The notes below the pieces were generated by a model. That model did not search any database. It was not told where the DNA came from and saw only the letters and a program-made list of their open reading frames with translations. Of a stretch of 32,000 nucleotides of DNA, positions 1 through 32,000 are shown in pieces. The stretch comes from Opitutales bacterium (lineage in GTDB: Bacteria > Verrucomicrobiota > Verrucomicrobiia > Opitutales > UBA9783). Position 1 is the stretch's first letter. Each line of letters begins with the position of its first letter. Where the stretch lies: contig JBKSMP010000019.1 of NCBI GenBank assembly GCA_046881885.1, positions 20,119 to 52,118 on the forward strand, written 5' to 3'. Position numbers and translations under genes: made by a program.

Positions 1-2457
<2,457 letters not shown>

Positions 2458-2482
2458 CTAGTTGTAACAAAATCTACCAACT

Positions 2483-2511
2483 TTGCAAGGAATCGTTTCA
2501 AATTTTTTAAT
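2483..2511 (+). promoter_or_regulatory. sigma70-like promoter candidate TTGCAA-17nt-TTTAAT
   Basis: TTGCAA lies at 2483-2488, followed by a 17-nt spacer and TTTAAT at 2506-2511. It sits in the 415-bp gap between gyrB and tRNA-Thr and points toward the terminator at 2785-2811. This is a motif match only, in AT-rich DNA. Confidence 0.25.
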
Positions 2512-2784
2512 TTTGGTGCGTTTTTTTTGCTGAATCATACTAAAATTTCAGAAGAATTAAAAAAATCACCTCCGAATATTCGAAACGGAACAACGGATTT
2601 ATTTTATAAAGCCTTACAAGCCAACACAACCTTAGAACGATTTCAAATTCTCCACACAAGACTTACCGATTCTCAAAACCCAATAACTACAATAGAAGGT
2701 CTTCAAAAAGCATTAACATGTTTTAACATAAAACAATAATAAAAGGAATGATTTCGCAAAAAACAACCTCAACAACACTTATTG

Positions 2785-2811
2785 TAGGGGGCTTAAGCTC
2801 CCTATTTTTTT
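2785..2811 (+). terminator. Rho-independent terminator (plus strand)
   Basis: tagggggc-ttaa-gctcccta forms an 8-bp GC-rich stem with one G-U pair and a 4-nt loop. A run of 7 T (2805-2811) follows immediately. On the opposite strand no T-run follows the stem, so the terminator is plus-strand specific. Confidence 0.6.
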
Positions 2812-2872
2812 AAAAGTTGCTTTTTGGTATTGACGTTTGATCGGGAATTAGGCTGAATTTTTAATATTCAAT

Positions 2873-2948
<76 letters not shown>

Positions 2949-2977
2949 TTGAACCCTTAATCGTTAACGAGGTTTTT

Positions 2978-3136
2978 ATGTCGCAACATTCAAGTTTTAA
3001 AAAAAGTGCCGGCAGCACAAATGCCAGCAAGACGGTATTGAAGCGTTTTGAACGCATCGAGTTATTGAAAAAACGTGGCCAATGGAAAGAAGGCCAAAGC
3101 GTTTTAGGTTTAATGAAAACAAAACCAGAATTATAA
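2978..3136 (+). CDS. small basic protein (52 aa), PVC/Chlamydia-type small basic protein candidate
   Basis: The ATG at 2978 gives MSQHSSFKKSAGSTNASKTVLKRFERIELLKKRGQWKEGQSVLGLMKTKPEL, which is Lys/Arg-rich. The longer track ORF (2888-3136) starts inside the tRNA and is not credible. From memory it resembles a small basic protein family seen in Chlamydiae and Verrucomicrobia, but I have not verified this. Confidence 0.5.
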   Translation: MSQHSSFKKSAGSTNASKTVLKRFERIELLKKRGQWKEGQSVLGLMKTKPEL

Positions 3137-3142
3137 TTATTT

Positions 3143-3700
3143 ATGGCATCCGCGACAGATATTCGTAAAAGCAATGTGATCATGTTCCAAAATGCGCCTC
3201 ACATCGCGCTCGAAGTGGAACATCGTACACAAGGTCGCCAGTCAGGTTTTGTGCAAGTTACCTTACGTAATCTTATTAGTGGAGTTTCAACAAAAACAAA
3301 GTTCCATTCTAATGACACTGTTGATTTTTGCTTTGTAGAATCACGCGAATTGGAATTTTCGTATATTGATGATATGGGGTACCATTTCCTCAATACGGAA
3401 ACCTATGAAGATGAGGTTATTCCTGCAAATCTATTAAAAGAACAAAAAGATTATTTGATTCAAGGAACGGCTTATTCTGTGCTTTTCGTTGAGGAAAAAC
3501 CGGTACAAATCCAATTGCCTCCGTCGCTTGCAATGAAGGTTACAGAAGCTTCTGAAGGTTTACGTGGTGATACTGCAAGCAATGCACAAAAGCCAGTTAT
3601 CGTAGAAACAGGCTTACGCGTTCAGGTACCGCTCTTCATTAAAACCGGCGAGGTTATTCGTGTAAATACAAACGACGGTTCCTACTTAGGCCGCGCTTAG
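3143..3700 (+). CDS. efp: translation elongation factor P
   Basis: The 185-aa length and three-domain pattern fit EF-P: an N-terminal KOW-like region, then ...YHFLNTETYEDEV... and ...EGLRGDTASNAQKPVIVETGLRVQVPLFIKTGEVIRVNTNDGSYLGRA. Confidence 0.9.
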   Translation: MASATDIRKSNVIMFQNAPHIALEVEHRTQGRQSGFVQVTLRNLISGVSTKTKFHSNDTVDFCFVESRELEFSYIDDMGYHFLNTETYEDEVIPANLLKEQKDYLIQGTAYSVLFVEEKPVQIQLPPSLAMKVTEASEGLRGDTASNAQKPVIVETGLRVQVPLFIKTGEVIRVNTNDGSYLGRA

Positions 3701-3703
3701 TTT

Positions 3704-4627
3704 ATGCCTAAAAAACAGGCAGAAGGTCCAAAACCAAAAACAATGTACACTTTGGTTTTGGATGCTTTACAAGCAGATCGATTGCAACAATGGTGCTTAG
3801 ATCGAGGTTGGGAATCGTTTAGCGTTCAATACGCACAATTTGCTTTTCGCGGCAATGATATTAATGTCGTTTTCTATCAAAAAAGTGGCAAATTGGTCAT
3901 ACAGGGAAAAAACACCGAAGACTTTGTTTGCAACGTTTTAGAGCCAGAAATTACAAAAGAATTCAAGTTTGGCCTGGAACGACTAGAACATCCAGAATGG
4001 TTTAGACCCCATGCAGGCATGGATGAAAGCGGCAAAGGAGACTTATTTGGGCCCTTAGTAGCTGCTTGCGTGATTGCAGATGAATCTCATGTTGATTTTT
4101 GGGTAAAAAATGGCCTGAAAGAAAGTAAACAAGTCACCAGTGACGCTCGCGTTTTCAAAATGGAGCAATTGGTACGCGGAACTAAGGGCGTGGTTATTGA
4201 AGTTGCTTATGCGGGCATGGAAAAATACAATCAACTTTATTCCAAATTTAACAATTTAAATAATCTACTCGCCTGGTTTCACGCAAAAGCTCTAGAAGGG
4301 GCCTTAAAAAAACGTCCCGTCTCTGAAGGTCTACTAGATCAGTTCACCACTTCTAAACTGGTTCAACGATACTTAAAGATCGAAAATTTCAATCTACAAC
4401 AACAAGTACGTGCCGAAGCCGATCCTGTTGTAGCAGCCGCTTCCATCATCGCTAGAGCAGAATATTTACGACAATTAAAACGCTTGAGTGAACAAGCCGG
4501 CATGCCCCTCCCCAAAGGTTGTGGTACGCAAGCTAAAGAAGCCCTACAAAAGCTGATTGCAAGCCAAGGACGCGAAGCTATGTCGAAATTTATCAAATTA
4601 CACTTCAAAACATTTCAGGAAGCGTAA
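3704..4627 (+). CDS. rnhC: ribonuclease HIII
   Basis: The 307-aa protein has an N-terminal substrate-binding-like domain. The catalytic motif is GMDESGKGDLFGPLVAACV, the DESGKGD signature of RNase HII/HIII. The length and N-terminal extension fit the HIII type. Confidence 0.8.
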   Translation: MPKKQAEGPKPKTMYTLVLDALQADRLQQWCLDRGWESFSVQYAQFAFRGNDINVVFYQKSGKLVIQGKNTEDFVCNVLEPEITKEFKFGLERLEHPEWFRPHAGMDESGKGDLFGPLVAACVIADESHVDFWVKNGLKESKQVTSDARVFKMEQLVRGTKGVVIEVAYAGMEKYNQLYSKFNNLNNLLAWFHAKALEGALKKRPVSEGLLDQFTTSKLVQRYLKIENFNLQQQVRAEADPVVAAASIIARAEYLRQLKRLSEQAGMPLPKGCGTQAKEALQKLIASQGREAMSKFIKLHFKTFQEA

Positions 4628-4631
4628 AGTT

Positions 4632-5450
4632 TCAAAAAGAAAAGTGTTTGGAAAAATTTATCCATACATCCAAATCAATTTCTTCTGCTCGTATTTGGTG
4701 AGGAATTTGTTTTTGAGACAAAAATTCCAAAAATCTTTCAGCCACTTCATTAGAAATCGTTTTACAGACACGACCAATTTGCTGCCGACGATGTAAAAAA
4801 ACCTGTCGTAAAAACAATTTTACGTCTTTAGGAAATATATAAGCATCTGTACGTTTTACAAGGTGAATAAGCAAAGAATCCACTTTAGGTTGCGGATAAA
4901 AGCAATTTTTGCCGACACAACATTTATTGGCCAAAGAATAAGCTGCTTGGAGATTAACACTCAAGGCACCAAAATTCTTCGTACCTGCTTTTGAAAGCCA
5001 ACGATTCGCAGCTTCTTTTTGCACCAACAAAACCATGCATTCAGGCAATCGAACTTGCTCCAAAATAAAATCCAACCAAACACTCGCAATCGCATAAGGA
5101 AGGTTTGCAACAATTTTGTAAGATTTCGATCCATCAAAGGTGCCTATTGGAAATTGCAAAGCATCTTCATTACAAACCGAAATAGGAAAGGTTTCTTGAA
5201 TATATCGAAAAAAACACGCATCTTTTTCTACAGCAAAAACCTGCGCACCGGTTTCAACTAAGGCTCCCGTTAAGGTTCCACAACCTGGGCCAATCTCAAC
5301 AACAACATCTTCAAAGTTCAACTGTGCCCATTCTAGAGATTTTTGAACAAAACGAGCATTAATTAAAAAATTTTGTCCTAACTTTCGATTAGGACAAACA
5401 CCCAAATGAGCCAAAATCTTTCGTGTTTGACTAAGGTCTAAGGCCCACAT
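4632..5450 (-). CDS. rsmA: 16S rRNA (adenine1518/1519-N6)-dimethyltransferase
   Basis: KsgA-family motifs are present: LGQNFLIN, the SAM-binding VVEIGPGCGTLT, and VANLPY. Confidence 0.9.
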   Translation of the reverse strand: MWALDLSQTRKILAHLGVCPNRKLGQNFLINARFVQKSLEWAQLNFEDVVVEIGPGCGTLTGALVETGAQVFAVEKDACFFRYIQETFPISVCNEDALQFPIGTFDGSKSYKIVANLPYAIASVWLDFILEQVRLPECMVLLVQKEAANRWLSKAGTKNFGALSVNLQAAYSLANKCCVGKNCFYPQPKVDSLLIHLVKRTDAYIFPKDVKLFLRQVFLHRRQQIGRVCKTISNEVAERFLEFLSQKQIPHQIRAEEIDLDVWINFSKHFSF

Positions 5451-5459
5451 AAGGGGATT

Positions 5460-5660
5460 TTATATATTTTCGCGTTTTTGGCGCAACATGTTATTGAACG
5501 CTGCAACCTTTTTCTTCTGACGTCTTACCTCGCAAGGCTTTTCAAAATAACGCTTTGCTTTAACATCGCGCAAAACTCCTTCGCGATCTAATTTTTTCTT
5601 CAAGCGGCGTAAAGCCTTTTCTAAAGGTTCACTTTTGCGCAATTTAACTTCAACGGACAT
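5460..5660 (-). CDS. rpsU: 30S ribosomal protein S21
   Basis: I place the start at the internal ATG 5660, which is preceded by AAGGAG. The product MSVEVKLRKSEPLEKALRRLKKKLDREGVLRDVKAKRYFEKPCEVRRQKKKVAAFNNMLRQKRENI (66 aa) shows the typical S21 pattern. The track ORF start at 5696 is probably too long. Confidence 0.9.
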   Translation of the reverse strand: MSVEVKLRKSEPLEKALRRLKKKLDREGVLRDVKAKRYFEKPCEVRRQKKKVAAFNNMLRQKRENI

Positions 5661-5805
5661 TGCTATTTTTCTCCTTGGTTTTACTAATACAAACAATATT
5701 GAGGATCACCCCCAACAAGGTCAAGCGTTTTTTCCGAAAAACCTATCGCATTACAAATCCATAAAAACATCACATCCTTCTTTTTTTATGAGTTTTATAC
5801 CCCCC

Positions 5806-6474
5806 CTACTCCACGGTAAAAAATTCGGGAAGAATTTCGATTTTATGGATTTTACCTTCAATTTCCTTTGGACAAGGCGTTCGCAAGCGAAAGGTAACTG
5901 AGGAATTGAGGAAAGTGGTTGTATACGAATCTAGCAAAGGATTATTGTGCCGTTCATCTAGCCAATCGCTTGTGGTTAAGGAAAAATCCTCATTGTTGGC
6001 AGCTTCCTTAAAATCCAAGCGCAAGCTTAATGTTTCAGTAAGATCACGCTCTATTGGGCGCCATAAAAGCGGCGAATTTTCGGTTAACAAAGTCTGTAAA
6101 GCAACACTTTGGGGCCAATCCAAGGTACTTTTGGTCGTAAATACTTGAGCAGGATAAAAATGGCATTCGGTTGTAATCTCCAAATCATCATCTGAAATTT
6201 CCGTATGCAAACCATAATCTTTTAAAGCAATCCGTTCCAAAAGTGTAAATGGTGTTGCATCTAAACGTACTGTATTTTGGATGGGAAAATCATTAATTTG
6301 ATAATGATAATTAATGGTAAGCTTTGCGAGAAGCCAATAACAACGCACAATGCTTGGAATATCCAAATGGGTAATGGTATCGCATTTTTTGGTTCCAAGA
6401 TGGGGATAAACAAAGCGTCTCGTCGTAACACCGTAAGGCGAAACAAACGTTCTAAAAGGTTTTATTGTAGGCAT
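5806..6474 (-). CDS. hypothetical protein, last gene of phage-like cluster
   Basis: The ORF is 222 aa and starts 12 nt downstream of the 564-aa gene. It has no recognisable motifs. Confidence 0.4.
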   Translation of the reverse strand: MPTIKPFRTFVSPYGVTTRRFVYPHLGTKKCDTITHLDIPSIVRCYWLLAKLTINYHYQINDFPIQNTVRLDATPFTLLERIALKDYGLHTEISDDDLEITTECHFYPAQVFTTKSTLDWPQSVALQTLLTENSPLLWRPIERDLTETLSLRLDFKEAANNEDFSLTTSDWLDERHNNPLLDSYTTTFLNSSVTFRLRTPCPKEIEGKIHKIEILPEFFTVE

Positions 6475-6486
6475 AAATAAAAAGGT

Positions 6487-8181
6487 TTAGGAAGAAAGCA
6501 GCCAAATTTTCTTAAGCACGCCGGATTCGACAACGTCAAACGGCTTTAAAGACATTTGCGTGTTAGGTGGTAAACTGGCAGCGTCGATAGAAATGGTTTT
6601 GTCTGCGCTTTTTAAGGTTAGTTGCGAATAGGTTCCTTGGTTGCAGCTTGAATTGATAATAGGCGTTAAATGCGGAAAATAGGTACGAGATTGGCCTGAA
6701 GCTTTTTGAGCAAAACGCATATGAGGATCATTGGAAATCGTACGCAGCCGATTGGCGCGCATCAATTGAATCAGATCGTTTGGCCCCAAATGCTTAGGTG
6801 CACCAAATTTAAGCTGTACAGTACCGGAATCTAAGTGCATATATTCTTCTTGGATAGGAACTTGAAGCGATTCCCAAGCTTTATCGCCATGCAAAAATTT
6901 CAGTTTCTTGCCTAAATAAGACGATTCCAATTCCTCGCATTCAAACTGCACCGAACCTTCATGCTGCAAACATTGTGTCGACTCGTAGAGGATTTTTGCT
7001 AAATTTTGGGGAGGTTTTACGCCTTCCGTAAGGTAAACACAATTGCGATAGGTTTTTGAAACAGCATCCGTACTACAAATTTTCAATGCAAATAACTGAT
7101 GTGCTACTTGCGTGTCATTCGTTTTGTAACTAATAGTTGCAGTTATGGTTTCGTATTGCGCTTTACACTGCATCCAAGGTGCAATGGCTCCCTCCAGCAA
7201 CTCATTAGGTAATTTCGTCGTTCTCTGAACCGATTCAAGTTGAATATCCGTGTCAGGAATCGCTTGCAAGGTTGGAAAATGCTGCTTCCACCAATCAACG
7301 GAATGGGTTTGAATCGGCTGCACTTGAACCCACTGCTCTTGAATATGCGTATGGGTCCCTTCCAACTCAACTGTCAAAACGAGCGTATTCATCGCATCGC
7401 TAGGGCAATTTTTGGGAAAAACATCAACCGTAGTTGTTTTCCAAGTACCCTTTTCGTTCGAATTTGAATGTTCGTATTTTAAAACAACACCGTTCAGCTT
7501 TAAATCGTTACGTGGCGTTAAAGAAAATTGGCTTAAACGTTGAAGGGATAAAGACATAGATTCTAAAAAGGCTTGCCGAGAAATGTTAAACGTAGGCTTT
7601 GCAGCCGTGTAATCAAACCAACAAACCGCATCTGGAGTCCATCGAAGAAGCTTCTGGATGACCTCCATACAGCTACAATCTTTAATGGTTTCGCAAGGAA
7701 AGAAAAAATCAAAACCTTCGATTTTCCCCAATTGCAAAGGTGCTCCATGCTGAATACAATACTGAATTATGTTTGTTAAGCAATTTTTTGCATCCATAGC
7801 CTTTCCGTCCTCTGATTGTCCTAATTGACACAAACTTCTTGGGATCGAAATCATTTCTTCATCGTTAGCACCCTTAAAATACTGCCAAGATTGCTGAAAA
7901 ATAAGATGCTCCAAGTACCAATTGGGACCAGAAACCCTATAGGATTTGCTTTCTTCGTTTACAGAAAATTGACAAGGTATTTGCACGATTCTTCCGCTAA
8001 ACCAACGGGCATTATCTTTAAAAATTTCGATAGTGTCATCGCATTTAAAGGGTACGTTATTCGCTTCTGTTTTAAAAGAAAGTGTATCGCTTCCCTGATT
8101 TAAAACACGACGATTTACATCATAAATATACCACTTCGCTAACGGTTTTTTTACCCCCTGATAGCTTAAATACCAAGTCAT
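6487..8181 (-). CDS. large virion-module protein (candidate tail hub / host-interaction protein)
   Basis: This 564-aa ORF is the largest in the cluster. The N-terminus (MTWYLSYQGVKKPLAKWYIYDVNRRVLNQGSDTLSFK...IEIFKDNARWFSGRIVQIP...SGPNWYLEHLIFQQSW) is reminiscent of phage hub or late-control-D-like N-termini. I cannot assign the family. Confidence 0.3.
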   Translation of the reverse strand: MTWYLSYQGVKKPLAKWYIYDVNRRVLNQGSDTLSFKTEANNVPFKCDDTIEIFKDNARWFSGRIVQIPCQFSVNEESKSYRVSGPNWYLEHLIFQQSWQYFKGANDEEMISIPRSLCQLGQSEDGKAMDAKNCLTNIIQYCIQHGAPLQLGKIEGFDFFFPCETIKDCSCMEVIQKLLRWTPDAVCWFDYTAAKPTFNISRQAFLESMSLSLQRLSQFSLTPRNDLKLNGVVLKYEHSNSNEKGTWKTTTVDVFPKNCPSDAMNTLVLTVELEGTHTHIQEQWVQVQPIQTHSVDWWKQHFPTLQAIPDTDIQLESVQRTTKLPNELLEGAIAPWMQCKAQYETITATISYKTNDTQVAHQLFALKICSTDAVSKTYRNCVYLTEGVKPPQNLAKILYESTQCLQHEGSVQFECEELESSYLGKKLKFLHGDKAWESLQVPIQEEYMHLDSGTVQLKFGAPKHLGPNDLIQLMRANRLRTISNDPHMRFAQKASGQSRTYFPHLTPIINSSCNQGTYSQLTLKSADKTISIDAASLPPNTQMSLKPFDVVESGVLKKIWLLSS

Positions 8182-8182
8182 A

Positions 8183-8305
8183 TTAATGCCTCAAATTCTC
8201 TAATTGTTCTTTTACTTCTTTTAAGTCCCATTCTAGCGAATGAAGCTTGTCAATTTGCTCATATAAAGCGTCCCAAAGAGCATTATTATCTTCAATGGTT
8301 TGCAT
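8183..8305 (-). CDS. small coiled-coil protein (40 aa)
   Basis: I place the start at ATG 8305, preceded by GGAGGAG with a 6-nt spacer. The product is MQTIEDNNALWDALYEQIDKLHSLEWDLKEVKEQLENLRH. The longer track version (to 8443) overlaps the upstream gene by about 150 nt and is unlikely. Confidence 0.35.
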   Translation of the reverse strand: MQTIEDNNALWDALYEQIDKLHSLEWDLKEVKEQLENLRH

Positions 8306-8690
8306 GTAATTCTCCTCCGTAAATTTCATATAATGAAAAAGAAGCGTTGCCTTTATAATGTGTTTGAACGCGATACAAAGTCGCTGATTCAAGTTGAAAA
8401 CATCGATGAGCTTTATCCTCAAAATCAAGCAGCAACACACCATTTGCCTGCTGTAATTCGCTTGCGTGCACTAAGGCATGTTGAGCAGCGTCTTGCTGAG
8501 ATCGATGTTTACGACCCACTTCAAAAATTAGCTTCGTTTGCAGATTTCCACGGTTACAGGTTTGGCTAAAGGTCGCTCGAATTGCTTTTACAATTTGCAG
8601 ATTTCTTTGACTAGTAATTTCAAACCGAGAGGGTGTTTCATTCGCCAAATTTCCGCCACACAAAACATGTTCATTTAAGGTGATTTTCAT
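8292..8690 (-). CDS. hypothetical virion-module protein
   Basis: The ORF is 132 aa and starts 1 nt after the upstream stop. I recognise no family. Confidence 0.4.
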   Translation of the reverse strand: MKITLNEHVLCGGNLANETPSRFEITSQRNLQIVKAIRATFSQTCNRGNLQTKLIFEVGRKHRSQQDAAQHALVHASELQQANGVLLLDFEDKAHRCFQLESATLYRVQTHYKGNASFSLYEIYGGELHANH

Positions 8691-8691
8691 A

Positions 8692-9132
8692 TTAAAAAAT
8701 AAGTGAAAATTGAGAACTTATGAAATGCATTTGAAGGGCCAATCCATTGTCTACTTCTAACCATTTCCAAGGGTTTTTGGGTTCTAAAATAAAGCAACCT
8801 TCCCACTGATCATGCTCAAACTTTTTATGGGAAATAACATAACAAAGTTGTTCTGCAAGATCGAGAAAGGAGCCTTTTTCGGCACTTAAATGCTTTCGTA
8901 TGAGCGTACACTGCAAGGACAATTTCTCCCAACATAACTCCGAAATGTTCGAAACGGTTTCTACAGGAAAAGGTGTCGATAGATAAAGCTGCAAGGGTTT
9001 TAGAGAAGCCGATTTACGCGTTGTCTCCAAAGCATCGAAGGTTTCAGGAATAAATGAAACAGCTTTAAACATAAGCTCTTTTTGAAGATCTTCGATAATG
9101 GTCTTTTGTATACTTTGCAAAATGGGTTTCAT
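8692..9132 (-). CDS. putative neck/head completion protein (Mu gp37/DUF1834-like position)
   Basis: The ORF is 146 aa. The call rests on position plus weak resemblance only. Confidence 0.3.
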   Translation of the reverse strand: MKPILQSIQKTIIEDLQKELMFKAVSFIPETFDALETTRKSASLKPLQLYLSTPFPVETVSNISELCWEKLSLQCTLIRKHLSAEKGSFLDLAEQLCYVISHKKFEHDQWEGCFILEPKNPWKWLEVDNGLALQMHFISSQFSLIF

Positions 9133-9593
9133 AAGCCTCTTAAGGTTTTATAGGTGGTATCTTTTGGACGAAAGCGCACAGCTTCTAGCTTGTGTACGCG
9201 TTTATTTTCTTGGGATTGTTCACGCCAAGACTGCTGAAATTGTTCTAAGCTTGTTCGCGCTTGTTGGGCATTCCGAACTTGATCTTCCGACAATTTTAAT
9301 TCCGGAATACGCGTTTGAAGCGCTTCAATCACCAAGTGACAGGCACCTAATTTACAAGCAGTAGGAACGTGATTACGCGCTAAGGGATTCGGACGTAGCT
9401 TTTCTGGCACCCTTGCTTGAATATAAGCACAAACGTCATTTATAATTGTCTTCAGGGGCGTTTGATGTTCCGTAATGCCATGATTCGACAAAAGCGTCAC
9501 TTGATCATTTGCCAAATAATCTGCAATCGCGTCTGTTTCTAAAAAAATCCAATCTAATGTCGTCATAAGTAGAAGATCGGGAATGGCTTTCAT
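9129..9593 (-). CDS. putative head-tail adaptor / head completion protein (Mu gp36/DUF1320-like pattern)
   Basis: The ORF is 154 aa and lies immediately after the capsid gene. It is helical and loosely similar to the DUF1320 pattern. It overlaps the next gene as ATGA. Confidence 0.35.
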   Translation of the reverse strand: MKAIPDLLLMTTLDWIFLETDAIADYLANDQVTLLSNHGITEHQTPLKTIINDVCAYIQARVPEKLRPNPLARNHVPTACKLGACHLVIEALQTRIPELKLSEDQVRNAQQARTSLEQFQQSWREQSQENKRVHKLEAVRFRPKDTTYKTLRGL

Positions 9594-9608
9594 TCCCGAA
9601 AATAAGGG

Positions 9609-10514
9609 TTATTCTTGCTTTGCAGTTAATTGAGTAATGTTGGTATTCGATGTCACAACGATATTGCTGTAATGCTCCACGGTAATATCCGTAAACTTCG
9701 TATGCTCTTCCAGGTAAACACGGAAAAGATTACCATCTTCACTCGGCGTTACAAAACGTTTAATATTGGAAGGTTCATCCTTTAATAAACCGTTTTGAGC
9801 ATAAAAAGCAAAGATCTCGTTACCATTCAACTCATCTCCCTGGATACCCAAATGTTGCTTTTTAAGTAGCTGGATACCTTCAACAAGCAATTTTTCCGAC
9901 AAATGCTCACGTGACATTTCAGCCGAAATACGAGCTCCTGCGTTATCCTGAAGCGCATAACAATCTTGCCGCAAATACCATGCCAGTTCTCCAAAAAGCA
10001 GACGATTTGGATAAAATCCGTGCTCATAACTTGCCAAAAGCAAAGTTTCTCGGATATCCACGTCCGGCTGACTTTCTGCAGTCCACGTCTTCTCCACAAC
10101 ATTTGCATTTGTTTTTAACGCAGAAATCGCTCGTCTTAATTCGTTACGATACAAGCGTTTCATAAGCATATGTACGTAACGTTCCTGCCAATCCTCTCCA
10201 ACGATATCATCTGTATCTACGCGAATCGTTAAACCTTTATTTAAGGTCTTAGCCTGAACCATAGAACCTGAAAACTCGATGCGCTTAAAACTGCTACCCG
10301 ATGCACGCAAATCATCTTGTTCTGAACAAAAGATTTCGTCTGTTTCCGATTTTTTGTATTCAAAACGACGGGCAACAGGTACTTTAGGTGCAATGAAATT
10401 AAGTAAATTCTCAACACCTTCCGTATCGGTCCAATTCTTTGTAAATTGCGTCAAAACCTCCGAATAATGGTTCTGATTAAACTGACTTTCTTTTGCTTGT
10501 GTAAGTGTTTCCAT
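9609..10514 (-). CDS. putative major capsid protein (HK97-fold class expected)
   Basis: The ORF is 301 aa and sits in the canonical position after the protease and decoration genes. It does not resemble Mu gpT as I recall it. It is loosely lambda gpE-like in organisation. No family was identified with certainty. Confidence 0.55.
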   Translation of the reverse strand: METLTQAKESQFNQNHYSEVLTQFTKNWTDTEGVENLLNFIAPKVPVARRFEYKKSETDEIFCSEQDDLRASGSSFKRIEFSGSMVQAKTLNKGLTIRVDTDDIVGEDWQERYVHMLMKRLYRNELRRAISALKTNANVVEKTWTAESQPDVDIRETLLLASYEHGFYPNRLLFGELAWYLRQDCYALQDNAGARISAEMSREHLSEKLLVEGIQLLKKQHLGIQGDELNGNEIFAFYAQNGLLKDEPSNIKRFVTPSEDGNLFRVYLEEHTKFTDITVEHYSNIVVTSNTNITQLTAKQE

Positions 10515-10516
10515 AA

Positions 10517-10951
10517 TTATTTAACTTTAAGGTTACGTGGTAATGAGGTAAGGACTTCGATACATCCATCTTTTTGTCCATCTTCGAGCGCTAAACCAAT
10601 GATACAATAGGTACCGGCCTCAGACGGTAAAGCTTGAGCATGTCCATTATCTGCAAGACAAAGCAACTGACCGGCTTTAACCTTCGAAGCAATACGAATT
10701 TTAGCCGTTCGAGCACACGAAGAAAGGGGTTGCACGCAGATAAGATCGTCCTTTACTTCCGCATTATACTGCGAAACTCCCCAAGGAATTTCTGTTTTAG
10801 GACAGATTTTGACATAATTTGCATCGCCATCAAAACAAACCAAGCAATACGCTTGTAAATCGTCTGTTTTGGAACGTTTCGTTAACATTCCTTCGTGTAC
10901 CCCAACGGCGTTATGCGCATTGGCCATAATTATTTTTTTAGTTGTTTTCAT
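10517..10951 (-). CDS. head decoration / capsid cement-like protein (DUF2190-like pattern)
   Basis: The gene lies between protease and capsid, as lambda gpD does. The C-terminal ...VKAGQLLCLADNGHAQAL...GTYCIIGLALEDGQKDGCIEVL resembles the beta-clam decoration/DUF2190 pattern. The start is ambiguous between M1 and M9. Confidence 0.45.
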   Translation of the reverse strand: MKTTKKIIMANAHNAVGVHEGMLTKRSKTDDLQAYCLVCFDGDANYVKICPKTEIPWGVSQYNAEVKDDLICVQPLSSCARTAKIRIASKVKAGQLLCLADNGHAQALPSEAGTYCIIGLALEDGQKDGCIEVLTSLPRNLKVK

Positions 10952-10957
10952 AAGAAA

Positions 10958-11539
10958 TTAGATATTATTTTTTTTAAAAACTGCATTCCAAGCTTCCGGA
11001 TAACTTTCTCCAGTGGCTTTCATACGCTGATAAACTTTTTGAACAAAATTTAAAATTGCTACTTTTTCGGAACGTTTCTGGACTGATTGCACCGGACAAC
11101 CTTGCGTATTATTTGACTTATAAATCGGCTCTACCGGTAAATTCGGCGTATTAGTAAGGCCTACCGAAAGAAGCTTTTTGGGCACAAAGTGATCGTTGAC
11201 TTCCTCCATTTCCCAGCGCGGAGACACATAACGATATCGTCCATTATCTATCAATTCTCGACCAGATTCTGTCCAATCTACTTGGATCCAAAGTCCGTTA
11301 TCCTTTAAGCAAAAACGTCGAACATAGCCGTAAACAGTCATATTCATATGTTCAGGGAATTGCTGAAAATAGGCATCATCGGGATGACCCACATAAATAG
11401 GAATTTTCGTAAAACCAAAACGAAAGCGCCAGGTTTGCGTTTTCTTTACGCAAGCTTTCAGGGTTTCCTGCGATAAGTATTGCTTACCCAATCGATGGTA
11501 AAATTGTCCAAACGGTGATAATTGTATCCAAGTTTTCAT
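10958..11539 (-). CDS. prohead protease/scaffold-like protein (Mu gpI-like)
   Basis: PIYVGHPD ... GLWIQVDWTESGRELIDNGRYRYVSPRW ... LLSVGLTNTPNLP resembles the Mu-like prophage protein I family pattern (W-T-x-x-G-x-x-x-I-x-x-G-x-Y-R-Y-x-S-P). At 193 aa it is much shorter than Mu gpI. Confidence 0.6.
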   Translation of the reverse strand: MKTWIQLSPFGQFYHRLGKQYLSQETLKACVKKTQTWRFRFGFTKIPIYVGHPDDAYFQQFPEHMNMTVYGYVRRFCLKDNGLWIQVDWTESGRELIDNGRYRYVSPRWEMEEVNDHFVPKKLLSVGLTNTPNLPVEPIYKSNNTQGCPVQSVQKRSEKVAILNFVQKVYQRMKATGESYPEAWNAVFKKNNI

Positions 11540-12729
11540 GATTTTTTCAATAAGTCTTCGTGGTTAGCTGGGGGATTGATGCCAAAATGCTCGCGAACAT
11601 CGTTCAAACTGAGTTCGACCCCCATATCCCATAAGGTTTTAATAATGTTCAAATCGTTATTGAGATTTTTGTTTGGAGACGTCTTGAGCTGAAAATAAGC
11701 CTTAGGATGCTCTGTACCCTCCAAATACTTCAAAACGCAACGATCGATTTGCTCATGCAAGGTATCGGAAATCATTTGTGCATCATCTTCTTCCAATAGA
11801 TCTCGTTCAGCGTTTTGCACCGAACTTCCAAGGCCATGCTGCTGCCCCAAAGTCGTTAAGTCGGATCCACGCCATAAAGCCGCCATTGCACGATCCATAC
11901 GCTCCACCAATTTCGGATACGGTAATTCACCCTTCCCTGAGATATCAATGGCTTGAATATCGGTACCTGCCGTCATCAAGGCGTGAAATTCTGCACCAAA
12001 ATTTTGTACGGCTTCGCGTGCCACTTCCCATTCGTCAGAACCAGGCCGTGCATTCGTAATCCCTTTAACGCCTGGCATACCATTGCGCTCACAATAAATC
12101 AGCCAATCACGCAGAGGTAAATGCTTAAACAAATACGCGATGGAACACGATTCCATCAAACCATCACCGGTCGTGATCAACCATTCATCAGACTTCAATG
12201 GAATCTTTTTATCCCCACCAATATACTGCAAACGTCCCTCTTTATTCTCAAAAAAGAAAAGTGGAACAAAACGAAATTCAGCCGTTAAAAACCGCTTCGA
12301 ATGTTGCGTAAAGGGCTTAAAAACAACTTCGTGAACTGCATAACGCTTGCCAACCGCATCCATCATTTGCCGAATCAGTAGCGGAACTCCACCACGCTCA
12401 TTTTCATCGTAAGCATTGACGCATTGTAAATTATTGTAAAACTGCTCCAGTAAGAATTTTTGGCGCATCGCTTCTTCAGAATTATCAAGCGTCAAAATCT
12501 CCCAAGGAAGTCGCGCAATGGCTTTCTTACGCTTCGAAATAACCCCTTGAAGCAGATCATCACGTCGTTCAATCGCATCCCAAATAAGCGCTGCTTGCTT
12601 CAAATTGCCTGCATGAAAATCGTCCAAAATTCTCGCCAAAGACGCAGGCGTCAAGGAACGAATCGGATTCCAACGCAGTCGCGATAAGCTATCCTGCCGA
12701 AAGGCCGTTAAATAAGTATTAGTTTTCAT
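11536..12729 (-). CDS. phage portal protein (Mu gp29 / DUF935-like)
   Basis: The N-terminal region RWNPIRSLTPASLARILDDFHAGNLKQAALIWDAIERRDDLLQGVISKRKKAIARLPWEI matches my memory of the DUF935 portal signature. Its position between TerL and the protease is also consistent. Confidence 0.75.
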   Translation of the reverse strand: MKTNTYLTAFRQDSLSRLRWNPIRSLTPASLARILDDFHAGNLKQAALIWDAIERRDDLLQGVISKRKKAIARLPWEILTLDNSEEAMRQKFLLEQFYNNLQCVNAYDENERGGVPLLIRQMMDAVGKRYAVHEVVFKPFTQHSKRFLTAEFRFVPLFFFENKEGRLQYIGGDKKIPLKSDEWLITTGDGLMESCSIAYLFKHLPLRDWLIYCERNGMPGVKGITNARPGSDEWEVAREAVQNFGAEFHALMTAGTDIQAIDISGKGELPYPKLVERMDRAMAALWRGSDLTTLGQQHGLGSSVQNAERDLLEEDDAQMISDTLHEQIDRCVLKYLEGTEHPKAYFQLKTSPNKNLNNDLNIIKTLWDMGVELSLNDVREHFGINPPANHEDLLKKS

Positions 12730-14041
12730 AAAGTCTATAAGGTTTAGGAGCTAAAAAAAGCTCTGTTTTAAAAGGTTGAACGGTTGGTTTTCGGTCGGCA
12801 TACAGCGCTAATGCCATTGCCCAAAAACGATCCGCATGGCCATTATTAGAATGCTGAGCGGTTAAATGCGTCTGTTCCCATTGCACACTGAGCAAGTCGG
12901 AAATTAAGGCCTCATCTCTCGGAATGCGCATAGCGTATCGATTGAACGTACTCTTCAACTTATAAGCCAATTCCTCTTTGAGTTTTGAGGTAAAACTAAC
13001 ACCTTCGACACAATACGTTCCAAACTTTGTCTGTGCTCGCTCGAAAAACTGGCTTCCAATACCGGTACGATCAATACAAACATTTTGTACCGAATACGTT
13101 CTAAAAAGGTGCTCAAAGACTTGCTCTTGCTCATCAAAACGTGCATTTTTCAAACATTGCAGATGTCGCATAAAGTAAACATCATCTAGTTTTTCAAAAA
13201 CAACAAATACACTTAAATCGTTCGTTCGAGCAATATCAACCCCCATAAAGGTAGGTCCGTTATTGCGCTGTTTCCAAGCAGTATTCGGCACATAAAAACA
13301 AGGTTCTAGCTCCTTAAACTCAATAAAAGCCGTCGCATCATCAATCGGTTGGCACAAGTACTCTTGCCGAAAACTTTGCTCACTTGGGCACGCATTTTTG
13401 ATGAAATTAAAATAGTCGGCTTCATCCATCTCGCAACGCGGATCTTCTGGAGGCAACTTAGCCTTCAATTTTTTCAAAAATCCTTGCTCCAAAGCATCCA
13501 TTAACGTCACTTTATGCAGGGAAATTTTTTTAGGATTACCACCTTTTGAAGCTTCTTGGACCAGCTGATTAAAAAAATTTCGGCTACCACGATGTGTCGA
13601 AATAATTTCGAGCTGTCCACCCCACGTAATTCCTGGATAAGCAATAGCATACAAATACTCTGGATCATCATGTAAGGCAAATTCATCCAAAATACGCGAA
13701 CCTCGCTTACCTGCTTGTGCATCTGCATTCGAAGAAATAGCTGTCAACGCACTACCATTTTTAAACTTCAACGTGCTCTTTTTGGCGCTTGTAAGACACT
13801 TAAAAGGCACCGTTTGATCCAAAATCGTCGCAAATTGTTTGCAATCCTGCAGAAATAATTGCGCTTGCTTGGCATCACTTGAACAAATCCACGTGTGTTT
13901 CTTAGGCTGACATAAGGCTTGGCGCGTACAACGATAAGCCGTAGCCCACGATAAACCAATTTGACGGGATTTCTCCATCAACTTAATCCGAGCATTGTCT
14001 CGAATCCAACGAATTTGATACGGTAGAAAAAAGGTATTCAT
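12719..14041 (-). CDS. phage terminase large subunit
   Basis: The N-terminus FLPYQIRWIRDNARIKLMEKSRQIGLSWATAY carries a terminase-type Walker A variant (K-S-R-Q-x-G-x-S). RILDEFALHDD is Walker B-like. The C-terminal half has nuclease-like acidic motifs (GVDIARTNDLSVFVV, CIDRTGIG). The 440-aa length fits. Confidence 0.8.
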   Translation of the reverse strand: MNTFFLPYQIRWIRDNARIKLMEKSRQIGLSWATAYRCTRQALCQPKKHTWICSSDAKQAQLFLQDCKQFATILDQTVPFKCLTSAKKSTLKFKNGSALTAISSNADAQAGKRGSRILDEFALHDDPEYLYAIAYPGITWGGQLEIISTHRGSRNFFNQLVQEASKGGNPKKISLHKVTLMDALEQGFLKKLKAKLPPEDPRCEMDEADYFNFIKNACPSEQSFRQEYLCQPIDDATAFIEFKELEPCFYVPNTAWKQRNNGPTFMGVDIARTNDLSVFVVFEKLDDVYFMRHLQCLKNARFDEQEQVFEHLFRTYSVQNVCIDRTGIGSQFFERAQTKFGTYCVEGVSFTSKLKEELAYKLKSTFNRYAMRIPRDEALISDLLSVQWEQTHLTAQHSNNGHADRFWAMALALYADRKPTVQPFKTELFLAPKPYRLYEN

Positions 14042-14370
14042 AACAGTTGCAGTTGATCCTCAATCGTCTTCAAAACGTTTTCGGAAAGATTCCAGGCCTT
14101 TTCATCGCTTGCATCACTTTGCAGCTTTTGCGTAATCGCAAACAATTGTTGATAATTTTGGAGTAATTTATGCAAAATACCGCTCAAATCTTTGACGGAC
14201 GACCAATCCGATTCCATCGTATTTGAGCATAAACTATCGAAAAGTTGCTCCCATAGAAGGCCCATAGACTTTTCAGCCAAGGCCATTTGCTCCCATAAAG
14301 ATGCCGTATTTTTTGCAAACTTAATGCGATCAAGGTGCGATTTAAATGCTTTCGTCATAATCCGTTCCAT
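14038..14370 (-). CDS. helical protein upstream of large terminase (positional candidate small terminase subunit)
   Basis: The sequence is predicted helical. Its stop overlaps the TerL start as ATGA (14041/14038). The likely true start is ATG 14358, which forms an ATGA overlap with the upstream stop. The TerS call is positional only. Confidence 0.4.
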   Translation of the reverse strand: MERIMTKAFKSHLDRIKFAKNTASLWEQMALAEKSMGLLWEQLFDSLCSNTMESDWSSVKDLSGILHKLLQNYQQLFAITQKLQSDASDEKAWNLSENVLKTIEDQLQLL

Positions 14371-14624
14371 TTGTCAATGTCTAGAAAATCAATGCCTTTG
14401 GTCGACAATTTATAGCGTCGACAAGCCGGACAAAGTTCATTCTTGATAGGCGTAATAAATTCCTTATCCACCAAATATTGTAATTCTTTCTTCAAATCAG
14501 TTGGATGCGTATCCAATCCCGCTAAATGTAATCCTTGGCGTAAAGTTTCTTGTGGTAAAGAAACCGGATAAGCAGCTTCTAATTGCAGAAGTAATGTGTG
14601 ACGTATCGTTTCATTTTTATTCAT
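14355..14624 (-). CDS. small hypothetical protein, possible winged-helix DNA-binding protein
   Basis: The ORF is 89 aa. The helix-rich N-terminus followed by ...LQYLVDKEFITPIKN...RRYKLSTKGIDFL is reminiscent of a wHTH fold. The function is not established. Confidence 0.4.
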   Translation of the reverse strand: MNKNETIRHTLLLQLEAAYPVSLPQETLRQGLHLAGLDTHPTDLKKELQYLVDKEFITPIKNELCPACRRYKLSTKGIDFLDIDKWNGL

Positions 14625-14626
14625 AA

Positions 14627-15076
14627 TTAAGCCTTTAAATCAACCAGTGCGCTTCCAAAATAAAGTCCAATAATAGCCGACAATAAATGTGTATCCAACG
14701 GGGTAATCACGATGCCATTTAGGTGGATCCAACGAATTTTTTCGCAAGCAGACGAAAAAAACAAAAAACCATCTGAAAACTGCGAATAGCCAATCGCTAT
14801 AGGCATGTCTGGTTTGATAATAGCAACCAATTTTGGCAACACAATCACCGAAAAAACCGCTAAAATCGCAATCAGCCGGCGTGTGAATTGAAGTCCAGGA
14901 TGGGCATTACGTGCACTTAATACGCTTGCTTCCAAAGTATGCGCTTTGCAAACTTTTAACAAACGTTCCTTATGATGGGCCATCAAGGAAAAACTGAGAA
15001 GTCGCATCGTACTTCCAAAAATCGACGACCCTAAAAGCGAAACAAGTTCTGAAGGTAATGTATTCATATGTTGCAA
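14627..15076 (-). CDS. membrane protein with about three hydrophobic segments (holin-like by topology and position only)
   Basis: This is the first gene of the cluster. Its hydrophobic stretches are LVSLLGSSIFGSTMRLLSFSLM, LIAILAVFSVIVLPKLVAII and LLSAIIGLYFGSAL. The start is either TTG 15076, with GAGG 8 nt upstream, or ATG 15067. Confidence 0.45.
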   Translation of the reverse strand: MQHMNTLPSELVSLLGSSIFGSTMRLLSFSLMAHHKERLLKVCKAHTLEASVLSARNAHPGLQFTRRLIAILAVFSVIVLPKLVAIIKPDMPIAIGYSQFSDGFLFFSSACEKIRWIHLNGIVITPLDTHLLSAIIGLYFGSALVDLKA

Positions 15077-15204
15077 CTAGTTTACCTCAAAATTTTTAAA
15101 TCAACAACGCTTGCATGGGCTAATCCCCTTTGGTTTGGGTGATTGTGTTGTTTATTGTTATTTCGCCAAAAGCCATCTATTTTTGGTCAAAACCTAGAAA
15201 ACTC

Positions 15205-15233
15205 TTGACAAAAAAACTTTATGGCAATAAATA
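15205..15233 (+). promoter_or_regulatory. sigma70-like promoter candidate TTGACA-17nt-TAAATA upstream of ntt
   Basis: A consensus -35 TTGACA lies at 15205-15210, followed by a 17-nt spacer and TAAATA at 15228-15233. The -10 ends about 30 nt upstream of the ntt GTG start. Confidence 0.35.
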
Positions 15234-15261
15234 ATGTTAGCTTTCTAGAACAATAAAAGAG

Positions 15262-16770
15262 GTGAAAGCGAACGAAGAATTTTCAGGATTAAGAGGTATA
15301 TTTTTCCCTATACATGCCTATGAGCTTAAAAAAATTATTCCCTTGGGACTTATTTTATTTTTTGCTTTATTTAATCATTATTGCCTAAAAAATTTAAAAG
15401 ATTCCTTAGTCGTAACGAATGCAGGGGCTGAAGCAATTGCATTTATTAAGCTCTTTGGCGTCCCTCCTTTCGCAATTATTTGCATGTTGCTCTATACAAA
15501 AATGAGCGATCGTTTAAAAAATGAGCACTTATTCTATGCAACTTTAGGCTTTTTTGTCTCTTTTTTCGTTCTATTTACGCTTGTCCTATACCCTTGCAGA
15601 GAATTTATACATCCATCTGCTGAAACCGTTGCACAACTACAAATTGCCTATCCGTATGCTTATTGGTTCTTTGCCATCTGGGGTGTATGGAGTTATGCCT
15701 TATTCTTTGTGTTTGCCGAATTATGGAGTAGTTTCATCTTAACCCTATTGTTTTGGCAATTCGTTAATCAAATTACGGAATTAAAAGAAGCGAAACGTGT
15801 GTATGCCTTCTTAGCGCTTCTGGGACAAGGAGCCGTAACCTTATCTGGTTATATCGGCGTATTAGCCTCGAATATTCGCGATAAAGTTGCATACGACACT
15901 GATCCCTGGCAAATTACCTTATATTGGTTGATTGGAACCGTTTTGGTAAGCAGCTTAATGTCGATGTATTTATACCATTGGGTCTATCGAAATGTATTAA
16001 CCGATCCTCGCTTTTACAACAAACCCGATTTACCTGGCGTTAAAGTCAAAACAAAAGCCAAAAGTAGCGTTTGGAAAAGCTTAAAAATGGTCTGTCGTTC
16101 GCCTTATCTCGGCTTAATTGCGCTATTAGTTTTATGCTACGGCATTAGTGACAACATTATCGAAAATTTTTGGAAGCACGAACTCGGTCAACGTTACCCC
16201 AACATTAACGAATACAATACCTTCATGAGTAATTATACGATGGCCTACGGCTTTTTATCGATGCTTGTGCTCATCGTCGCAGGATACGTATTTCGCCGTT
16301 TTCGCTGGGGTGTTGGCGCCATTTTAACCCCGCTCGTCATGACCATCGGAGGTATTTTACTCTTTATCCCCATGGTATCCAAAGAATTCTTCTTAGGGCT
16401 AGGAGCAGCAGTCAGCTACCAAAGCTTGGTGGTTTATGTAGGAGTTGTTGTCCTGGTGCTCGATAAAGCCTTCAAAATGTCTTTCTTTGACATCAGTAAA
16501 GAAATGGCCTTTATTCCACTTAATGAAGAATTAAAGGTCAAAGGTAAAGCGATTGTCGATGTCTTTGGCTACCGCTTTGGCAAATCCGGCGGTTCGGGTC
16601 TACAAGTCATTCTGTTAACCCTCGTAAGCGCTTTTTCAGGTGTACAAGCGACCTATTCCGATATTGCGATTTACGCGTTTATTATCTTCTTGTTGTGTTC
16701 TTTCGTTTGGCTCATAGCCGTCTTACGCTTGAATCGACAAATACGCGCCAATAAAGTTATTGATGAGTAA
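15262..16770 (+). CDS. ntt: nucleotide transport protein (ATP/ADP translocase, TLC/NTT family)
   Basis: The 502-aa polytopic membrane protein has an N-terminus ...LRGIFFPIHAYELKKIIPLGLILFFALFNHYCLKNLKDSLVVTNAGAEAIAFIKLFGV... This matches the chlamydial/rickettsial NTT pattern (W/F-P-I-H-x-x-E-L-K-K ... L-K-D-x-L-V-V-T). The only plausible start is GTG. Confidence 0.85.
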   Translation: MKANEEFSGLRGIFFPIHAYELKKIIPLGLILFFALFNHYCLKNLKDSLVVTNAGAEAIAFIKLFGVPPFAIICMLLYTKMSDRLKNEHLFYATLGFFVSFFVLFTLVLYPCREFIHPSAETVAQLQIAYPYAYWFFAIWGVWSYALFFVFAELWSSFILTLLFWQFVNQITELKEAKRVYAFLALLGQGAVTLSGYIGVLASNIRDKVAYDTDPWQITLYWLIGTVLVSSLMSMYLYHWVYRNVLTDPRFYNKPDLPGVKVKTKAKSSVWKSLKMVCRSPYLGLIALLVLCYGISDNIIENFWKHELGQRYPNINEYNTFMSNYTMAYGFLSMLVLIVAGYVFRRFRWGVGAILTPLVMTIGGILLFIPMVSKEFFLGLGAAVSYQSLVVYVGVVVLVLDKAFKMSFFDISKEMAFIPLNEELKVKGKAIVDVFGYRFGKSGGSGLQVILLTLVSAFSGVQATYSDIAIYAFIIFLLCSFVWLIAVLRLNRQIRANKVIDE

Positions 16771-18011
16771 TGGACTGGATTCGTCAAAAAATTGCAAATC
16801 GGCTCGGCGGAGCTCTTTTTGACCAAGAAAAAGCCTATAAATTCGCTGTTATTAAGCAATTAAAACAAGCTTTTATCGAAAAACATCCAGATGTTGTTTT
16901 GTTAGATTTTGGGATTGGCGAACCCGATGGACTACCTCCAACGTGTGCTATAAAATCGCTACAAGAAAGCTGTGCTCTTTCGACGTACAATGGTTATGCG
17001 GATAATGGAGCCTCTTTTTTCGTACAATCGGTACAAAATTATCTGCAAAACATATTTGGAATTTCATCGATAACCGAAGCAGAAATTTTGCCCGTATTAG
17101 GCATAAAATCTGGTCTTTCTCTCTTGGCTGGCACCCTAATCAATCCAGGTGATGTCGTTGCTTATACGGTTCCTGGATACGGCGTTTTTGCCACACAAGC
17201 AAAGTACTTTGGAGGTGAACTTTATCCATTGGAATTGAAGGCATCCAATAATTTTTTACCAGATTTAGACGCCATTCCAGAAAAAATCCGCCAAAACATT
17301 AAAGTCGTTTGCATCAACTATCCGAATAACCCTACAGGTGCCGTTGCGACAAAGGCATTTTTTGAAAAAATGATCACTTTTGCCCAAAAATATCAGTGGA
17401 TCATTCTTCAAGACGCTGCTTATAGCGCACTCAGTTTCGAGCAACCCTTATCAATTTTGCAAGTAAAGGGCGCGCTTGATTGTTGCGTAGAGCTTCATTC
17501 ACTTTCTAAAGGCTTTAATATGACTGGTTGGCGTATCGGCTGGCTATGTGGCAACAAAACCGTCCTATCAGCTTGTGCACAATATAAAAACAATTGCGAC
17601 TCGGGCCAATTCCTCGCGATCCAGAAAGCCGCAGCTACAGCTCTCGATAACGCCGAAACATGGTTGCCAAAATTACGCCAAAAATACGATAATCGCTTAC
17701 AACACTTACGGCAGATTTTAGAAAAACATCATTTTAAAACGTATCTGTCTAAGGCCGGCTTTTTCTTATACACCGATGCACCTAAGCACGTTTTAGATGC
17801 TTCAGGAAACCACCTTCAATCCTTTGATTCCGCTCAAACCTGCGCCCATTGGCTCCTAGAACAATTAGGTATCGTCGTCGTCGATTGGGATGAAGGTGGC
17901 TCTTATTTACGCTTTTCTGTTACCTTCAAGGCAGAAGATGATACCGCTTTCTTACAAGGACTAGATGAACGTCTAAAGAAGTTTATCCTCAAATACGATT
18001 CATACAATTGA
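16770..18011 (+). CDS. dapL: LL-diaminopimelate aminotransferase-type class I aminotransferase
   Basis: Motifs LDFGIGEPD, INYPNNPTG, HSLSKGFNMTGWRIGW..GN (PLP lysine) and YKNNCDSGQFLAIQKAA match my recollection of the DapL (direct DAP aminotransferase) family. The start overlaps the ntt stop (TAATG). Confidence 0.7.
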   Translation: MDWIRQKIANRLGGALFDQEKAYKFAVIKQLKQAFIEKHPDVVLLDFGIGEPDGLPPTCAIKSLQESCALSTYNGYADNGASFFVQSVQNYLQNIFGISSITEAEILPVLGIKSGLSLLAGTLINPGDVVAYTVPGYGVFATQAKYFGGELYPLELKASNNFLPDLDAIPEKIRQNIKVVCINYPNNPTGAVATKAFFEKMITFAQKYQWIILQDAAYSALSFEQPLSILQVKGALDCCVELHSLSKGFNMTGWRIGWLCGNKTVLSACAQYKNNCDSGQFLAIQKAAATALDNAETWLPKLRQKYDNRLQHLRQILEKHHFKTYLSKAGFFLYTDAPKHVLDASGNHLQSFDSAQTCAHWLLEQLGIVVVDWDEGGSYLRFSVTFKAEDDTAFLQGLDERLKKFILKYDSYN

Positions 18012-18018
18012 CAAGATC

Positions 18019-18047
18019 TTGACTTCAATCTCCATCTTTTCTATAAT
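18019..18047 (+). promoter_or_regulatory. near-consensus sigma70 promoter TTGACT-17nt-TATAAT
   Basis: TTGACT lies at 18019-18024, followed by an exact 17-nt spacer and a perfect TATAAT at 18042-18047. Only 6 nt separate the -10 from ATG 18054, and no Shine-Dalgarno sequence is present. Confidence 0.5.
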
Positions 18048-18053
18048 TAAAGC

Positions 18054-18692
18054 ATGGATATGTTAAAATCTTTGTTTGTTATTTTGTTTTTTACGATTAA
18101 TTCTCTTTGTTATGCGATAGAAATTGAATGTTCTGTTTGCCATGAACGATTCGATCGCGGCAAAGCATCAGGAAGTGTGTGCCCAGAGTGCAAAAAATTA
18201 ATCACTGCCGTAAAAGAATGGAAAAAAGGTTGTCCAGAGTGTCGTAAATACCCATGGCTCGATCTTTGTCCCGATTGCTTAGGGGATATAACAAAACAAG
18301 AAGATACTTGCAATGATCAACATCATAAGCTTTACAATGTGTGTACTGAATGTTTAAAGGTCGCTTGCCAGGCAAAAGGAGAATATAATGGAGCAGACAG
18401 TCCCCATTGTTATCTTGCAACTTGTAAAAACCCTATTGCTTCTAAAGGTTGTTACGGTTATCCAACTAGGTTGTGCATGGCCCATAATGAATCTTTAATG
18501 AAAGCTATAATAACACACAAATCGAATTGTAAAGCAGACTGTAAACGGTATCCATTCTTAGACCTCTGTCCAGAATGTCTTGAACTAATCAATAGTCAAA
18601 AAGACGGCCATGGCGACTGTATTTGGAAGGATACTCCTTATGACGTTTATGTCCCATGCGAAACGTGCTTGGCGTGTTATGCATGCGAATAA
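18054..18692 (+). CDS. secreted cysteine-rich repeat protein (hypothetical)
   Basis: The N-terminus MDMLKSLFVILFFTINSLCYA-IE is signal-peptide-like. I count 26 Cys in 212 aa by hand, many in CxxC pairs. There is an internal repeat: CPECRKYPWLDLCPDCLGDITKQED versus CKADCKRYPFLDLCPECLELINSQKD. Confidence 0.6.
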   Translation: MDMLKSLFVILFFTINSLCYAIEIECSVCHERFDRGKASGSVCPECKKLITAVKEWKKGCPECRKYPWLDLCPDCLGDITKQEDTCNDQHHKLYNVCTECLKVACQAKGEYNGADSPHCYLATCKNPIASKGCYGYPTRLCMAHNESLMKAIITHKSNCKADCKRYPFLDLCPECLELINSQKDGHGDCIWKDTPYDVYVPCETCLACYACE

Positions 18693-18694
18693 GC

Positions 18695-20389
18695 TCAAAC
18701 TTTAAAGATAGAACCAAAGCTTTTACCAAGCAAAATAGAGGTTCCGATAATAGTAACCGCTAAGAACGTCATTGCCCAAACACCTAAGGCGCACGACAAG
18801 AAGGTGCCATTACCCAAGAGATTCAGAAGCTCATAAATAGACTTTGTAATTGGATAAAAGGCCTGTTTTTGAGCCAAAATGAGGGAGTCTGAGACTTCCA
18901 ACATCGCTTGTGAAAAGACTAAAATAGCTCCAGCCATCAAATTCGCTGTAATCAACGGCAAAGTAATCTTTCGAATCGCCTTTAAAGAGGAACATCCTAG
19001 ATTTTGCGCAGCTTCCTCATAGGTTGGCGAAATTTGCTGCAAACCGGCCACACTTGAACGCACCATAAGCGGCAACTTTCGAATTGCATACGAAATAATC
19101 AGTAAAATCGTTGGGTTTTTAACAGGATTAAGGCAGGCGAACAAACGACCTTCTTGAGACATTGCCACAAAGCCAAAAGCCATTACAAGGCCTGGAACTG
19201 CTAAAGGCATCATTGAGCAAGTATCTAACAAATGCCTACCTGGTAATTTGGTACGCACCACAACAAAGGCAATTCCAATTCCTAACAAAGCACTTAAAAT
19301 CGTAGCAAATGAAGCATAAATCAAGCTATTTTGAATCGAAGGAATAGTCAAGGAATCTCCTAAAGCAGCAATATAGTTATTGGTTGTCCAAACCGTTGGA
19401 AAAATACTCTTATACCAATCCGCCGCAAACGAGAAAAGAATGACGGTAAGATGCGGTGCTAGTGCCAAAAGTGTCACAAATGAAAATAAAAGTGCACTGC
19501 CTAAATTCCCCCAAACATTCATTTGTTTACACGCTTTTGCATGGGAAGCTTTTGCCAACATTTCGTAATTATTCTTCCCAAAAAGACCTTTACCCAATAA
19601 GTAAAAGGTTGCCGAAAGGATAAACATAACCGCAACAAGCGCATAAGGGAACGGGTTGCCACCAATCTCCTTCAAACCATTATAAATTTGTACTGAAGTA
19701 ATACGATTATAATTGAACATTAACGGCACACCCAATTCTGTAAACGCCCATATAAACACAATAGTACAGCCTGCAAAAACCCCTGGACGAATCAAGGGAA
19801 AGGTTATGTGCCAAAACTTTCGAAAACCTTTACAACCTAAATTTTCAGCTGCTTCGCCTAAAGCCGGATCGATATTCGCCAAAGACGCCACAATGTTCAA
19901 ATATAAAATTGGATATAAACTCAGCGCATTCATGAGAATAATGCTGGTCATTGGAAAAGCTCCAAGCCAGTCAAAAGGCTGATCCGCACTCATTAAACCC
20001 ATCTTAACAAGAAAGGTATTTAAAGATCCATAGGTTCCCAAAAGCTGCAAAACCCCATTCGCACCAACAAACGGCGGCAGCATAATTGGCAACAAGACTA
20101 AACTTGAAAAGAAGCGCTTTCCCCAAAAATCGTAGCCATTGAACAAATACGCCAACGGAACCGCAATGACAAGCCCCAAAAGCGTAGAGCCGATTCCCAT
20201 CGTAAAAGAATTAAAAAGACCTTCTACGTAAACCGGATTTTGGAAAACCGTCTTTAAATAAGACAAAGTAAAGCCTTGCTCGTAGTCAAAAAAACCTCCA
20301 CGAATGATTTCCCAAATCGGCCAAATAAAGAAACAGGAAAAGAATGTTATTGAGAGAATATAAACAGAAATCGCCAGCCTTTTAGACAT
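18695..20389 (-). CDS. ABC transporter permease, tandem two-domain type (FbpB/ThiP-like iron(III)/thiamine class)
   Basis: The 564-aa polytopic protein carries two EAA-loop motifs: EAAENLGCKGFRKFWHITFPLIRPG and EAAQNLGCSSLKAIRKITLPLITAN. Confidence 0.8.
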   Translation of the reverse strand: MSKRLAISVYILSITFFSCFFIWPIWEIIRGGFFDYEQGFTLSYLKTVFQNPVYVEGLFNSFTMGIGSTLLGLVIAVPLAYLFNGYDFWGKRFFSSLVLLPIMLPPFVGANGVLQLLGTYGSLNTFLVKMGLMSADQPFDWLGAFPMTSIILMNALSLYPILYLNIVASLANIDPALGEAAENLGCKGFRKFWHITFPLIRPGVFAGCTIVFIWAFTELGVPLMFNYNRITSVQIYNGLKEIGGNPFPYALVAVMFILSATFYLLGKGLFGKNNYEMLAKASHAKACKQMNVWGNLGSALLFSFVTLLALAPHLTVILFSFAADWYKSIFPTVWTTNNYIAALGDSLTIPSIQNSLIYASFATILSALLGIGIAFVVVRTKLPGRHLLDTCSMMPLAVPGLVMAFGFVAMSQEGRLFACLNPVKNPTILLIISYAIRKLPLMVRSSVAGLQQISPTYEEAAQNLGCSSLKAIRKITLPLITANLMAGAILVFSQAMLEVSDSLILAQKQAFYPITKSIYELLNLLGNGTFLSCALGVWAMTFLAVTIIGTSILLGKSFGSIFKV

Positions 20390-20502
20390 GTGTACTTTTT
20401 ATTATTTCCATAAAAAGTAAATTTTTTCTAAAAAGCAAATATTAATTATAACTTTTAAGCAAACCTTAAATAAATCCGCCAATTTATGCGGAAAAATAAA
20501 GA

Positions 20503-20916
20503 TTATAAACTTTCTATAAAATTTTTAAGTGAATTTAACACAGGCAAATCCGAATAAATTACAGCATACCATTCTAGATCTTCTCGTAAGGATTGCTTAT
20601 AAAATTCATAGTCTACAGAATCTTGTAAACTGAATATGGTATCCAATTGGGCCTCAAACCATACTCGCAAATCCTCTTCAAGTTCTTTGGTTTCAATTTC
20701 AACAAGGAGATTCGCATAATTCAATAATAATTCCATAAGCGAATTTTCATCATTATCGGCAATATTTAACCGTCTTCTGTTATAAAATTCATTTGGCTGT
20801 TCTTCATAAACTTCGCAAAAAGGATTCAAGGTTGATGGCCTAAAATCTATCTCGCTGCCGCCTAAATTAAAAAGCAAATAATTCCATATCCCGCAGAAAA
20901 AAACAAATTTTTTCAT
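20503..20916 (-). CDS. hypothetical acidic protein with N-terminal hydrophobic segment
   Basis: The likely start is MKKFVFFCGIWNYLLF... at 20916. The remainder is Glu/Asp/Leu-rich and helical. I recognise no family, and the region looks AT-rich by eye. Confidence 0.45.
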   Translation of the reverse strand: MKKFVFFCGIWNYLLFNLGGSEIDFRPSTLNPFCEVYEEQPNEFYNRRRLNIADNDENSLMELLLNYANLLVEIETKELEEDLRVWFEAQLDTIFSLQDSVDYEFYKQSLREDLEWYAVIYSDLPVLNSLKNFIESL

Positions 20917-20946
20917 GCCGATAAAGATTACCAAGATACTTTCTGC

Positions 20947-20975
20947 TTGTCAAGTGAGTCTAGCATACATAAATT
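20947..20975 (+). promoter_or_regulatory. sigma70-like promoter candidate TTGTCA-17nt-TAAATT upstream of rpoN
   Basis: TTGTCA lies at 20947-20952, followed by a 17-nt spacer and TAAATT at 20970-20975. This is a motif match only. Confidence 0.25.
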
Positions 20976-21032
20976 TCTTGTGATAAAAAATTACCTTTCC
21001 TTTTGGTAAATTTTATTATAAGATAGATAATA

Positions 21033-22403
21033 ATGATTGTTCGAATGGAGCAGTTACAGGCCCAGACGCAAGTCATGGCCCCACAATTAAGGCAGTCGCT
21101 TAAAATCCTACAAGCGTCGGCTCTTGATTTACGTGCAGTCATTCAAGAAGAACTGCAATTGAATCCAACCCTCGAAGAACTACCTTTAGATTCCATTAGT
21201 TTAGATACACCTAAAGAAACGGTTGATAATCGAGCTTCGGATTTTGAAGATTATGACAGCAATCGCAAAGCTTCACAAGCCGCCAAGAAAAAACAACATG
21301 AGTTTTTAATGGAGTCACTGACCTCGGATATCTCCCTTCAAGACCATCTTCTTTCACAAATTGGTTGCTTGGAACTTACGGAAGATCTGGATTCTATCAC
21401 CGCTTTTATCATTGGTAGCTTAGACGAAAAAGGTTTCTTAACCTTATCTTTAGAAGAAATTGTCCGACAAACTCGACACCCTATTGCCAAAGTTAAAGAA
21501 GCTTTAAAAATCATTCAGCAATTAGATCCTATCGGTATTGGATCCAAAGACGTACGCTCCTGTTTGCTCCTTCAATTAAGGCATCAAAACAAAAAAAGTT
21601 CGCTTGCTTACACGATTTTAGATGAATATTATCCTTTATTATTAAAAAATAAAATCGTAGATATTGCACGTCATCTAAACGTAAGCCCAGAAGATGTACA
21701 AAACGTAATTAATTGCGATATTGTCCCGTTAGATCCAGCTCCTGGTCGACATTTTCAATCCAATCCCACACAAAGCATTATTCCAGATATCCGTGTTTTT
21801 AAAAATCATTTAGGGGAATGGCTTGTTGAATTAAATAACGATTATATTCCTCGTTTGCGAATAGGCAATATCTACAAAGATATGTTGTCCCAAAGCAATG
21901 TCAAAATGGAGGATCGTAATTATTTACGCCTAAAAATTCGTTCTGGACGATTTCTTATCCAAGCCATCTTACAGCGCCAAAAAACAATCGAACAAATTGC
22001 TTACGCGCTGCTTAAAGAACAACACGATTTCTTTGAAAAAGGACCTGCATTTTTAAAGCCATTAACCTTGCAAGTACTCGCAGAAGCCATTGGAATTCAC
22101 GAAACAACGGTCAGTCGCGCAACAGCTAATAAATACTTAGAAACTCCATTTGGTCTTTTCAGCTTCAAATATTTCTTCACTAAAGGATTGAATTTTGGCG
22201 ATGGAGCGGTAATCTCTAACTCTATTATAAAGCAACAAATTCAAAAAATTATTGAAGGTGAAAATAGAAAAAAACCGCTCAGTGATCAAAAAATTGTTAC
22301 TTTATTAACGCGAAATGGCGTGCAAATTGCCCGAAGAACCGTTACCAAGTACCGGGAATTATTGGGCATTCCAGCTGCCAGTTTGCGGCGCAAATACGAT
22401 TAA
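21033..22403 (+). CDS. rpoN: RNA polymerase sigma-54 factor
   Basis: The N-terminal region I reads LQAQTQVMAPQLRQSLKILQ. The C-terminal HTH is followed by the RpoN box IARRTVTKYRELLGIP. An alternative start lies at 21045. Confidence 0.9.
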   Translation: MIVRMEQLQAQTQVMAPQLRQSLKILQASALDLRAVIQEELQLNPTLEELPLDSISLDTPKETVDNRASDFEDYDSNRKASQAAKKKQHEFLMESLTSDISLQDHLLSQIGCLELTEDLDSITAFIIGSLDEKGFLTLSLEEIVRQTRHPIAKVKEALKIIQQLDPIGIGSKDVRSCLLLQLRHQNKKSSLAYTILDEYYPLLLKNKIVDIARHLNVSPEDVQNVINCDIVPLDPAPGRHFQSNPTQSIIPDIRVFKNHLGEWLVELNNDYIPRLRIGNIYKDMLSQSNVKMEDRNYLRLKIRSGRFLIQAILQRQKTIEQIAYALLKEQHDFFEKGPAFLKPLTLQVLAEAIGIHETTVSRATANKYLETPFGLFSFKYFFTKGLNFGDGAVISNSIIKQQIQKIIEGENRKKPLSDQKIVTLLTRNGVQIARRTVTKYRELLGIPAASLRRKYD

Positions 22404-22405
22404 TT

Positions 22406-23605
22406 ATGAATATACATGAATATCAAGCGAAAACGCTATTAGAGCAATTTAAAATAAACGTCCCAAAAGGATTCTGTGTTGAGCAATCTGATGCATCCTT
22501 ATTGGACACGATCAAGTCACACCTAGGGACTATCGATCGGGTTGCTATTAAAGCGCAAATCCATGCTGGAGGAAGAGGGAAAGGCATTTTTTCTGAAAAT
22601 GGCATGCGCGGTGTTCAAGTTGTTCCTGTCGAACAAGCAAGTACTATTGTATCAGGAATGTTAGGAAATACGCTTGTTACAAAGCAAACAGGCCTTGAAG
22701 GCAAGCAAGTTCGCAAGGTTTACATTACGGAAACGATAAACATTGATCGCGAATTCTATGTATCTATTTTAATTGATCGCAAGCAACAATGTCCCGTTTT
22801 AATTGCGTCTGCTTGTGGAGGTTGTGACATCGAAGAAGTGGCGCAAAAACAGCCTGAAAGCGTTCTTACGCTACCGATCGATCCGCTTGTAGGTCTAGCA
22901 GCCTTTCAAGCAAGACAAGTCGCTTTTCTGTTCAATTTAACGGGCGATGCTTATAAGGAATGCGTACACTTATTGCTGCAGCTTTACAAAGCATTTTTGG
23001 CCTTAGACGCCTCACTTATTGAAATTAATCCGCTTGTGCTCACGAAAGAGAGACATATCTGTGCATTGGACGCCAAAATTCAACTCGATGACAATGCTTT
23101 GATCCGTCATCCTGAATACGCAGCTTTAGAAGACCCCTTCGAAAAAGATCCTAAGGAAGTTGAAGCAGCGCAGTATTCCCTCAATTACATTGCACTAAAA
23201 GGCAATATCGCATGTCTCGTAAACGGTGCAGGCCTTGCCATGGCAACCATGGATATTATTCAACATTTCGGTGGAATGCCCGCTAATTTCTTAGATGTAG
23301 GCGGTGGCGCCAAACAAGAACAAATCGAGGCTGCCTTCAAAATCATTTTGCAAGATCCTAATGTAAAAGGTATTTTTATCAATATCTTCGGAGGTATTTT
23401 ACAATGCGATATGCTTGCTAAAGCGATTGTAGCAGCTGCCCATTCTGTACAGCTTCATTTACCCCTTGTTGTGCGCATGAAAGGAACTAACGTCGATGCG
23501 GCTAAGCAAATTCTTCAAACAAGCGGTCTTTCGCTTATTCCTATCGATGATTTAGCAGAAGCAGCACAAACCATTGTCAACAAAGTCCAGGAGGCTTCCT
23601 TATGA
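22406..23605 (+). CDS. sucC: succinyl-CoA synthetase beta subunit
   Basis: [15 protein letters not shown]... is the classic SucC N-terminus, in a 399-aa ATP-grasp protein. The stop overlaps the sucD start. Confidence 0.9.
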
Positions 23606-24483
23606 GTATTTTTATTGATCAATCTACACGCGTCCTTGTCCAAGGAATTACCGGAAAAACAGGTCTTTTCCATTCGCAACAATGTCTAGATTATGGAACG
23701 CGTATCGTTGCAGGTGTAACGCCAGGAAAAGGTGGCCAAATGGTTCATGACCGCATTCCCGTGTTTAATACCGTTAAAGAAGCTGTTTTGGAAACGCAGC
23801 CAACCGCTTCCTTAATTTTCGTCCCTCCAACACTGGCAGCTGACTCTATTATGGAAGCAATTGATGCCGAAATTCCGCTTGTAGTGTGTATCACAGAAGG
23901 CATTCCAACACGTGACATGCTTTTGGTCAAACGTAAATTGGAAGGCAGCAAAACGCGCCTTATTGGTCCTAATTCGCCAGGAGTAATGTCGCCCGGAAAA
24001 TGTAAAATGGGTATTATGCCTGCTGCTATTCATAAAGAAGGACCTATCGGTATTGTATCACGCTCAGGTACGCTCACTTATGAAGCCGTCTGGCAATTAA
24101 CTGAAAAAGGGATTGGTCAATCGACTACAATCGGTATCGGTGGCGATCCTATTATCGGAACGCACTACATTGATGTTTTGAAGGCCTTTAATGAAGATCC
24201 TAACACGGAAGGTATCATCCTTATCGGCGAGATTGGTGGAACCGCTGAAGAACTAGCCGCTGAGTATATTAAGCAACATGTCCGTAAACCTGTCGCTGCT
24301 TTTATCGGTGGAAGATCCGCTCCTGCCGGAAAACGTATGGGACATGCAGGCGCGATTATTTCAGGATCGGGTGGAACCGCTCAATCAAAAATAAATGCAT
24401 TGTTGGCTGCAGGCGTAGAAGTCGCTCAACATCCCGCCGATATCGGAGCTGCCATGATCCGAGCCTTGAAAAGTAATCTTTAG
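23602..24483 (+). CDS. sucD: succinyl-CoA synthetase alpha subunit
   Basis: Motifs [28 protein letters not shown] and GHAGAII (phosphohistidine loop) are present. Confidence 0.9.
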
Positions 24484-24491
24484 TACAACTT

Positions 24492-24563
24492 CTGTAAAAG
24501 TCGGAAAGGGGTATTTTTACGCTATTGATACGGAATAAACACTTTTTACGCCGACTTTTGCAG
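24492..24563 (+). terminator. long-loop inverted repeat between convergent sucD and lspA (possible terminator)
   Basis: CTGTAAAAGTCGG (24492-24504) pairs with CCGACTTTTGCAG (24551-24563) in 13-nt arms with one mismatch. The tail is gacTTGTTTTGC. The 46-nt loop is atypical for an intrinsic terminator. Confidence 0.3.
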
Positions 24564-24588
24564 GACTTGTTTTGCTTAAAATATTCTC

Positions 24589-25029
24589 TTAAACCTTTTT
24601 CCTCTTAAACCCCAAAAGGCTTAAAATACAAATACTTGTGATTGCAATATCGGCAATATTAAAGCAGGGCCAATGGGAATTTTTTACATAAAAATCTAGA
24701 AAATCAACTACATGGCCTCTTAAGAAACGATCTAGCGTATTGCCTAAAATACCGCCACACAAGATCCCGAATAAAATCCATTGGCACCTGGACGGAGCAT
24801 GTTTTTTTAGATAAAAAGGAAGAACCAGCACTACCATAACGCCCAACCACGCAAGTCCATAAGTCCATTGCGAACCCATTCCCCAAATACTACCTGTATT
24901 AAAAACGAGCTGTAGAGAGAAAAAACCTGGAATAACAGTAATCGGTTGAGCAAGCGTTGTAAGTGCCCAAATTTTAGCGAATTGATCGCATATAAAGACA
25001 AGAAATGCGCTCCAGAAGAAGCATTTCAT
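24589..25029 (-). CDS. lspA: lipoprotein signal peptidase (signal peptidase II)
   Basis: Motifs DQFAKIW, FNTGSIWG, GGILGNTLDR..GHVVDF and FNIADIAI are present in a 146-aa protein with four TM segments. Confidence 0.9.
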   Translation of the reverse strand: MKCFFWSAFLVFICDQFAKIWALTTLAQPITVIPGFFSLQLVFNTGSIWGMGSQWTYGLAWLGVMVVLVLPFYLKKHAPSRCQWILFGILCGGILGNTLDRFLRGHVVDFLDFYVKNSHWPCFNIADIAITSICILSLLGFKRKKV

Positions 25030-25739
25030 TCCATTTCCTCATTTAACTCTTGAGCATCTTCTGCTTCATAAAAAGGACGTTTGGAAGCTTCGTTTTCCTC
25101 ATCGCTTGAAATACGCACTGAGCTATTTGCCAATTGGGCTAAACGTCGTGCACGCGCAACGTCTTCCATTTGCTTTTGCCCTTCTAGGGAATAACGAACA
25201 TAGGGTATCGATTCTAGGCGTTGTTCCAAAATCGGTTTACCTGTAATCTCACAAACACCATACGTTCCAGCAAAAATCCGCTCTATAGCTGCATCAATTT
25301 CTTTCAAGGCTTCCTTAGGATCGGAAATTAAATCCAAAGACAAAGTTTCATCTTCATGAGCTTGAGTATCCAACGCACCTCCACGCAACCGCGTTCGCAA
25401 GCGAATAAGTTTGTCATAAAAAGACTTCCACTGATTAGGAACTTTTCGCTGTTCTTTCTCAGGCGCAGGTTCTGCAGAAGACTTAGGATTAAATCCGAAA
25501 ATATCACTTAAAGAAGCTGCCTTGAACACACGCTTTTGAGCTGTATCTTGCGGCTTATTTTGTTGAGAAATTACCTCTGTTTTTTGCGTCTTACGAATAA
25601 CTTCTTCTTTACTTTTTTCTTTTAAAAAATTATCAACATCTTGCATGGAAAAGTGGTCTTCGCGTACATTAACCACTTTACTATTTGCATGCTTACGACG
25701 ACAAGCCGCTTTCAAAATACTACTAACATCCGCTTTCAT
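25026..25739 (-). CDS. dksA: DksA/TraR-family-like protein with N-terminal extension
   Basis: The C-terminal IERIFAGTYGVCEITGKPILEQRLESIPYVRYSLEGQ resembles the DksA zinc-ribbon region but has only one Cys. It overlaps lspA as ATGA, matching the dksA-lspA adjacency I recall from Chlamydia. The N-terminal ~100 aa are Lys/Glu/Gln-rich. Confidence 0.65.
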   Translation of the reverse strand: MKADVSSILKAACRRKHANSKVVNVREDHFSMQDVDNFLKEKSKEEVIRKTQKTEVISQQNKPQDTAQKRVFKAASLSDIFGFNPKSSAEPAPEKEQRKVPNQWKSFYDKLIRLRTRLRGGALDTQAHEDETLSLDLISDPKEALKEIDAAIERIFAGTYGVCEITGKPILEQRLESIPYVRYSLEGQKQMEDVARARRLAQLANSSVRISSDEENEASKRPFYEAEDAQELNEEME

Positions 25740-25762
25740 GAATTCTATTAATTTGTAACCAA

Positions 25763-28555
25763 TTATAAGTTAGACTTCCAAAATTGCAAGACTTCTGCAC
25801 AACGTTCCGAAACGCTACCAAAACCTTCAACTTCCACCAATTTATCTACCCACCGCCAGGTTCTAGGACAACGTACCCCATCGGCATGCTTGACCACAAT
25901 AGACAACTCTTTGTCTGCACCTGTTGTTAAATGAACGGCAGAAACAATAAAGAATTCTGGCAAAAACGCTTCATAATGTTTCAAAAGATCAGCCCACGAA
26001 TGATTTTCATCAACATGCAACAATACTTGCGCATCTAAAGACTGACCAATCAATTTCTCTTGTCGCGCCTTTTCAAGTTCCGCTTGTACCTGTTCTCGAA
26101 CTTTAAAAAGTTCTTCAAAATCTGACTTTAGGTCTGCATCCTCCCAACGCTCTTGAACCTTCGGAAAATCTTCTAAATGAATCGTATGGGCATAACCAAA
26201 ATCGGAATTACCACACAAATATCCCCAGGCTTCATCTGCTGTAAAGGTAAGAATAGGGGCTATCAAACGCAAAAGCACACGACAAATTTCAAATAAAACG
26301 GTTTGTGAAGAACGTCTTTCAAACCCATCCGCTCGTAAGGTATACAAACGATCTTTTAAAATATCATGATAGCGTGCCGACAAAACAAGCGTACAAAACC
26401 GATTAATGGATTGATAAACTTTATGAAAATCATAGCCCTCATAAGCCTCTGTAACGTCCTTTATTAATGCATTAGTTTCCAATAAAGCCCAACGATCCAA
26501 TGGCATTAATTGATCATAAGCAACAGCATCTTTTTCGGCATCAAAATCGAATAAATTGCCCAATTGGAAACGCAAGGTATTTCGCAAAGTCCGATAGGTC
26601 GCAATCACATGATTTAAAATGTTTTCAGAAACAGGAATATCATTCCGATAATCTTCAGAAGCAACCCATAAGCGCAAAATATCCGCACCATACTTAGACG
26701 TATAAGCATCGGCGGTTTGCGGACTTCCAGCACTCTTCGAAATCTTGCGTCGATTTTCATCCACGAAAAATCCATGCGTTAAGACCGTCTTATACGGTGC
26801 ACGCTCCTTATCCACCAAAGTCGTTAATAAAGAAGATTGGAACCAACCCCGATGCTGATCACTACCTTCTAAATAAAGATCGGCCGGTTCCCATCCTTTC
26901 GCTTCTAAAACAGCTACATGACTGCAACCCGAATCGATCCAAACATCCAAAGTATCCTGACTTTTCCTAAGTTTTTTACCCGCAAAAGCCTCCGGCAAAG
27001 TAACTCCTTCTAACAAGGTTGCCTCATCGGATTCAAACCACCATTGTGTACCACGAGTAGCTATTTTATCGGCTAAAGCTTCAATAACAGAAGCATCCAA
27101 TAACGCATTACCCTCTTCATCAAAAAACGCTGGAAGCGGGATTCCCCAGGTTCGTTGACGACTAATGCACCAATCCGGACGGGCAGCAACCGATCCTGCA
27201 ATACGATTTTTACCCCATCCTGGTAACCATTCCACTTGATCAATTGCACGCTCAGCTTTTTCCTTCAAAGCATCCAAATGAATAAACCATTGTGGTAATG
27301 CACGTGCAATAACCGGAGCTTTTGAGCGCCAACAATGCGGATAAGAATGCGTATAAGGCGCTACATGTACCAAAGCATTCTTTTCCTTTAAAAGCTCTAT
27401 CACAGCCTCATTTGCAGGAGAATCCCCTTTAGGTCTCCAAACAGCCTTACCAACTAACGAATCGGGCATTCCACCTTCTGCCGTAAAAACGCCATTATCA
27501 TCGACAGGACAAGCAATTTCTAACTTATAACGTAAGCCCGTATTATAGTCGTCGATACCATGACCTGGAGCGGTATGAACACAACCTGTTCCTGCATCTA
27601 AGGTTACATAATCCGCCAAAACAATCGGACTTTTCAAATCGATAAACGGATGTTGTGTTAAAGCACCTTCAAGATCTTTTCCTAAAAACGTTTTACCAAC
27701 TTGATAAGACGCTATGGAACAATCTTTTACGAAATTCTCCAACAAACCTTCCGCGACAATATAAGCCTCTTCACCTACTTTCACCTCAACATAGGTCAAA
27801 TTAGGCGCAAGAGCAACGGCACGATTGGCCGGCAAAGTCCACGGCGTTGTTGTCCAAATAATCACAGAAGTCTTTTCTGCTAAGCCTAAAGCGCCTGGAT
27901 TTTCGAGCAAAAACTTTACCCAAACCGTTGTACTGACATGATCCTTATATTCAATTTCAGCCTCTGCCAGTGCCGTTTTGCAAGGAATAGACCAATAAAC
28001 AGGCTTCTTACTACGATACACATATCCGGCTCGTACAAACTTAGCAAAGGTTCTTAAAACATGGGCTTCATACTCCGGATTTTTCGTTTTATAAGCCCCT
28101 TCCCAATCCGCTAAAATACCCAAACGACGAAATTGCTTTTCCTGTTTTTTAATAAAATCTTCAGAAAATTGATCGCAAGTTTTACGTAAAGCAACAGTAT
28201 CGTTCAATAACTCCGGCCGTTCTTTAGAAACCTTGTGCTCAATAGGTAACCCATGACAATCCCAACCGGGAATGTAAGGTGTCGAAAAGCCCTGCATGCT
28301 TTTATAGCGCAAAATAATGTCTTTTAAAATTTTATTAAGCGCCGTACCGATATGAACATCCCCATTCGTAAAGGGTGGTCCATCATGCAGCATAAAACGC
28401 GGCTTATCGGCATTCTTTTGCTGTATTTGCTCATAAAGATGCGTTTCATTCCAATGTTCTAAGCGCTCTGCTTCCCGCTTCACCAATTGCGCTTGCATCG
28501 GAAATTTCGTCTGCGGCAAATTCAATGTATCCTTTAATTTAACTACTTCAACCAT
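25763..28555 (-). CDS. ileS: isoleucyl-tRNA synthetase (bacterial type 1-like)
   Basis: The 930-aa protein shows PPFTNGDVHIGTALNKILKDI (HIGH region), a KISKSAG KMSKS variant, a CP1 editing-domain region, and a C-terminal CPRTW...SERC tail. Confidence 0.95.
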   Translation of the reverse strand: MVEVVKLKDTLNLPQTKFPMQAQLVKREAERLEHWNETHLYEQIQQKNADKPRFMLHDGPPFTNGDVHIGTALNKILKDIILRYKSMQGFSTPYIPGWDCHGLPIEHKVSKERPELLNDTVALRKTCDQFSEDFIKKQEKQFRRLGILADWEGAYKTKNPEYEAHVLRTFAKFVRAGYVYRSKKPVYWSIPCKTALAEAEIEYKDHVSTTVWVKFLLENPGALGLAEKTSVIIWTTTPWTLPANRAVALAPNLTYVEVKVGEEAYIVAEGLLENFVKDCSIASYQVGKTFLGKDLEGALTQHPFIDLKSPIVLADYVTLDAGTGCVHTAPGHGIDDYNTGLRYKLEIACPVDDNGVFTAEGGMPDSLVGKAVWRPKGDSPANEAVIELLKEKNALVHVAPYTHSYPHCWRSKAPVIARALPQWFIHLDALKEKAERAIDQVEWLPGWGKNRIAGSVAARPDWCISRQRTWGIPLPAFFDEEGNALLDASVIEALADKIATRGTQWWFESDEATLLEGVTLPEAFAGKKLRKSQDTLDVWIDSGCSHVAVLEAKGWEPADLYLEGSDQHRGWFQSSLLTTLVDKERAPYKTVLTHGFFVDENRRKISKSAGSPQTADAYTSKYGADILRLWVASEDYRNDIPVSENILNHVIATYRTLRNTLRFQLGNLFDFDAEKDAVAYDQLMPLDRWALLETNALIKDVTEAYEGYDFHKVYQSINRFCTLVLSARYHDILKDRLYTLRADGFERRSSQTVLFEICRVLLRLIAPILTFTADEAWGYLCGNSDFGYAHTIHLEDFPKVQERWEDADLKSDFEELFKVREQVQAELEKARQEKLIGQSLDAQVLLHVDENHSWADLLKHYEAFLPEFFIVSAVHLTTGADKELSIVVKHADGVRCPRTWRWVDKLVEVEGFGSVSERCAEVLQFWKSNL

Positions 28556-28670
28556 CTTTACTTACAATACTAATCTTCCGCAAAGTAAATACATTTTCGC
28601 CATAATAACAAGCTTATTTTTCAGAAAAACGACAGAGCAGGCCTAAAAAGGGAAATAAGCCACCTGTTCT

Positions 28671-29561
28671 TCAAAGCTTAGACACTGTAAGCGGATTTTT
28701 TAACAAAAATTGACGAATGTTTAAATTAACTTCCTCAGTCGCATCTTCCAAAACGTAGTGACCTGCATCTTCAAAACAACAAACTTTGGCTCCCGGAAAA
28801 TAATTGCGCCACATCGACAAAAATTCTGGCGTAAAACAAAAATCTTTCATTCCCCAAGCCAGCAAACACGGTTTTTGCTCCAACAACCACAGACTATCTT
28901 GGATTTGCTTTAAAAACTCATAAGAAGGATGCTCTGGAACCATCGGAATATCTCTTACAAAGGCATCAATAGCGATACGAGATTGCGGAGTTTTATAAGG
29001 ATACAAATAGCCCTGTTTTACTTGCTCCGACAAGCCTTGTGTAGAAGCCATCCAAGTCGCAGCTCGTGCAAACAAATTCAAATGCCGAACGGCCCAAGAA
29101 CCTAACCAAGGCAATCGACACAATTCAATACGAAAAGGTATTTTGTCCGACAAGAAAGCAGCGGAATTCAAAATCGTTAAGGTTTGCACACTTGCCGGCC
29201 AATGCGTTGCAACCCCCATACCAATGGCGCCTCCCCAATCATGAACGACTAAGTGAAAATGACCTATTTTAAGATCTGTTAACCAATCTAAAATGGTATT
29301 CACACGTTGCTGCAAACAATACGGATAATCTTGCGGCTTATCAGAAAGCCCACAACCAATATGATCCGGAACCAAGCACCGATACATTGGTTTTAAAAAC
29401 TGCACCAAATTGCGATAAAAAAACGACCACGTTGGGTTTCCGTGCAACATAACCACCGGTTCACCTTGCCCCTCATCCAAATAATGCATGCGACATTTTT
29501 TACGACCTGGGACATCCCAATAATGCGATTTAAATGGATAAATAGACTTTATAGCTTTCAT
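28671..29561 (-). CDS. alpha/beta hydrolase, haloalkane dehalogenase-like (OleB-like)
   Basis: MHYLDEGQGEPVVMLHGNPTWSFFYRNLV...YRCLVPDHIGCGLSDKP...VVHDWGGAIG (Asp nucleophile context)...AGHYVLED. This matches my recollection of OleB beta-lactone decarboxylases. Confidence 0.75.
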   Translation of the reverse strand: MKAIKSIYPFKSHYWDVPGRKKCRMHYLDEGQGEPVVMLHGNPTWSFFYRNLVQFLKPMYRCLVPDHIGCGLSDKPQDYPYCLQQRVNTILDWLTDLKIGHFHLVVHDWGGAIGMGVATHWPASVQTLTILNSAAFLSDKIPFRIELCRLPWLGSWAVRHLNLFARAATWMASTQGLSEQVKQGYLYPYKTPQSRIAIDAFVRDIPMVPEHPSYEFLKQIQDSLWLLEQKPCLLAWGMKDFCFTPEFLSMWRNYFPGAKVCCFEDAGHYVLEDATEEVNLNIRQFLLKNPLTVSKL

Positions 29562-29571
29562 ACGAACCTTC

Positions 29572-30612
29572 TTATTTTTGCCACAAAACCCCTAACATCA
29601 GCGTACTTAATCCGCTACCAATTCCCAAAAGTAAAACGTCATCACCTGCTTGCAAATGATTCGCTTCATCAGCTAAACACAGAGAAATCGGCAAAGCAAC
29701 CGATCCCGTATTGCCCAAAAAAGGAAAGGTCGAAAAATCTTTTGCCATATCCAAGTTTAAAGCTTCATAAAGCCGCTTTTTATGCTGCAAACCCACTTGG
29801 TGCGTAACAATATGCTTGGGGGTAGCTTCATCCCAATGCATCGTAGCCTTAAACTGCGCCCAACCCTCTTTTGACAAATTAATACCAGCCTCTAACAGCG
29901 CCGTTGCATCCGTCCGCATATCCAAACCACTCGTCACAGCATCGCCTTCACACAGGCAATTTGCGCTAGAATCCGTTTGCACAATGCCCCCCAATAACAG
30001 CGGCTTAGGCTCCGCACCATGTTTACTATGGCGCAACAAAACTGCTACTGCCCCTGAACCTATCGTTAAATTTGCGAAATAAGGTTTCAACGTACGGCGA
30101 TTGATCGAAACATCTTGATTTAATTGCTGAATCGTATGATCCAGTAAGGGTTTTCCATTTTCACCAGAAACAATTAAAACCGATCGCGCAGAACCCGCTT
30201 CAATCATCGAAGCGCCGATAATCATCGCATTTAAAACACCCAAGCAGGCATTCGATACGTCAAAAATCTGAGTCGTTGCAGGCAAATTTAATCCTTGATG
30301 CACATAAGCTGCTGTTGCAGGCTCTAAACGATTACGACACACCGAAGCATGCATCAACACATCCACCTCTTCACGTGGACATTGCGTCTTCTCAAACAGC
30401 GCTTTACCAGCCTTTATTGCCGCTTCAGATGGTAAAAAATCTGCAGCCCAATGCCGTCGTTCTCGAATACCCGTCATCATTTCCAGACGCCCCAAGGGCA
30501 AGGAAAGCCTCGTATATAAAGGAGCTAATTCGGATTCAATACGCGCCGAAGACCACCTATCTTCCGGCAATGCACAAGCCACGGTATCAATGACTACATT
30601 TTTAAACTGCAT
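29572..30612 (-). CDS. FabH-like thiolase-fold condensing enzyme (OleA-like)
   Basis: The active-site context is FDVSNACLG, THQVG (His) and GNTGSVALP (Asn), with a C-terminal LLLGIGSGLSTLMLGVLW. The motif SVCRNRLEPATAA contains a Glu at the position I recall as OleA-specific. Confidence 0.75.
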   Translation of the reverse strand: MQFKNVVIDTVACALPEDRWSSARIESELAPLYTRLSLPLGRLEMMTGIRERRHWAADFLPSEAAIKAGKALFEKTQCPREEVDVLMHASVCRNRLEPATAAYVHQGLNLPATTQIFDVSNACLGVLNAMIIGASMIEAGSARSVLIVSGENGKPLLDHTIQQLNQDVSINRRTLKPYFANLTIGSGAVAVLLRHSKHGAEPKPLLLGGIVQTDSSANCLCEGDAVTSGLDMRTDATALLEAGINLSKEGWAQFKATMHWDEATPKHIVTHQVGLQHKKRLYEALNLDMAKDFSTFPFLGNTGSVALPISLCLADEANHLQAGDDVLLLGIGSGLSTLMLGVLWQK

Positions 30613-30630
30613 GAAACGTTGAAACTAAAC

Positions 30631-30708
30631 TGGTCGGGACGATAGGATTTGAACCTACGACCTCATGCTCCCAAAGCATGCACTCTAGCCAGACTGAGTT
30701 ACGTCCCG
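30631..30708 (-). tRNA. tRNA-Pro (anticodon TGG)
   Basis: The reverse complement is cgggacgtaactcagtctggctagagtgcatgcttTGGgagcatgaggtcgtaggttcaaatcctatcgtcccgaCCA. The acceptor stem is CGGGACG/CGTCCCG. The anticodon stem catgc/gcatg carries the loop ttTGGga. The T arm is gtagg-ttcaaat-cctat, and CCA is encoded. Confidence 0.9.
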
Positions 30709-30793
30709 AATAACATAAACAAGATTAGCCTACCACCCCCATATGTCAATTGTTTTATTGAAAAAAGTAGGATTTTTCGTCAATACCCCATGC

Positions 30794-30825
30794 AAAACCA
30801 AATAAGCCTTCCGGATGGAAGGCTT
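30794..30825 (-). terminator. Rho-independent terminator for the minus-strand gene ending at 30851
   Basis: A perfect 9-bp inverted repeat aagccttcc-ggat-ggaaggctt spans 30804-30825. On the minus strand it is followed by ATTTGGTTTT. It lies about 25 nt downstream of the stop codon. Confidence 0.55.
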
Positions 30826-30850
30826 CTTAAGTATTGAGTTTAACCAACAA

Positions 30851-32000
30851 TTAGCAACCGTAGCCGCAACCATAACCATAATAATATTGTCCGTAAGGAT
30901 TATAACCAGCACAACCGTAGCCATCGCAGCCATAATTACCGCCACAACCATAGGGATCAGCTGCAGGAGCAACATATGGGTTAGCTTCATATTCATCGAA
31001 CTTTTGATCTACAAAATTCATAAGTTCTTCCACCCTTCCCGTTAAGTCCATAACTTTTCTCCATTCCTCATCCGTGAGATAGCTTGGTTTGTTAGCAAAA
31101 TTTACAAAGCCAGATAAGTATTCAAGATTATTGTCTTTGACATATTTGACGTATTCTTTAACCTTTTCGGAAACAATGTCGTTGTTATATTCAAAAAATT
31201 CAAAAATATAGATTTTGCGATCTCCAAGCTGCACGTTACCATTCAAACCGCCAAATGCAATACTTCTTGGTTTTTGTAAAAGATTTAGATCAAACGAAAT
31301 ACTATTATATGTACGTTTTACATTGCCCAAAAACGCTAAAGACGTTGCTTGGGTCATCCAATCTGCGACGCCCAATCTCAAAACGCGTTTATCCTCTGAC
31401 AAAATCTTTAATTCTTCTAGTGATTGTTCTTCGAGTGTTACTGCAAAAAAGGATATATTTTTGTCCTGCCATTTTTGACATGCTTCAACATACTCTCCAT
31501 AGGTACAAATATCGAATTTGTAAATATTTGCTTTATGTTTTTGAGGATCAAAAAAAGTATCGGTTAACAAGCTATTTTTTGCATCATTTACAGCAATAGT
31601 GCATATTTCTTTAAAGACAATTGGCTTATCAAGAGAATCCAACAATCGCCGTTCTCGGAAACTACCATATGTGGAAAATCTAGCTTGAGTTGTATATGCA
31701 TCCGTATAATATTGCTTAATTTTAAAGTCTTTTGTTTCTTTTATGACTTCATTTTGTAGTTCAGTAGCACTTTTATCCCACAAATTTGGTAAACTTTGAT
31801 ACTCAACTATAATCGGATTGTTTTTACGTTCAATAGCTTCACCATTATGCATATTTCTTAATCGAGCAACCCAATCTTCAATCTCTGCTTTAGTTACTGG
31901 ATAGGTGATAATGTATTGATACATCCCTGGCAGTATGTAATCATCTGGACCAAAGATTTGTTGGGTTTGAATTTGGGAGTACAATTTATAATTTTCCGCT
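30851..32000 (-). CDS. hypothetical protein with C-terminal Gly/Tyr/Cys-rich low-complexity tail (5' end probably beyond window)
   Basis: The frame stays open upstream of the track start (a TTG at 31984) to the window end (...AENYKLYSQ...), so the protein is at least 382 aa. It ends ...DPYGCGGNYGCDGYGCAGYNPYGQYYYGYGCGYGC. I recognise no family for the N-terminal domain. Confidence 0.6.
   Translation of the reverse strand, partial: AENYKLYSQIQTQQIFGPDDYILPGMYQYIITYPVTKAEIEDWVARLRNMHNGEAIERKNNPIIVEYQSLPNLWDKSATELQNEVIKETKDFKIKQYYTDAYTTQARFSTYGSFRERRLLDSLDKPIVFKEICTIAVNDAKNSLLTDTFFDPQKHKANIYKFDICTYGEYVEACQKWQDKNISFFAVTLEEQSLEELKILSEDKRVLRLGVADWMTQATSLAFLGNVKRTYNSISFDLNLLQKPRSIAFGGLNGNVQLGDRKIYIFEFFEYNNDIVSEKVKEYVKYVKDNNLEYLSGFVNFANKPSYLTDEEWRKVMDLTGRVEELMNFVDQKFDEYEANPYVAPAADPYGCGGNYGCDGYGCAGYNPYGQYYYGYGCGYGC

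Follow-up and report, generated by a model that had tools for sequence, protein, structure and literature searches.

We describe a compact 14-gene locus of an Opitutales bacterium that, on balance, probably descends from a temperate phage with a Mu-type head and has been domesticated, fixed in the chromosome and inherited vertically, a GTA-like 'viriform' that would build a DNA-filled, stub-tailed particle. Domestication of the locus is well supported, and it is a strong candidate for encoding a gene-transfer-agent-like particle in gut and free-living Opitutales, inherited along with the chromosome. A literature search for an earlier description of such a locus found none. An initial annotation of the window (the whole 32-kb stretch analysed) had preferred a maintained, possibly domesticated locus to random decay, and this preference is upheld by the HMM calls, the conserved chromosomal sites, the dN/dS ratios and the matching dS of cluster and host genes.

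Operon layout and boundaries

The cluster consists of 14 intact minus-strand ORFs (5806-15067/15076, ~9.3 kb) with no internal stops, gaps of -14 to +15 nt and a coding density of ~100%, bearing out the uninterrupted, tightly packed arrangement first described. The four ATGA start/stop overlaps claimed are all present (14358/14355, 14041/14038, 11539/11536 and 9132/9129). Also as described are the flanks (rpsU and rsmA at one end, a TLC/ntt transporter and a class I/II aminotransferase at the other) and the lack of a compositional break (GC 0.405 in the cluster, 0.401 in the flanks). The integrase and att-like repeat that had been reported missing were not found in or around the cluster, where flanking direct repeats were searched for, and neither was an adjacent tRNA. 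The whole window has no integrase, repressor, replication or endolysin gene, and because it lacks such genes the locus cannot spread as a virus.

The rpsU-side junction lies at ~5802, exactly 4 nt past the g14 stop codon. This junction is seen in the window only; at that point close relatives run on into prs-lpxD-ompH-bamA, or the contig ends.

A putative promoter region (15079..15119, minus strand) comprises an upstream element and -35 box, CCCATGCAAGCGTTG, at 15119-15105 and, after a 20-nt spacer, a -10 box, TAAACT (15084-15079), 11 nt before the g01 ATG. The motif CCMAYRCAWNYSTTG occurs in one copy per locus, immediately 5′ of g01, in 15 loci of at least four lineages, as counted in the same sequences from which it was derived. 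The lineages that share it have saturated synonymous sites, and its conservation suggests a promoter.

Packaging and head genes

The phage assignment holds under HMM searches for TerL, portal and protease. TerL (440 aa, 12719..14041; this and all genes below are on the minus strand) combines an ATPase with an RNaseH-like nuclease domain, matching Terminase_6N at 2.8e-13, Terminase_6C at 1.7e-12 and phrog_2 at 1e-36. Its predicted catalytic residues, called by assigning motifs in the sequence (K24/R26/Q27/G29 as a deviant Walker A, D119-E120 as Walker B, S148-T149, D269, D324 and D404), are 100% conserved in 33 orthologues. The portal, of Mu gp29 type (397 aa, 11536..12729), had been called DUF935-like and matches Portal_Mu PF06074, the former DUF935, at 1.3e-61; its identity across Opitutales clades is 69-84%. 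The head maturation protease (193 aa, 10958..11539) is equivalent to the N-terminal domain of proteins of the Mu gpI type, in agreement with its first description as Mu gpI-like, and matches Mu-like_Pro at 5.8e-15 (profile positions 64-150 of 330) and phrog_328 at 2.3e-18.

Two other calls stood in part. The 'decoration-like' gene, g07 (144 aa, 10517..10951), does encode a head protein, a scaffold or cement (DUF2190-like) protein, but its PHROG annotation is head scaffolding (phrog_673 'head scaffolding protein', 1e-9), and a cement match (Phage_cement_2), itself weak, appears only in the Rubellicoccus orthologue. The major capsid protein (MCP; 301 aa, 9609..10514) is indicated by gene position and by several weak signals, less than had been stated for it: phrog_1005 'major head protein' at 6e-4, Pfam Phage_capsid_4 in two of 20 orthologues, and PDB 3bjq 'phage-related protein' at 0.021. 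The protein database contains 755 homologues of it, and its dN/dS is 0.014-0.027.

Three small genes precede TerL. The first, g01 (146 aa, 14627..15067), is a holin-like candidate with three transmembrane segments, the topology being read from the sequence alone; it matches phrog_38283 (function not known) at 1.3e-8, has dN/dS of 0.02 and is 47-54% identical to its orthologues in free-living Cerasicoccus and Rubellicoccus. The second, g02 (89 aa, 14355..14624; phrog_436, function not known, at 1.7e-7; dN/dS 0.10-0.13), is possibly a winged-helix DNA-binding protein and a candidate for the DNA-recognition part of the small terminase. The third, g03 (106 aa, 14038..14358), is helical, overlaps both g02 and TerL by ATGA and is kept directly upstream of TerL in most clades, a position that makes it a TerS candidate. 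The earlier wHTH and TerS calls found no significant support: the PDB profile matches of g02, to PadR and SlyA winged-helix regulators, are all non-significant, and a search for family and PDB matches to g03 gave none.

Neck and tail genes

The initial annotation saw no tail-tube genes, which is corrected here: the fold of the 132-aa ORF product (g11) is that of a tail tube, and the 564-aa ORF (g13) encodes a baseplate hub/spike. With its neck adaptor, tube-fold protein and VgrG-like hub, the locus is more than a head-only module such as those of capsid-forming satellites. The operon has no sheath gene and no long tape measure, and there is no fibre gene in this clade.

The first neck gene, g09 (154 aa, 9129..9593), may be a Mu gp36/DUF1320-like head-tail adaptor; its matches are weak, with Phage_Mu_Gp36 found in four of 29 orthologues (best 1.7e-4) and a full-length profile match to the DUF1320 protein of PDB 8rka at E = 0.11. 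Next to it g10 (146 aa, 8692..9132; dN/dS 0.09-0.15), a neck protein by position, gave no family or PDB match and is homologous at HMM level to the f10 family of other clades; it is a candidate stopper or head-completion protein.

A Foldseek search of PDB with the AlphaFold2 model of g11 (8292..8690; pLDDT 88) retrieved, at E 5e-4 to 1e-2 and probability 1.0, tube proteins of contractile injection systems together with chains from structures of the phage 812 neck and neck-tail junction, from the 80alpha baseplate model and from RcGTA (6toa, 6tba). BFVD gave matches whose names are tail tube protein and siphovirus-type tail component. Candidate roles for g11 are tube, tube initiator and Dit-like ring. 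For g13 (6487..8181; AlphaFold2 pLDDT 82), of gp27, Mu gp44 and VgrG-like type, Foldseek against PDB matched the Algoriphagus eCIS 7aef (3.6e-14), entries for the PVC central spike and the AFP baseplate (~1e-11), 3cdd, a tail protein of MuSo2 (2.5e-11), 1wru, the gp44 hub of Mu (5.6e-10), and VgrG1 (6.6e-10). Directly 5′ of the hub gene, more than 35 loci from all hub-bearing clades have an ORF of 37-61 aa ending in ...EQLxNL[RK]. We propose that its representative here, g12 (40 aa, 8183..8305; a coiled coil by reading, dN/dS 0.03), may act as a minimal tape-measure-like or hub-plug peptide. The distal gene after the hub, g14 (222 aa, 5806..6474), is the fastest-evolving (dN/dS 0.06-0.14; identity between clades only 24-34%). 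No family match was found for it, and at HMM level f24 is its homologue; we regard it as a candidate for receptor binding or for the tip.

Host and chromosomal context

The genome had been taken for Chlamydiota-like. Flanks and cluster are instead 88-99% identical to MAGs labelled Opitutales (Verrucomicrobiota), which are the closest genomes and share the ntt-aminotransferase flank, and since the host belongs there, the argument that such a module is unexpected for Chlamydiae is void. A genome scan with one genome per species confirmed 148 relatives at 48-99% MCP identity. All of the best 80 belong to Verrucomicrobiota, as Opitutales or Puniceicoccales except for a few whose label stops at the phylum, and each locus is from a different genome. 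No lysis enzyme was identified in the 20-32 kb of sequence examined per genome.

The core genes keep one order throughout: (g01-g03), TerL, portal, protease, scaffold, MCP, g09, g10, g11, g12, hub, g14. In the large 'Merdousia'/human-gut clade TerL is not adjacent to the portal, being inverted upstream in L063/L064 and elsewhere undetected within 10 kb, so DNA packaging may be unlinked or lost there. L052 and L075 are partial loci, and in free-living Cerasicoccus and Rubellicoccus no tube or hub was detected near the head genes and g09.

The expectation that relatives would carry the cluster at the same locus held within clades and not order-wide. The flanks are housekeeping genes, syntenic within clades, for example ntt-aminotransferase / prs-lpxD-ompH-bamA, lspA-dksA-ileS and galK-galE / purH, and in one sub-clade ligA and glyS (the last six genes of this list were named from sequence only). 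The Pfam-annotated contexts of relatives contain no integrase, and neither they nor the 32 kb contain lysogeny or replication genes.

Selection and co-divergence with the host

Between the window and L012, dN/dS is about 0.02-0.14 for all 14 genes, and dS is 0.38-0.79 for cluster genes versus 0.56-0.77 for four adjoining host genes. The pattern recurs in five more species pairs, taken from other clades; over the six pairs dN/dS is 0.02-0.3, far below 1, and cluster dS equals that of neighbouring host genes. Element GC follows flank GC from 37% to 68% (r = 0.95, n = 57). Identity to other clades is 74-75% for ileS, 69-82% for the portal and 53-63% for MCP, and mean identity in the gut clade is 0.79-0.80 for MCP versus 0.81-0.82 for galE and purH; the divergence of the phage-derived proteins appears to match that of housekeeping proteins. 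Pairwise correlations of host-flank with element identity are positive, mostly weak. The MCP tree places all Opitutales loci in a single short-branched clade with monophyletic synteny groups; outside it, on long branches, are the IMG/VR viral contigs other than L091 and L092, which fall inside.

L091 and L092 look like the same element as the Opitutales loci; IMG/VR classifies them as viral.

Proposed particle and alternatives

A sigma-70-type promoter with its conserved upstream element just 5′ of g01 would transcribe the cluster as a single operon, whose 14 genes would be translationally coupled. Portal, protease, scaffold/cement and capsid protein would form a procapsid, into which TerL, predicted to be catalytically intact, would package DNA by headful, with g02/g03 as the likely small-terminase function. 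The Mu gp36-like adaptor g09 and g10 would close the head, and a g11 ring, the g12 peptide, a g13 hub-spike trimer and g14 would make a very short non-contractile tail, as the gene content suggests. The particles would most likely bring host DNA to other cells.

Domestication for a role other than transfer would leave the same signals, and we consider it unlikely rather than far-fetched. The particle might serve phage defence, as a decoy or interference capsid; it might be a killing particle; or host-associated Opitutales might use it to deliver protein or DNA effectors. The g13 hub resembles effector-delivering eCIS/VgrG spikes, the window lineage looks host-dependent (ntt ATP/ADP translocase; a CesT-like chaperone on a related contig), Opitutales includes symbiont-exclusive families, and TerL is unlinked to the cluster in one large clade. 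Where TerL is present, however, its predicted ATPase and nuclease sites are invariant, which argues for DNA packaging; moreover the operon has no sheath or effector-like cargo gene, and free-living relatives keep the head module too.

Less probable again is a capsid-forming, helper-dependent satellite or defective phage, still mobile and packaging its own genome, with excision, replication, lysis and perhaps extra tail parts supplied by a helper phage or by host functions elsewhere. It would account for a compact locus of head and neck genes plus minimal tail parts, with its own TerL and possible TerS, for a right junction that differs among close strains exactly 4 nt past the g14 stop codon, for several assemblies that break at recurrent points, and for the two loci called viral by IMG/VR. 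It fits poorly with the absence of integrase, AlpA, primase/replicase and repressor from the window and from annotated relatives' contexts, with the lack of both att repeats and an adjacent tRNA, with dS equal to that of adjoining host genes in six species pairs, with GC fully ameliorated to hosts of 37% to 68%, with one genome per locus among the best 80 of 148 loci, and with monophyletic synteny groups. Having tube and hub genes of its own, the locus does not require tail piracy.

An ordinary cryptic prophage remnant, in neutral decay and kept by chance, is very improbable and already contradicted: most phage modules are missing and some lineages have partial or rearranged clusters (L052, L075, L063/L064), yet 14 of 14 ORFs are intact, dN/dS is 0.02-0.3 in six independent species pairs with the 40-aa ORF included, 148 relatives are confirmed at 48-99% MCP identity, the predicted TerL catalytic residues are invariant and the promoter motif is conserved. 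We give least credence of all to a module of a complete, functional temperate phage with other genes beyond the examined sequence, which related IMG/VR contigs, real phages with repressor, endolysin and larger tails, might suggest, but which is already contradicted by housekeeping flanks on both sides (5.8 kb and 17 kb in the window; ~4-6 kb past each cluster end in L009/L010, L141, L142 and L008), and prophages are contiguous, as the split arrangement here would not be.

Comparison with related phages

The domesticated, GTA-like particle locus that we favour differs from its phage relatives in content and in sequence. Whereas the Opitutales loci and the whole window are without a repressor and endolysin of this type, the related phage contig L113 has genes for both, a CI-like repressor and a GH108 endolysin, immediately 5′ of the packaging genes. 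Compared with the best GenBank phages, which are D3112/B3-like, the portal is only 26% identical.

Gene content of the operon

The cluster is a run of 14 consecutive minus-strand ORFs that begins with an ATG at 15067 (with a TTG upstream, at 15076) and ends at 5806. Adjoining genes are spaced by −14 to +15 nt. Internal stops are absent from all 14 genes, in line with the initial annotation, and the four ATGA start/stop overlaps that it had reported were recovered at identical positions.

These ORFs were scanned against Pfam, PHROGs and NCBIfam, with the 40-aa ORF g12 covered only within a longer reading at 8183–8443, and the other sizeable ORFs of the window were scanned against Pfam. HMM searches had been proposed as a check on the phage assignment, and they matched the families of TerL (Terminase_6N at 2.8e-13, Terminase_6C at 1.7e-12 and phrog_2 at 1e-36), of the portal, which is of the Mu type (Portal_Mu, PF06074, at 1.3e-61), and of the protease (Mu-like_Pro at 5.8e-15, phrog_328 at 2e-18), which corresponds to the N-terminal domain of Mu gpI-type proteins. 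The residues of TerL that we assign as deviant Walker A, Walker B, C-motif and three nuclease aspartates, their catalytic roles being our own assignment, are invariant in 33 orthologues. The next gene, g07 (144 aa), matched a PHROG annotated as head scaffolding at 1e-9, and its Rubellicoccus orthologue matched Phage_cement_2 weakly. For the 301-aa capsid protein (MCP) of the window the family searches gave no significant capsid family match; the signals were weak (phrog_1005 at 6e-4 and PDB entry 3bjq at 0.021), and Phage_capsid_4 was matched by two of 20 capsid orthologues. The NCBIfam scan of the cluster ORFs returned nothing. The first gene, g01, may have a holin-like role.

Neck and tail genes

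Sequence-profile searches of the PDB with g13, g11, g10, g03 and g02 gave no significant match. Two tail genes, g13 (564 aa) and g11 (132 aa), were modelled from alignments of database homologues. The model of g13 (pLDDT 82) matches baseplate hub and central-spike proteins in the PDB: Algoriphagus eCIS entry 7aef (3.6e-14), the PVC central spike, the AFP baseplate and the MuSo2 tail protein 3cdd, and further the Mu gp44 hub, VgrG1, and pyocin and siphophage hubs. The model of g11 (pLDDT 88) has a tail-tube fold. In the PDB it matches tube proteins of contractile injection systems, chains in the neck entries of phage 812, one chain in the baseplate model of 80alpha and chains in the RcGTA particle entries; its BFVD matches include proteins named tail tube protein. 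These two models overturn the earlier reading of the cluster as a head-only module or satellite.

Between the head and these tail genes, g09 orthologues match the Mu gp36/DUF1320 adaptor weakly (the gp36 family in 4 of 29 orthologues), and g10 has no family match and is homologous between clades. Every clade with a hub gene has, directly upstream of it, an ORF of 37–61 aa that reads as a coiled coil and ends in the motif EQLxNL[RK]. Given this constancy, and a dN/dS of 0.03 for the window's copy (g12), we do not regard g12 as noise. From the folds of g11 and g13, the weak gp36 match of g09, the cross-clade homology of g10 and the conservation of g12, the operon is predicted to encode a head, a neck and a minimal non-contractile tail. 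In such a stub tail, g12 would serve as a micro tape measure. Neither a sheath nor a long tape measure nor a wedge was detected among the cluster genes, and the window's clade also has no fibre; small baseplate parts are possible in g10 and g14.

A larger candidate for the tape measure was considered in termite-gut Puniceicoccales, where proteins of about 470–600 aa (family f14) are encoded between g11 and g12, ahead of the hub. It was rejected because f14 and the related family f72 look like tail fibres (LamG domain, weak tail-fibre PHROG matches); in the f14-bearing clades the 40-aa ORF still stands directly before the hub gene. In free-living Cerasicoccus-like genomes the gene after g09 belongs to family f72 and encodes a Laminin_G_3 domain. 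The fibre-like genes (in the fetched loci L067 at 12326–13999, L073 at 11450–13261, L035 and L051) are clade-specific and absent from the window, and they suggest lineage-specific changes in host recognition.

Host and flanking genes

The rest of the window is housekeeping: gyrB, tRNA-Thr, efp, an RNase HII-family gene, rsmA, rpsU, the TLC-type ATP/ADP translocase gene ntt, an aminotransferase, an ABC permease, rpoN, succinyl-CoA ligase, lspA, a DksA-like protein, a class I tRNA synthetase read as ileS, a hydrolase, a FabH-like protein and tRNA-Pro. The DksA/TraR zinc-finger protein, between lspA and ileS (25026–25739, minus strand), is unusually long at 237 aa. The initial annotation had seen no integrase, att-like repeat or compositional break, and we agree: the 32-kb window holds no recognizable integrase or other recombinase, repressor, replication gene or endolysin, the cluster has no att-like flanking repeats, and composition does not break at it. 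Nor were replication, integration or lysogeny genes found in the cluster contexts of the relatives. Such selfish modules are lacking.

A scan with the MCP alignment, run on one genome per species with 20–32 kb seen in each, confirmed 148 relatives, a number that cannot be converted to a share of Opitutales as the scan was pattern-based. The best 80 of the 148 are all Verrucomicrobiota by their record titles, mostly labelled Opitutales or Puniceicoccales. The host had been taken for Chlamydiota-like; that reading is rejected, as the close genomes are all labelled Opitutales or Verrucomicrobiota, and we found nothing relevant in the literature on a chlamydial GTA. The relatives include metagenome-assembled genomes (MAGs) from the guts of humans (Hadza and others), termites, ruminants, horses and chickens, the cultured Intestinicryptomonas porci and strain Marseille-Q1082, and free-living Cerasicoccus; the free-living Rubellicoccus relative came from a separate look-up. 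The nearest MAGs, L011 and L012, have the ntt-aminotransferase flank in common with the window, at 88–98% amino-acid identity.

It was probably ntt (15262–16770, plus strand; PF03219 at 4e-151) that pointed the initial annotation toward Chlamydiota. A related Opitutales contig (L142) encodes a CesT-like type III secretion chaperone at 150–611, and a preprint lists symbiont-exclusive families within Opitutales. With ntt, these indicate that the lineage may be host-dependent, and the gene content suggests that the window's gut Verrucomicrobiota lineage may be energy-parasitic or otherwise host-associated.

The junction of g14 with rpsU, at about 5802, occurs in the window only; relatives diverge or their contigs end there. 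Relatives at 88–99% nucleotide identity run from the g14 stop into prs-lpxD-ompH-bamA-dnaB, not rpsU-rsmA (position 9171 in L001 and L002), and the contig of the closest species-level MAG, L011, ends exactly at the g14 stop. No record turned up in exact look-ups for the rsmA and g14 proteins of the window, and a metagenome scan with a 32-mer spanning the junction found no match. The junction may be a strain rearrangement, with its breakpoint 4 nt past the operon, or a misassembly or chimeric join in the window. Independent metagenome assemblies also break at the same window positions, L001 and L002 starting at 14972 and L003 and L004 ending at 7614. Divergence from the window is not raised at these positions, and strain mixtures may cause the recurrent breaks.

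Inheritance and selection

Gene order is kept across clades: (g01–g03), TerL, portal, protease, scaffold, MCP, g09, g10, g11, g12, hub, g14. The flanks are housekeeping genes, conserved inside clades and differing between them: ntt on one side and prs-lpxD-ompH-bamA on the other, dnaX-acpP-fabF and lspA-dksA-ileS, galK-galE and LysM-purH, or ligA and glyS (galK, galE, purH, ligA and glyS are named from sequence reading alone). The expectation of one locus shared by related genomes thus held as syntenic flanks within clades and failed as a common site across them. The lspA-dksA-ileS block adjoins the cluster directly in five or more loci (among them L023–L025, L031, L037 and L142) and lies 9.5 kb from it in the window, which fits local rearrangement rather than re-insertion.

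All 14 genes are under purifying selection, with dN/dS of 0.02–0.14 against L012, a comparison that had been proposed as a check on domestication. In the same comparison dS is 0.38–0.79 for cluster genes and 0.56–0.77 for adjacent host genes. Five more species pairs from other clades likewise gave dS equal to that of the host flanks and low dN/dS (up to 0.3 over the six pairs). Families with dN/dS > 1, such as f21, f25, f17, f52 and f70, were left out as spurious antisense ORFs of a greedy caller in GC-rich loci. The GC content of the element tracks that of its flanks from 37% to 68% (r = 0.95, n = 57), and the cluster proteins are as divergent as housekeeping proteins. In the MCP tree the Opitutales loci group together in a single clade of short branches, within which synteny groups are monophyletic.

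Cluster and host have diverged together. Correlations between host-flank and element identity are positive and mostly weak, owing to the narrow range of divergence and noisy ORF calls, so the case for vertical inheritance rests on dS equality, GC tracking and the monophyly of synteny groups.

Variation among relatives

In a large clade from human and animal guts (‘Merdousia’ and relatives) the cluster starts with the portal, which follows galK, galE and a UDP-sugar pyrophosphorylase gene, and TerL is not adjacent (L045, L056, L065, L058, L069, L082, L086 and others, at about 5000–7400; host genes named by reading). In L063 and L064, of the same clade, the g02-g03-TerL block is inverted and lies upstream. 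Partial clusters were seen in L052 and L075 and suggest local disruption in a few lineages. In L052 two copies of a 349-aa ORF (family f114), possibly an insertion sequence, stand one on each side of the scaffold and MCP genes. In the free-living genera no tube or hub was detected beside the head genes.

Promoter

Just 5′ of g01 lies a predicted promoter, an upstream element CCMAYRCAWNYSTTG followed after about 20 nt by TAWAMT, which is kept in several lineages with saturated synonymous sites. In the fetched loci the pattern occurs solely at this position, with the single exception of L016. Consensus scans for promoters and terminators gave counts not above shuffled expectation. No regulator of the operon was found. 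In the window, the predicted −10 box and the g01 start codon lie within 15065–15084 on the minus strand. In several lineages 6–13 nt separate the box from this codon (6 nt in L013 and L016), and from this short distance an mRNA expressed from the operon may be leaderless or nearly so.

Phage relatives

The MCP had no match in 50,697 GenBank phage records, and the best GenBank phage matches of the portal were in D3112/B3-like transposable phages of Pseudomonas, at 26% identity. The capsid family recurs in 50 IMG/VR contigs (33–51% identity), several of them with g11- and g13-like genes. One of these, IMGVR_UViG_3300014501_000755, is a bona fide temperate phage; a CI-like repressor (HTH_3 and Peptidase_S24) and a GH108 endolysin are encoded directly upstream of its packaging genes. 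IMG/VR temperate phages such as this one have homologous TerL, portal, protease, MCP (33–48%), tube and hub in the same order, but they carry a repressor, an endolysin and a larger tail (a 1078-aa hub and extra proteins of 286 and 659 aa). By this comparison the Opitutales elements are what remained after loss of the lysogeny, lysis and most tail genes, kept under selection.

Two contigs listed as viral in IMG/VR, UViG_3300022689_000476 and UViG_3300032397_000085, nevertheless fall inside the Opitutales element clade of the MCP tree, and most cluster genes of the stretch g01 to g13 have homologues in the former. Both look like the chromosomal element, not a virus. The other IMG/VR phage relatives fall outside that clade, on long branches.

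Interpretation

The cluster is best explained as a domesticated, GTA-like particle operon. It is maintained by the host, with vertical inheritance, purifying selection and host-like composition, and it is a phage-derived structural cluster free of genes for autonomous replication, integration or lysogeny. A more specific reading, which we hold tentatively, is that it represents an independently evolved GTA family of Verrucomicrobiota, descended from a phage with a Mu-type head, that exchanges DNA among its hosts through a tail of unprecedented economy: a tube-fold ring, a micro tape measure of about 40 residues and a VgrG-like spike. This family would span the order Opitutales, taking in lineages from human and animal guts as well as genome-reduced lineages that depend on a host.

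The particle might instead have been domesticated for a different role, for example in defence, killing or the delivery of effectors. TerL is unlinked to, or undetected beside, the portal in the ‘Merdousia’/gut clade, as such a role would allow, but the conservation of TerL speaks for DNA packaging, and we think this reading improbable. A mobile satellite dependent on a helper is disfavoured by dS equality with the host flanks, by GC tracking, by the presence of one locus per genome, and by the absence of integrase, replication genes and att sites. With reading frames intact and dN/dS low throughout, neutral prophage decay is contradicted, as is, with housekeeping genes on both sides of the cluster, membership of a complete prophage. 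We return to the GTA-like operon, the particles of which would assemble from its products and transfer packaged DNA.

The independent GTA lineages known so far are few, and to our knowledge none is in the PVC group. Our literature searches for GTA, terminase or portal in Chlamydiae, Opitutales, Puniceicoccales and Verrucomicrobia found no description of the element. If the interpretation is right, this is a new GTA lineage of different ancestry, with a Mu-type head, across Opitutales, and a route of horizontal gene exchange in abundant and poorly studied gut and aquatic Verrucomicrobiota. The route would extend to reduced, host-dependent genomes, where mechanisms of gene exchange are an open question. 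The tube-fold protein, 40-aa coiled coil, VgrG-like hub and single distal protein would make a natural model of a minimal DNA-delivering tail. Two such loci are entered as viral in IMG/VR, so virome surveys may be counting clusters of this kind as prophages by mistake.

Comparison with known systems

The closest parallel is RcGTA of Rhodobacter capsulatus (PDB 6tba and 6toa). Both are compact, phage-derived head-to-tail operons without replication, integration or lysogeny genes, in the order terminase, portal, protease, capsid, adaptors, tube and hub, and both are chromosomal, vertically inherited across order-level hosts, under purifying selection and slower in evolution than their phage relatives. 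Of the Opitutales proteins, g11 matches RcGTA particle chains at the level of fold only; the family searches showed no sequence homology of portal, protease and capsid to those of RcGTA. The Opitutales portal (PF06074) and protease are of the Mu type, whereas those of RcGTA belong to other families, and the host phylum differs. The Opitutales locus is also smaller (9.3 kb versus about 15 kb), its hub is a VgrG-like fusion, and it has no long tape measure, distal tail protein, peptidase or megatron-like host-attachment protein.

Mu-, B3- and D3112-like phages share with it the Mu gp29-family portal, the gpI-family protease, a weakly matching gp36-like adaptor and a gp44-like hub fold. The likeness is confined to the head genes and this hub; unlike those phages, the window has no transposase A/B, repressor, sheath, long tape measure, baseplate wedge or fibre genes.

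Capsid-forming PICIs (cf-PICIs) are likewise small chromosomal elements with their own terminase, portal, protease, capsid and head-tail connectors. They carry integrase, regulatory and replication genes, lack tail genes and steal the tails of helper phages; the Opitutales locus, in contrast, has none of those three gene classes, no att-like direct repeats and no adjacent tRNA gene, and it does encode a tube-fold protein and a hub.

Among eCIS and tailocins (Afp, PVC, AlgoCIS and R-pyocin), eCIS baseplate and central-spike proteins are the best structural matches of g13, and g11 resembles the eCIS tube. These systems combine sheath, tube, baseplate and spike with no capsid, whereas in the Opitutales locus sheath, wedge and cap genes were not detected and a full DNA-packaging head module with TerL, absent from eCIS and tailocins, is present.

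The element thus falls outside the RcGTA family, whose portal and protease are of other families, and it is neither a Mu-like phage nor a cf-PICI nor an eCIS; it belongs to the known kind of domesticated phage-derived particles, or GTAs.
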